Source: Mayamaea pseudoterrestris
Lineage: Eukaryota
Assembly (NCBI GenBank): GCA_027923505.1
Contig: BROI01000021.1
Location: forward strand, 62,001 to 126,000
DNA length: 64,000 nucleotides
Direction: 5' to 3'
Positions within the stretch are counted from its first letter, which is position 1. Each line of letters opens with the position of its first letter. The position numbers and the translations under genes were made by a program. Of the stretch, positions 1 through 64,000 are shown one piece after another. The notes beneath the pieces were generated by a model. It was not told where the DNA came from. It worked only from the letters and a program-made list of their open reading frames with translations, and ran no database searches.

Positions 1-995
1 AAATCTTTTGCGTTTATGGAATGTGCGGATGATTTCACTGCCCGGTAGGATGGTATTGACCAAAACGTAGCTGGTTCCGTCAGATCGGGAAAGCACTCAT
101 GGAATACCATGTAACGCAGCTGCATGTATAGACCCTTCCATGCAGCTGCACAGAATAGTGGATTCAAATGTGGAAGTATTCCAGTGTAGCGTGTTCTGCC
201 GGTAAAGTTCTTGCTGCGGTTGCTTTGGATCATCTGCACCATCATTCCGCTTGACCCGACAGCATGTATGTGCGAAACAAACACATGACGCAACAATTGC
301 CGATAACAGTCTTCCCCTCGTCCAAGGACCGCAATTAGCTCAGTGAACGATGCACCCATCATGGCAAGCAAAAGTGGACTTTTGTTGTACATTTTCGGCT
401 GCCGAGGGGTGACAAGCATGCATGACACAAGAAGCTGCTCCATTTGATCCAGTGAAATAAACCGATTAATGTCGGCCATCAAGTCAAGCATCCCTTCTTC
501 AGCGCGGTAACCCTTTTGCAATGACACGGCCTTACAGAATGCCTTTACTGGCTCCAGTTTGCCGACAGAGGCAGAAATATTGCCTTGGTATGACGCTTGA
601 ACTTCTAGCATGCGGACAGTGAATTCACAGCGAAGATGGTGGTTTATCCATGTTTTTGCTCGGGTCATTGTGTCGTCTGATACATCAGGAAGGCTGGAAA
701 GGTATCGGAAGAAGTCGATGACAAGGGTTGTGTTGAACTTGTGTACATCCCTGGAGTCGGTGACATTGACCAAGACAGATTCGCCATGAATAGTATCAAG
801 GAAGTGATACAAATGGAGGCCGTACTTGGTCTGACATGGAGGAAGTCCCCGTTCTTTGCAAAATTGTATCCAGCGTTCAATCGTCTGTCGACTCTTTTTC
901 TCGCTTTCGTTCGAGGGAAACGCAACAGCCTGGCCGGCATACAGATTCTTGAATTCAAAGCTTGCCTTCAGAGCGTCGTGATCATTGCTCGTCTC
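1..995 (-). pseudogene. Crypton/Ndc10-like tyrosine recombinase ORF, main part; interrupted by the copia insertion and open off the left window edge
   Basis: Manual minus-strand translation is stop-free from 995 to 1: ...SNDHDALKASF...ERWIQFCKERG...LIAVLGRGEDCYRQ...SKNFTGRTRYTGILPHLNPLFCAAAWKGLYMQLRYMVFHECFPDL...W. This matches the recalled Crypton/Ndc10 domain-II pattern (RGE...K.N..GR..Y....H.NP..C......Y...R....E.FPD). The ORF track misses it because there is no stop inside the window. Confidence 0.7.
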
Positions 996-1297
996 AGTCG
1001 AAACAATTAAGGTTCAGGCCCTGCCAGTGTCCGTTTGTTTCGGTTGATCCTCATGGCTGGATATCTGTTAATATCCAGTATCTGTGAATACTCAAGTTAC
1101 TTAAGCTACAGAAGCAAGCCGACGTTACCAACACGTCGGCAACGGTCCCCTTAAAGTAGCGGTAACAACTAAATCAAATCATTCTATTGCAAAGTACACG
1201 CAATCGTCTCGTTCCCCTTCTTCTTACCAAGCTAGTAGACTGATCATCTCCTACTTGACCAAGTCCTCAAGGTAACTCGACACAAGTTGCATTGATA
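996..1297 (+). repeat. copia 5' LTR (302 bp, AGTCG...TGATA)
   Basis: Identical by eye to 12309-12610. Confidence 0.95.
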
Positions 1298-1310
1298 GGT
1301 TATTCGTCCC
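1298..1310 (+). promoter_or_regulatory. Putative copia primer-binding site GGTTATTCGTCCC
   Basis: Immediately 3' of the 5' LTR. GGTTAT matches the start of the half-tRNA-iMet (anticodon-arm) type PBS of copia/Ty5-like elements, but only partially. Confidence 0.55.
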
Positions 1311-1363
1311 AATCACGCGCCCTACTGCCGCTACAAAATCTCGTTCTAGACCCCGAGAAAAGC

Positions 1364-3726
1364 ATGTCTACCGACAACAACAACGACACCGACACGGAGC
1401 AGTACTTCGACACTCCTCCTCCTAAACCCCGAGCTGGCTCTCCAACATCTGCTGCAGCTGATCTTGCCACGCTCATCACAGCTCTCAAGTCGATTCCATC
1501 CGACCAGCTTAAGATCCTCCTCCAAGCCGTCCAACCGACCGACGCGTCGTCGCCTGGAGACTCTCCTCCCAAGGATGAAACCTCTATTCCAACGGCCAAC
1601 GAATATGTTTCCCTCATTGGTGGTTACCTCGATGCCGAGCGCAAGATTGCCTTCTGTGGAGGCAAGCCGAATCTTGACTACACGCTCCCCCAAGTGCTCG
1701 AGGACGATCCGCTCGCCAAGCACATCCCCAAGACGCCAGCTTGCCACCGCGACCTCACCATGAAGCGTGCTGCTCAAGACTACGCCATTCGCATTGCTTT
1801 CAAGCCTTCAATTGGCAAGTTAGAGAAGGCCATGCCGATGTTCGCGTGGGGCGAGCTCATCCTTCGTGCGCTTGAAACGACTGGTGGCGATTCTGTCACT
1901 TACTCGCTGTCGAGAGACAACAAGACGCGCGTTAGTGTTTGTACCAACTTTGATGTACTCACGCTCGCTCACGTTATCGCTCAAAGCAAGAAGGATGTCG
2001 CCAATTGGCGTCCAATGGACCACGAGAACAGCTCGATGGCGATCGAGTTCGTGTTGAATCACTTGAGCACGGCGATCCAACAGATTGTCGAGCCTCGCCG
2101 AAAGGAAGATGATACCTTCGCCATCTTCTTTATGCGCATCGCTCAAGCCAACGCTGATCTCTCATACGAAGCTGCCGACAAGATGAAGGCAGAGCTCCGT
2201 GCTTACAAATTGACCGACGTTTCCTACCAAGACGTTCACCATTTTGGTGCCAAGTTCCTCAACACTGAGCGCCAGCTTCACAATGGCAAACGCTGGGATC
2301 ATGCGCTTGGATTGATCTTCATTAGAGAGCTCTCCAAGTGTCCATCGGAAGTTATGCGTGTAACGTTCATTGGCATTGGAGAACGGTACGACACTGCTCT
2401 TCGTGAAATCAATCCCCTCTCCTACGACGAGCAGCGCTCTCGCATGTTCAGTTTAAACGTTCATATCTCCCAGTTGGTTGAACGCGCTGACGATCTTTAC
2501 GCTCAGATCAAAGCAGTTGATGGAGGATGGCCTCCGCTTGTCAATATTGTCGACAAGAAAGCGCCCGATATCAACTCGTTGACGAAACTCAGCCACGCCG
2601 AGCAAGCTGCTCTCATCTCAAGCGGCCAAGTTGACATCAACAACCTCGTTCAATCCAAGGTCAAAGAACTTCGTACCAAGGACAAGAAGCAGTTGGAAGC
2701 TTACAAGAAGCGCTTCGCCAAGCAGTCGCCAACTGGCGACACCAAGGCTCCAAACACGACTCCTTCTAGCGATTCCTCCAAGACGACGGCCGCCGAAAAG
2801 CGAGCCGAACGCCCTCTTCCAGCATGGCGCACAAAGCCGCCTGCTGCAAACAATAAAGACGAAGTCAAGGAGGTTGGCAAGTACAAGTTCCAGTGGTGCG
2901 ACAAGTGCTCCAAGTGGGTGTGGAATCATACGTCTGTAGCAGGTATGCAACAGAAAGTAGTATCACTATGCCGTTAAAAGTAGCGCACCTCGGAATCGAA
3001 CCAAGGATAACCGGCTATATCACCTCTAAACACGCTGCTACTTTTCCGTCTGCTAGTGTACTATATGCTGCATACAAGGCACCATGCACTATGACAAGTA
3101 AAGGTATCGCTCTGGTTGCTGTTTTTCGTGTGCAACCTGCTACTCCCCTAGCTTTGCGCGTCATAGTGCTAACTCGTCTTCCGTTTCAGCTGGCATTTTC
3201 GTCTCGCGGGGGAATGTCACTTTTCAGTTTTTCCTGCGGCGTTTCGGGCTCGGCGCATCTTTGTGCACTCCCCAGGGTCCGCGACTCCCCATCGTTCGTT
3301 CGTGACAAACCCGTGCAACCAGTGAATTTTTGCTTTTTCTTCGCTTGATTCGATCGCAACTCGAACCAGCAGCCTCAGTCCAGATCTCTCGATAGGGACG
3401 CTACCATAGCAGGTATGCAACAGAAAGTAGTATCACTATGCCGTTAAAAGTAGCGCACCTCGGAATCGAACCAAGGATAACCGGCTATATCACCTCTAAA
3501 CACGCTGCTACTTTTCCGTCTGCTAGTGTACTATATGCTGCATACAAGGCACCATGCACTATGACAAGTAAAGGTATCGCTCTGGTTGCTGTTTTTCGTG
3601 TGCAACCTGCTATCTGCAACTCACAAATCCAAGTCGCCCGAGGCAAACAACTTCATCCTTGCCGACTCCGCCAACGTGTTTGAAGAATTCACCGACTACG
3701 CTCCCTTCGCTGACAGTCAGGAATGA
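1364..3726 (+). CDS. gag: copia Gag, interrupted at 2937-3616 by the TRIM
   Basis: ATG at 1364. Removing the TRIM plus one TSD copy restores ...WCDKCSKWVWNHTSATHKSK...DSQE* (TGA 3724-3726), with a basic C-terminal region and a zinc-knuckle-like motif. Confidence 0.8.
2937..3142 (-). repeat. TRIM 3' LTR (206 bp)
   Basis: Identical by eye to 3407-3612; terminal inverted repeat TAGCAGGT...ACCTGCTA. Confidence 0.92.
2976..3039 (-). ncRNA. tRNA-like Pol III cassette in the TRIM 3' LTR
   Basis: AGCAGCGTGTTTAGAGGTGATATAGCCGGTTATCCTTGGTTCGATTCCGAGGTGCGCTACTTTT: perfect B box GGTTCGATTCC in a T-arm hairpin, A-box-like TGTTTAGAGG, paired ends, T4 tail, no anticodon arm. Confidence 0.6.
3143..3149 (-). 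promoter_or_regulatory. TRIM polypurine tract AGGGGAG
   Basis: Plus-strand CTCCCCT abutting the LTR. Confidence 0.8.
3395..3406 (-). promoter_or_regulatory. TRIM primer-binding site TGGTAGCGTCCC
   Basis: Starts with TGG (anti-CCA) directly after the LTR; first 8 nt are the same as the yeast Ty1 tRNA-iMet PBS. Confidence 0.85.
3407..3612 (-). repeat. TRIM 5' LTR (206 bp)
   Basis: Identical by eye to 2937-3142; followed on the minus strand by the PBS. Confidence 0.92.
3446..3509 (-). ncRNA. tRNA-like Pol III cassette in the TRIM 5' LTR
   Basis: Identical copy of 2976-3039; B box at 3462-3472. Confidence 0.6.
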
Positions 3727-6219
3727 CTTGAATGCGGAAGGACGCCGCCTCTTCTTCTCTTTGTTCAAGCGTTTTGTTTCAAGACTGCCTTCGCCCGGTT
3801 CATCCTCAAGCCCGTCGCCGCCATGCTCCTCTTGGCTGCTCTGAGTATGCTTCCTACCGTTCTACCGGCCGTCCTTGAATCAGTTTGCGCTTGCGCATTG
3901 AGTGGACTTGCGCTCAATCAATGGTTCTGGTCTACGACTCTCGCCAACGCCTCTACGTTTGCCTGCACTGCGCTCAGCTTTTCGCGCGCTCCGCTCGCTC
4001 TTCCAACGTTTCTCCGCTGGTTTTGGTTTGAGTTACTCACGACTACGCTCGAGAGGGAGATGATGTTGCTGTGGATGACAGTTATCCTCGAAGCATTAGC
4101 TCTTTCCTATCACCTTTCTCCGAGTCGCCCGCAACCAACTAGAGACAAGCTCCGTCAAAAACAAAAACACTACGACAAACGCAAGAACTCTACTGACGAA
4201 CGTCAACTTTCCGTCCAATCAAAACGCCGCATTCGCCAACAGAAACGATTGAAAAGAACGCTCCGTGTCCCACTCATCTATAGCTATCACCGTTCCTATC
4301 CAACAAGATTGCGCAGCGACGGCATCTATCGTCAAAGAGTCCATTGCCCTCGTTTCGAGACCCTTCCAGACGCCAAGACTGTTCCCATTGAAGTCATTAA
4401 AGGGTACAATGGCTTGTTTACGACCCTCGTCGAGTCCAAGGCATGCCGATGGATCGACAATCCCATCTCCCAATTTAATTCCCTCGTCGAGTACCCCAGC
4501 CTCATGGATTACCTTGGCGCGCTCGCTCCACTCGAGTTCAACAACGTTACTTTCCAAGCAGACTCTACAGTCAATGACTTTGCCTTCTCTCCAAGCAATG
4601 CTGCACGATCCTCCACGTTCGAAATCATTCACGACAGCGGCGCTTCTGCAACCGTCGCCAATCACTTGGATGACTTCGTCCCTGGTACTTACCGCAAGAG
4701 CACAAAGAAGATCATTGCTAAAGGCCTCGCATCTGGATTGCAAGTAGTCGGCCATGGCATAATTGACTGGACCCTTGATGGCAACGATGGCAAGCCTCTA
4801 CGAGTCCGTTGTCAAGCTCTCTACATACCCGACAGTCCGCGCAAGTTACTGTGTCCCCAACAGTACACTCGATATCACAAGCTACACGATCGCGAGGCAA
4901 ATTTAACGTTTGCTATTAATGGAGAAGGATTCTGGTACTTTGATCTACACAAACAAGGACGCCCGTCCCTTCTTCACGGCTCGCTCGATCCAGTCACCAA
5001 CCTACCGACTTCTACAGCCATTGCAACTCAAGATAGTCCTGAAACCCTTCATGCTGAGTTTAATGCATGTGTAACAGACGCTCGAAACGCCAACTTGTCG
5101 CCCGCGCAAAAGCTCCTTCTTCAATGGCATTTCAAGTGCGGCCACGCCAGCTTCCGCAGCATTCAAAACCTTCTACGCTCTGGTCGCCTCGCTACAAGCG
5201 ATGAGATGCGCAAACTCCATAAAGCAGCAGCCTCCTGTGAGATCCCGCGGTGCGCTGCTTGCGAGTTTGGCAAGGCAAAACGGCGACCCGCGCCCGGAAC
5301 GAGTCGTCAACCAACGCCTCGAGCCGATGGATCGCTCAAGCAAGGAAAGCTTCGACCAGGACAACAAGTCTCCGTTGATCATTACATCTGCAGTCAAAAG
5401 GGACGCCTCTATACGTCTCGCGGCAAAACGTCGACCGACTCAATGTTCAGCGGTGGCGCGCTCTTTGTCGACCACGCAAGTGGATACGTCTTCGTCGACC
5501 ATCAAGTTGTTATGAACACTCATGAAACTCTTCGCTCCAAGTGGAACTTTGAAAAGGTTGCAAGGGATTGCGGCGTTTCAATTGAAAGCTACTTGTCTGA
5601 TAACGCTGCGTGTTTCACCAGTCACGAGTACACTGAGCATCTTTCCAAATTCAAGCAGACGACTGTCTTTGCAGGCGTCGGCGCCCATCATCAAAACGGA
5701 ATAGCAGAACGAAACATTCAAACCATTATGAACATGGCAAGAACGATGCTTATCCATGCTAACATGCATTGGACTGACGTTGATGACATGTCGCTCTGGC
5801 CGATGGCTGTCGACTTCGCAGTTTACATCTTCAATCGAATGCCAAACGTCGCCACTGGCCAAGCTCCCATTGATATCTTCACTGGTACCATCTGGGCAAG
5901 CCACAAGTTCCATCATCTCCACGTTTTTGGATCGCCCGCCTACGTTCTTGATCCTCGCATGCAAGACGGCAAGTCCATTCCTCGTTGGAAAGTGCGCTCA
6001 CGCCGCGGGATCTTTGTCGGCTTCTCCAGCAAGCACTCGGCTACAGTTCCTCTTGTCCTCAACTTGAATACATTAACCATCAGTCCTCAGTATCACGTTA
6101 CGCATGACGATTGGTTTACTACAGTTGACGCTCTTCCTGATTCGCCTCCAATTTCCGGTCGACAGATGGACGAGTCTCTTTGCGACAAGCAAGTACATGT
6201 ATCCGTTCGACGACGATGA
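3727..6219 (+). CDS. pol: copia Pol copy 1: hydrophobic/basic leader, protease, HHCC, integrase; frameshifts near 6155
   Basis: IIHDSGAS (protease); WHFKCGH...CAAC (IN zinc finger); VSVDH, LSDNA and NGIAER (DDE); RSRRGIFVG. Confidence 0.9.
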   Translation, partial: LECGRTPPLLLFVQAFCFKTAFARFILKPVAAMLLLAALSMLPTVLPAVLESVCACALSGLALNQWFWSTTLANASTFACTALSFSRAPLALPTFLRWFWFELLTTTLEREMMLLWMTVILEALALSYHLSPSRPQPTRDKLRQKQKHYDKRKNSTDERQLSVQSKRRIRQQKRLKRTLRVPLIYSYHRSYPTRLRSDGIYRQRVHCPRFETLPDAKTVPIEVIKGYNGLFTTLVESKACRWIDNPISQFNSLVEYPSLMDYLGALAPLEFNNVTFQADSTVNDFAFSPSNAARSSTFEIIHDSGASATVANHLDDFVPGTYRKSTKKIIAKGLASGLQVVGHGIIDWTLDGNDGKPLRVRCQALYIPDSPRKLLCPQQYTRYHKLHDREANLTFAINGEGFWYFDLHKQGRPSLLHGSLDPVTNLPTSTAIATQDSPETLHAEFNACVTDARNANLSPAQKLLLQWHFKCGHASFRSIQNLLRSGRLATSDEMRKLHKAAASCEIPRCAACEFGKAKRRPAPGTSRQPTPRADGSLKQGKLRPGQQVSVDHYICSQKGRLYTSRGKTSTDSMFSGGALFVDHASGYVFVDHQVVMNTHETLRSKWNFEKVARDCGVSIESYLSDNAACFTSHEYTEHLSKFKQTTVFAGVGAHHQNGIAERNIQTIMNMARTMLIHANMHWTDVDDMSLWPMAVDFAVYIFNRMPNVATGQAPIDIFTGTIWASHKFHHLHVFGSPAYVLDPRMQDGKSIPRWKVRSRRGIFVGFSSKHSATVPLVLNLNTLTISPQYHVTHDDWFTTVDALPDSPPISGRQMDESLCDKQVHVSVRRR

Positions 6220-7936
6220 CCCCCTTCCTGCTCTCAATCCTGAGTGGGAGGACAACTTTGATGCCTCAGCTGCTCGCCAAGATGCTATACATGCAGCACA
6301 GACTCCTTCCACCACTCCAGTTTTACCTGCTCCCGCCGCTCCGCCAGCGGTTGCTCCAGTTCCTTCCAATGATTCTCCGCCCGCCCAGGCGTCTCCGCCT
6401 CCGAATCAGAGGGCGACAAGGACTCCTGAAATTCATTAGCCTACAAGAAGCCGCAGAACCAACGCTTCAGAGGAGCAGAGGCGAGCATTTAGATCACATT
6501 GATGGCAATCCTTTGCGCTGCGTCTTACCTACACCGCGTGTCGCAGCCGATGTCACAGTCAATCACAGTCCACCAAACGCATCAAACGAGTCCACGATCC
6601 CGACGACAGCTCCCACGCTCGCACAACAACCACAACAACAAGCAGTGATCCTCCTTTACGACGCTCTGCGTTTACGTGATCGTCCTCCTGAGCCAGTCAT
6701 CACACGAGCTCAGAGACTCCGTCATGCTCGCGAGCAATGATTGAAACCAATATGCTGTTAGCAGAACATGCGCACGCGGAATGCCCTTACTCAATCGGTT
6801 TAACGCCAAAGTGCTACTCGCCTCGCCGAACGATCCCGGCACACTCCGCTACGATGAAGCGCGCGCTGATGACTCTGAAGAGTTCAGGAAAGCCGCAGGA
6901 ATAGAGATCAAGTCGCTCGAAGATCATGACCGTGAGTTCGTCATCCCAAGGACCGAGGTTCCTCAAGGAAAGCAAATCATCCGCGCATGGACCTTTCGCG
7001 CAGCGAAACGCCCGGTGGAGCTAAGAAACACAAGCTCGCTTCTGCGTTGAGAGACCTACAGAAGGCGTATTTGAAACGTTTGCACCAGTCGTTCAATGGA
7101 GCACCGTTCGTGTCCTCTGGTGTTCGCGCTTGGACGTTCGGCTACAAAACCAAATGCATTGATTTCACCAACGCGCTTTCGTTCAAGCAGAACTAAAGGA
7201 TCCAATCTACATTCAATTCCCACGCGGCTTTCAACACAAGGACGGTCATCAATCAAAGCGATTACTGTTTAAAGTTGCTCAGCGTGCTGCAGCGCAGCAA
7301 GATCGCCCCAAAGCTCTTCTCACGAACACTTCGCGACCGGCTCGTCGAGCTTCGGTTTCACTCAAGCTTCTTGTCCCTGTCTCTTCTACCCCGGACAAAT
7401 CTCGCGTTCTTGGCGTTGCATCTGCGTCGCCGTCCGAGAGCTGCAGACTCATCGGCGCCGCTCAAAGTTCCCGCTCACGAAGAAAGCGATTCAATTCTTG
7501 GCATTGATATAAAGCGCTCTGGCAAGTCTTTCCGCTCACTCAAACGGGTTTTGATCGACAGTATCATTCAGCTACTGGAATGGAGGCTGCTAACGAGTCT
7601 TCGCCCGCCAGCGATGCTCGGCAAGCCGCGATTTCCCGGATCATCAAGAGAGCTGCAGCCACATCTCGCTAATCGGCAACTTCTCCATCTGCTGGTATTC
7701 GCCCTACTTGCCTTTGCGGTCAGTCAATGCGCTCGATTCAATCACTGCCCTAAAAGCCACACTTTGCGCCGTTAGCCCTCGCTCCTTCTCATCAAGCTGC
7801 GAACAAGGACTCATCATGGCGCCAAGGTAACCTCACGGTTGCTGTTCGTTGTTTGCCGACTTTGCTGGTTTATATGGAGGAGGAAGACGTGTCAAGTCGT
7901 GTCGCTCGTCGCGTGCCGGACACCTCATCATGCTCG
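6150..7936 (+). pseudogene. Indel-riddled duplicate of the IN-RT linker, RT and start of RNaseH
   Basis: Collinear with ~9985-11843 but has many 1-few-bp indels that increase rightwards. Confidence 0.8.
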
Positions 7937-7938
7937 TT

Positions 7939-8578
7939 TAGCAGGTATATGCAACAGAGTAGTATGCCGTTAAAAGTAGCGCACCTCGAATCGAACCATC
8001 CACGTAAGGATAACCGATATTATATCAATTTAAACACGCTGCTACTTTTCCGTCTGCTAGTGTACTATATGCTGCATACAAGGCACCATGCACTATGACA
8101 AGTAAAGGTATCGTCTGGTTGCTGTTTTCGTGTGCAACCTGCCACTCCCTAGCTTTGCGTCATAGTGCTAACTTCCGTTTCAGCTGGCATTTTCAGCCCT
8201 GTGGGGAATGCTCACTTTTCAGTTTTTCCTGGCGTTTCGTCGGCGTCTTTTGTGCACTCCCCAGGGTCCGCGACTCCCCATCGTTCGTTCGTGACAAACC
8301 CGTGCAACCAGTGAATTTTTGCTTTTCTCTTCGCTTGATTCGATCGCAACTCGAACCAGCAGCCTCAACAGATCTTCTCGAAGGGACGCTACCATAGCAG
8401 GTATGCAACAGAAAGTAGTATCACTATGCCGTTAAAAGTAGCGCACCTCGGAATCCTGAACCAAGGATAACCGGTCATATCACCTCTAAACACGCTAAGT
8501 TTCTTCCAGTTCGCTAGTGTACTATGCTGCATTACAAGGCAACCATGCACAAAGTAAAGGTATCGTGCTGTTGTTTTT
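7939..8578 (-). mobile_element. Second, error-rich copy of the TRIM
   Basis: TAGCAGGT starts at 7939 and 8395; same internal sequence and PBS (GGGACGCTACCA); many indels; no clear TSD. Confidence 0.8.
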
Positions 8579-8584
8579 CACTGT

Positions 8585-9060
8585 AAAAGAGTCCATTGCC
8601 CTCGTTTCGAGACCCTTTCCAGACGCCAAGACTGTTCCCATTGAAGTCATTTCCCTGGTACTTACCGCAAGAGCACAAAGAAGATCATTGCTAAAGGCCT
8701 CGCATCTGGATTGCAAGTGAATGGCCATGGCATAATTGACTGGACCCGATTGGCAACGATGGCAAGCCTCTACGAGTCCGTTGTCAAGCTCTCTACATAC
8801 CCGACAGTCCGCGCGCGTTACTTTCCATACACTCATTCAACTCACCACGACAAATTTAACGTTTGCTATTAATGGAGAAGGATTCTGGTACTTTGATCTA
8901 CACAAACAAGGACGCCCGTCCCTCTTCACGGCTCGACCATCCAGTCACCAACCTACCGACTTCTACAGCCATTGCAACTCAAGATAGTCCTGAAACCCTT
9001 CATGCTGAGTTTAATGCATGTGTAACAGACGCTCGAAACGCCAACTTGTCGCCGCGCATT
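8585..9060 (+). pseudogene. Deleted and scrambled fragments of the protease region
   Basis: Blocks match ~4335-4400, ~4680-4840 and ~4900-5107. Confidence 0.75.
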
Positions 9061-9370
9061 TCATTTAAGCGCGCCACGCAGCTTCCACACAGCTCTTCAA
9101 ACATTCACGCTTTCCTCCATCGATGACCGCTGCATGCAAACCCATATAGCAGCAGCACCTCTCTTGTCGTGGTGGCCTTGGCGCGCGTGGGCGAGTCGTA
9201 CCCCTTCTCCCGCTCTTGGTCGCTCTGCCCGAGCTTTCGCGCCCCCCATCCGCACGGGAGTCGTGGGTTAATCCCTGCAGAATGGTTCGCGTTTCTCTTT
9301 TGCTCGTTCTTCGGCTGATGGAGTATAAAAAGCCGATGCAGCTCGTCCAGCTTTCTTTTTCAGCTGCCTT

Positions 9371-12250
9371 TCCAAGTGGAACTTTGAAAAGGTTGCAAGG
9401 GATTGCGGCGTTTCAATTGAAAGCTACTTGTCTGATAACGCTGCGTGTTTCACCAGTCACGAGTACACTGAGCATCTTTCCAAATTCAAGCAGACGACTG
9501 TCTTTGCAGGCGTCGGCGCCCATCATCAAAACGGAATAGCAGAACGAAACATTCAAACCATTATGAACATGGCAAGAACGATGCTTATCCATGCTAACAT
9601 GCATTGGACTGACGTTGATGACATGTCGCTCTGGCCGATGGCTGTCGACTACGCAGTTTACATCTTCAATCGAATGCCAAACGTCGCCACTGGCCAAGCT
9701 CCCATTGATATCTTCACTGGTACCATCTGGGCAAGCCACAAGTTCCATCATCTCCACGTTTTTGGATCGCCCGCCTACGTTCTTGATCCTCGCATGCAAG
9801 ACGGCAAGTCCATTCCTCGTTGGAAAGTGCGCTCACGCCGCGGGATCTTTGTCGGCTTCTCCAGCAAGCACTCGGCTACAGTTCCTCTTGTCCTCAACTT
9901 GAATACATTAACCATCAGTCCTCAGTATCACGTTACGCATGACGATTGGTTTACTACAGTTGACGCTCTTCCTGATTCGCCTCCAAATTTTACGGACGAC
10001 AGATGGACGAGTCTCTTTGCGACAAGCAAGTACATGTATCCGTTCGACGACGATGACCCCCTTCCTGCTCTCAATCCTGAGTGGGAGGACAACTTTGATG
10101 CCTCAGCTGCTCGCCAAGATGCTATACATGCAGCACAGACTCCTTCCACCACTCCAGTTTTACCTGCTCCCGCCGCTCCGCCAGCGGTTGCTCCAGTTCC
10201 TTCCAATGATTCTCCGCCCGCCACAGGCGCTCCGCCTCCGAATCAGAGGGCGACAAGGACTCCTGAAATTCATTCGCCTACAGAAGCCACAGAACCAACG
10301 CTTCAGAGGGAGCAGAGGGAGCATTTAGATCACATTGATGGCAATCCTTTGCGCTCGTCCGCACCTACACCGCGTGTCGCAGCCGATGTCACAGTCAATC
10401 CCAGTCCACCAAACGCATCAAACGAGTCCACGATCCCGACGACAGCTCCCACGCTCGCACAACAACCACAACAACAAGCAAGTGATCCTCCTTTACGACG
10501 CTCTGCACGTTTACGTGATCGTCCTCCTGAGCCAGTCATCACACGAGCTCAGAGACTCCGTCATGCTCGCGACGAAATGATTGAAACCAATATGCTGTTA
10601 GCAGAGCATGCGCACGCGGAATACCCTTACTCAATCGGTTTAACGCAAGTGCTACTCGCCTCGACGAACGATCCCGACACACTCCGCTACGATGAAGCGA
10701 TGCGCGCTGATGACTCTGAAGAGTTCAGGAAAGCCGCAGGAATAGAGATCAAGTCGCTCGAAGATCATGGCACGTGGGTCGTCATCCCAAGGACCGAGGT
10801 TCCTCAAGGAAAGCAAATCATCCCCGGCACATGGACCTTTCGCCGCAAGCGAACGCCCAGCGGTGAGCTTAAGAAACACAAAGCTCGCTTCTGCGTTCGA
10901 GGAGACCTACAGAAGGACGTATTTGAAACGTTTGCACCAGTCGTTCAATGGAGCACCGTTCGTGTCCTCATGGTATTCGCCTTGACGTTCGGCTACAAAA
11001 CCAAATGCATTGATTTCACCAACGCTTTCGTTCAAGCAGAACTAAAGGATCCAATCTACATTCAATTCCCACGCGGCTTTCAACACAAAGACGGTCATCA
11101 ATCAAGCGATTACTGTTTAAAGTTGCTCAAGTCGTGCTACGGAACGAAGATCGCCCCAAAGCTCTTCTACGAACACTTACGCGACCGACTCGTCGAGCTC
11201 GGTTTCACTCAAAGCTTCTTCGATCCCTGTCTCTTCTACCGCAATGGACAAATCATCGCCTGTTACGTTGACGATTGCATCTGCGTCGCCCGTACCGACA
11301 AGGAGCTGCAGACCATCATCGACGACCTTCGCTCAAAGTTCACGCTCACCGAAGAAGGCGATCTCAGTCAATATCTTGGCATTGATATAAAGCGCTCTGG
11401 CAAGTCTTTCACGCTCACTCAAACGGGTTTGATCGACAGTATCATTCAAGCTACTGGAATGGAGGCTGCTAACGGAGTCTTCACGCCCGCCAACGACACG
11501 CTCGGCAAGAACGCCGATTTACCGGATCATCAAGAGAGCTGGAGCTACAACTCGCTAATCGGCAAGCTTCTCTATCTCGCTGGTAACTCACGCCCTGACA
11601 TTGCCTTTGCAGTCAATCAATGCGCTCGATTCAATCACTGCCCTAAAAAGCCACACTTTGACGCCGTTAAACGCATCGTCCGCTATCTCATCAAGACTCG
11701 CGAACAAGGACTCATCATGACGCCCGAAGGTAACCTCACGGTTGACTGTTACGTTGATGCCGACTTTGCTGGTTTATATGGAAAGGAAGACGGTCAAGAT
11801 CCAGTGTGCGCTCAGTCCCGTACCGGATACCTCATCATGCTCGGTGGCTGCCCCGTCTTTTGGCAAAGCAAGCTACAAACCGAAATCGCTCTATCTACAA
11901 TGGAATCCGAGTACGTTGCCCTCTCTTCAAGCCTTCGCCAAGTCATTCCTATCCAAGCAATCGTCAAGGAAATGGGAAACAAAATGAAGCAACGCATCCA
12001 AGTTAACGCGCGCTCCTACTGCACCGTTTACGAAGATAACGCAGGCTGCCTTGCGCTCGCCAATGCCCCTCATCTTACGCCTCGCTCTCGCCATTACGCT
12101 ACTAAGTATCACCACTTTAAGCACCACGTAAAGCAGGGCACGATCAAAGTCGTTAAGATTGACACCAAGGAGCAACGAGCGGATATCTTTACAAAGGCGC
12201 TGCCCCAAGTCACATTCGAGCACCTCCGCCGTCTCCTTATGGGATGGTAA
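9371..12250 (+). CDS. pol: copia Pol copy 2: integrase core, RT and RNaseH in an intact frame
   Basis: RFCVRGDLQ, TFAPVV, DFTNAFVQA, YVDD, YVDADFAG, IALSTMESEY, EDNAG, QRADIFTK; stop at 12250. Confidence 0.95.
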   Translation, partial: SKWNFEKVARDCGVSIESYLSDNAACFTSHEYTEHLSKFKQTTVFAGVGAHHQNGIAERNIQTIMNMARTMLIHANMHWTDVDDMSLWPMAVDYAVYIFNRMPNVATGQAPIDIFTGTIWASHKFHHLHVFGSPAYVLDPRMQDGKSIPRWKVRSRRGIFVGFSSKHSATVPLVLNLNTLTISPQYHVTHDDWFTTVDALPDSPPNFTDDRWTSLFATSKYMYPFDDDDPLPALNPEWEDNFDASAARQDAIHAAQTPSTTPVLPAPAAPPAVAPVPSNDSPPATGAPPPNQRATRTPEIHSPTEATEPTLQREQREHLDHIDGNPLRSSAPTPRVAADVTVNPSPPNASNESTIPTTAPTLAQQPQQQASDPPLRRSARLRDRPPEPVITRAQRLRHARDEMIETNMLLAEHAHAEYPYSIGLTQVLLASTNDPDTLRYDEAMRADDSEEFRKAAGIEIKSLEDHGTWVVIPRTEVPQGKQIIPGTWTFRRKRTPSGELKKHKARFCVRGDLQKDVFETFAPVVQWSTVRVLMVFALTFGYKTKCIDFTNAFVQAELKDPIYIQFPRGFQHKDGHQSSDYCLKLLKSCYGTKIAPKLFYEHLRDRLVELGFTQSFFDPCLFYRNGQIIACYVDDCICVARTDKELQTIIDDLRSKFTLTEEGDLSQYLGIDIKRSGKSFTLTQTGLIDSIIQATGMEAANGVFTPANDTLGKNADLPDHQESWSYNSLIGKLLYLAGNSRPDIAFAVNQCARFNHCPKKPHFDAVKRIVRYLIKTREQGLIMTPEGNLTVDCYVDADFAGLYGKEDGQDPVCAQSRTGYLIMLGGCPVFWQSKLQTEIALSTMESEYVALSSSLRQVIPIQAIVKEMGNKMKQRIQVNARSYCTVYEDNAGCLALANAPHLTPRSRHYATKYHHFKHHVKQGTIKVVKIDTKEQRADIFTKALPQVTFEHLRRLLMGW

Positions 12251-12300
12251 AGTTGCTCATCTTCTCTGTTATTTGTCTCTATGTCTATAACATCGATCCA

Positions 12301-12308
12301 AGAGGGAG
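12301..12308 (+). promoter_or_regulatory. copia polypurine tract AGAGGGAG
   Basis: Purine run directly before the 3' LTR. Confidence 0.8.
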
Positions 12309-12610
12309 AGTCGAAACAATTAAGGTTCAGGCCCTGCCAGTGTCCGTTTGTTTCGGTTGATCCTCATGGCTGGATATCTGTTAATATCCAGTATCTGTGA
12401 ATACTCAAGTTACTTAAGCTACAGAAGCAAGCCGACGTTACCAACACGTCGGCAACGGTCCCCTTAAAGTAGCGGTAACAACTAAATCAAATCATTCTAT
12501 TGCAAAGTACACGCAATCGTCTCGTTCCCCTTCTTCTTACCAAGCTAGTAGACTGATCATCTCCTACTTGACCAAGTCCTCAAGGTAACTCGACACAAGT
12601 TGCATTGATA
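12309..12610 (+). repeat. copia 3' LTR (302 bp)
   Basis: Identical by eye to 996-1297; preceded by a purine tract and followed by the TSD GTCTC. Confidence 0.95.
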
Positions 12611-12615
12611 GTCTC

Positions 12616-12657
12616 GCTCATTAGTGTATCTTGCTGCTCTTGCATACTTTGGGGCAT
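12616..12657 (-). pseudogene. 5' end (MPQSMQEQQDTLMS) of the interrupted tyrosine-recombinase-like ORF
   Basis: Removing 996-12615 (element plus one TSD copy) joins ATG 12657 in frame to the 995..1 ORF (ATG AGC GAG ACG AGC AAT...). An in-frame TGA lies upstream. Confidence 0.6.
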
Positions 12658-13315
12658 GAGATTTAGAAGTGTATGTAGTAGATTGAAGCAGCGCTTCCTT
12701 GCATGGTTTGAAAGACTTCCAGGGTGACTTGTCGCTCCTCGCGCAAGATGCCATGCACATGTTCAAAGAATTAGCGAGAGCAATGTGGATGGAAGAGTAC
12801 TGAAACGAGTCATTCAATGAGTCATACTATGCTAATATGAGTAGGAAGGTAGGTCACGAGGAGGAGCGACTTGGCACTAACTGTGGCTCAAACAGTACAA
12901 AGGAGAGAAGGACGCTCCAGCATTGTAGGCTTGGCTTACAATTTTAGCACTGGATTGATATGCCTGGCTTAGAAAATAGCAGTACAATTGTGTGTGACTT
13001 AGAAAAAATTCTAAGCGCAGCCCTTCTCCTTGATTTTACTAGGCGATTATCGCGCAGCAAGCTCTCCTCCATTTTGTCAATGACATTTGATTACATATGC
13101 CTCCTGGACTGGACAGCCGACAATGCCCCAAGGTGCGACATCCCAGGCTTAATATCTTACATATGCCTATATTCATGTCTGTATATGTACATTCGAACCA
13201 CTAAGCCCAGACTACGGGAGTTACCCATTCCGACGACGGAAACACAAATACATCGACTTCATCAATGTCAGTCCATTTACTATAAGATTGGACAATAATA
13301 AACATAAAATCTTCG

Positions 13316-14501
13316 ATGTCTTATAGAATGAAGGACGATACTTCTATGAGCGACGACAGTTACCCGCCATCCAGTGGTAAATTTCCATCGATGATTGATC
13401 TACTTCGATGTCACGCATGGCTCGGTCGGTTTGTTACCAGTGGGTCCGACGAGCTGCTCCTGCAAGCACCAAATGAATGCCAAGCGTTTATCCATGCGTT
13501 TCATCGGCTCAAACATGCCCACCTTCAGCCGTTTCATTGCACGACAGCAACTGCAGCGACTATGTATAGCGATACGATTGCTAACATTACAGTTCAAGCT
13601 GAGAAAATAAAGAGCAACCAAGAATTCAACGTATTGCAATCGACTTTGGATGACGACATTGCCTTCAAAATACTCGATTACTTAACGAGTCAGTCGCTCG
13701 TTCAGGTGTCAAAGACCTGCAATAGATTGAATGTCTTATGCAAGACGAATGCACACCTCCGATCTTTCGACGTAGCTTTAGCGCGACAGTTGACGACACC
13801 AATGCAACGATTGCGCGCCAAGGAACAAATTCAAGGAATATCAAATACTATTAATGACTGTCATGTTCCGATTCCGTCGCTACTGCTACGTCGACGAATT
13901 GTAATAACCGACTGCGGCGATCCCGAGTACAATGGGGTCTATCACTGCACTGGCTGCAACGGAAACGGATACAGTTTTACCAAGCCACGAGATTCTAGCA
14001 TTATCCAAAATTTGAATAAATATGAAAGGCGTCAGACACTACCGTCTCGACTCTTGCTGCCCGACGACTCGTCTGTACGTGCTCATGACGAGAGTTTTGA
14101 AAGCGACGGCGACGAGCTGCAAGACACAACGCATAGAGAAACGCTCCGGTGCATGCTCGCCAAGCGATTTTCCAATGAGGTAGAGTAAATATAGGAGGAA
14201 AGAATTACTCAATCATTACCCGCCTCACTCTGGTGATTATCGACAGACCATTCTCTGGTACATGAGCAAGGAAGTAATAGCAACCGACCATGCCGCATCT
14301 GAAATTGATGGCAATGGCCAAGCTGGTAAAGTCATCCAAGTTTTCCACTTTTGGGCCAAGCTCATGGTGTTGGGGGATGCATCGCCCGACGTTTCTCGGT
14401 ATCCATCGCAGTCGTCCATTATGCAACGAAATGGCGAGGGATGGGAATCATTGACAACGACGGAGACGATTGAACCACCGATCGTAGAGCTACTTGACTA
14501 G
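13316..14501 (+). CDS. F-box-like protein, 2 exons (intron 14180-14246)
   Basis: LDDDIAFKILDYLTSQSLVQVSKTCNRL is F-box-like; a GT..AG intron joins the 290-aa and 79-aa ORFs in frame. Confidence 0.65.
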
Positions 14502-14590
14502 CATGCTTACTAATTTTGTACACGTGCGCGACCGGTATTATAATTAAGAAGAACCATTTACCATTCATTTTCAGCCTATTTTGTTATTCA

Positions 14591-16113
14591 TCACTGCGCC
14601 GTCATCTGCTCCTTGTGAATGAGGTGCGTCGTCGTTTCAACCAAGTGCAAAAGCTTGTCCATGTCCGAGGCCCACTCTGTCAGCACTGTTTCAGCCGACT
14701 TTGGCGAAGAGAATCGTACAATATCCATCGGACGATCCATTTTGGCGTAGACGCTTCCATCACTCACCATGCCTGCAATTTCTAATTCCAACCGGTCGGG
14801 CGTCAACTGCAAAAGCTGAGCCAGTCGTGACTTGTGAATGCGTTTGTAGTATAATGAGGCAATGCGAATATTGTGCTGTATGATGCGACGATGAAAAGTT
14901 TCGTGCCAGTGCTTGGTAAGATCGCTGCCACCCTCGAGGAAGCACGGGAGCGACTCGAGCTCGGCTTGATTAGCCAGTGGATAGTTAATGATCTCCTTCT
15001 TCAGCAACAAGTCAATTGTGCGTCTGGAATTATAGAGATAACAACTTTGTGAGTTCCTAAATTATTAAACGAGCAGCACATCCGTAGAAGTCACTTACTG
15101 AAACGACGGAATTGCCTCCAAGTTGGCATCCAATTTGATGCGCTGCAGCAAGTCTTGCTGCTCGTTTCCGTGAGGACTGAGCGCCAAAAAGACAATCGTG
15201 GCTTGCAAAGTTGGTCTCCATTTGATTTCATCCTTCAAGATGGAGGAGGTCGAGTAAATGGCGTGATAGTCCTTGGCAAGTTCCAAAGCATCTTTCTCGT
15301 GTCGATGCAAAATACTATAGAGAGTAAAGTATTTGACCTTGTACTCCTCCATATTTTCCTCTTGCAAGTTTTTGCGGACAATCTTGCCAGCGACAATGGC
15401 CGATCTCACAAAGTCTTGCTTGGCTAGCGTCAAGCGCATTTGCTCGAGAATGTATTCCACCTTGTCACGCTTGGAAAGAGAGCCGTACGTTTCAACATGA
15501 ACCTCTTGGAGAATATCAGCGGCGCTTGCAATATCACCTTCCTCTTCCTGTGTACGTTGAAGATGCAGACTGAGTATTGTATTGTTAGATCAATGATCGC
15601 ACACAAAGTTTATGAAAGACGCACCTTAATGGTCGCCATGACTCTGGTAAGAATCGCTCGCTCGCGCTCCAGGAAAATTTTTCCATTACTAATATCGCGC
15701 AGCGCTTCCACGAGCTTGTCTCGACACTCTTTCTTATCGGAGGAAACAGCCAAGGGCGTATACGGCTCTGTGACGCACCATGGCATGGCCGTTTCCACGA
15801 GTGTCTTGATTGCTGCCGTCTTTTGCGAGCGTTTAGTGGCCAGCCCTTGCAGCGTCGTCAGCAAGGCTTCATCGTCTTGAGCATCATGGCAAATGTCCAG
15901 TGATGCCTTGCAGACTCGAATGAGACTTTTGTTATCATTTCCGACGCGACAGCGCTTCTCCAAAGCAGCAAGCAAGACGAGGGCTTCCTGCAATTGATTG
16001 GAGGCGGCAAGCTGCTTGGCGTGCGCTAATTTGGCGTCTGTTTCCGAGGATAAATCGAGTTTTTCTTCCAAGATTCCGCCACTCGCTGATCCAGATGCAC
16101 CTTCTGAGGACAT
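14591..16113 (-). CDS. RPN5: 26S proteasome lid subunit Rpn5/PSMD12, 3 exons (introns 15548-15624, 15024-15098)
   Basis: LEKRCR, GKIFLERERA, VHVETYGS, RIIQHNIRI, YAKMDRP, LHLVETTTHLIHKE. Confidence 0.95.
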
Positions 16114-17213
16114 ATTACACGATCAACTGTAAAACTGGGATTTTGTATCATAAAGAGTGCGCTTCAATTGTTTGTGCCATGGCCGCAACGACGTCGATGG
16201 TGGTCGACGAAGATCTTTGCGAAACGTCTTCTTTACCGGTACGACACGTAGCTACCTCTTTAGCTCTTGTGAATATCTGTACACTCGCTAGGATAGAACC
16301 GCGGCGTAAGGTGTTCATCCAAATAGAATGATGAGGCACATCCCTGCAAATCTGCCTCGTGTACTAGAGTGAGAGTGCACCATTTGCAAAGACGATACGT
16401 TGTCCAAAGAGGTATATGAAGGAGCTGAAACACTGTCTGTAATTCTCCGTTTGCAGATTCTGATCAGCCTGCTTTGCTGACATGATGTAGCGCCTTTTGT
16501 TGCGTTGGAATATAGATTGTCGTCACGGTAGAAGGTGGACCAAATTCGTTTCGTCAAATCGCACCGCAACTCACTCGCTGTCAGGACGTCGCTCGTGAGT
16601 TGGCTAATCGCTTTACTATGCATAGCTATACCATCTACCGGGCCCTTGGGGATACTCTTACAGCTAATCCATTTACTAGCCGGCATCTGCGAAACAAGAG
16701 TTAGGTAGGTATGAATGACCACATGACATGTTGTTCAAGCGACTACAGTGAGTAAATACGTAGCAAGAATGTGGCGCTCTGATCCTGATTCGCTGACAAG
16801 TCCTCACGAGGCAATACGGAATTACTGGTACGATATAGTTTCTTGTTTATTAGGGGTGCACGGTGGTGACAACCTACAAGTCCGCATCGATGCATGCCAC
16901 ACTTCCGGTAGCTCGACGTGCGCATGGCTACGTAAGTGCGACAACGAGCTCCTCGCTAATAATAGTTCACACTTGCTTCCGTTGGTGTATGATCAATTAT
17001 ATAGATAATCGGAAGCAGACAAGGTCACCTATAAAACTTCCGGCAACTATGCGAACTGCCGTGACTAGCGCGGCGCGCTCGATCGAAGTCCGTCGCAGCG
17101 ACACGCCGAGTAACCGTCCATCCGTTTTGACGGAATCGAAACGTTGGCTTGTCAGTCACACTTTGGAGCAAACCAATTGGTTGCGAGAGGGAAAAGCGTT
17201 TGCTTGTATCACC

Positions 17214-19650
17214 ATGGACGTCGAGCTTGAACAGAAGCAGCAGCAGCCGCAGCAGCCGCAGCAGCCGCAACAGCAGCAGGAACCCAAGAAGAAGGGACAT
17301 CACCATCGTCGCGTTTCGTCGCTTGTCGTGGATGAAACCAAGGCGAGTTCTCTCCTGACGGACGTTTTGCGCGAAAACAATGTCTTTCTTGGAGGAAGTT
17401 CTCTTGGTAAGGGATTGAAGAAGGCGGCTCACTACTATTTCAACGAGCACTTGGCGGACCATCACCCGCCGACGCATCTTGACTTGCCCGGCCGAGCCGA
17501 TTTGGCGGACTTGGACGAGGCGGAACTCATGCCATTGGAAGATTCCTTCTACGTTGTTGACATTGCCATGGTGGTCAGTCAGGTAAGCGACAAGCAATAG
17601 TAGTTGTCATGTACGCCTTGGAAGCGATGGATGCTGAAGCTCGTGCGGTCGACTCGTTCCATTGTCGTGACTCGCGGCCTCACTTATTTTCACTCTCTAC
17701 TCACGACAGGTATACCAATGGCGTCGCTTCTTTCCTCGTGTCGAACCATTTTATGCCGTCAAGTGCAATCCTGATCCCGTCATTGTCAAGACGCTGGCCA
17801 TTATGGGATGCAACTTCGACTGCGCCTCGCGGAACGAGATTCGCCTTGTGCAGGAAATTACCAAGGACTTGCGCAAGCCAGAAATCATTTACGCGAATCC
17901 ATGCAAGGCTCGCAATCACTTGGTGGAGGCGGTTTGCCGAGGAGTCCGCATGGTGACGTTTGACAATGCTACTGAAGTGCTCAAGGTGAGTTTAGTATTG
18001 TTTGGTTGGATCACTGTATATATAAGCGAGCAAAATATTTTGCTTGTTGAAGTGTATTGTCATCGACCCGTTCTCATGCTCATGGATGCTGCATGCGCTT
18101 TCATTCACTGCCACCAGTGCGCTCAAATTAGCAAAAAGATTGAGCTCATTCTTCGCATCATTACGGACGATCGCGGAAGTCAGTGTCGCTTGAGCTCCAA
18201 GTTTGGTGCGCCCCGCATCAAATGGCGTGCACTCTTGGCCGCGGCAAAGAAGCATGGCTTGCAAGTGGTTGGGGTCTCGTTTCACGTTGGATCGGGATGT
18301 CGAGATGCTTCGCGCTATGAAGCGGCTCTGGCGGATGCTCGAGAAATTTTCGACATGGCCAAGATGGAGTTTGGCTTTGACATGACCATTCTTGATATCG
18401 GCGGCGGTTTCCCAGGAGAGACGCACAGTCTCTGGAACCCTGCCTCGGAGATAGACGAAGTGGATGCAGTCTTGGAAAAGATAGAAGGCATCGAGTTGAG
18501 CGAGGCAGCTGTTGTTGAGAACAACGATGATGACGACCAGCAGAACAGATTCATGTACTTTAAGGAGATTGCTGCGCAAGTCGCTCCAGTCATTGATCGA
18601 CTCTTTCCAATCGAGTCTGGTGTCCGCGTCATTGGCGAACCGGGACGATACTTTGTCGCTGCTTGCTCCACCTTGTGCTGCTCGGTCGTGGCCTGCCGCA
18701 ACAATGCGGTTGACGCTTCGTTCGAACCGGAACGGTTAAATGACGCGGAACTTGCCCGAAGCATGAACGAGTGGAGCCGCGAGGAGGAGCACGAGCTAGT
18801 GCATCATCGCACACGATCCTTGTCGATGGGAGGTGGGCAAGAAACGGATCCAATTTTTTCCACGATTCAGGAAGAATTGGCCGACTATTCCAAGCTGTAC
18901 GCGACGCAAATGATTAGCCAACAGGAGTTTGACGTTTACAACGACAAACTTGACTTATACAAAGAAGATGTTATCACTGCTGTGGATTTGCTCGGTCCGC
19001 CTGAGGAGCATCAGTTGTCTAAGGTTTCGCATTCGGTTGAAGGAATGGCGTATCCTCTCGTGGCGAATTCGACCGAAGACGACCAGGATGGCTGTGCGCT
19101 CCTCTCGCTGGCAGCTGCCGGTGAAGCGGCAGTGAATGGAATCGTCATGCAGGCTGTTGCAGACTCGGCGCCGTTGCAGGACGATTACTCTTACTACATC
19201 AACGATGGTGTCTATGGAGCGTTTAACAATATCATGTTTGATCATGCCTCTTGTCGTCCTCGCGTGCTACGTCTGAACAATATAAAAGAGGGACGTTTTC
19301 CGACTGGTATTACTGGCAACTTTGAGGATGCAAGCTCTTCGGATGAGTCGGACGAGGGCAAGTCACTCTATGCCTCCACAGTGTTTGGGCCAACATGCGA
19401 TTCGATTGACGTCATTGCCCGTTCAGTGCTGCTTCCGAAGCTTAATGTTGGAGACTACTTGTATTTTACCAACATGGGTGCTTACACGATGGCTGCGGCC
19501 AGCTCCTTTAACGGTTTCACACCCAGCGAGAAGATTTACGTCTGTAGTGTCCAGCCTCAATACTTCGAGGCCTTGGCTGCCGGTCCAGAGGTCATGGCCG
19601 CTAAAATTAAGCTTGACGAGGAAGAGAAGAAGGTTGACAGTGGTTTTTAA
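17214..19650 (+). CDS. ODC: Ornithine decarboxylase, 3 exons (introns 17583-17709, 17986-18117)
   Basis: PFYAVKCN (PLP lysine), FDCAS, YANPCK, SFHVGSG, DIGGGF, EPGRY, INDGVYG, GPTCDSID, NMGAYT. Confidence 0.93.
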
Positions 19651-19747
19651 TCTGCGCTCTGTGCAAGTGATTGTGTTGAACACCAGTGCCACCATCATAT
19701 GCTTAACGGACACCTGGGAAGATAGACGACAGAATTTAGAAAGTAAT

Positions 19748-22357
19748 CTAATAGTTATTGCCTTTCATTTTGCTCTGCTGACTGAATAGGCGAGCAATGT
19801 CGCTGCATGTTGTGGCCTGTTCAACAAGTTTATCCGGGCGACGCCGCTTAAATCGAGGGAAACGTAGCGCCACTCCACGCCCCTGATCGTCCTCGATGAG
19901 TCCTGCAGCGGCAGAATGCGCCTTACTCAAACTTAGATCAGCAAATGACACTTCGAATACCTCCAATGGCTTGAACCAGATGGGTGGAGTTTCGTTCGTT
20001 ACCACTATTGACGAGGGCGGTTGCCTAAGAAAACAATTTACTCGTTCATCCGGAATGTTAGCGTTGCATGATGCTACGTCGTCAGCAACATCCACGCCTG
20101 CCTCTTCGTCATGGTCTGCAACATCGATCACACGAGCATCTAACTCGGTCGCTATTCCATCCCCCAATGCTGTATTTTCGACAGCATCCAGGGTCGGCGG
20201 TGACTCAAAATTCATGTCTGGTGGATAAGGTGTGCCTCGAAAATAAAACTCACGCATGGCAGAGTACATGGCGTCTGTAAAGCTCATGCAACGCGATATG
20301 CTCCGATAGACTCCTTCCTCGTCATCATACACAGCCAGCAAGATTGGGGATAAAAACCCTTTTTGCGCCTTGCGCCCATTGCCAAACCAAGCACCGATGG
20401 GTACTACGTCGATTGTGTCCGCAAAAGCCCCGAGATAATCTTTCTTGACCTTCTTCCAAGTCTTGCTTCTGGTGCCACTCTCGTAAAGTGTGCCCAAACC
20501 AGACAACTTGAGCATCAGCCCTTCGGCGCCGTCATCGATAGATTTTTGCAATGTGATTTGTAGCTCTGGCTCCCGGAAACCGACAATGGTCGTTGATTTG
20601 GCAAACGTAAATCCCATTGTTGAGCAGAAACGACGTTTAAGAATAGATTGCCTCTCTTTCAGCGACAAATCGAGCAGTGACTGACCATTTAATGACATGA
20701 GATCAAAAGCGTATACACGGACAGCAATTCGCGTATCCTCTGATAGCTTCGTTCCTCGTCGTGTCGACAAATCCTGAAACGGAAGTAAGCGAAACCCATC
20801 ACTGCACCTTTCATCTGCAGCCACTCCAACAATTTCCGCGTCAATGATGAAGGAGTTCACATCATCCGATTTGGCTTCGAGCATGTACTGAACGGCGTCA
20901 GGATACTGAGCAGTATTTTCCAGCATGTTGCGACTGAAAAGCCTGATCGCCTTGCCGTCGTAGTGCGCCTGGCACCGAACTCCGTCATATTTGTACTCAG
21001 CCACTGCCGTGAGCAAGGTTCCATCTGTTGCCGTTAAAAACATTTCTATTTCTTTAAATGAATGCACAGGGTCTGCCAGCATGGGCTGTATGGGATAATT
21101 TATTTCAACAGAGCATTTGTCAACCGCGCAAGGCACTCCTCCAGTCAAAAGAGCAGCACTGACCTTGTCCAGACGAGGACAAATGTTGAAAACCTTTTCT
21201 AGACTCTTTGTTGGGTTGGGAAGCGCGACAAACTCCGAGTCCATTTCACTCCGAACCTGTTCCACTGCCGTCGCGAGTGCCACTAAAACCGTTTTAATGG
21301 TTGCACCCAGTCGCATGTTTCCAAGAAGAATTCTTACCAAGAATCGCATTTCCTCCTTGTCGCAAGCCCGACGCATAAGTTTGACTAGTAGCCCAAGGCG
21401 TTCCTTTTTACTACCCTTTCCGGCCGATACATTCGCAATGGCTCTCAGCTGCTCGTGCACTTTCAAAATACTCAGCGGTGCTTGCGGCTTGGTAAATGTC
21501 GTAAAGAATTGTTTTTGTCGAGTCGATAGAAACAAGGATGCAGCCACGTCACCCAAGTCGCCACTCTTGCGATAAACGTTACTTAGTTCCTGGCGTGAAA
21601 CACCAGTGACACTTTGAACAGCGGCCGAGACGGCTGATCCACTAACCTGTAAGATAATGGCATCATTTGCGTCATTCGAAGTTGCTGCATTCGATGATGA
21701 CGATGCTGAAAGCTTGCCAAGAATCAAGTCAATAGCTCGCACCAAAACGACTGCATCCTCCTGTCTATTCGTTCCGTCGTGAACGCCGCCAACGTGTTCA
21801 ATGATTTCTGTAAATAGCTTGATAAGTGCATTTGTCTTGACTGTGCGTTTTGTCGTTGCAATCATTTCAGCAAACGCGCCAGCAAGGATTGAAAATGGCA
21901 GCGAGGCCGAGGCGGAATGATACTTGTCGTCATCGTCCTCGGCTGCAGACATTTGTTTTTCTTGGCGAGCTTCCGCAGGCGTTGGCTTTTTATCAAGGTT
22001 GTTCGAAGCATGCATCGCAGATCGATCAATTGAAATCTCTGAATTGGGCTTAGCTCCAGCTTTTGGTCGTTTCGTTCCTTGCCGAGGTGAGAAGAACGAA
22101 AGAAGAGTGTTCTGGCACGGCGTATTCATCGTCTTGCGCTTTGAAGACGAGACCTGCGGAGAAGCTTCTGTATTCTTTTGAGGAGTCTGAAACGTTGACT
22201 TGCTTGCCGGTTGTTGCTGTGAGGTATTGTCATGTTGCTGCAAGTGAATTTCGACGGCTCGTTCCACCGATCCTCCGGCGGCATCAAGGAGCTCCAACGC
22301 TCGTGACGAGGAGACATTGCATATTGATTTAATTGTATCAGTCGTTTCACTACTCAT
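19748..22357 (-). CDS. ATP-dependent DNA ligase I-like protein
   Basis: EYKYDGVR, DAEIV, FDLM, EGLMLK, KVKKDY, GAWFGNGRK, ALRFPRF; N-terminal UBA-like segment and PIP-box-like QNTLLSFF. Confidence 0.92.
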   Translation of the reverse strand: MSSETTDTIKSICNVSSSRALELLDAAGGSVERAVEIHLQQHDNTSQQQPASKSTFQTPQKNTEASPQVSSSKRKTMNTPCQNTLLSFFSPRQGTKRPKAGAKPNSEISIDRSAMHASNNLDKKPTPAEARQEKQMSAAEDDDDKYHSASASLPFSILAGAFAEMIATTKRTVKTNALIKLFTEIIEHVGGVHDGTNRQEDAVVLVRAIDLILGKLSASSSSNAATSNDANDAIILQVSGSAVSAAVQSVTGVSRQELSNVYRKSGDLGDVAASLFLSTRQKQFFTTFTKPQAPLSILKVHEQLRAIANVSAGKGSKKERLGLLVKLMRRACDKEEMRFLVRILLGNMRLGATIKTVLVALATAVEQVRSEMDSEFVALPNPTKSLEKVFNICPRLDKVSAALLTGGVPCAVDKCSVEINYPIQPMLADPVHSFKEIEMFLTATDGTLLTAVAEYKYDGVRCQAHYDGKAIRLFSRNMLENTAQYPDAVQYMLEAKSDDVNSFIIDAEIVGVAADERCSDGFRLLPFQDLSTRRGTKLSEDTRIAVRVYAFDLMSLNGQSLLDLSLKERQSILKRRFCSTMGFTFAKSTTIVGFREPELQITLQKSIDDGAEGLMLKLSGLGTLYESGTRSKTWKKVKKDYLGAFADTIDVVPIGAWFGNGRKAQKGFLSPILLAVYDDEEGVYRSISRCMSFTDAMYSAMREFYFRGTPYPPDMNFESPPTLDAVENTALGDGIATELDARVIDVADHDEEAGVDVADDVASCNANIPDERVNCFLRQPPSSIVVTNETPPIWFKPLEVFEVSFADLSLSKAHSAAAGLIEDDQGRGVALRFPRFKRRRPDKLVEQATTCSDIARLFSQQSKMKGNNY

Positions 22358-22798
22358 GGCCTTTTAGTGATCCGACGACTCACTGGAAACAATCGGCTCG
22401 AGACTGACGCAGACATTCTTGCCATGGTGCATCGCGCATGGACGGGACGAGTTCTGATCTTTCGATCGAAATGCAGTGATGATGCGACATCTGCTACGGG
22501 ACATTCGCAAGCGTTCTGATACCATTACCAGACCTTTCCTTTCTGTTTGTTTACTGATATTATAGCCGGATAATACATTTTGAAAGCTCGATGGCGCAGT
22601 CTATCGTCACTATAGCTGCAGCAGATATAGACAGAAATCATACTGTCATTTGCGTAATGGGCCTGGATCGTCATTGAATCTCACTTGATGCCCACCAACA
22701 GATACCGGTACATTCGTAAGAGCAAATATATCTGTTATGCTGAAAAAACGCAAAACAAACATTCCTTACTATGATGATGCACCATGAACATATTAGTG

Positions 22799-24739
22799 CT
22801 ACTGCCCGCTGTAGCGACCAATGCGCAAGCTGCAGTAACGGTTATACCGTTGCTGGAGTCTATTTTGAAACAATCTGTTTTCCTTGGAATAAATTGGACT
22901 CACACATTTATTGGCAAGAGTGGTTGTGTAGCATTCGCTGGTGCTGCTGCTGCATTGGCAAGTCGTGCGAATAATCTTGAGACAGCTTGAAACAAGGTTC
23001 ACTTCAGCTCCGGCCAACTCGGCCACCGTTCCGAGCGTCGTTTGAACAACGTTCAAACCAAAACGGAAATCATCTTCGCTGTATGTGGAGTACACATCTG
23101 TTGCTTTATGCCAATTAGGTTGGGAGCCCTGCCCAATCCCTGCGATGCGCTCATTCTCCCGAACACTCACTGATGCCGTGTAATCCACAAAGCACATGGA
23201 ATCTGTCGACGACATCTTGTCGCCCACAGTAGCATTATACCATTGAGCATAGTCGGCATTGCCGGTTTTCAGAGCGTAAGCCAATTCTTGCGACTGTTTC
23301 TTAAAGACGGAAGAGCCTGAGCCAACGTATTCAATGTTCAGATCTGCGTCCGGACTTTGCTCAACTTGCACGGGCAGTCCATGGTCAAAGAGAATCTGAT
23401 CATGCTGTATCAATCCCAGCCACGTTGGCTCTGGATACAAGCCCGATCCTACTGGACTTTCCTTTCCCCGAATCGCTTTTCTCTGCTGCGCGTACGCAAA
23501 ACTTCCATTTAAACCAGTTTCTTCATTGTTCCAAAACAAAAGACGAATAGAGACTTGCGTGGTAACGTCATTCATAGCCAAGGTCCTGGCCATTTCCAGA
23601 AGCAACGAGCAACCCGAAGCGTCGTCATTCGCGGCCCCGCCACCACCACGCCCATCCAAGTGTGCCGACACAAGAAACATGCGATCTGGAAAGGTAGTGC
23701 CAACCTTTGTAACATACATACTGTCGCGCGCCCTGCCAGAGTAAGTGTATGGCTCACGCTTCACTTGATAGCCATATCCTGTTAAAGTTTGCTCGACCCA
23801 AGCAGCGGCCTTGAAGTAGCTGGTGGAGCCTTGAGTGCGGTCGCCAAAGTTCGAGAGAGTTTGTATGTTGTATTTGAACCTGGTCAGATCTAGTCGGTCG
23901 ACAATCATTTGTGCATGGAGTTTTGGATTGGATGTATCGACCGCGAGACGAGACGAAAGAAGGCGAGAGGTAGCGAGCGATGACTTTTTGGCAAGTCGAA
24001 AATTGTCAGCACTCTTCCTTGTTTTGCTCAATTGGATGTTCAATTGATCAATTGATACTAGGGCATTGACCGTTCCTTGGCTGCAATATCCAATTATCCG
24101 CAGCGAATGCTCTCCTGCGCTGATTGCGAGTTTTTGCATGGATCGAAAGTTCTTCCAGTCAGAGTCGACATTATATTCATCCACCAATACTTGTCCGAGA
24201 AAATCATATGGCGCCTGTCCAATTGTAATATCGTCCAATCGCATCAAGACTTGACAGACAATCGGACTTGTCGGTTTATTAATAGCGCTTGAAGTGACTT
24301 CGATGCGATACCTCAATTGGACGACAATGCTAGCATCGTGTTCCGAGACGAGCGGAATAGAGACGGGCTCGGAGTAAGTTGCACCATGTCCTCCAGGACC
24401 TTCTACAGATAACAGGATTTGGCGATGAACACCCTTGTCGTTTATCGCTTCGTTGTCACCTCGCCGAAAGCCCAAAGTGTCGTATCCGTCGATGCTCGCA
24501 AGAATTACCGGTAGAACGTTGCCGTCGACGTTTGAACCATGATGGTTTGGGTGATTATAGTTCCAATCGGATGCTTGGGTCAACCAGTAGTAGCAACCGA
24601 CTATGATTGACACGAAGATATGAATTGAAATAACCAAGATCCAAATCGCTCGAGGTGATGGCGCCGCTGCGCGCAGCTGCGGCGTGGACGTTGTCTCCAC
24701 ATTCACTGTCAATTCGGCCTTCGCTTTACCATCCATCAT
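22799..24739 (-). CDS. Membrane-anchored M28-family metallopeptidase
   Basis: N-terminal TM segment; SAHLD, GAANDDASG, NNEETGL, QHD and PNWHK zinc-ligand motifs. Confidence 0.82.
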   Translation of the reverse strand: MMDGKAKAELTVNVETTSTPQLRAAAPSPRAIWILVISIHIFVSIIVGCYYWLTQASDWNYNHPNHHGSNVDGNVLPVILASIDGYDTLGFRRGDNEAINDKGVHRQILLSVEGPGGHGATYSEPVSIPLVSEHDASIVVQLRYRIEVTSSAINKPTSPIVCQVLMRLDDITIGQAPYDFLGQVLVDEYNVDSDWKNFRSMQKLAISAGEHSLRIIGYCSQGTVNALVSIDQLNIQLSKTRKSADNFRLAKKSSLATSRLLSSRLAVDTSNPKLHAQMIVDRLDLTRFKYNIQTLSNFGDRTQGSTSYFKAAAWVEQTLTGYGYQVKREPYTYSGRARDSMYVTKVGTTFPDRMFLVSAHLDGRGGGGAANDDASGCSLLLEMARTLAMNDVTTQVSIRLLFWNNEETGLNGSFAYAQQRKAIRGKESPVGSGLYPEPTWLGLIQHDQILFDHGLPVQVEQSPDADLNIEYVGSGSSVFKKQSQELAYALKTGNADYAQWYNATVGDKMSSTDSMCFVDYTASVSVRENERIAGIGQGSQPNWHKATDVYSTYSEDDFRFGLNVVQTTLGTVAELAGAEVNLVSSCLKIIRTTCQCSSSTSECYTTTLANKCVSPIYSKENRLFQNRLQQRYNRYCSLRIGRYSGQ

Positions 24740-25070
24740 GGTGGCAGATTCCAGCTCTCGTATCGTAAGTATTAAAGCTTTACTGTTAATGTCGTCGTTA
24801 ACCAGGACCGAACTTGGGGCACATGGAGGTCACAGTCAATCGAAAATCGAACCAGTGAGTCATTCAGTATTTCGCAAGGATGAAAAGAACGATGAGACAT
24901 TTTTTTCATTATTTAGTCGTGTCAATTCATTCTCGGCTTCGAAACCGTCCATCGCGAGCGGCGGACTTTTCTTTTGATATGTCAGAGTTTACTACTACAC
25001 TGCTACACTACTACATGGAGAATAGACTGGGTTGCTTTTGGTCCAATTAACGAATTCAGATCACTAATTG

Positions 25071-26696
25071 ATGACTGGCAATCAAGATCAAGCACTCTCA
25101 GTCAACTGCCGTCACGTCGATGATTCGGATTCTGTACTACACGTATCGGCTGTCCAACAGCCAGTCTGCAGTCACTGCCACAACAAAGAATGTAGTCTAT
25201 GTTTGAGTTATCGTGGCGTTGATCGCACGAAGCATTTCACGACCGAGGGGGCGCTGCTCAACGACGATCACGCAAATGCTCGCACCATGCTCTACGAGAC
25301 ACCGCCGCCCATTGCGTCTAAACAAAGTCATCGTAATAAAAAGACGAAGAAGGAATTGATGGTTGAAGAAATATCTATTCTTGCACTTTCTAAACCTCCT
25401 TGGGAATACAGGGATGAGGCGACTGGCATACGAGTGCCACCCTGCACGACGCGAGTGCTTCGCTGTCACGCAAAGCCGAATTGGAACGATCAGCCTCTAT
25501 TGAAGGTTCTTCAAGCCGAGTTTATCGACTTTTCAAGACCCGAAGAACTAGAAAAAATACTTCACTTTAAACTGCTGCGCGTTAACGGAAAATCATTGGA
25601 CGCGACTGATGCAACAACGTTCCGGTTGAAAAGTGGAGATCTACTCAGTCGCATCCTCCATTGGCATGAGGCACCTGTCATTGTTCCTGCTCGTATTGAC
25701 ATTCAACGAGTCACTCTCCCATCTACCATTGTTTCCGACTATCAGCTCAACAAGAACAGCGCCGTTTACGTATGCGACAAGCCTTCGAGTGTGCCGGTGC
25801 ATCCTGCTGGGCCATATTTTTCCAACACGCTCACTCTAATGCTGGAAGCGCAAGAAAATCTTCAACCTGCATCACTCATTCCGCTCCATCGAACAGACCG
25901 TGTGACTAGTGGCTTGACACTTCTTTGTAACGATCCGAAAATTTCTCGCATCTTTCATCTATCGTTTTCCAAAACAGGTTTTGTTCGAAAACTCTACATC
26001 GCCAAGGTTAAAGGTCGATTTAATGTTGCCGCAAAAGGTGTTGATACGCTGTTCGAAAATAAGAATATTGGAGAGTATAGATGGGATGAAGCATGCGAAA
26101 CTGTCGAGGTTTTGGCGCCAGTTGAGACTGTTGACCCGGCAAATGGACTTCGGGCGATCACGAGCAGAGGGAAACCAGCGAGAAGCGTTTTTCGGCTGAT
26201 CCATTACGAGTCAAGTGAGGACGCTTCTTACCTTGCGTGCTATCCCATTTCTGGCAGGAACCATCAACTGCGAGTACACTTGAGCTGGTTGGGATATCCA
26301 ATTATTGGTGATGTGCAATACGGAGGGGTATCCCAAGGAGTTAGTATAAACCACTCCGCATGTTCGTTGCTGAGTAATGCATGTTGTGCATCGCACAGTT
26401 GCCTCCCCGGGCTTTCAGTAGATGACATCAACTCGGCTAAGTTGGCTTGCGCCCGATGCAATGGAGGCAAGGAAGCCATTTTGCAGTCACTTACTCCGGC
26501 GCAATTGTTGTGCGACGGACATGCAATCCATCTACATGCACTTCGGTACAAGGTTGATTTGATAAGACCAACAGGTTTCAATGCTACTATCGGAACTGCG
26601 ACTGTTGAATTTAAAGTTGCTCTTCCTTCTTGGGCAAAGGATTTAGAATTTTCTAACATTGAATGGCTCAAACCGAGCGCCATTGATGCAGACTGA
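25071..26696 (+). CDS. RluA-family pseudouridine synthase
   Basis: DKPSSVPVHP, LHRTDRVTSGL, GRNHQLRVH, PIIGD, LHA. Confidence 0.9.
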   Translation: MTGNQDQALSVNCRHVDDSDSVLHVSAVQQPVCSHCHNKECSLCLSYRGVDRTKHFTTEGALLNDDHANARTMLYETPPPIASKQSHRNKKTKKELMVEEISILALSKPPWEYRDEATGIRVPPCTTRVLRCHAKPNWNDQPLLKVLQAEFIDFSRPEELEKILHFKLLRVNGKSLDATDATTFRLKSGDLLSRILHWHEAPVIVPARIDIQRVTLPSTIVSDYQLNKNSAVYVCDKPSSVPVHPAGPYFSNTLTLMLEAQENLQPASLIPLHRTDRVTSGLTLLCNDPKISRIFHLSFSKTGFVRKLYIAKVKGRFNVAAKGVDTLFENKNIGEYRWDEACETVEVLAPVETVDPANGLRAITSRGKPARSVFRLIHYESSEDASYLACYPISGRNHQLRVHLSWLGYPIIGDVQYGGVSQGVSINHSACSLLSNACCASHSCLPGLSVDDINSAKLACARCNGGKEAILQSLTPAQLLCDGHAIHLHALRYKVDLIRPTGFNATIGTATVEFKVALPSWAKDLEFSNIEWLKPSAIDAD

Positions 26697-26704
26697 CAGG
26701 TCTT

Positions 26705-29242
26705 TTACTCCAATATAATTCTGACTCTTTTCTCACCGACGCGTCGTTTATCATTCTGGTCGTACTTTACGCATTCGACGTATAGAAGAGACTCATATGT
26801 TCCGAGCAACTGGGTGAACTGAGACGCTAACCGAGCCGCTGGGGACTTCTTCATCGTTTCTCGTACTCTCACCCGCTTCCCCGAGAGGAAACAGTTTAGA
26901 GCAGTTTCATCTGGAGCCAGTTTTTCCTTTTGCATAGCATATACAAGGCGCAAACCAATATCGGGTCTACCGGCCCGGCCGGCAACGTAAAGCAAACCGT
27001 GATACGCAGCAACGAGATTCTTTCCTTTGCTACGCTGAATTGAAGGAGGACTACTTCGGGGTCGTCGCTCGTATTCCAAACAATCTTTTCGGATCTCATT
27101 CTTCCATGCTGCAAGGGCATCCTTGATGTTCGCTCCAAAGCATCGAAGCATGGCGTTGACAAAGCGTCCGTCAGCTGGGATTTTATTTACTGCAGCTGTA
27201 CGATAGAGCCTAATAGCTGCAGTTGACCCACAGCCACCATGTTGCAATGCCGATGCCATTAGACAGTAGAACTGCGCATCAAACTGAGGAACAGAAACAT
27301 GTTTCAATGTTCGAGCACTAGTGATGCATTCTAGAATATTCATTGTTAATTCAGAACACGTGAAGCCATCGACAAGTCTCGTGAACTCTCGGGCAGCAGC
27401 GGGCGTTACATCAGTGTTTGCACCAGCGACAGCAGCGGGCGTTACATCAGTGTTTGCATTAGCGACCGAAGCCGTCGATATACTAGCACATCGAATATTA
27501 ACTACAGTGCCAGCATCCACCCGCGCACTGCTGGCAATCGCCCCAAGAAACACCTTCCATATACGCAAATCGCCACTGCCTGCAGCGAAGCGCGCAAACA
27601 GAAAGCATGCACTGGAAGCATCGCCCAGTCTGCCAAAGTTAGTAAGTGCAGCGCGAAAATACGACGATGAACAGTCGGTCCACGAGTGTCCTCGAATTTC
27701 CACCTGTTTTAACAATCTCGTCAGTTGAGAAGCAGTAGAACAAAGCCCCATCATGATTGTGTACGTATATGACTCCTGGTTCAATCCTGGGAAGTTGAGC
27801 ATGATTGAGTAAAGTTCCCATGCCTCCCTCCGCCACCGTTCGGACAAGGGCGATGAAGACGTAGCATCCCGCGCTATTTCGATTTCTATCATTTGCTTGT
27901 AGCCATCCAAGAGAACATTGAAGTGCCGTGACGACGGCTTGACCATGCGCAGAGCTTCACCGGAAGTCCCTCGAACGACCGACTGCAAAGTAGGTAGCAT
28001 GTACACGTCGAACAATCGGCGAGCAGCCGTGAGTTCTCCTGCCCTTGTCAATCGCAGCAAATAGGCAGCAAAAGCATCCGATGCAATATTATTGGAGTTT
28101 GAAGAGACGAAACTATCAAGTATGGCCTCCATCTTGTCATTTTGACCTGTTCGGGCCAATGGCACGATAATCCAGTCGACTGAGTAGCGATCTGGTGTAA
28201 CCGATGAGTCCTCTTCTATTTCTTTCCACAAATCGAGCATTTCCTTGTCAGCAGTCTTGCCTTTTTTTGCCAGCAGACGCAATCGAGCATTGTACGCGAA
28301 AATGTTGGGTGGAAGCTTCTGCAATTGCATTTCGCCCCAAAGCGAATCAGCGAGTGAAACGTTGCCTACGGATGCTGCAGCCTGTAGAACCGTCGCGAAA
28401 GAAACGACGTTTGGCTCCAACCCAAGCTTGCTCAGGGTTTCGTTTCTTTGCAGTAGCCACTGAGATGCGTCATGGAGCAAGGCGGCTCGACTGGTCGCTC
28501 GCACTGTCATTGTCTTGCGCCGGTCTGGCGAAACATCGGACGCCGTTTCGCACAAGGCGGCTAACAAGATATTGAAAGAAACCACACTCATTGATAGCCG
28601 ATGGGCTATTGCTTTTGATCCAAAGTCTAACACTGTATCTTGTAGCAATTGGATTTTGCCCGCACGACGGAGGGATCCGCAAATGGCATCCTGCGTCTGA
28701 TACGAGACGGTTGCATTTGCATTGGAAACCATGCTAAGCGCGAGTTTACTCAATCCTGTCATGGCTGCAGCGCAAGCGGCTCGTTCCAATGTGCAAATGT
28801 CAGTAATGTTGCTGTATTTCAACCACCAAGTTTCAAGTTGTCTACCAGCTCGGGAGACTTGCTGCGAATTGCGTGCCGATGTAAGACTTCCCAGGGCGTC
28901 GAGAAGCATTGTGTCGTCGGCTCGAGTCTTTTGCAGGCCGTTCACAATCCACTGCAACTGTTTCCTTCGATTGTATTGCTGATTGTTATTTGGTGACGAA
29001 GACAATGAAGACGAGTAGAAAGGTTTCTCATAGTGATCGTCTTGATTCATTCGGAGCAAGGAGGATTTTATTAATGGACGATGCCTACCGGTAGTAGAAA
29101 CTATTGCTGGAACAAGAGCCTGTGAGATTCCAACGAGCAGTAGACAGAAATGTCTCAGCGGTCGTCTATATATTGATGTAGTCATCCTATACCGGTATAT
29201 CATCCAGGCTCTGGTGATTTGCCATGAAGTCGACAGTTTCAT
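26705..29242 (-). CDS. Pentatricopeptide-repeat protein, probably organelle-targeted
   Basis: PPR-like units (VVSFNILLAAL, PNVVSFATVLQA, PNIFAYNARL, RHFNVLLDGY, SYTYTIMMGL); signal-like N-terminus; start uncertain. Confidence 0.8.
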   Translation of the reverse strand: MKLSTSWQITRAWMIYRYRMTTSIYRRPLRHFCLLLVGISQALVPAIVSTTGRHRPLIKSSLLRMNQDDHYEKPFYSSSLSSSPNNNQQYNRRKQLQWIVNGLQKTRADDTMLLDALGSLTSARNSQQVSRAGRQLETWWLKYSNITDICTLERAACAAAMTGLSKLALSMVSNANATVSYQTQDAICGSLRRAGKIQLLQDTVLDFGSKAIAHRLSMSVVSFNILLAALCETASDVSPDRRKTMTVRATSRAALLHDASQWLLQRNETLSKLGLEPNVVSFATVLQAAASVGNVSLADSLWGEMQLQKLPPNIFAYNARLRLLAKKGKTADKEMLDLWKEIEEDSSVTPDRYSVDWIIVPLARTGQNDKMEAILDSFVSSNSNNIASDAFAAYLLRLTRAGELTAARRLFDVYMLPTLQSVVRGTSGEALRMVKPSSRHFNVLLDGYKQMIEIEIARDATSSSPLSERWRREAWELYSIMLNFPGLNQESYTYTIMMGLCSTASQLTRLLKQVEIRGHSWTDCSSSYFRAALTNFGRLGDASSACFLFARFAAGSGDLRIWKVFLGAIASSARVDAGTVVNIRCASISTASVANANTDVTPAAVAGANTDVTPAAAREFTRLVDGFTCSELTMNILECITSARTLKHVSVPQFDAQFYCLMASALQHGGCGSTAAIRLYRTAAVNKIPADGRFVNAMLRCFGANIKDALAAWKNEIRKDCLEYERRPRSSPPSIQRSKGKNLVAAYHGLLYVAGRAGRPDIGLRLVYAMQKEKLAPDETALNCFLSGKRVRVRETMKKSPAARLASQFTQLLGTYESLLYVECVKYDQNDKRRVGEKRVRIILE

Positions 29243-29515
29243 CCCTCATCGTCGAGATCAGACAGATCTTGAAGTCGCACTTGTTACCAGTGTGACGCGT
29301 GTTGGGCAATAGTTAAGGACACTAACAACAAAACGTCATTCGCTGTCAATGACCATTTCTTGTTTCAGGGTTAAATAAAACCAGTCGTTTCACAGAAAAA
29401 TGTTGATCGGGCATCAGCATGATGTCGGCAACCATGAACATTTTCCCTACTTTTTCTCCTCGATCGGCTGCTGGCACTGCTCGAAAGATTTCTACTGCTA
29501 TATTCGTCTATCGGT

Positions 29516-30751
29516 ATGAATAGCATGCAGGATGCAGCCGAAATGCCGGGTGACTCATCATCTACGACCGATTGGACGCCGCTTTTTCTCAGCACCCTTT
29601 CTGGGTTGTCCACCAGCCTTGGCGCGTCGGTTGCTTTTTGTACTTCGGAAAAACGGCCAATGAGTAGCAAAACTCTATCATTCTCCTTGGCCTTGGCTGG
29701 TTCCGTCATGGTGACTGTCAGTGTGGTTTCATTGCTACCAGAAAGTTTTCTGGATCAATCGACGCACGAATTTCTGTCAATCTACACATTCGACTTTTGG
29801 AAGCGCACAGCTGCTGTCGCTGCTGGTTGTGCCTTTTACTACATGCTTAACAAGTCCTTTCCAGAACCAGAGGCAATACTTGGCTTTGATAGTCATGGAT
29901 CGCATGCTGTTGGTGATGGCGATGACAATGAAACTCTAAAATCACCGAGCACACTAGAAATAGTGCCACTTACAAGCCCTGAACAATCTCGACTGTTTAA
30001 AAAGACTTCACTTCAACGACAAACATCGCATAACAGTAAATCATCCTTGCAGACTCGGGAAACTAAAGTTCGGATACGATCATGTAAAGAATCATTTGAC
30101 GAAAATGAAGATAGTTCTGACGCGCACTATCGAAATGAGGATATCAGAAAGACTATGAGCAACTCGTGTTGGAAAACATTTGTACAAGGTCGAGATCTGA
30201 ATAATATTGAGGCTCGCCGCTCGTGGCGCGTCGCTATGCTACTATTCGTTTCGCTCATTGTGCACAACTTTCCCGAAGGCGTGGCCGTTGGAGCAACTGC
30301 CATGCACAGTCAACACCTCGGTATTACGACTGCCATTGCGATTGCATTGCACAATATCCCAGAAGGAGTTGCAATCGCGGTTCCATGCTTGGCGGCAAGA
30401 CCGAACGCGCCATGGTTGGCCTTTTTGCTGGCGAGCGCTAGCGGTTTGGCTGAGCCACTGGGAGCGGCAGTCGCCATGCTTTTCTTGTCCCCTTCCAATC
30501 AAGAAGACAGCAACACAATTAACGGGGATATCATCTCCATGGGCATTGTATTATCTTTTGTGGCGGGCGTTATGGTCACGGTGGCACTCATGGAGCTCTT
30601 TCCAGAGTCGCTCCGACGGTCGACCGATGGCAAAATGCCCTTTTTTCTTGGAATTGTTGCGGGAGCAGTCATAATGATAGGCAGTGATGTGTACCTGGTC
30701 GGTGCGCAATCAGACCGCCATAGTAGCGACCTGATTCATTCGGATGCATAG
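29516..30751 (+). CDS. ZIP/ZupT-family metal transporter
   Basis: HNFPEG and HNIPEG motifs, SGLAEPLG, multiple TM helices. Confidence 0.92.
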   Translation: MNSMQDAAEMPGDSSSTTDWTPLFLSTLSGLSTSLGASVAFCTSEKRPMSSKTLSFSLALAGSVMVTVSVVSLLPESFLDQSTHEFLSIYTFDFWKRTAAVAAGCAFYYMLNKSFPEPEAILGFDSHGSHAVGDGDDNETLKSPSTLEIVPLTSPEQSRLFKKTSLQRQTSHNSKSSLQTRETKVRIRSCKESFDENEDSSDAHYRNEDIRKTMSNSCWKTFVQGRDLNNIEARRSWRVAMLLFVSLIVHNFPEGVAVGATAMHSQHLGITTAIAIALHNIPEGVAIAVPCLAARPNAPWLAFLLASASGLAEPLGAAVAMLFLSPSNQEDSNTINGDIISMGIVLSFVAGVMVTVALMELFPESLRRSTDGKMPFFLGIVAGAVIMIGSDVYLVGAQSDRHSSDLIHSDA

Positions 30752-30952
30752 GTTGATGCTCCGCATAATGGCGTGGTTAGATGTGCCGAGGAAATGCAAA
30801 TGAATAATAGCAGTCCGCTAATTAAATCTACCACCATATGGTTCAAATTTCGCATGTAACAGCATTAGTAACAGTAAATGGTGATGCGGGTCGTACAGCA
30901 GAGGTATTATTGTCAAGCTTACATACACATGACACGCGAGAACTGTACAAAA

Positions 30953-32071
30953 CTATGGGAGCAGGGGATGGAAAAGAGCCGCTCTCTCTCGACCAATGCC
31001 CAGTGTGCAATTTAGCTCCTTTAATCGAAAGGAATCGTCTTGCAGCCATGTTTGTGACATGCTGATGTACGCCATGCTGTAAAAAGAATGGAGTACATCC
31101 GGATAATCATTAATCGTCTTGCTGAATCCTCCCATATCCGTCTGACACTGCATAACGAACGTTCTTAATTGCGTATGATCCAATAATTCGTCTCGTCCTA
31201 ACAGGCGCATAGTCCCTCCGATCCAGTACGAGTAGCAAGTATCAGGGTTCTTGTTGGGCCGCCCCTGCATACCACTGACTTGGCGATTGACGCACCAATG
31301 GATCAACTCGTGCCGCCAGTTGCCTTCATTGACAACATCATCCAACCGTTGCATCAGAGCAAGACTTGCAATGGCGCAAAATGTGGATCCGCCGTGGCCT
31401 TCTTGGCCCGGCAACAAGGCAATCGCACCGTCAAACGATCGGCATTTTCGGATGTAGTCCACTGCTGCATTTATGTTCACGCCGCTCCAGTCGTGCAGCA
31501 TGTGTGAAATACAGCAAGCACAATACAGAAATCGCATGTCGTGCTCGGCGTCATTGATGGTGCATTTAAAGCTGCCGTTTTCAAGTTGCAGTGCTCGGAG
31601 AGATTGCAGAATGCCATGGCGATTGACGCGCGAAAAATCGTCACCCAGTGTATGAAGCGTCGCTAGTGCCGTGTAAGTCATGGAAATGTGACCTTGGCAA
31701 ATAATCTGCTGTGATTGTCGCTCATTTTTCTCTTGTTTACTCGCACTTGTAGAACAAGCAAACTCGCCGAGAAAGGATCCGCCTAAAAAGCCGGTGAATT
31801 GTTCGTTTCCTTTCCAAGTTGGCACCTGCAAACTGTAAATCCAGTCAATGATCTTTTGTTTGCTAATGCCCATGTCTGTCAGCATAGTCTCGTCATTTTC
31901 ATTGTCCCAAACGCCCAAAAGGTCCAGCGCTTGGACGGAAAAATGAACCAAAGTCAGTCGATTCGTATCGAGTCTGCTGTAGCCTTCGGCTAATGACGAC
32001 AGACAGGAACTAAAGTAGCGAACATGTCGTTCACGATCAAAAGAAATGGAGTATGGAGTAGTTGTCGACAT
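30953..32071 (-). CDS. PGGT1B: Geranylgeranyltransferase type I beta subunit
   Basis: DTNRLTL, GHISMTYTAL, DMRFLYCA, EGHGGSTFCA, GRPNKNPDTCYSYW, PDVLHS. Confidence 0.9.
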   Translation of the reverse strand: MSTTTPYSISFDRERHVRYFSSCLSSLAEGYSRLDTNRLTLVHFSVQALDLLGVWDNENDETMLTDMGISKQKIIDWIYSLQVPTWKGNEQFTGFLGGSFLGEFACSTSASKQEKNERQSQQIICQGHISMTYTALATLHTLGDDFSRVNRHGILQSLRALQLENGSFKCTINDAEHDMRFLYCACCISHMLHDWSGVNINAAVDYIRKCRSFDGAIALLPGQEGHGGSTFCAIASLALMQRLDDVVNEGNWRHELIHWCVNRQVSGMQGRPNKNPDTCYSYWIGGTMRLLGRDELLDHTQLRTFVMQCQTDMGGFSKTINDYPDVLHSFYSMAYISMSQTWLQDDSFRLKELNCTLGIGRERAALFHPLLP

Positions 32072-32283
32072 GAAAGTATCGTGGTCGATTTGGTTCCTCT
32101 AGTAATGCTGTCGATTCATTGTCAAACGAATGATGAAGGAACAAATTGTCACAGCGGTTACCATATTTGTCGTATCAGCGATCACCGAGTCGATCCTTGA
32201 TCCCATCCCAATCATTACTAACAGCAAAAAGCAAGTTGCAAGCCGGAGAGACAATAAGTAAGGCTGTCAGATATTGTTTACGG

Positions 32284-33852
32284 TCACTCTGGTAAACGCA
32301 CTGTTTCTTGGTATGCAAAAGCATCAACTAGTGCTTGGTGAAACTCTCCGCCGCATGACATGAGGACTCCACTAACCTTTTCCGACAACTTGGCTCCCAA
32401 GGAGAAGTCAATTGGTTGCCCATTGGTATCAGTCATTTGACCGCCTGCTTCTTCAATGACAACATTTCCAGCTGCGTGGTCCCATATCCACTCCACGTAT
32501 CCGGGCCTTGGTAGACGCACGTAAAATTCTGCCCCGCCGCGAGCAATTACTCCATGCTTCGCCTGTGAATCCATCCGTCGAGCGTTAATGATCTCGCCGT
32601 CTTGATCCAATGCATCAGCACCATGAATATACTGGGCCATGCCGGCACTGTTTGCAATATCGATTCGACGACATGATAGGGTAGGAAAACAAACGCAAGT
32701 ATACCAAGCACAAATACTCGAGCATCACATACACTCGTCCTCACGCACTTACCATTGTCCCGACGCATCACTAAACTTTTCGACACCAATGCAAAATCTC
32801 CCGTCTGATAGTAGTCGCTGGGCACCATTCTCGCTCGCCGTGGCCTGCAAACGAATGCCGCGAACACCGTTGCACGCTAACGGCAGCTGGAAGCACCCTC
32901 CATCGCGACTGGCCACAAAGATGCATCCACGGGTGTGCGCCTGGTTGTTAGTTTCATTTTCTTTGTCCGACCAAGAGTAAGTTTCATCGTCTACTCGAGT
33001 CGGCAAGTTTGGGCACCCAAGGATGCCAATGGTTGGTACACCATCTTCAAGAAGGGCAAGTGCGATGCAGTATTGTCCTCCAGTTTTCTTGCCTCGCAGG
33101 AAACCTTTGGTACCATCGATTGGATCGAGGCACCAGATACGACGTGGTCGTCGAAGCAACATTGGCAAGCTCTGGTTTGCTTGTCGACTCGCATCCGTGA
33201 CAGCGACATTGTCGTCGCAATCGCGCCATTTGGTGTAAGATTTCCCGAGGTCAATTGTGTTCCACAAGTCTTGTCGATCCAGCATACCAGATTCTTGCAT
33301 TACTTGCTGACAAAGAATTTCGTCGTTTTGGAGACTAGAGCTGTCTTCCTCGGCGATGTATCCAACATTATCTCCATTGGCCACTGCCACTTGTTGTAGA
33401 TGGTTTAAAACAACGGCTTGAACAGCATAGTCAGCAACCGTCACTGGCGACAAGTCTCGTTTCTGGATAGTTCCGATCAGCGAAGTTTTAGTACACGATG
33501 CTTCAAAATCCGGTTGCAATGCCCGCGTAACGCGACATGCTTTCCGGACAGCACTCAAGGCGACGAGAACGTCGTGCCGACGGGGAAAATCGAGAGGTAA
33601 TTCGTCATCTGCATTTGGCTGGTCGCTGCCGAATTCATCCAGCACGCCATGGAGTGCACTGGAAGCAAAATGATGAGTCTTGCCATAGTACCCATGACCC
33701 TTACATGGACTTATATCATAATGAGTTGCAAACGCTGCTGTTAGTAGTGGGACTACGGAAACAGAGAGAATCAATCGCAAAGGCGCTGGCTGAGCCTTCA
33801 TTGGTCGCAGTGATCTTGCTCTGACATGACGCCCACTGCTATCAGTTCCCAT
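32284..33852 (-). CDS. 3'(2'),5'-bisphosphate nucleotidase (HAL2/SAL1 family), 2 exons (intron 32648-32752)
   Basis: SPVTVADY, AEED, LDPIDGTKGF, DSQAK, IWDHAAG. Confidence 0.9.
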
Positions 33853-34277
33853 TGGGCTCCTAGTACTACTTGTAGGTAAGCTGAATAGAATGCGACGATC
33901 GGCGAGGATACAATTCTGGTTGTGGCGTTCACTCGATCGCAGCCATTAGGTGGTTACAACATCAGTCGATCATTCGTCGAGTCGCATCGTTTTTGCACGA
34001 CCCATGATGCCGTATCATACGTGAGGGGTTAAACATGATAAATATCAATGACACTGCAGTTGAAGTAGAAAAGCCAATCAGCACGACGCAGAATCTTTGA
34101 TGAGTTACAGTGCGAGTTGAAAGAAAAAATTGTGTCCACTCATCACCTGTCACCATGGTAGGGCATTACGGTACGAGACTGGTAAGCCAAACTTGAGCCA
34201 TACAAACGAGATACGACTTTTAAACAAAGTCTAGCTTGATCGAGCGATTCGAACAATTCGAGCGATTGAAACTTAGA

Positions 34278-35483
34278 ATGTCGACGGCTGGTCTGCTAAA
34301 ACTTGTTCCGTCATCGGCAGTTGCGTCTGTCGCAGCTGCCAAGCACATAAGGACGAGTAGAAATCTTGCAGCTACTGCGGCGCAAGCAAGTACTACACCA
34401 ACACCAATGAAAGATTCGCCTACGAGTAAGATAGCTCCAAATAATCAGGCAACTGCAAAAAAGACGAAGAAGTGTAGAAAGCAACTTGACCAGGATCCTG
34501 CCGATCAGCAGTCACAGTCATTTGATAAACATCAGCCGCTACCGCCGGGGAAGAAGACGGTAAGGAAACTTAGATATCAGCAGCAACGGCTGTCTCCAAA
34601 AGAATTCGTACTATCCAGTGCGGATAGTCTACAATATACAGGGTCTGTCGTCGTTGATAAATCTTCATTGGCCGGTGAACTAACCAGCCCATCGAAAGTT
34701 ATAGTTCGAACCTCGTCTTCATTACAAACGGAAGACATCGGTGCTCTATCTGCCAAGCAAGCAACTCAGATTAACATTCAACCACTACTGATACTCGACA
34801 TTAATGGCATACTTTGTCACCGCATTCGCAAGTCACGCATCGATACCTACGATCCAAATGCAACCTACCGGCCGACACTTGGTGGACCCGTGGCAAACAC
34901 ACCCATTGTTCCGCGACCATTTCTTCTAGAATTCTTAACAGATCTGCAACAATACTTTACGCTTGCAATTTGGACGTCGGCCAAGAAGAAAACTGCGACG
35001 CAACTTATCCGAAGACTTGTTCCCGAAGTTATTGCCAATCGCTTTTTATTCGTTTGGGCCCAGCATGATTGTCACGTTCAGCAGTTTGATAGGCAGTTAG
35101 CCAATTCTGACCCAGCTCATCCAAAGGATGCTTTGTTTGAAAAGGACTTGTCAAAAGTATGGACGGCATATCCATTATGGAATGTCCAGAATACGCTGCT
35201 AATAGACGACTCGCCAGAAAAGTGCGTCGCATTTCGTAAGAACGCTATTCACCCGCCACCATTGCATGGACGCGTCATTGACTCGTACAGTACGCACCTA
35301 GTTTCGGACGAAGTCAATAACGAGCAACAGTTACGTTTTCTGCGGGATTTAGCGCAACATTGGAAGGAGTATCCGCTGGTGCAAGAGTGGGGTGAGGAAG
35401 CAGACGGCACAGTTTGCGTATCATCGACAAGAACGCAGGCCAACTTTCTTCAAGATAACACTAGTGGCTACTTTCAGCATTGA
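34278..35483 (+). CDS. NIF/FCP1-like HAD-fold protein
   Basis: LILDINGIL, RPFL..FL, IWTSA, KDLSKVW, LLIDDSPEK. Confidence 0.8.
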   Translation: MSTAGLLKLVPSSAVASVAAAKHIRTSRNLAATAAQASTTPTPMKDSPTSKIAPNNQATAKKTKKCRKQLDQDPADQQSQSFDKHQPLPPGKKTVRKLRYQQQRLSPKEFVLSSADSLQYTGSVVVDKSSLAGELTSPSKVIVRTSSSLQTEDIGALSAKQATQINIQPLLILDINGILCHRIRKSRIDTYDPNATYRPTLGGPVANTPIVPRPFLLEFLTDLQQYFTLAIWTSAKKKTATQLIRRLVPEVIANRFLFVWAQHDCHVQQFDRQLANSDPAHPKDALFEKDLSKVWTAYPLWNVQNTLLIDDSPEKCVAFRKNAIHPPPLHGRVIDSYSTHLVSDEVNNEQQLRFLRDLAQHWKEYPLVQEWGEEADGTVCVSSTRTQANFLQDNTSGYFQH

Positions 35484-35530
35484 CATGTAAATGAAGTAAT
35501 ATTATATATGAAATTTATGAGATACAAGTC

Positions 35531-36286
35531 TTAAAACTCATTCTCAGGAATCTTGTCTCGAACGGCGTAAAGAATTGCACCGGCCACAGTGAAGAAAACC
35601 AGCGCATGGCTCGTATGCGAAGGCAAAAGAGCAAATAAGAGAACCGGAATGGTGACTGTGAGGCCAATCTTGACGTTCATGGCGTTGACCTTGTTCAAAA
35701 GAGCAGTGGCAAGATCCCTGTCTTCAATGGACTTGAGTCCAGTACCCTCAATATCCCACAATCCCGCCTGTCCAATGTTACAGATACCTTCTTTGGCGGA
35801 TGTTCTGTATCCTACAGCAATTAAGATGGGAATAATTGCTAGGAATCGAAGCAAATGCCCACCAATGCCTCCATCGTCCGCAAACAAGCCTGCCCAGACG
35901 ACGTATGCAGCAGAGGCGTACGTTGCAATTGTCCCAATCTGGAAACGACGCTCGCGTTCCGTCATGTCAATGTTCATCAAATTCTTGGTCGCTTCCTCGC
36001 GTCTCGTGCGGCGCTCTTCGGTGGAAAGGGACGAGTCATTCGAGACTGGAGCGGTAAAGACGCCGTTAACAATCGACTTGCCTTCCTGGATTCCCATGTT
36101 CTCCAGAGAAGGCTGCATGAACGAAAAAGGACCATCGTTTTGGAATGAAGGCTTACGGTTGTTATCGCCGGTGACAGCGCTTTTCAAAGCGGGAGCTGTT
36201 GGATGAGAGACGCGCGGCGCAAACGCATGGACTGACGCCAGCGTCGAGCACAATGCCGTAGTGATGAGCTGCTTCGAGAATCTCAT
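35531..36286 (-). CDS. Plastid-targeted membrane protein of unknown function
   Basis: Signal peptide followed by VHA-FAP (ASAFAP-like); about 4 hydrophobic segments. Confidence 0.7.
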   Translation of the reverse strand: MRFSKQLITTALCSTLASVHAFAPRVSHPTAPALKSAVTGDNNRKPSFQNDGPFSFMQPSLENMGIQEGKSIVNGVFTAPVSNDSSLSTEERRTRREEATKNLMNIDMTERERRFQIGTIATYASAAYVVWAGLFADDGGIGGHLLRFLAIIPILIAVGYRTSAKEGICNIGQAGLWDIEGTGLKSIEDRDLATALLNKVNAMNVKIGLTVTIPVLLFALLPSHTSHALVFFTVAGAILYAVRDKIPENEF

Positions 36287-36656
36287 TTTAAATCAGTTGT
36301 TGTTAGAATTGTAATCCTGTTGATTAAGAAAGTAATAGATTGAACGACCGGCAGGGTGGAGACGGGGCGAATTCGTCAGTCTTTCGTTGTCCATGCAGGT
36401 GACCTGTCGTCGCCGAAGAAATTCGTTGGCAGAAGCACAAGTACCGGTATGACGCTTGATAGTCAGAAGAATGAAAACGTGTCCAAATGACTATTGACAA
36501 TGTGAATGACATATGGAAAGAGCCCATTCCGTTAAAATTGACTCACATTCAGAAAGCAACATGACTGCCTTAAACGTCGCAGCAACCATCACCCAAGCAC
36601 CTGCTGCTTGCTTCGACATGCAGCTTGTCCAGTGATATCGAAATCTGTGTCATACC

Positions 36657-37550
36657 ATGACACTCAACCTTTTGCCGAAAGCGTATAACTCACAGGCGCA
36701 TCAAGATGATGCAGAGCAAGTGCCGATTGATTCGTTCGGCCGCGACAGCGACAGTAATATGTTCGCCTTGGATCAGCAGCATCCTCAAATCGAAGAAACA
36801 TGTTATAATCACAACAGTCATGTCTTAGCAGCAGTAACGGAAAATGGCGGCGAGAGTTGTGACGAAGACAACGTGGACGAGGAATGGCTTCGGTCGCCAT
36901 TTGCCTCGAGCCGCGCCAAAACAACCTGGGTCGACGAAGGCGTTAACTTTCGAAGATTATGTCAATCTTGCTACTCGGGAGACGGAAACTTTTGCTTATT
37001 TTTGACTGCTTGTTTGTGTTCAAGAGCTGCCCGCGTCGGAAACATGATTGTTTGCTGGCAGAGGCCGAAACGACGCATGCTCGACCGCTACACAGATGAG
37101 CTCGTCGAGCGACCCCAACTAATTTGCATCTTGGGGCCCTATTGGTATATATGCACGTGTCTAACCTTTCCATTTTTACTGTTCTTTGCTATATGGACCG
37201 GTGTAAGAATGATTCCACATCAGTCGTTGGCAGTTGTCATTCCCTGGGCAATCTGCAACACTGTCGCCTTGCTGTCCTTGTTGCTCGTCTCTAGTGGGGA
37301 TCCTGGTATTCTTCATCGCTACCATGAACCACCAGATGACACCTGGATATGGAATGATCAAGCCGCAACCTGGAGACCCGCTCACGCCAAGTATGATTCT
37401 GACTGTGGCGTTGTGATCGAGCATTTTGACCATGTCTGTCCGTGGACTGGAACGGCCATTGGCGGGTCAAACATGCGTTACTTTCGACTCTTTGTCTGCC
37501 TCACATTTGTTTCACTCGTCTACAATGTTTTGTTGTTGACGATTCTGTAA
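36657..37550 (+). CDS. DHHC-family palmitoyltransferase-like protein (DHVC variant)
   Basis: GPYW, 2 TM, DPG, RP, FDHVCPWTGTAIG..N.R.F, TM. Confidence 0.8.
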   Translation: MTLNLLPKAYNSQAHQDDAEQVPIDSFGRDSDSNMFALDQQHPQIEETCYNHNSHVLAAVTENGGESCDEDNVDEEWLRSPFASSRAKTTWVDEGVNFRRLCQSCYSGDGNFCLFLTACLCSRAARVGNMIVCWQRPKRRMLDRYTDELVERPQLICILGPYWYICTCLTFPFLLFFAIWTGVRMIPHQSLAVVIPWAICNTVALLSLLLVSSGDPGILHRYHEPPDDTWIWNDQAATWRPAHAKYDSDCGVVIEHFDHVCPWTGTAIGGSNMRYFRLFVCLTFVSLVYNVLLLTIL

Positions 37551-37956
37551 GCCCGGACAGTACCATGCTCGTTTACAACTAACGAAGCACCTCATTGAAT
37601 AGCTTTTTATGCGTGTAATTGTGTACAGCCATACTGTAGCATAAGCTGCAACAGTGTGCTCGAGCTACATGAAAAATCTTTGACAAACCATGTCGGGTAG
37701 GTGTGATGCAAGGTACAATTTCTACCATATACTACGGTAGAATCACGCGGTAGCTAAACTCCAGTAAACCCTTTTTATTTTCTACTTACAGTTAAGGCTT
37801 TCCGGCGACCCGATGGAAACGGACCATGACGACGGATCGCCTCACACGCCGGTTTTTCGATGAGCAAGGAGAAGACGAAGAAGCAGGTTTATTTGGCTTT
37901 TGACGTTTCTAGCTAATCATTGCAGATTGCTTCGGGCTCATTAGTTTTATAATTCC

Positions 37957-39151
37957 ATGGCACAACGACGGGTTCCCACCAAGACCAACAGCGGCATCGA
38001 ATCTAATTCCGTCACGCTCGCACCAACAACAACATCCGGCAGGGACAGAACGAATGACGACGACGATGACAACGTCAATGTTCTATTTGATAGTGCCGAA
38101 GACAAGGACTTGGATCCACTCATCCAAAAGGCGCGAACGGTTCGGTCGCTCCAGCTAGAACCCGGTGACAACGCCGACCATGGAGATGATCCCGATCTGG
38201 ACGACGAAAGGCGCAGCCAAATCGACCGCCACAAGGCTCGCATTCGGCACTGGAAGGAATCTGAGTTTGCCTGCGGTCTTGTGGAACCTTCGTGGGAATT
38301 GCAAAGGACGTTTCACAAGCATATGGTTGGCGCTTCGGAAACGGCACCGGATGAAGCTGGTTGTGGGTGCTGCTCGGCACGCATTTGTCCAATGTTTGGA
38401 GCTGGCCGAGTTGGACATATGGTGGTACTCAAGAGCTCACAGCAGTGGGTAGAGCATGTGCAGATCGATCCGGAAACTGGCGAGCGCAAGGTGCTGCGAT
38501 ATACAAGGCCTCGCCTAGATTGCGTTGTTGGTCCCTATTGGCCCATGTTAGTCCTGATTACGTATCCACTCATTTTTGGAGTCAGTGGTTGGGTTTTCGT
38601 ATCGAAAGTATGCAAAGGCCTTTTAAATCCCGCTCTTGCTTTGGCGTGGGTGGTTCTGACGATTGGTTTGATCATGGCGCTTGCCTTGACAGGTTGTCGT
38701 GACCCTGGTATTTTGTATCGGCATGATGAGCCGCCGCCAGACCTTGAAAATACTTGGAGATGGAACGATCAGGCACTCTCATATCGGCCAAGGAATGCCG
38801 TCTATGATCCGGATACAGCTGTTATTGTGCAAGACTTTGATCACACGTGAGTACATGAGGGGGTGCGTGACGTTTGGGTTTGTTGTGAAACAATTGTATA
38901 CTGAATCTTACATACTCACTGTTCTTTGTGATCACCAGTTGCCCATGGACTGGAACTGCGATTGGTGGAGTAAGCATGACTTGTCTTGGGTGAACAGTAT
39001 GGTGCAGTCTGTTTGCTAACAACATTCCACCGTTGTTCTTTGCTGGGCACAGAAAAACATGCTGGCATTTCAATTCTTCGTCGCCTTGGTGTTTCTCATG
39101 CTCATGTTGGACATATTTCTTCTTACTGGAGTCTTGGATTCCAATTGGTAG
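37957..39151 (+). CDS. DHHC-family palmitoyltransferase-like protein (DHTC variant), 3 exons (introns 38847-38938, 38970-39052)
   Basis: Spliced product reads FDHTCPWTGTAIGGKNMLAFQFF; paralogous to the upstream gene. Confidence 0.8.
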
Positions 39152-39598
39152 TAAGGGTACAAAAAGCTATCAATGTTGCTGACTGTGAGTGTGAAGGCAC
39201 GTGATGTCGTCGCGTGGTAAGTATTACGAGTTTGCACGGGCACATGCTGTAGAGAACTAATTTAAGGCCTCTTAGTAGAGACACTTTGCATGCCTGCGCG
39301 TACAATATGTATGATTTCGACGACGGATTAGTTTCCTTCCGTGTGAAAGTATCACCTCATTAGCTAATCCCGTAGAGTTTCGGTGCGACATCAAATCGGA
39401 AACGGCGCGCTCCGCGACCGCGATCACCAAAACGACTCGTCGCAGTCGTTTGAACGAACAGGGAGTACATGCGACACTCAATCGGAGGTATTGTACTGCA
39501 TTCGTAGACTGGTCTGCGTGTCATCGACTTTTAAACCTTTCATCATAAGCAGCAATATAGAAACTTAAAGCGACAGAAGCCAGAATTCTGTATCTGTA

Positions 39599-40810
39599 AT
39601 GCATTCCTCCTTTTCGCGGCCGATTCTTTGGCTACCGATGTGTTTCATCGGACTGCTTGGCCTACTACCTACAGCGAGCAGTCTAGATGTATCTGTCGGT
39701 CTACGAGACAATACAAAATCTTGGATACGACGTAAATTGCACGTGGCATCCCAGGAACATGACTCTTTAGGCAGAATGACTGCATCGACTGTCGATTCGG
39801 GAACGTTACACATCACACGTCATCGTCAAATGGACATGACGATTACAACTGACGATGCTACAGCGGGAGACGATGATGCCGGCGAAGACGATGCTACAGG
39901 CGATGATGGACAAGGCGACGATGCTGCTGGAGATGATGGAACGGATGATGACGGAACAGATGACGACGGCCAAGGAGATGATGGAACGGACGATGGAACC
40001 GACGACGATGGCACAGATGATGGAAACGGCGACGATGGTACAGACGACGGCACTGGTGACGATACTCAGGGTGATGGCGGAGATGGAAACATGGATGACG
40101 ACTCCACAGACGTTCAAACGAACGATAATCTTGATACTGAATCCGGGTTGGACGGTGGCGACATGATCGTTACGCAAGCGCCGTCAGTCTACATTGGAAC
40201 AGTTGCGACGCAAGCTCCACCAGACAGTATTGAAACTGTGGCCACACAAGCTCCGCCAGATTTTGGAGACGTTGTTACAGAGGCGCCCTCACAAGGTGGA
40301 GGCAATGTAGCAACACCGTCGCCCACGCCATATGCTTCTCTTAAAGCAGATGGAGCTGGCGATGATGGCGACGATGGCAGTATAAACAATGATCAAACGG
40401 CCAACCAAGATACAAATGGATCTGATAATCTTGATGGTAACGATGATACCGATAATCACATCCAAGTTAATAAGTGGAACTACGGTGGAACATCCATGAC
40501 CGACCTTCAGGACCAAGGAATGGCCGTTGCCAAAGACCCTAATGTTTGGATTGCTGCCGTTGTTTTGTCGGTCGTTGGTTTCTTTTTCATGCTCTTTGTC
40601 GTTCATCAGCTGGTAGAGAACCCGAACGGGTGCATTTCCAAAATGTTCCGATGTTTGGTTGCCTTTTTTCGCATCATCTGTTGGCCATGTCGCAGAGTGT
40701 GTTGTTGCTGCTGTCCCGGCGGCCAAGCGAGGGGTCGTGGGCGGTCTGGACGAACTGGAGTTCCGACTGATGACGATGACAGTTACAGTCGCGACTTGGA
40801 GTTGACGTAA
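39599..40810 (+). CDS. Type I membrane protein with an Asp/Gly-rich ectodomain and a Cys-rich tail
   Basis: Signal peptide, RRKL, DDG(T/Q) repeats, TQAP repeats, one TM, then CWPCRRVCCCCCP. Confidence 0.8.
   Translation: MHSSFSRPILWLPMCFIGLLGLLPTASSLDVSVGLRDNTKSWIRRKLHVASQEHDSLGRMTASTVDSGTLHITRHRQMDMTITTDDATAGDDDAGEDDATGDDGQGDDAAGDDGTDDDGTDDDGQGDDGTDDGTDDDGTDDGNGDDGTDDGTGDDTQGDGGDGNMDDDSTDVQTNDNLDTESGLDGGDMIVTQAPSVYIGTVATQAPPDSIETVATQAPPDFGDVVTEAPSQGGGNVATPSPTPYASLKADGAGDDGDDGSINNDQTANQDTNGSDNLDGNDDTDNHIQVNKWNYGGTSMTDLQDQGMAVAKDPNVWIAAVVLSVVGFFFMLFVVHQLVENPNGCISKMFRCLVAFFRIICWPCRRVCCCCCPGGQARGRGRSGRTGVPTDDDDSYSRDLELT
39850..40100 (+). repeat. Coding low-complexity repeats encoding DDGT/DDAG units
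   Basis: Imperfect GAYGAYGGN tandem units. Confidence 0.7.
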
Positions 40811-41109
40811 GATCGAAATATGAAGCAGCAACTGTTGATACCCAAGCATAATGACAAGTTGATATCGCGCTATTGCATCATTAGTAGAGCTTACTGATAG
40901 GCGAGATCTGATGTACCTCGACACAAACTCGTAGTACTTGTACAATGCCGGAAGTTGAGGGTGATAGGTCGTATCGTACCGTGACTCCATTGAACCGGTG
41001 CGACCATTTAGTGTCGCATCGTGGATGCCGAACATCATGCATGACAAAAATAATGAACGATCCTCATCATGATGCACTGTCGACCAAGGGACCACCAAAT
41101 GCCAGTCTC

Positions 41110-42669
41110 ATGTCAACAGCAATGAGAGTATGGATAATAATTGCATTCTTAACCATCGGGACGAGCTCAGAACGTTTTAGCTTGCTCGCTTTCTGTCCAT
41201 CGTCTGAAAATTCGAAACAAAGGACTCCACGCACCTTGTCGCAAACGAATCGGCCATCTCCAACTCGGACAGTACAGATGCCGGTATATTCTTCGATTGA
41301 CGACGAAGACAATGATGATTTTAATGACGAGTTATCTTCACTAGAATCGACGCGACGGAAGCAAGGCCAAAAGAACATTCGGAAACGCGTCGCTTCCATG
41401 GCACGAAACATGGTTATCAAACCACTTAGCTATGCGACTCCCATGCCGCAGGCGATTGGCGCCGTCTTGAAGGATGCAACGCTAGGAGCGATTGACATGG
41501 CTGTAGATGAAGTTATGAATCGGTCAGCCAAAACGAGTCGCAAGGGAGTATCCAGCTTGTCGCAACTTGATCAACTTTCCGATGATGCAGCATCAGAGAT
41601 AGCAGTCGACGTCCTTTCGCTCGTTGATGAAGCGTTTGCTCCGCTAGAAGCGACTTTGGAGGATCTTGAATATGCACTTGCAAATGCTAGACAATCGCTT
41701 AAGAACGCCAAAACCCAGGCGACGTACGCGATGAATGCCATCCAAGCTGCAGCGATTGCCCAAGCCGAAGGTGCCGTCACAGCCGTGGCGGCTGCAGAGG
41801 AACGGCTCATGGCTGACTTGTATGCAAACGTGAACGAAATTGACGTATCAACGCTCACTTTCGAGGATGTTGACTACGGGTCGAGTGAAATGGCGCCTCC
41901 CTTCTTGAATGAAGACCAGTGTTTGGTTCCAGGTGAGCCTATCATTCGGGTCGAAAAGGCGCCGGAGAATTCAAGGCGCATATTCGCAGGAATTGACATT
42001 ATGGCATCGGTGGATACAGTCTGGAATGTGTTGACAGACTACTGCAATCTGCAAAAGGTGGTGCCAAACTTGGTGGTGAATGAAGTCATGAACTTGTACC
42101 AGGAAAATCCTAACTGCAAGGTTGATACAACCTTGTCGGAGGAGGAGCAATGCGAACAAATCAGTTTGAGCTTGAAGGGAGCTTTGTTGCGCCAAGTTGG
42201 TGGCGCCAAGGTGGCTGGGATTAATTTTTCGGCTCGCACCAAGCTGGAGGTGCGCGAGTGGCCGCAAGGATTGCCCGACTTTGCCCACTTTTTACGTGAC
42301 GATGTTTATCAAGGCAAGACGAGGGCCGAGCGCGCACAGGATTACACCAAAGTCAAACTCCGTCGCTACCGCTTTCCTCGACCGTTTGCTATTTCATCAC
42401 TGCCGACAAAGGACATTTCTATGCAGAGTATCAAGAATGATGACGGAGAGTTTCGCATGTACCAAGGTGTTTGGCGAATGCAGCCGCTTCCTGGGTGTGC
42501 ACCAAAGGGACAAGATGCTATGCGTTTGACATATGCGGTCGAAGTGTCGCCTCGCGCCTATCTGCCAGTGCGGTTGGTAGAGGGACGAATCGCGGCGGAC
42601 TTGTGTACCAACCTCGAAGCCATTCGTGACTACGTTGAGAGTGCGTCAGCCGTGCCGAGTGCAAGATAA
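41110..42669 (+). CDS. START/polyketide-cyclase-like protein, probably plastid-targeted
   Basis: Signal peptide + LAF; RRIFAGIDI...VWNVLTDY, GEFRMYQGVWRM, LTYAVEVSP, DLCTNLEAIR. Confidence 0.75.
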   Translation: MSTAMRVWIIIAFLTIGTSSERFSLLAFCPSSENSKQRTPRTLSQTNRPSPTRTVQMPVYSSIDDEDNDDFNDELSSLESTRRKQGQKNIRKRVASMARNMVIKPLSYATPMPQAIGAVLKDATLGAIDMAVDEVMNRSAKTSRKGVSSLSQLDQLSDDAASEIAVDVLSLVDEAFAPLEATLEDLEYALANARQSLKNAKTQATYAMNAIQAAAIAQAEGAVTAVAAAEERLMADLYANVNEIDVSTLTFEDVDYGSSEMAPPFLNEDQCLVPGEPIIRVEKAPENSRRIFAGIDIMASVDTVWNVLTDYCNLQKVVPNLVVNEVMNLYQENPNCKVDTTLSEEEQCEQISLSLKGALLRQVGGAKVAGINFSARTKLEVREWPQGLPDFAHFLRDDVYQGKTRAERAQDYTKVKLRRYRFPRPFAISSLPTKDISMQSIKNDDGEFRMYQGVWRMQPLPGCAPKGQDAMRLTYAVEVSPRAYLPVRLVEGRIAADLCTNLEAIRDYVESASAVPSAR

Positions 42670-42825
42670 TTGCATATGCAGTTGTTATGAGTACAGATTT
42701 GGCGCAGGGGGTTTCTTGCTGTTTCGTATCTGCTTACAATGATGTACAATGATGGGGTTATCTACTGATTGGTTCTCTATTGTTAATCCGCTCTTCTACT
42801 TCCTCCTACTTGATAGCAAGAGTGA

Positions 42826-44511
42826 CTAACTTAGAGTTTCTCCTCCTGCAAAAGCAATGTTGTCTTCGTCAATTCCTAAATTTAGGCCATCGTCGTCACT
42901 CTCAAGCTCAGCGTCGTCATCCAACGCGGCATCCATGTTATCCAAACTATCGTTGCCAACGTCTTCCTCCACATCCTCGAGCAAACCGCTCTCAAGTTTT
43001 TCAATCTCACTCAACTTTATTCCAAGCGTGTTGAACGAATCCCAAGGATTTTCAAGGTCAACGCCTAATCGAATCCACTGCGTGACGATTTTCTTGTGAC
43101 CTTCATAAACTGGACATCCGGAATGCTCCGTAAAGCCATAATCCATGATGAGAGACTCTGGGTTGATGTAAGAGAAGAAAATGGCATCCCCAACCTGCGG
43201 CTTGACGTGGACTCCAGCGTTTCGAAAATTGGTGTGTCCGCCGCGATCAGCCACCGTACAATACATGACCATGGTAGCCATGCGCGAGCCTGATTTGTGC
43301 GGAAGACCGGTACAATCGCCGTCACAATGTGGCGTGTATCGCTGCGGGTGAACAAAAAGAGAGGAACAATTGATGAGTGGCCATCATTCGACATCAATCC
43401 CCAAACAACAGTTTGGGTGCCTACGTACGTCAGGTTCTGCATCGCCAACACCCCGTCCTTCATATTGGATGCTCATCAAATCCTCCTGCCCGTGCTCCTC
43501 GATACCAAGATGAAGCACTGCATTAGCGTAATCGTAAACACGTCGAGACAATCTTGCAATCGCATGACCAGCTTCTTCCTGATCCCATGGCACCTTGATG
43601 CCAGCCTGCATGGCCTTGCGATTCTCCGACAGTCTTGAGCCGCCCTTTCCGTCGGCGACAGTTGCTCGATGCAAGGAAGCCTGCGCTTCAAGCTCCATTG
43701 CAATGCACTCCTCCTCGTCAATAAAATTCTCAATGACATGAATCTTACTCGAAGGACGGTCATGCTTGACATGCACCGTATGACGATTTCCTCCTTTATG
43801 GATCCATTGCGTTGTACTCAAATCAGGAGTACTGTCAAGTGAATCATCCGCGCAGGTATAGTTTTCCAAAGTAGCTGCTATGTTTGTGCGAACGCTCGAC
43901 TGAAAAGCCATTTCTTCATGTACCTCTTCGAGTTTAGAAGCAACGCCTGTTTGTACGCATGCGACCAAATCCTTCAGAATAGCATCCGTTTCTGCCGTTG
44001 TATTACTAGCCAATTGCTTCATTTTGGCATCGGCCTTGGAGCGACATTCTTGGAGCAAGTCAGTCGCTTGTTGACGAGCCTTGATCTTGTTGTCTTCAAA
44101 AATCAATTCAAAATCCGCCGATAGCCGTGCAATTTGATCGTCATTCTCCGAGACCGTAAAGAAAACATGTCGGCAAACCTTGTCTGCATTTTTGCATGCT
44201 CCATTGTCTTGTAGACTTGGTTTCTCGCGAACAGAAAACTCATGGCCAACGTAGCTTTCAAGCTTAAATTCGGTGCCTGGCAAAACATGCGGGTCGCTCA
44301 TGCGCACCTCCTCCTTGGTTTGCGGATTCACCCAGTAGACTTCCACGACAAAGGTATTACCGCCGTCGTTTATAATTTGAATAGGACGCTTACTATCGCG
44401 AGTGGCTGCTGATGTAAATGTCGACGATTCGAGGAGTAGGATGATGGAGAAGAGCAGGACAAGCATGCTCCAGCATCTTATTGTGATCGAGTTAGATCTA
44501 GAGTTTCGCAT
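42826..44511 (-). CDS. Secretory prolyl-4-hydroxylase-like 2OG-Fe(II) oxygenase with a VHL-beta-like domain, 2 exons (intron 43342-43428)
   Basis: Spliced YTPHCD, GGHTNF, HSGCPV..G.K...TQWIR; N-terminal YWVNP...SYVGHEF. Confidence 0.82.
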
Positions 44512-45182
44512 GGGCCAGAATAATTCACCAGTCAATGCACAGAGAGTATGCTGTCGTCCAGCACCTTGGCTCAACTTTAGGTGGCAAGTCTTTTGATCAA
44601 CCGTTGTAGAATTGCCGTGCAGCTTCCGATTTACTTGGCCGAAAAGCCGGCGACGACAAAAGTCAACCATGCAGTCATTCCATGGGAGAGACGGTGCGAC
44701 AATGACGGTCATTGGCACGTGGGCACGCGCCTCCCCGCCTTAACGAAATGTCAACTATGCCATCTCAGCCTGAGATGATGATATGCTGGATTTCGCAACC
44801 CAATGGGCCTGATGAAAGGCATGAGACGTTCCAACTCGTTCTATTATTTAGCTGCAACAGGGTTTCTAATGTCTAGATTAGCTGCGTTAGCACCCAAGCA
44901 TAAACTTATTTGAATAGGCTGGCTGATCCGATCGGACACTCGCAATTCCGTGGTCTGCCAAACCTGCCAAACTTATGTCGACCAAGTACAAACTAGCAAA
45001 ATCGTCGAAAAGTTCCATCGCTTTCATTGTCACGGAGTCGTTGCCGTAATTTGAAGTTGCGTTGCCAATTCAGCGAGCACAAAAGTAGGCATGTGACAAC
45101 TGCTTTGCGATATCTGCCGTGCAATCGCTTGATTAGTACGAAAACTCGCAGGCCGATTTACGCCGAAGCTTTCCATCAACGT

Positions 45183-46850
45183 TCACATTTCGTCGTTGCC
45201 CTCCAAGAAATCGCCATCATACTGGCCATCGTCGTCGTCGTCGTCGTCGTCTACTTCGCCCTTACCAGCATCGTTGCCATCTCCACTGCTGCTGTAGTAG
45301 TCGCTACCAATAATAGCTTTCATTTCACTGATTTTAAGATTGTTCGAATCAAAGGCGTCCCAAGGATTTTCCGCGTCGACTCCCAACCGAATCCATTGCG
45401 TCACTATATGTTTATGTCCTTCAAAAACAGGACATCCAGAATGAATCGTCAAGCCACTATCCTTCACCATTTCAGCTGGATCGATATAACTAAAGAAAAT
45501 ACCGTTACCAATCATTGGTTTCACATGAACGCCAGCATTCATAAAGTTGGTATGTCCGCCGACTTCGGCGACGGAGCAATACATGACCATGGTAGCCACT
45601 CGGGCGGCTTGCTGATGCTTTAGTCCATCGCAAAAATCGTCACAGTGAGGCTGATATTGATCCGGTGCAGTGTCATTGATGCCTCGACCAAAGTATTGAA
45701 TGCTCATCAAGTCCTCCTGGCCAAATTCTTGAATGTTTAAACCTAGAACATGGTTTGCGTAGCTGTAGACGCGCCTGGATACGCGCGCGATCAAATTTCC
45801 CTCCATTTCTTGGTTCCATGGAACGACAATTCCCGCTTGCAAAGCGCGGCGGCTTGGGTCCAGCTCCTGTCCCCCTTTGCCGTCGGCCACGGCTGCTCGT
45901 TCCAGGAACGGAGCAGCGGCTTGCTCAATTGCCAAGCACTCCTCGTGACTAATAGAGTTTTCGATCACATGAATCTTGCTAGAAGGACGGTCGTGCTTGA
46001 CATGAACGGTTCGACGAGTTATAGGGGTTCTGTTTCGTCGCGGCAATTTCGCTGCAGCATCGTCGTGAGGCTGATTTTTGTCAGGTCGAAGCTCCCTTGT
46101 TGTCCAGATAATCACTGGCCCAGCGTCAGGTGTTGATTCGGCATTAGGATCGTTGCAGATGTATTCCTCGCTGCGTTGTCCAAGCTCGGTTCGAATGGAA
46201 GCGTGCAAGGAAATTTCTGCGTGATCTACCTCCAATGATTTTGACAGTTTCGTCTCCAGACAAGCGAACCATGCGTCGATGTCACTAATATTTTGCGGCG
46301 ATTCGATGATTGGATTCGCTTCTTGGCATTCCTGAACTAACTCTTGAGCAAGTCGTCTAGCTCGGATAACGTTGTCGACAAAGTCAATGGTAATATCAGC
46401 TTGAATGGTAGCCACTTGATCATCGTTTTCCGAGACTGTAATCCAGGCTTGGCGACAAATGCCTTGTTCAACTTCTACGTTTGCTTGTTGTCGCTGCTGC
46501 TGCGTCGCTTCGTGCTCATCCCTTTTTGGTTTGGGTGGACTGCATTCATGTTCGCGAGCTATGAAAATGTGTCCGACAAAAGTTTCCGATGGATACGTTG
46601 CAGTCGGAAGCAAATGATGGGGCCCATTCGTCATTAGAATTTCCTCACCATTGTCTGGATTAACCCAGTACAGCTTGACAATCTTGAACGATTCATTAAT
46701 GATTTGAAGCTTGCGATGGCTGCTTCGTTTGAAGGACGCCGCGCTGCAGAATGCGATGAATGGCAGTACTTGTACCAGCATCACGAGTATCCAGAGCTGC
46801 AGTTGCGGCATCCAAAACTTGCTTGGAACACTAGACCGATTCGTTAGCAT
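45183..46850 (-). CDS. Intronless tandem paralog: VHL-like domain + prolyl-4-hydroxylase-like oxygenase
   Basis: YQPHCD, GGHTNF, HSGCPVFEGHKHIVTQWIR; signal peptide; acidic tail. Confidence 0.82.
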   Translation of the reverse strand: MLTNRSSVPSKFWMPQLQLWILVMLVQVLPFIAFCSAASFKRSSHRKLQIINESFKIVKLYWVNPDNGEEILMTNGPHHLLPTATYPSETFVGHIFIAREHECSPPKPKRDEHEATQQQRQQANVEVEQGICRQAWITVSENDDQVATIQADITIDFVDNVIRARRLAQELVQECQEANPIIESPQNISDIDAWFACLETKLSKSLEVDHAEISLHASIRTELGQRSEEYICNDPNAESTPDAGPVIIWTTRELRPDKNQPHDDAAAKLPRRNRTPITRRTVHVKHDRPSSKIHVIENSISHEECLAIEQAAAPFLERAAVADGKGGQELDPSRRALQAGIVVPWNQEMEGNLIARVSRRVYSYANHVLGLNIQEFGQEDLMSIQYFGRGINDTAPDQYQPHCDDFCDGLKHQQAARVATMVMYCSVAEVGGHTNFMNAGVHVKPMIGNGIFFSYIDPAEMVKDSGLTIHSGCPVFEGHKHIVTQWIRLGVDAENPWDAFDSNNLKISEMKAIIGSDYYSSSGDGNDAGKGEVDDDDDDDDGQYDGDFLEGNDEM

Positions 46851-47220
46851 TTGTAGCTATTGTAAAAGTGTCTACGTTCACTGGAACTCAACTTGTCGCT
46901 CAAGTTGGACGAGCAGATCATGGTCGTCAAGCTTGTCGCCACACGGATCGCTTTGGTCTGACCATACCACTGTGACATTTTATTTAATGTCTCTCAAATA
47001 GTACTGCCAATAACTTTGAAAAATGTCCCAGTTTTGGTACTGTGGGACAAAAAGTGCAAAAACTTTGAAAGATGTCCCCGTTTTTGGCACTGTCCAAAGA
47101 ACAGTACAGCGAGTACAGCTAATCGTAGGGGAGATGTGCCGCGCATGAGATGATGGCAAACACGCCGATCAAGGAAATGAGTCAAGGAGCAACAGACGCA
47201 CTGTCGTGCATCATTTTGAG

Positions 47221-48801
47221 ATGACAAGCATCATGCATCAGACAGTAAATAGATCAAGATGCAGCCGCGTGCCGGCCCTGCGATTTGTATTCTCAACCGT
47301 CTTGCTGCTGCAGCTGCAGCTGCATCTTTCCTCAACGACCTATTGCGACGCGTTTCAGTCTCGTATTCATTCGACACTGTCCATACGACGGCAAGAAACG
47401 AAGTTAGAGTCGCAACTACATGGAAATTTTGACGGAACGGATGAAGAAGATGAAACTTTGATCGCCATGATTGCTCCTGCACTGCCATTTCAATCAGCCT
47501 TATCTCGCCGGCAAGTCATTGCTTCAACTTCGACTGCCGTCACGGCTGTAAGCCTCATGCTATCGCAACAATCTGCAAACGCAATTGATTTTCCCTCCAT
47601 ATTCGTTGACAAGGAAAATTCCCCATACCAGCCGTCGAAGCGACCGCTCGTATACCGCATCGACTCGACCATTCCTCCAACCCTTCTGCCAGTATCCAAT
47701 CCAAAGCTAACTCTACAACAACTCGGACAAGGTTCGGGGACAGACAAGAATCAGATAATTATTGATACAGTCAATTTGAACAACATTCTCAATAAGATTG
47801 TTTTCGGAACCATTCGGGCTGTCCAAAAGCCGTCGTTTTTGCAGCCGCAAGTACCTTCAACTCCGTCTTTTGTATGTCTCGGCATGCCGATGGTCCCTGC
47901 AGACACTGACGTACAGCTTGCCCAGTCTTTGATTACCAGCATGGTCGGCGGACAAACCAAAGGACAGCAGCAGGACACTTCAAATACGGCGTTGGGACTG
48001 GCATGGGCGCCGTACGAGACACAGACTGCCCTCGACGAATACGCCCATAATCGAATGTCGTTGGACGACTTGATTATCACCTTGCAGCAAGCGAAGGTCT
48101 CTCCAGAAACGATTCAACTGTACACTCCTCTGCTGAAATATGCAGCCTCTGCTCGTTTAACTCTTCTGGCTCTTGCTCCCAGTATTCTAGATGTCCAGAG
48201 CATTTTGCGCGGTGGTCTGCAAGCCGTTGACCCAGATCAACGATCCAAATACGTCATTGATCCCAATGGATTTATCAAGATGACGGCAGATCCAGCCTTT
48301 CAAATGTACACGGATCGCTCCTTGTTAAAGCAAGATGAAACAGCAGAGACCAGCACGAGCAAGAGTAACAACATGGCAAATCTTTTTGCAGCGAGTATAC
48401 TCATTCACGAGGCTGCTGCCACGAAAATGGCCCAATATGCGGCATCGAAAACTTTGTTGCAACCTCTGGTGATAATGGTAGCGCCCATGGCAGATGTTCG
48501 GTACCAGTTGGGTATGAATGGACGAATCCCGCGCATATACAATGCTCTCGTTGCGGCGCAGCAACAACCTGCAGCATCAGCAGATCCACTGTCAGCTGAG
48601 CAACAACTCATGACGACGGATCGCGTCACCACCATACTTTTGAATCCGAATGCCAATGATACTTTGAGCAAGTCGAAGCGGTTGCGTCTTGAGATTGGAA
48701 CCGGACCGGAAACATTGGACTATCAGCAAAAAATTGCCGACTACTTGTGGTTTAGCGAGTCGCCCAAGGTAAATTTAATTCCCAGGCTAATGAACGGATA
48801 A
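47221..48801 (+). CDS. Plastid, probably thylakoid-lumen protein with a ChaN/PhuW-like domain
   Basis: Signal peptide + DAF, twin-arginine SRRQ..ANA; LGLAW..Q.ALDEY...YTPLL.YA...LLAL...GGLQ resembles the ChaN fold. Confidence 0.55.
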   Translation: MTSIMHQTVNRSRCSRVPALRFVFSTVLLLQLQLHLSSTTYCDAFQSRIHSTLSIRRQETKLESQLHGNFDGTDEEDETLIAMIAPALPFQSALSRRQVIASTSTAVTAVSLMLSQQSANAIDFPSIFVDKENSPYQPSKRPLVYRIDSTIPPTLLPVSNPKLTLQQLGQGSGTDKNQIIIDTVNLNNILNKIVFGTIRAVQKPSFLQPQVPSTPSFVCLGMPMVPADTDVQLAQSLITSMVGGQTKGQQQDTSNTALGLAWAPYETQTALDEYAHNRMSLDDLIITLQQAKVSPETIQLYTPLLKYAASARLTLLALAPSILDVQSILRGGLQAVDPDQRSKYVIDPNGFIKMTADPAFQMYTDRSLLKQDETAETSTSKSNNMANLFAASILIHEAAATKMAQYAASKTLLQPLVIMVAPMADVRYQLGMNGRIPRIYNALVAAQQQPAASADPLSAEQQLMTTDRVTTILLNPNANDTLSKSKRLRLEIGTGPETLDYQQKIADYLWFSESPKVNLIPRLMNG

Positions 48802-48911
48802 ATTATCAGTATATTGCAAGCTACTTGCCGACGTAGCAAATTTAAGATTCTACCGCAGTCACGCTACAATGAGACAATAACATTGCGGATGCACCAAGTA
48901 TTCGTCGACGC

Positions 48912-50981
48912 TCAAAACGTCTCTCGATGCGCCGCTGCCAATGCACCGATTAGTAAGAATACTGTAGCATACATACAAAGCTCACCCAGTATTTGCACGT
49001 CGTTCATGCTCGACATGTCGCTCCTCCACCATGGAGATTTTAAAGTGATTTCCATCAGGGCATTAACCTTGCCATCGCTTTTCAGACCCATGGGCGTCAT
49101 GCCTGTTGACACCGCTTTTGCCGTTGTCATTTCAAGTCCCTCTTGTTCGTCGGCATGATCATGATCCTCATCATCGTAGGACACGCCCGAGGAAATCATC
49201 TCACCACTTGTAGATCGTTCCTTAATAGCTTCCCACTCAAATCGCAAGAGTCCCCACAACGATCGACGCACTAATTCCGCCGAGGCCAGCGACGGACCAA
49301 AGACTGCTCCCAGTCCATCTCCAAAGCTTTCGGTCAATCGACCCGCCGCATCCAAGTAACGTGGCGGCAGGAAGGTCAATATCCAACAAAATCGCAGCAA
49401 AACGTTGATGCTACATATGGCGTGGTAGATAATTGGTGTAGTGTAGAGTCGTTCTGATCGCAACGCCCATCGTCGCTGCTTGTTGCGTTCGAATAATCCC
49501 CAATCCATGAAAATGTCCCAAAAGACTTGATATAAGGTTGCAATGACGAAACTGACAAGCCAGAGGGCCGAGTTGCGTTGCTCTGGATGATATATTCCAA
49601 ACATTGCAACCTGGGCTGCCAAAAAATACTTGAACGCATTGCCCAGGTACGGCCAACGCTCCTTGTGGTCGTATGCTTGCCGCAAGTTCTGCAGAAATCG
49701 CCACCACAATGGACTTATCATGCAGGTAGGTAAAATAATGGTGTGCACAATCCAAGACTTCTCCATTTCGGGTATGCTGGTGTCCGCCTGGTAGATAAAG
49801 GAAAATGATCGCGCTGGAACATTATCGTACGCCTCAACATGGTTATTTGTCACATTCTCAAATGCATATTCCTGGCCGCCGTTGTTTAGTCCTTGTCGCC
49901 TCTCTATGTGATAGTAGTATGCCGTAGACCACCAACCCTTGAGTCCATACATCAAGTAGCAAAAGGTAAAGGCCAGGTCTTGAAGCGGACGCACGCTGGA
50001 TGTTAACACATCGCCAATGAATCCATCGCGAAAGGTGACTGGCGATGGAATTGGAGCCCGTAGTGTTCTAGAAACAACGAACCAAAAGCGTCTTCGTTTT
50101 CGAAAAGGAAAAAGTGCTATGACTCCAAAGTATACAAAGAGTACAAGTGGAAAGGTGGGAGCGGCAATGCGCGAAATAAATTTCCAGGCTGACGACTGTT
50201 CGTCAACTGATTCAGCAGCTTCGAATTCAAACTGGTCCTGTTCTTCAGCTTGTTGTCGAGTCTCTTGCTCTCGCATGTATCCAGTAGCAGTAATTGTGAA
50301 TAAGAAGAGGCTTACGAGTATGACTAGCAGATTGTCGAGCGCGCCTTTGACCACTGAAATTGGAGTCGGAACGTTGCTTCCTGGGGCGTCTAATCGCGCG
50401 TCGGCGCGCATGACCCCATCATTTTCGTCGTCGTCGTCTTGTTGCGTTTCGTGCAAATCTTCTACTGACTGACTTACATTGTCCGCATCGTCCATTTCCG
50501 ACAATTCAAGGTCGTTTGATTCTTGGTCGTAAGTATCGTTCTGCCGAGGCTCGACACTTCGATACGCAGCTCGCCGGAGTCGTTTCATTAATCTTGAAAA
50601 GCTTCGACTCCAGTAAATCAAACTCATTGCTCTAGCATTTTCGTCTCCTTCTTCTTCCTCCTCGTCATTTGAACAGTCTTCATTCAAATAGTCTTCATTG
50701 TTATCCATCTCGTCTTCCTGGTCATGGGCAAAAAGTAGTTCCTCGACTACATTAATACTGACAATCCGCCGATAGACGGCCAGGCTGACAGCAACGCACC
50801 AGAGTCCCAAATTGACTTGCAGCAATGACCGAAATATTCGAGACGAGGGTTCATGTAGCTGAAGCGCCGAGTAAACATTCAAAGTGTCGTCGCTGATGAG
50901 GTAAATGGCAGTGATGATTGCAGCGACGAGAAAAAGGGGTTTCAAAATGCCAAGGTTGCTGCACGATGAAACGTAGACCAT
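48912..50981 (-). CDS. EXS-domain membrane protein (PHO1/XPR1/ERD1 family), no SPX domain evident
   Basis: VTFRDGFIGDVLTS, RFLQNLR, LGNAFKY, WDIFMDWGL, LRFCW, ELVRRSLW.LRFEWE. Confidence 0.9.
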   Translation of the reverse strand: MVYVSSCSNLGILKPLFLVAAIITAIYLISDDTLNVYSALQLHEPSSRIFRSLLQVNLGLWCVAVSLAVYRRIVSINVVEELLFAHDQEDEMDNNEDYLNEDCSNDEEEEEGDENARAMSLIYWSRSFSRLMKRLRRAAYRSVEPRQNDTYDQESNDLELSEMDDADNVSQSVEDLHETQQDDDDENDGVMRADARLDAPGSNVPTPISVVKGALDNLLVILVSLFLFTITATGYMREQETRQQAEEQDQFEFEAAESVDEQSSAWKFISRIAAPTFPLVLFVYFGVIALFPFRKRRRFWFVVSRTLRAPIPSPVTFRDGFIGDVLTSSVRPLQDLAFTFCYLMYGLKGWWSTAYYYHIERRQGLNNGGQEYAFENVTNNHVEAYDNVPARSFSFIYQADTSIPEMEKSWIVHTIILPTCMISPLWWRFLQNLRQAYDHKERWPYLGNAFKYFLAAQVAMFGIYHPEQRNSALWLVSFVIATLYQVFWDIFMDWGLFERNKQRRWALRSERLYTTPIIYHAICSINVLLRFCWILTFLPPRYLDAAGRLTESFGDGLGAVFGPSLASAELVRRSLWGLLRFEWEAIKERSTSGEMISSGVSYDDEDHDHADEQEGLEMTTAKAVSTGMTPMGLKSDGKVNALMEITLKSPWWRSDMSSMNDVQILGELCMYATVFLLIGALAAAHRETF

Positions 50982-51282
50982 GCTGCTGCTAGTAGAAATT
51001 CGCTTTATAAATATGATCTAGCAGTGATTAGTATACTCTTGGAGGAATAACAGACAGTCGCAGGACCAAAATGACAACAGAGTGGCTGCCGAAAGCCGAA
51101 ACCCCCATGATGTTGTCGCTGTCGCGGTGGGACGAATCTTTTCATCGAGTACTATCTTCCGTGTTGTACTCTGCGAGCGAAGCCCTCATTCGTACTGGTA
51201 CTCGTAGAAACGCGCACATTATTTTTTGCAACACAATCGTTCCGTCTCCAAGACCACACAGCCTGCCGAAACGACAAGAGTG

Positions 51283-53490
51283 ATGCTCGACGACGACTAC
51301 GACGATATCGACGCAAAACGAGAAGAACCAGAGACCCGAGGCCTGTTCGGAGCCAAGGGTGATTCGCTCAGCTGGTTGAACGCCACGCAACACTTTCCCA
51401 ATGGCGTTCCGAGGTTTGAATCTAAGCAAGCTTGTCTAGACTTTGTCAATCAATACTTGCAGTCGCACCATGGAGGAAGCAATCCGAAATATCCTCATCT
51501 ACAGCATATATTTACAACATTGATTGGATGGGAACAAATTCAGGATGTCTTGTTACCGGCGATCGACAAGGCGAGAAAGGAACACTCTAACGCGTCGCGA
51601 GTCCCAAAAGATTATGGAGAAGCTTCAATCGAAACGACAACTGAAACTGATAACATGAACAGGAATGCAAATACTAATAGTACTGATGTATCTGATGGTG
51701 CAGCAAATGATGCGAAAAGGAGGGAGAATGACGCTGCAACGATCTGCACTTCTACCGGCAACAACGTGTACGAACAAGCCGATGCTGCACCCGTCGTTAG
51801 CGCCATTGCAGAACGACTCAACGTTTCGTTTCACAAATGCACGACTCCAGCATCGACTATCAACACGCTCAAGTACTTGTATCATCACATGAAGTTTGGC
51901 ATCTTTGTCATGATTCGCAACAAACAGCTACGCATATTTGCCCCCTTTGTCAATATTCACTACACAAACACTTGGGCCGATCACTTGCGGATTGAAGGAG
52001 ACGGCACGCTGGATACATACTATTCACAAAAGGCTGGACTCTATAGGGAAGAGCAGATCGAACCAGACCGTAGCAAGTGGTGGGCGAATGGAAACATTAT
52101 TTGCAACGAGCGGACGCGGAGTGCCAACGCCACGGACGACATGCAACTGCTGCAGACGAGTCAACACTGGGGCGATCACTTTCTCGCGCCTCTTCGCGAC
52201 ATGCTTGGCGAAGCTTGCCGGGAGCGGGACTTGCCAGACTGTGAATTTTTCCTCAATAAGCGAGATTACCCGCAACTTAAAGTTAATATGCAGCGCGACA
52301 AGGGCGGCCTTCCTGTCGAACCGTATGGATTCATCTTTGACAAGGATGATCGCGATCCAGACCAAGACGTCGATTTGCCTGAGCAACACAAATTCACGTC
52401 CTATGCACCCATCGTTTCGTTTTACGCAGCTGCACCTGATCGATTCACGGACGTTCCATGGCCGAGTTCGGAGGATTGGGAAGCTGCATGCGGATTGGTG
52501 TTTCCGAACACATTTATACACACCAAGCAATTCAATCCAGTCACTGGAAGGCCAGAGATTGAACTCAATGGAAGCCCGCGTGATTTGTTTACAGAAGCTA
52601 ACTTTATTAAGTTTCGACGCGGATGGAACGATGGACGAGTGGCAACTGCCTTTTTTCGAGGCACGGCCACTGGCGGCGGCACAACAATTGACAATAATCA
52701 GCGCCTCAAGGTTGCATATTTGAGTCACTTGTGGAAGAATGATACAATCAAAGGTGGCAAGGAACCATTTTTGGATGCAGCAATTGTCGGGTGGAACTTA
52801 CGCGACAAGAAAACGGCTCAAGGTCCCATGACATTTCTTCGATCGGACCAGTTTGATTTCACTGCTGGTCGAGAACACTTTACGCCAATCTACGAGCAGA
52901 GTAAATACAAGTATCTAGTATACGTGGATGGACACTGCGCAGCTTGTCGGTATGGATTTATGATGCGACTCGGTTCAGTTATTTTGAAAGTGGAACCCCG
53001 ACAAGTAGCCGATCGCATGTGGTACTTCCCGCTTCTCAAGCCGTATCATGACCACGTTCCCGTCAAGGCAGATTTGTCGGATCTTGAAGAAAAGATAAGG
53101 TGGTGCCGAGAACATGATGAGGAATGCCAAGAGATTGCCAAGAATGCAGGCATATTCTATGAAAAGTATGTAGGGCGGAATGCACTACTGGATTATGTCG
53201 AAATGGCCTGCAAGCATATTGCTAAACGCTTCGTGGAGCCTCCCTTCTGGTGGAACAATGTTGCAGCCGATATTCCTCCTCCGCACTTGCGAAAGCCAGA
53301 CGTGCCTTGCTATGAGGATCGTCAGACGGGTGAGAGTCGGTTGTGCACGAGATGCCAGGAAGACTACGACGATGAGGTTCAAGAGTTGGAGCGGCTTGAA
53401 AATGAGCAAGAGAACGAAAAGGTCGATCGAGCAGAGACCAAGAAACGATTAAGGGACCGAATGAAAAAAAGAGCCAAGCCATCAAGCTAG
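51283..53490 (+). CDS. Glycosyltransferase family 90 (CAP10-like)
   Basis: PDCEFFLNKRD.P, AFFRG..TG, KYKYLVYVDG, LGSVILK, DHVPVKADLSDL.EKI.W. Confidence 0.85.
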   Translation: MLDDDYDDIDAKREEPETRGLFGAKGDSLSWLNATQHFPNGVPRFESKQACLDFVNQYLQSHHGGSNPKYPHLQHIFTTLIGWEQIQDVLLPAIDKARKEHSNASRVPKDYGEASIETTTETDNMNRNANTNSTDVSDGAANDAKRRENDAATICTSTGNNVYEQADAAPVVSAIAERLNVSFHKCTTPASTINTLKYLYHHMKFGIFVMIRNKQLRIFAPFVNIHYTNTWADHLRIEGDGTLDTYYSQKAGLYREEQIEPDRSKWWANGNIICNERTRSANATDDMQLLQTSQHWGDHFLAPLRDMLGEACRERDLPDCEFFLNKRDYPQLKVNMQRDKGGLPVEPYGFIFDKDDRDPDQDVDLPEQHKFTSYAPIVSFYAAAPDRFTDVPWPSSEDWEAACGLVFPNTFIHTKQFNPVTGRPEIELNGSPRDLFTEANFIKFRRGWNDGRVATAFFRGTATGGGTTIDNNQRLKVAYLSHLWKNDTIKGGKEPFLDAAIVGWNLRDKKTAQGPMTFLRSDQFDFTAGREHFTPIYEQSKYKYLVYVDGHCAACRYGFMMRLGSVILKVEPRQVADRMWYFPLLKPYHDHVPVKADLSDLEEKIRWCREHDEECQEIAKNAGIFYEKYVGRNALLDYVEMACKHIAKRFVEPPFWWNNVAADIPPPHLRKPDVPCYEDRQTGESRLCTRCQEDYDDEVQELERLENEQENEKVDRAETKKRLRDRMKKRAKPSS

Positions 53491-53570
53491 TCCAAGCTCC
53501 GGCATAATTGGATACAGTACTTTACAAGCATTCTAATAAGTTCTATATATCAGCGTAAATCACGTCCGAA

Positions 53571-55934
53571 CTACACCCACATGGAAGCACTTTTTCCCAG
53601 TCGTTCTTGGATTTTATCAATACTTCGTGCCACCTGTCGGCGCGAAGGGTGATCGGAGGCAAGGTTCGCCCTTTGCCATTGCATGACCAGCAAAAAGCAT
53701 TTTAAAGCGTCTTCAAGGCAGCCAACATTATTGTACAAGGCTCCCATCAAGGACATCGTTTCAACACAAGGCGTGCTTTCCTTTCCAAACCGAGCATTCT
53801 GAGACCGCAAGCACCCTTGTAAAATGAGCAGAGCATTTTTAGCTTGGTCGTCCTTAGCTCGCACGAGCGCCAAACTGGTAAGATTTGAAAGTACTAAATC
53901 ATGATCCTTTCGAAATATTGTAGTAAGCATCAACAATGCTTCTTCGTATGCATAGTAAGAAAGCTGATAGTCTTCTCGCTCCATGTAGAGCTTGCCCATG
54001 TTTCCCAGTGTCGTGGCAGCATCGAAGACAATGGCGTCCCTTCGGATTTCGCCTTCTAATAGCATCCGCTGAATCTCCAACGATGCTGTAAAATCGTTCA
54101 GCGCCGAGGCAAAGTTCCTTTTCATAAAATTTATGACCCCCATATTGTTCAGCAGCTTGGAGCGCAGCCCCGACGTCTCGTGCGTCAATGGCACTGCCAG
54201 CTGCATGCCGAACAGAGCCTCCTCAAATCTACCAATGGCAAAATGCATCATAGCCTTTCGCGCTATGGACACTGCTATATCAGGATGGTCCTTGGGCAGC
54301 GTCTTTTGCCTTTCCTGGATGGCTTCATGAAAGTTCATCAAGGCATTTTCATAATCTCCCTGATACATGTAAATGACACCGATATTGTGCATGGTTGCTC
54401 CCCTCATGAAACGTAAACCTTGATAATCTTCCGACATTCGATCTTTTAAAAGTTCAATACCTTGAAGTAGCTTCTTTAAAATGCGCAGAGCTGCACCAAA
54501 CCGTCCCATACTTAGCGAAACACCTATAAAAGAATGTATCGTTTCCAAATGCGATCGCTCTGAAACGCAAAACGTATTTTCGTCCAAATCAATTGGAATG
54601 GAATTCTCTGCTGCCAATGTCAATAAAGGGTCGTCGTCAAGAATCGCTTCTAACGTCGCGTGTGGCGGTGCCTTCTCGCCCCAAAGCGTTGACCAGAGGT
54701 GCACCGTAGGTATAGCAGTGCTGGTCGACATGGATAGCTCCTCAGAAGTCTCGCAATCATCACTATGACTGTTCGCCGGAAATAGGCCTGGAAGTTCCGA
54801 TCCGACCAATGAGCGTGGTGATGTACTGCGATAAATCTTGGTTAACGCATCATTACCCAAGTCCGAGTCAGACCAAGGTACCGTCACTGCATCAGCCCCG
54901 CAAAAGCATGACGACGAGTCCATCAAATCACTGGAAATAATCTCTCGTTGCTCTACGCGAACACTCCAGCGGTTGTCCGCTCCTGGGACAAACCCTTCGA
55001 GCACGATCTCAGGTATTTCACTTCCAGACGATGTCCATAACATATTGTTGATCATTTTGGCTGGCGTGAGCTTCTTTGCAATTCCAGTCGCCGTACAGGA
55101 AATGCTTGGAGACAATTCCCAGAGTGCGTCCGCACTTGCTGGTATTTCATCCGCACCATCTTCTATTGCTGGCATGGGTAGCGATTCAAACTGTGCTGGA
55201 CCCAGCGAAATAGCATCCAATCCATCCAAGCGGCAAATGACGGATTGATCGTGCATAAATTGCTTGACTTGCTGCTCCATTGGATTTGATCTAACCCTCC
55301 GGCCCGTCTTCGATTGCTGATGCTCAAACGACCCCAATCGTGGCCGGAATCTTCGATTCGTTGCGAATGGCGGTGTTGCTGCTGCGCTTCCATTCTTAAC
55401 GCTGGATCGATTGCTCGTGGCATAGTCGGCCGAATACGAGTGACCTCGGCTCACGAAGTTATTTCCACTTGTTAATTGCTGTCGCTGATGCTGCTGATCC
55501 GGCGCAATCTTTAAGCCAAATACATTTTTGACTTTATCCCATCTCTTTTTCAACAATCCATCCCCCTGCATAGAATAAGTCTTGCAATTTGCTCGGTTCG
55601 AAGCCTTTACGGTATCCGTCGAGTCAATCGTAACATTGGCTGCGCTCGTGACGCTTCCCACGCTTTGAACAGCCGCATCGCTTCCAAGCGAAATACTATC
55701 ATGTCTCTTATGATAATTGTTTTGATTCGAGGTCAGCGAAGACCCTCCGAGTAATTTCGGAACAAGCGCTCCCAGTCCTTTTCGTAGTCTGTTTTCTCGA
55801 TTCGCAGCTCCAGAAACGCTATCCAAATGCTGTTCCTGCGTCCATTCTAAACCAAAGCTCATACAAGAATTGGAAACAATCGGCTCATTGGGGTCATCAA
55901 CAGAGTAGTTGCGAGTATTGCTGCTGTTAACCAT
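53571..55934 (-). CDS. TPR-repeat protein (kinesin-light-chain-like repeats)
   Basis: ATMHNIGVIY, DHPDIA, LLNNMGVI, TLGNMGKLY repeats in the C-terminal half. Confidence 0.82.
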   Translation of the reverse strand: MVNSSNTRNYSVDDPNEPIVSNSCMSFGLEWTQEQHLDSVSGAANRENRLRKGLGALVPKLLGGSSLTSNQNNYHKRHDSISLGSDAAVQSVGSVTSAANVTIDSTDTVKASNRANCKTYSMQGDGLLKKRWDKVKNVFGLKIAPDQQHQRQQLTSGNNFVSRGHSYSADYATSNRSSVKNGSAAATPPFATNRRFRPRLGSFEHQQSKTGRRVRSNPMEQQVKQFMHDQSVICRLDGLDAISLGPAQFESLPMPAIEDGADEIPASADALWELSPSISCTATGIAKKLTPAKMINNMLWTSSGSEIPEIVLEGFVPGADNRWSVRVEQREIISSDLMDSSSCFCGADAVTVPWSDSDLGNDALTKIYRSTSPRSLVGSELPGLFPANSHSDDCETSEELSMSTSTAIPTVHLWSTLWGEKAPPHATLEAILDDDPLLTLAAENSIPIDLDENTFCVSERSHLETIHSFIGVSLSMGRFGAALRILKKLLQGIELLKDRMSEDYQGLRFMRGATMHNIGVIYMYQGDYENALMNFHEAIQERQKTLPKDHPDIAVSIARKAMMHFAIGRFEEALFGMQLAVPLTHETSGLRSKLLNNMGVINFMKRNFASALNDFTASLEIQRMLLEGEIRRDAIVFDAATTLGNMGKLYMEREDYQLSYYAYEEALLMLTTIFRKDHDLVLSNLTSLALVRAKDDQAKNALLILQGCLRSQNARFGKESTPCVETMSLMGALYNNVGCLEDALKCFLLVMQWQRANLASDHPSRRQVARSIDKIQERLGKSASMWV

Positions 55935-56366
55935 GGTAATGCCAGCTGATCATGGAACGAAATCGCTTGATGGCAATCGTCTTTGCTGATTGCTGCTGCT
56001 TGCCTTTACATTCACTTGAAAATCCGGCTAATTTCAGCTCTCGTATACTTGTTAATTCGCTGAATCACGCGGAAACCTCCAAGACGATTCAATTCGTTGA
56101 ATGTGTATACGCTATGAGCCGTCTCTCAACTTTGGCATGCTGCGCAGAACCCGAGCAACATGGTGCTTGGAACGAGTTCTCCGCGGCAGTTGCATGTGTC
56201 AAGACTCGGCTGGCGCTCAGTCGGCGACGTTTCTCGATTCGTGCCGGCGTGTATGACGTCAAAATTTATTGCGGTGCGACATAAAGGTTTCGACGAGGGG
56301 CCGATCGACCATGACAGAAACTCGGCTTGCTTGCAGTATCTGTTTGTTACATATTTGTTTATCACC

Positions 56367-58329
56367 ATGACTGACGAAGCCGCGATTCATCAATTGCACC
56401 AACTACAAGCCCGTACCAGTGGTAGTCGAAATTCTACCATCAGCCGATCGTTGATCCCTCGCTCGCAGCCGCATCAGCAGCAATGTTTGACATGGTCTCG
56501 CGTCCCTGTTCTTGGAATTGAAATTCCTCCACCTAGATCAGGAGCCGCTAGTGTCGTCGTCAACGGAAAACTTTATTGTTTCGGTGGATATGGAGGAGGG
56601 ACTGGTCGATTGGATGATTTCTACTGCTACACCTTTGCGACGCAGACTTGGGAACAAGTTCATGTCAAGAGTCGGGAGCGACCTGGTTGCCGCGAAAACA
56701 ATGGAGTCGTCATAAGTGATAAGTCCGACAAGATTTACCTTTTTGGTGGGTATAACGGGCAAGTTTGGATGAATGACCTATGGGTGTTCGATATTGAATC
56801 GTTTATATGGACATGCATACAGGAGTCGTTGGATGTTCCGGTACTACCGGTAGAAGCTACATTGCCGGCCATTTTGGCGGCGGAGCAGCAACAGCAGCCA
56901 CTTTTGCAAAATTCTGTTGCGGCAGTGGCGGCAGCCGCAGGGGAAACTTCGATTACAGTCAGAGGTCTGCCGCCTTCACGGCGATTTGGCTACGTCTCTG
57001 TGGTCCATCAAGGTGAGTTTCATATGGCGAACGATTGTATGCTCTAGTTGCCAGAAAATGCACCGACGAAGACGTTAACGACTTTTTATGATTATTACAG
57101 GCAAACTTTTAATATTTGGCGGGTTTGACGGATCACGTTGGATGAATGACATGCACGAATTTTGCTTTCAAACCAGCACATGGAAGTCCATTCAAGCGAA
57201 GGGAACTCTCCCATCTGCTCGCTCCTGTCCTGCATGGGCTAAAGATTCCACGCATGTCTATCTGCAAGGAGGCTACGATGGCGTGGAACGGAAATCCGAC
57301 TTTTTTGCCTGCGAATTATCTTCATACACGTGGACGGAACTCGCCAACCTTGGCACTCCACCTTCGCCTCGGTACTTTCACTCCTGCTGCCTTCATGGCA
57401 ACAATATGTATTGCTATGGAGGCTACTCTGGCTCGGAAAGACTCAGCGACATGTTTGTTTATAGCTTTGATTCGAATCACTGGACTCAAGTCGTGGCGAC
57501 TGGCGGAGATGCACCTACTGGTCGGTCGTCACTTGTTGCGCAAGTTTACGAAAACTCATTGTGGATCTTTGGTGGCTATAGCGGATCCACGGTGTTGAAT
57601 GATTTCTACAGGTTCCGTCTGGTTCCAATTGAAGCGCCGCCGCCAGCGCTAGTATCGGATTTGAAGAAGCTTGTCAACAATCAAGACTTGGCAGACGTGC
57701 ATTTCATAGTAGAAGGTCAGGATGTATACGCGCACAAGGCCATTCTTTCGGTGCGTTCTGAGTATTTTCAAGTCATGCTAAGTGGTGGCAGATTTCGGGA
57801 AGGTACAGGTTGTGTTGAGTATGGCAGGTGTTACTCATTGGCATCGGGTCCCTCCACGAGCGACACTGCGGCGCCCATTATACTGCCAGACGTTTCTCAC
57901 AAGGTTTTTGTGAAGGTCCTCGAGTATCTCTACACTGATTCGTTGAATGATATATCGATTGATACTGGCATTCAATTGCTTATTGCGAGTGAATTGTTCA
58001 TGCTGGATCGTCTGAAGGCATTGTGTGAGGATTTAATTCGTCGCGATATTTCTATTGACAATGTGATTGAAATTCTCGTGGCTGCCCACCGCCACCATGC
58101 ATACGGTCTAAAGGATTTGGCACTTGAGTTTATTCTGGCAAATTTGAACGACGCAGTTGTCATGGCGGGCTTGTCCGAACTCAGAGTCGAGCCGGACTTG
58201 TTGTTGGAAATTATCAGGCGGAAAACGGCAGCGCCGGCCGGGACGGTTGTATCATCGCATGGAGCATCAGCGCAAGATGCTACGATAGGGCCTTTTGGCG
58301 GAGGGGTGGAGTGGAATTTTCGACGTTGA
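56367..58329 (+). CDS. Kelch-repeat + BTB/POZ protein (LZTR1-like), 2 exons (intron 57013-57100)
   Basis: Six FGGY-type kelch repeats; ADVHFIVEG...AHKAILSVRSEYF; LEYLYTD. Confidence 0.9.
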
Positions 58330-58435
58330 TGGACACTGTAATTGATAAAATATGAAGCTTGACGTTGTTTGCATGCTGTAATTTAAAACATATCTGCAAA
58401 GAGATAACATAACCTGCTTCTATGGTGGTTTCTAC

Positions 58436-59302
58436 CTATCCAATGACAACTTTGCGAGCAATCGAGTGTCGACTGAAAAAGTCTGAGCGTTCATACGACT
58501 CTCGCTTCTTGCCCGAAAGAAACCAGCGCGACCGATGATTGCTGACTTGCTGCTTTGTATTCGCCTTATCCAATTGTTTGGTAACATGAACAAGCGCCTT
58601 ATCATGCGTCTGGACAGTGCTTGCCATTGCGTCACTCATGCGAACCAGTTGTTCAATCTGCGAGCCAAGTCCTTCAAGCTGCACCTCAATGTCAGCGTCT
58701 GCTTGCTCTAGCTGGTTCCATTCATCGTTTCTAGTCTCGTCGGCAACTATTCCAAAGAGCAATCCCTTGCGATCTGAGTTGCTACAAGTTGTTGATGAAT
58801 TCTTCTTTCTCGACTTGCTGCTACTGCTACTGTTACTGCCACGGCTGTTATACATCGAGCGACGTTCGCTATGCTTGGTGACCGTCGAAACGTGTGAAGA
58901 AGCAATTTCATTCTCGGCTTCAATTTGCGAATCAATCTCGGCCGCTCGCTCCTTGGCTTTCGAAGCCATATTTGCTCGAAATTGTTCTTCCTTCTTGACT
59001 AATTTGCAAGCTGCTCGCGCATTTGTGAAGCGCAGACTGTTGAAACTGTAGCGATTCAGCAGTTTTTCCGTCGTATTGACGGAGACCTCCAAGCGATCAC
59101 CTTCCACCATGATTTTATCCAAATGTTCGCGCTGCTCCTGAAGTTCAGCCAACGTAGTGCATCCAATCAGCGTCGTGTCTGATACTTGACTCTTAATTCG
59201 GTCAATGGCCCGACGAGTGGCGGTCTGAAGCTTGGCAGCTTGACGGAGGGTTTGAACGTTGTCGTTGCTGCTTTCGCAAGGTTGAATTTGAGCAGCTGAC
59301 AT
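58436..59302 (-). CDS. SNAP-25-like Qbc SNARE
   Basis: Two coiled-coil SNARE motifs (TLAELQEQREHL; MASTVQTHDKAL); no TM. Confidence 0.6.
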   Translation of the reverse strand: MSAAQIQPCESSNDNVQTLRQAAKLQTATRRAIDRIKSQVSDTTLIGCTTLAELQEQREHLDKIMVEGDRLEVSVNTTEKLLNRYSFNSLRFTNARAACKLVKKEEQFRANMASKAKERAAEIDSQIEAENEIASSHVSTVTKHSERRSMYNSRGSNSSSSSKSRKKNSSTTCSNSDRKGLLFGIVADETRNDEWNQLEQADADIEVQLEGLGSQIEQLVRMSDAMASTVQTHDKALVHVTKQLDKANTKQQVSNHRSRWFLSGKKRESYERSDFFSRHSIARKVVIG

Positions 59303-59741
59303 TATATCAAAGCGGCAGAAGATTATATCTGGAGCTGAACAAAATTAGGAGCTGCTGCTCGATCTTGCAAACTTGTGATGATACCAGTAGTACCAAAAGG
59401 AGTCGATCGAGAGACGATTAATGGCGACGGTTCCCTTTGAATCTTGTGATGCATTCAAATCGAGTCATGAGTTGGCTTTTGTGCTCCGACAACTTTTACT
59501 ACTTCGCTATCCTGAGATGGCCTATACAGCGTTCTTTGTCGAGTATGTTGTTATCACGCTAATTGTATTGTAGCTGCAGCGTTAGATAGTGAAAATGGGC
59601 GTACGCAAACACACTTATAACGCTTTTAAAGATAATTTGTTCGCATGCATACAGGTGCACGCACAAGTTGCTACAGTGATCTTCCAAATCGATTGTTCGT
59701 ATTATCTCGCAACGAAAACAAACCGCCTTGCTATATTTCGT

Positions 59742-61273
59742 CTACGCTTGGCTAGACTTGTTTTGATCCGCCTCCTGTTGCCGCTGCTTGGCCTTTTTCA
59801 TCATGACTTCGTTCCACTTTTCCAGCTTGCGCATTTGGTTTTCTTCCTTCTCCTTGGCACGGCGATGCATCCATCCTATAAAACCAGCATCGCTTCCTTC
59901 CTTGGGAGGCGCAGCTCCAGCTATATCTTTGGCAGTCAGCTGTGTCGTCCCGTAGCTTGAACCGCCCTCTCCGATAGGTGCCAGTTCCGGTTCTGGCAAG
60001 CCGCCACTTCCACGAGCCAAGCCTCCCAATCCAGCTTGCGCCCGACGTATTCGACTATTGCGTAGCTCCTCGACGCGTCGAGCTTGCTCGTCGGCAATCT
60101 GGTCCGCGTCCATTCCTTGATACTGCTCCAACAGCTTTGGAATGTCATCGTATCCCTCGCGCGCCACCTCAATCAAAAATGGAAGTATACGCAGCAAAGA
60201 ATCATCTGTCCGATCCGTTGGGTCGTTGTAAGGTTTGATCCGGATCAGATTTTCTTTATTGAACTGAACTTCCTCTGGATCATCATCGAGGACAATCATG
60301 CGCTTCATGTTTCTGTTTAGTCTGCGAAGGTCCTTGACATGAACCCCGTTGTGATAATACGTTGCGTCACGATACAATCGATGAAGAATGCAACCATCCT
60401 TATCAAGGCTCGTCACGACTGGATCAGCAATTCCATCAATGCTTGGCGAGTAAAGGACAATCTCATAGTACTGGGCAAGCTCGTGGAGAAACTTATCAAC
60501 GCCTGGGCGCTTGGCGTGTCTCCATCCGTACTTACGGTCCCATGTCGAGCTGACAAGTGTATTCTCCAAGTCCAAGACGAGAGTTGGAGGAACTGGAATG
60601 TCGTGTGGAACGTTGGGCATCTAATAGACGACAAGAGTAAGGATGGACCAGAAAGAATTGAAGAGAAAGAAAGGGTGAGTTTTCCGTTTACCCTCTAGTT
60701 GCTTGGACGGTAAATGATGGTACGATACGATTGAGGGTCTTCCATTTAGAGCTACCGGTGGTGGTCATCAAACTTAATCCCATTCTCTGCATGCTGCACC
60801 TTCGCAATTATTCTCAACACGACTGGCTTTCAACTTACCTGCGACCAATCCGGAAGCAATTTATCAAAAGACGGTTTTGCAAAACTATCCGTGAATGATC
60901 CAACAAAGTCCGATAGTCCAATCATCCGACTGAATTTAGCTGGCGGACTCTCTTCGTCCGATGCACCCCAAATTAGCAGTCCACTTGGAAGCGCCACGGC
61001 GACATACCACATCCAGCGAGACATCTTCATGCTTGGCGTTCCAATGTTCTTTGCTGCAACATCTGAAGTTGCTACAGTATCTCCTCCTAGCTGCGCTAGT
61101 CGCTGCGTCGCCTGTTTCTTGCGAGCAGCTCGAATGGCGGCTCGTTCCTGCACGGACACCTCGCGACGAGCGGATGCTGACGAAGTCGTTAGACGCCAGC
61201 GACTGCTAACTACTAGTGGATTGCTGGTACATGCACGTGCACGAATGACTCCGCGGGTAGCTAATGAGAGCAT
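59742..61273 (-). CDS. TIM50: Mitochondrial import subunit Tim50, 2 exons (intron 60621-60838)
   Basis: Mitochondrial-type presequence, TM, KLLPD, TLVLDLENTLV, GWRHAKRPGVDKFL, VKDL..LNR. Confidence 0.92.
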
Positions 61274-61708
61274 TTTGCTATTGAATGAAAAAGACAAAAG
61301 CTCAATTAGTCCTAGCTCATGGGCGGAGCGTTTCGATGGATGTGGTTGCGCAGCGGCGCGGCAAAATTAGTACCGCTGCGATGAACGGGTACCGTTGCGA
61401 AGCGAAGGGTACTGAAAGATCCGTACCGTTGCGACATGGCGTTGGAACGGACGGGCTTCTCATCTTCAGATCTAGCTATTCGCCCAATAGCTATCTAAAT
61501 TGGCGTTGCCACGGGCCAACGCCCACGATTAAACATTTGGAGCTGTAGCTCACGTTTATTAGTATAGTAGTCGATGGATAAAAGTGCTCATAATTTTTAA
61601 TCACCCGACGTATCAGGTACTTGTACTACAACATAGTAGCCGTACGGTAAAGTAGAAGATTTGACGACCATACAGGTATACAACCAAACATTTTATTCAG
61701 TTATCAAT

Positions 61709-62599
61709 TTATGACTCACCAGAAGATGCAGACTCTGACTCAACGGCGCTAATGACTGCTTGAGTCTCCGTCTTGGTGAGAATCTTAGTGACAACCTGCC
61801 CGTTGTCATCCAACGCCATGGTGAATAGCTCCATCTTTTCCGCCGCCGTCGTTCCACTTCCATCCATAGTCTTGTTCAAAACCTTGACAGCCAGTCGCAG
61901 GGCTCCTTGTACATCCGGAATGCTTCCACTCTCGTCGTCGTCATCCGCCATCTTTTCCTCTCCCTCTGGCTGTTTTTGATAGTCCGACTTGAGAATCGTC
62001 TTGCCGGCCTGATTATTGGCACCAATCACAGTCGCCTTCCAGCCAGAGTAGTTTCCACTAGGATCACTCTGGTACAACTGGAATCCATAATGCTCGTCGT
62101 ATCCAGCAAACAAAAAAGCGACTCCAAAGGGACGCAATCCACCTCGCTGCGTGAAGTATTGCTTGTAGTTGCAGACGTATTCGACCAACTGCTCCATGGG
62201 AATTGGCTCCTGATACTGATATTGGTAACGGCCCGCTCGAAGTCTCGCTTGATCAATCAAAATGTTGGCATCTGCCGTCAATCCAGCGACGTTGCAGGCG
62301 GCGTGCTTAGCGAGAAAATAAGTCTTCTCCGACGTCTTGGCAGGCGCCAGCAACCCGCTCGTGATGCGGCGCTCGCTTGCCATGACAATTCCATCCTTGG
62401 CGAGAATACCGACGCATGTTCCGGCGTTATTGATGGCTTCTATCGCGTACTCGACCTGTAAATAAATAACAGTCAATGAGAGGATGTCACGCAAGGCAGC
62501 AAGGCTACAACTATTACTAGCAGACTTCCTTATAATTACCTGATGCAGTCGACCTTCGGGAGAGAATGTCGTCGTGGAGGCGTCATAACGTCGAGCCAT
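61709..62599 (-). CDS. PSMA4: 20S proteasome alpha3 subunit, 2 exons (intron 62456-62539)
   Basis: MARRYDASTTTFSPEGRLHQ|VEYA, AGLTADANIL, GGLRPFGV, SDPSGNYSGWKA. Confidence 0.95.
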   Translation of the reverse strand: MARRYDASTTTFSPEGRLHQVIIRKSASNSCSLAALRDILSLTVIYLQVEYAIEAINNAGTCVGILAKDGIVMASERRITSGLLAPAKTSEKTYFLAKHAACNVAGLTADANILIDQARLRAGRYQYQYQEPIPMEQLVEYVCNYKQYFTQRGGLRPFGVAFLFAGYDEHYGFQLYQSDPSGNYSGWKATVIGANNQAGKTILKSDYQKQPEGEEKMADDDDESGSIPDVQGALRLAVKVLNKTMDGSGTTAAEKMELFTMALDDNGQVVTKILTKTETQAVISAVESESASSGES

Positions 62600-63196
62600 G
62601 CTTGGATCAAATGATACGTCGATATGTCGAATGAGAGGCAAGAAGCAGCGGCCGATTGGATCATTGTCGATTCGGACGGATGCGAGAAGATCGAACCTCA
62701 ACCTTACTGATCTAACTGTTGACGTCTGTGCTATGAAATAGTTAGCTATATACATACCTACCGATACGGCAGACTCAGGTTCGTGCTCATGTAGACCCAC
62801 GATTACTAAACTGTACCGTACTCTACAACTACTTGTATCTTCGTTAAACCGAATGAACCAACATGTACCTCCACTGCGTTCCCGTAAAACTAACTGTTTG
62901 CAAGAGCGTGATGCGATTCTCAAGGGATCGTAACTTCTCCACTTCACTTGAACCGTCGCGATAATGGAAACGATTGAATGTGCCACGATTGACAGTCCCG
63001 AACCTCCGCCTTTTCGTCCAGGACCACCGTGTCGGAAGCTACTCAAACATTAAACAACGATGGCATTATCCAGGATCGTGGATGGTCCGATGTATGTACA
63101 GGACGAGGAAAACGTCTAAAAGCAAGGTCTTAAAAGTTCTCTCACAAATCGGTCGGGATATAGTTGTTATTTTCGTTTTTAATCTGTCGCGAAAAA

Positions 63197-63945
63197 ATGA
63201 TTGCAGCCCGTATCGGTATCCTGCTCATCTTGCTTCTCCCATCGCTTGTTACTGCCGTTTCGTCTCCCATCCGCATTGGCAACAAAGACGACAAACATAA
63301 ACTTGCCACCGCGTCCTTTTTCGAAACGGAGGATTCAATCGCGTAAGTTTCTTCGAGCGGTTGATGATGTACATCGTAAAGTTCCATATTTACTTACCAT
63401 ACACTAAACCTCTCGTTATCTGCAGTGCACTCCATGAAGGCTTTGCAGCACTTGATTATCATTCAAGCTTCTCCATGAGCATGTGGAATAGAAACAAGAA
63501 CACAGCGCTTGTTCCCAACTTGACCAAGAACGACAAGGCTCCACTCAACATGAGTCTCGTGAGCGATGAGCCAACCATCTCACCAGTCAGCACAAGTGCT
63601 TCCAATCATGACGATGCCGAGAGTATTGACAAGTCTGCCGCCTTGCCTGTGGCATCGTCGGCCATAGTGGATGGCCAAGACTTAAACAAGTCAAAAGCGT
63701 TGACCGCAAATCAACAAATCTTGGTTGGCGTTATGGTGGCAGTGGCTGCGGCGACCTTGGTAGGAGCCTTTGCCTACCAGCAATACAAATCTCAAAAGTA
63801 TTCCGAGGCTGCCCGATCTGGCATGTTGGAGGAGGCCGAACTTGATGGCGAGGAAGGAGGCATTGATGGAAGTGAGCAGCAGACTGCTCGTCGCGTCGGA
63901 AATCAATCGCTGATTGATGGGATGGATAGCGACATTGAAGTTTGA
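63197..63945 (+). CDS. Small type I membrane protein, 2 exons (intron 63343-63425)
   Basis: The signal-peptide exon splices in frame to the 194-aa ORF; single TM ILVGVMVAVAAATLVGAFAY. Confidence 0.65.
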
Positions 63946-64000
63946 CCAGTGAAAGGTCAGAGTGGTATGTATACCCATATAATATTTTATGTAGATTGTA

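Follow-up and report, generated by a model that had tools for sequence, protein, structure and literature searches.

Within the 64,000-nt window, the whole stretch of Mayamaea pseudoterrestris DNA that we analyzed, a Copia-type element with identical 303-bp LTRs, a 4-bp TSD (TCTC), and RVT_2 and integrase-associated domains holds two copies of a small insertion, one of which (copy A) lies in its gag (Table 1). Copy A measures 676 bp (206 + 264 + 206), below the 1-kb limit for a TRIM, and its two direct repeats are 100% identical over 206 nt each, with their starts 470 nt apart. This short LTR pair encloses a non-coding core with a PBS and a PPT, from which we took the minus-strand orientation of the element, and no Pfam domains were found in the reading frames that extend into it. 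The PBS string occurs twice in the window, once in each copy, against 0.07 occurrences expected, and AGGGGAG, on the minus strand, directly precedes the 3' LTR. The empty site was found in a public contig (run X5), which jumps 680 bases, from 2932 to 3613, with four letters that fit on either side. A sequence-only reading of this DNA had proposed a TRIM in a diatom: the diatom host was borne out, and the LTRs, PBS, PPT, 4-bp TSD, and empty site are all present. Copy A is almost certainly a TRIM; we describe it as a non-autonomous LTR retrotransposon that is young and was mobile recently in its host, a pennate diatom. In run X5, the type of which is uncertain, the contig containing the TRIM had a depth of 871 and the empty-site contig one of 4.4, a pair of values that gives no copy-number reading; in runs X1, X3, and X4, the depth of the TRIM contig was about that of a long contig, which likewise gives none.

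Table 1. Features of the TRIM copies and their Copia-type host (positions within the window)
Feature	Position	Strand	Basis
Copia-type host with both TRIM copies inside	996..12611	+	LTRs, TSD, domains
TSD TCTG, left copy	2933..2936		read from sequence; empty-site contig of run X5
3' LTR of copy A, 206 bp, ends TAGCAGG...CCTGCTA	2937..3142	-	100% identical to 3407-3612
T4 run, 1 nt past module discriminator, 3' LTR	2976..2979	-	sequence
tRNA-like module, 3' LTR, 83 nt	2980..3062	-	ARAGORN at 98% of default
B box GGTTCGATTCC, 3' LTR	2992..3002	-	pattern search
A box TAGCAGACGG, 3' LTR	3046..3055	-	sequence read in ARAGORN register
PPT region, sense AAAGCTAGGGGAG, immediately upstream of 3' LTR	3143..3155	-	last internal-domain bases in sense
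Internal domain, 264 bp, non-coding	3143..3406	-	89% identity to copy B 8147-8394
PBS TGGTAGCGTCCC, adjoining 5' LTR	3395..3406	-	2 matches in window
5' LTR of copy A	3407..3612	-	100% identical to 3' LTR
T4 run downstream of module, 5' LTR	3446..3449	-	sequence
tRNA-like module, 5' LTR	3450..3532	-	ARAGORN, relaxed threshold
B box, 5' LTR	3462..3472	-	pattern search
A box TAGCAGACGG, 5' LTR	3516..3525	-	sequence read in ARAGORN register
TSD TCTG, right copy	3613..3616		read from sequence; empty-site contig of run X5
TRIM copy B, old, decayed	7939..8577	-	similarity to copy A

A sense-oriented, tRNA-like module sits in each LTR of copy A. When its threshold was set to 98% of the default, ARAGORN fitted a cloverleaf of 83 nt, long variable arm included, to LTR sense positions 81 to 163, in which the acceptor AGTACAC/GTGCGCT is paired at six of seven positions, the T-arm (CTTGG/CCGAG, loop TTCGATT) is perfectly paired, the variable arm has 4 bp, and the anticodon arm is degenerate; in all, the modeled stems hold three mismatches, and the anticodon loop is 8 nt long. 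After the discriminator A come C and then TTTT. Much of what the sequence-only reading had pointed out is indeed there in sense orientation, namely its tRNA-like string at sense 104-163 (starting at 3509 and 3039) with TTTT at 164-167, a perfect B box, the T-arm with its TTCGATT loop, and the end pairing AAAAGTAGC/GCTACTTTT. That reading took the anticodon arm to be missing, while the ARAGORN cloverleaf is complete, albeit degenerate, and begins at sense 81 (AGTACAC), a point 23 nt farther upstream, so that the supposed 5' acceptor and D region correspond to the 3' strand of the D stem and the degenerate anticodon arm. In tRNA, the 3' acceptor strand directly follows the T stem, as it does in the ARAGORN model; the 62-nt register (acceptor GTAGC/GCTAC, no anticodon arm), in which it does not, was rejected. 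An A-box-like D region had also been noted, but a better A box, TAGCAGACGG, lies at sense 88-97, and the CATATAG motif, present at sense 76-82, was thought to lie about 25 nt upstream but adjoins the 5' end of the module in the ARAGORN register.

At default settings, ARAGORN called no tRNA genes, and none of the stretches of 951, 91, and 108 bases matched the Rfam tRNA model at E ≤ 10. As an 83-nt RNA, the module folded with a z score of +0.89 (166 of 200 shuffles folded as well or better), and a leader of module, U5, and PBS reached a z score of -0.52, with 60 of 200 shuffles as good. A functional tRNA gene was thus rejected on the missing default call and Rfam match, the unstable fold, the anticodon loop of 8 instead of 7 nt, and the three stem mismatches. 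We read the weak Rfam matches that did appear as chance (sno_ncR3 at 16.4 bits against a gathering threshold of 88, mir-728 at 15.2 against 70, and RMST_1 at 14.3 against 40). An A1:U72 pair, A73, and a 3' end resembling the yeast initiator probe hint at an origin of the module from an initiator tRNA, but its T-loop, long variable arm, and lack of a CAT anticodon fit such an origin poorly, and we did not adopt it.

The tRNA-likeness of the module nonetheless exceeds chance. At -ps95, both of the calls that ARAGORN made in the real window were the two LTR modules, against a background, over 150 dinucleotide shuffles of the 64-kb window, of one call at -ps98 and eight at -ps95. The B box GGTTCGATTCC has two minus-strand matches in the window, in the LTRs only, against 0.11 expected from 100 shuffles; these matches count as one event, because one LTR duplicates the other. 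The best explanation of the module is a decayed tRNA copy of about 83 nt, in sense orientation and present once per LTR, and it is very probably tRNA-derived.

TRIMs of this kind are known. While the sequence-only reading knew of no earlier description, Helenus already covers TRIMs whose LTRs hold sequences derived from tRNA and has been grouped with Cassandra and Ajax as TRIMp3 (Kojima 2024, PMC10886601). According to Table 1 of that paper, Helenus ranges over fungi, animals, and the lycophyte Selaginella only, and the paper contains no mention of diatoms or stramenopiles. The likeness to the diatom element extends to a length below 1 kb, two LTRs, a PBS, a PPT, and a TSD of 4-6 bp, to an LTR part, tRNA-derived in Helenus and very probably so in the diatom, that has A and B boxes but is unlikely to be a working tRNA, and to a presumed Copia or Gypsy helper without the LTR body (PMC10886601). 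In Helenus, where the boxes are conserved among family members, A boxes are described with TRGCY and YGG and B boxes with GGTTC (PMC10886601); the diatom module has TAGCA, which agrees at four of five positions and deviates by an A where Helenus has Y, followed by CGG, and the B box GGTTCGATTCC. The tRNA parts of Helenus were found through Censor (tRNA/SINE2) and tRNAscan-SE (PMC10886601), and the diatom module, without a default tRNA call, is weaker than many of those described there. Furthermore, Copia-dependent fungal Helenus elements have a 5-bp TSD (PMC10886601), whereas the 4-bp TSD of the diatom TRIM is that of diatom Copia elements.

Other small elements compare less closely. Cassandra, a plant TRIM with 5S rRNA in its LTRs (Kalendar 2008, via PMC10886601 and PMC13570524), is likewise a non-autonomous LTR element; its LTR carries a gene for a small RNA, complete with terminator and a Pol III promoter inside the gene, an arrangement that we propose for the diatom TRIM. 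The promoter of Cassandra is of the 5S type (type 1), in contrast to the putative tRNA-type promoter (type 2) of the diatom TRIM, and its transcripts, which have been demonstrated experimentally, span from the 5' LTR to the 3' LTR, as is predicted for the diatom TRIM. The Cassandra promoter is reported to follow changes in the host's 5S genes (Maiwald 2024). No Rfam match to 5S rRNA, as in Cassandra or Ajax, was found in 2800-3750 at E ≤ 10, nor was there one at that threshold to the hammerhead ribozyme of retrozymes. A tRNA-derived SINE (SINE2) would similarly be non-autonomous, with a decayed tRNA head whose retained A and B boxes act as an internal Pol III promoter, but SINEs use LINE machinery, bear a LINE-type 3' tail, and have no LTRs, PBS, or PPT. 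We rejected this identity, as copy A has all three and a 4-bp TSD.

A Copia-type (CoDi-like) element probably copies the TRIM in trans, because the TRIM has a 4-bp TSD and a PPT similar to that of the host Copia (AGAGGGAG) and because a contig of about 6 kb shares its LTR end and PBS. That contig matches positions 3396-3431, PBS included, with 4 of 36 letters different, lacks the tRNA-like module, and has nothing in common with the TRIM beyond the PBS and the final ~25 nt of the LTR. The 4-bp TSD of the TRIM and of the host Copia is also found in the diatom Copia element Blackbeard (TTCC; PMC2806351). Blackbeard/CoDi elements, like Ty1/Ty2, differ from the TRIM in being autonomous and in having no tRNA-like LTR module. 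Between the LTRs of the TRIM and of the host Copia, blastn (word size 7, E ≤ 10) found no similarity.

In the mechanism that we propose, the tRNA module would serve Pol III as its internal promoter, with transcription beginning near 3532 in the 5' LTR. Part of the transcripts would read through the first T4 run and stop at that of the 3' LTR (2976-2979), such that the tRNA-like stretch would form a terminal redundancy R of about 86 nt, next to a U3 of about 80 nt and a U5 of about 40 nt. The position of the first T4 run, directly after the module, speaks against a role of Pol III in making the template, since the enzyme would mostly produce an RNA of about 85 nt and a full-length template requires read-through. 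Between the two terminators (466 nt), there are no T4 runs where 0.6-0.85 are expected, a depletion that is not significant (P 0.37-0.53). We hold only tentatively, at slightly less than even odds, that the module may be a functional Pol III promoter.

Alternatively, the module could be a tRNA-derived relic with no promoter role, carried as a passenger or as a piece of R/U5, with the template supplied by a Pol II start in the LTR or by read-through from the host Copia. In the Pol II version, CATATAG at sense 76-82, which is equally compatible with a Pol II TATA box, would direct a start some 25-30 nt downstream. Several observations are in line with such a relic: neither Rfam nor default ARAGORN calls a tRNA, no stable fold is found, the T4 run right behind the module would stop Pol III early, the depletion of T runs lacks significance, and the copies are few (two in the window and one LTR fragment). 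Copy A is intact, copy B and the LTR fragment are dead copies, and the module decays freely in copy B. There, the outer end of the 5' LTR (in sense) is truncated, neither LTR has an unbroken B box, the A-box start TAGC is retained in both, and the tRNA-like segment is preserved no better than the remainder; in the third LTR, a fragment on a contig, the B box is altered at two positions. Against this stands the state of the sole young copy, where the module lies in sense orientation and the Pol III parts are intact (all 11 B-box positions, those specified for the A box, and a T run 1 nt past the discriminator), while the stems contain three mismatches and the anticodon loop is 8 nt long. Helenus and SINEs are reported to combine retained boxes with decayed stems in this way (PMC10886601, section 3.5). 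We consider the relic possible but rather unlikely.

That the LTR is not tRNA-derived at all, and that an ordinary TRIM acquired the B-box-like 11-mer and some pairings by accident, is very unlikely. Although the feature was singled out after 64 kb had been read, the Rfam tRNA model finds no match, and the number of B-box matches expected per window is 0.11, such an accident would also have to account for an ARAGORN fit that arose at -ps98 once in 150 shuffled windows, for the location of the module within an LTR in sense orientation with T4 placed 1 nt past the discriminator, and for a module 3' end that matches the PBS of the element like no other 12-mer in the window. As to occurrences elsewhere, a 22-mer common to all four LTRs had no matches in metagenome scans, and a 19-mer of LTR end and PBS had one, in a GC-rich bacterial contig without other likeness, which we took as chance.

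The match between module and PBS raised the question of the primer. When completed with CCA, the 3' end of the module pairs with the PBS of its own element over 11 of 12 positions (10 Watson-Crick pairs and one G.U), and among the 127,976 12-mers in the window, including 2,258 that start with TGG, only the two TRIM PBSs pair this well; for Helenus, no complementarity is reported between the tRNA part of the LTR and the PBS (PMC10886601). The TRIM resembles Ty1/Ty2 in that its PBS begins TGGTAGCG, as does the complement of the yeast initiator tRNA, and TGGTAGCGCC opens both the yeast initiator-tRNA probe and the Ty1/Ty2 primers at nt 335. Over its first 8 nt, the PBS would accordingly fit a primer tRNA ending CGCUACCA, as the yeast initiator tRNA does. 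A literature search with the strings of two candidate tRNA 3' ends returned unrelated occurrences only. It is highly improbable that the module reproduces the primer tRNA of its own element and may even supply the primer, making this a retrotransposon with its own primer gene. In a milder form, limited to origin, a template switch of reverse transcriptase onto a packaged primer tRNA would have captured the module, a route that differs from the insertion of a SINE into an LTR proposed for Cassandra, Helenus, and Ajax.

The least probable reading is self-priming, in which the Pol III RNA of the module, trimmed after discriminator A and tailed with CCA, anneals to the element's own PBS in place of a cellular tRNA. 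In addition to the unique PBS pairing, a minihelix formed by the perfect T-arm and an acceptor stem with 6 of 7 pairs speaks in its favor. Such a minihelix is what tRNA 3'-end enzymes recognize. However, copies A and B both retain TC where the module predicts CA, whereas a self-primed family should drift toward a perfect match because the PBS is partly inherited from the primer. The contig of about 6 kb matches the PBS region without having a module, which makes a cellular primer the simpler reading; the module RNA is itself a predicted entity; and no such link was found in any Helenus (PMC10886601).

Taken together, a TRIM with a decayed-tRNA module in its LTRs that is the counterpart of Helenus/TRIMp3, with the helper, the primer, and the Pol III role as proposed above, is the account that we consider somewhat probable. 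The diatom element is best read as a counterpart of Helenus/TRIMp3 and as a new lineage of a known design, not a new design, because Helenus was described in 2024. If this holds true, TRIMs with tRNA-derived LTRs would extend to diatoms, a supergroup missing from the 2024 survey, and a diatom lineage would favor repeated independent origins of the tRNA-LTR design. The element also flags a source of false tRNA-like matches in diatom genomes, and, being small and apparently recently mobile, it is suited to testing Pol III-driven LTR retrotransposition. Finally, the match between the module 3' end and the PBS bears on how such modules originate, by capture of a primer tRNA or by insertion of a SINE.

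By sequence comparison, the two LTRs of TRIM copy A were found to be direct repeats of 206 nt with 100% identity, 470 nt apart. Directly 3' of the 5' LTR, on the minus strand, stands TGGTAGCGTCCC, and directly upstream of the 3' LTR, on the same strand, stands AAAGCTAGGGGAG; these are the primer-binding site (PBS) and the polypurine tract (PPT), respectively, and their positions make the minus strand the sense strand of the TRIM. Allowing at most one mismatch, the 12-mer TGGTAGCGTCCC yielded 2 matches in the window vs 0.07 expected, found only at the two TRIM copies. TCTG stands on either side of copy A, and a 215-letter contig from the public sequencing run X5 joined 2932 to 3613 with no letters between, skipping 680 bases with 4 letters that fit either side. 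This contig is the empty site of copy A, which shows that the 676 bp were genuinely inserted and that 4 bp of target were duplicated. Copy A is a real TRIM with a probably tRNA-derived LTR module, and it apparently moved recently. The empty-site contig had a depth of 4.4, compared to 871 for a 453-letter X5 contig on 2937-3406 that leads from the internal end across the LTR into the internal start; the depth of 871 might reflect a tandem array, a high copy number or RNA. X5 contigs also showed long-T-run variants at 3327-3348.

Within each LTR, the tRNA-like string followed by TTTT that the sequence-only reading had described was confirmed, as were its T stem CTTGG/CCGAG (one G.U), its TTCGATT loop and its AAAAGTAGC/GCTACTTTT pairing. 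The B-box consensus GGTTCGANTCC occurred in the whole window only at the two LTR sites (2 matches vs 0.11 expected from 100 shuffles); because the LTRs are mutual copies, the two matches represent one event, with a chance of about 1 in 10 per window when taken alone. ARAGORN at default settings found no tRNA in the window or in the LTR. Upon setting its thresholds to 95%, it returned two matches in the window, both being the LTRs; a setting of 98% of the default still gave the LTR match, and 99% no longer did. As a background, 150 dinucleotide-preserving whole-window shuffles gave 8 matches at 95% and 1 at 98%, and ten mononucleotide shuffles gave 0 matches. The resulting model is an 83-nt cloverleaf, to which the previously proposed 62-nt register proved inferior, because in the 83-nt register the 3' acceptor strand directly adjoins the T stem, as in real tRNAs. 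Here, the A and B boxes lie 53 nt apart, start to start, a distance that fits long-arm tRNAs. A working tRNA is ruled out, as the Rfam tRNA model, applied to 951, 91 and 108 bases, matched none of them at E<=10 and the 83-nt module RNA folded no better than shuffles (-17.2 kcal/mol, z +0.89; 166/200 shuffles folded at least as well). The module reads as a decayed tRNA copy with its promoter boxes kept, and we regard its tRNA origin as very probable.

Features of the TRIM copies, the tRNA-like module (ARAGORN model) and the host Copia element, in window coordinates or, where stated, in LTR sense
Feature	Position	Strand	Description
TRIM copy A	2937-3612	minus	
3' LTR, copy A	2937-3142	minus	
5' LTR, copy A	3407-3612	minus	
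TRIM copy B	7939-8577		
CATATAG	LTR sense 76-82		
tRNA-like string	LTR sense 104-163		
T4 run	LTR sense 164-167		TTTT
B box	2992-3002; 3462-3472	minus	GGTTCGANTCC
ARAGORN matches at 95%	c[2980,3062]; c[3450,3532]		
Acceptor			AGTACAC/GTGCGCT, 6/7 pairs, one G.U
D arm			T8 A9; stem GCAG/TAGC with one mismatch and one G.U; loop ACGGAAAAG
A box			TAGCAGACGG, from T8 A9, D stem and loop
Anticodon arm			poor stem (one mismatch, two G.U), 8-nt loop
Variable arm			4 bp
Module 3' end			perfect T-arm, discriminator A, C, TTTT
Host Copia	996-12611		
Recurring host segment	4331-7936; 8583-11843		
Host sequence 3' of 5' LTR	1299-1320		GTTATTCGTCCCAATC

Copy B shares 87-89% identity with copy A, with many indels and a truncated outer end of its 5' LTR. 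In a three-way LTR alignment, both copy B LTRs agreed against copy A in only 5/215 columns, the remaining differences being private to one B LTR; hence, the ancestor of copy B was almost identical to copy A, and the pair lacks the divergence for a selection test. The module was not spared within this dead copy: over its 92 columns, 12 differences were private to the 5' LTR, 17 to the 3' LTR, and 3 columns differed in all three LTRs. Neither copy B LTR has an intact B box, one being disrupted there by a 2-nt insertion and the other by a deletion and an 8-nt insertion, and AGTACACTAGC and GAGGTGCGCTACTTTTAACGGC are identical in all three aligned LTRs. A third LTR fragment, on a 151-letter contig from the run X1 that aligned to 3406-3532, carried 14 changes in 127 nt, with 2 in the B box and 2 in the T4 run. 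These changes are mostly towards A/T, and the contig has a different flank and low depth. No relatives turned up in metagenome scans.

The A and B boxes of the module are intact, and a single base separates its discriminator from a T run; these are the features that an internal Pol III unit needs. Transcripts would start near 3532 and stop at the T4 runs, making the module itself the terminal redundancy, provided that the first T4 is read through. Judging from these sequence elements, we tentatively propose that the LTR may hold a functional Pol III promoter. Alternatively, the module could be a passenger relic with no promoter role, in an element transcribed by Pol II or by read-through, which we consider less likely. 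Several points speak against Pol III: a Pol III transcript would have to pass the first T4, the absence of other sense-strand T4 runs does not reach significance (P 0.37-0.53), and CATATAG could serve Pol II. On the minus strand of the 466 nt between the T4 runs (2980-3445), we counted no T4 run and 7 runs of A4 or longer vs ~2.5 expected (P about 0.001-0.003), a strand asymmetry.

The one feature that sets this TRIM apart is the match between the module 3' end and the PBS. Were module RNA trimmed after the discriminator and supplied with CCA, its last 12 nt would pair with the PBS through 10 Watson-Crick pairs, one G.U and one mismatch; only the two TRIM PBSs paired equally well among the 127,976 window 12-mers of both strands, and again among the 2,258 12-mers starting with TGG. 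In the published excerpts consulted, a yeast initiator-tRNA probe opens with the same 8 nt as the PBS, and so do the Ty1/Ty2 primers placed from nt 335 of Ty1 and nt 333 of Ty2, which suggests a primer ending in CGCUACCA. Most simply, the module would have descended from the primer tRNA, or from a tRNA with a similar acceptor end. Self-priming, in which module RNA itself would use this complementarity, is possible but unlikely: the same two non-matching PBS positions are kept in copies A and B, a ~6-kb contig without the module matches 3396-3431, which comprises the PBS and the final 25 nt of the LTR, at all but 4 of 36 letters, and, according to the portions consulted of the report on Helenus, the TRIMs with tRNA-derived LTR sequence, such complementarity was found in no Helenus (Kojima, PMC10886601).

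Both TRIM copies lie within the host Copia. The two 303-bp LTRs of this host are identical, TCTC is duplicated at its ends, its domains include gag-pre-integrase, SH3_retrovirus and RVT_2, and its gag frame is interrupted by copy A. The TRIM would have been mobilised in trans by a Copia-type element, as suggested by the 4-bp duplication common to the TRIM and the host Copia, the similar PPT ends (AGGGGAG vs AGAGGGAG in the host Copia), and the ~6-kb contig with the shared LTR end and PBS. A 4-bp duplication, TTCC, is likewise given for the diatom Copia element Blackbeard in the part consulted of PMC2806351. In contigs of 5.4-6.3 kb from the runs X1, X3, X4 and X5, similarity is confined to the PBS and the final ~25 nt of the LTR (4 of 36 letters differ), and the sequence thereafter is unlike the TRIM; these contigs are candidates for an autonomous partner without the tRNA-like module. 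The host Copia is a composite, in which one segment recurs in three pieces with 91-97% identity, joined through the truncated copy B; as its outer LTRs show 100% identity and have the duplicated TCTC on either side, all 11.6 kb seem to have moved together in a single transposition. Without the TRIM and one TSD copy (1259-2936 + 3617-3726), the gag frame, by frame arithmetic done by hand, ends at TGA 3724-3726, with which the pol frame 3727-6219 is in register, so that gag and pol are separated by an in-frame stop. Downstream of the host 5' LTR, GTTATTCGTCCCAATC, which does not start with TGG, has CGTCCC(A/T)ATC in common with TGGTAGCGTCCCTATC of the TRIM leader; it may represent a PBS that is related or of the internal-tRNA type.

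Elsewhere in the window, genes are dense and introns few, and the assignment of the host to the diatoms is supported by a geranylgeranyltransferase beta subunit whose nearest named relatives are from raphid pennate diatoms (Amphora 60%, Seminavis 59%, Epithemia and Fistulifera 49%). What defines Helenus among TRIMs is tRNA-derived sequence in the LTRs; in the sections consulted of the paper that gives this definition, Helenus is reported from fungi, six animal phyla and Selaginella, the term TRIMp3 is proposed for it together with Cassandra and Ajax, and diatoms, stramenopiles and oomycetes have 0 mentions (Kojima 2024, PMC10886601). Among the matches listed, titles and abstracts on Helenus, diatom TRIMs and diatom non-autonomous LTR retrotransposons with tRNA contained no diatom case, and a 2025 diatom TE preprint mentions neither tRNA nor SINE, its sole 'TRIM' match being the program TrimAl. 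The diatom TRIM has the structural features of Helenus, whereas its tRNA homology is detected only below default detector thresholds. An element of this kind, which the sequence-only reading took to be perhaps undescribed, has been in print since 2024 as Helenus, and the diatom TRIM is a new lineage of that kind rather than a new kind.
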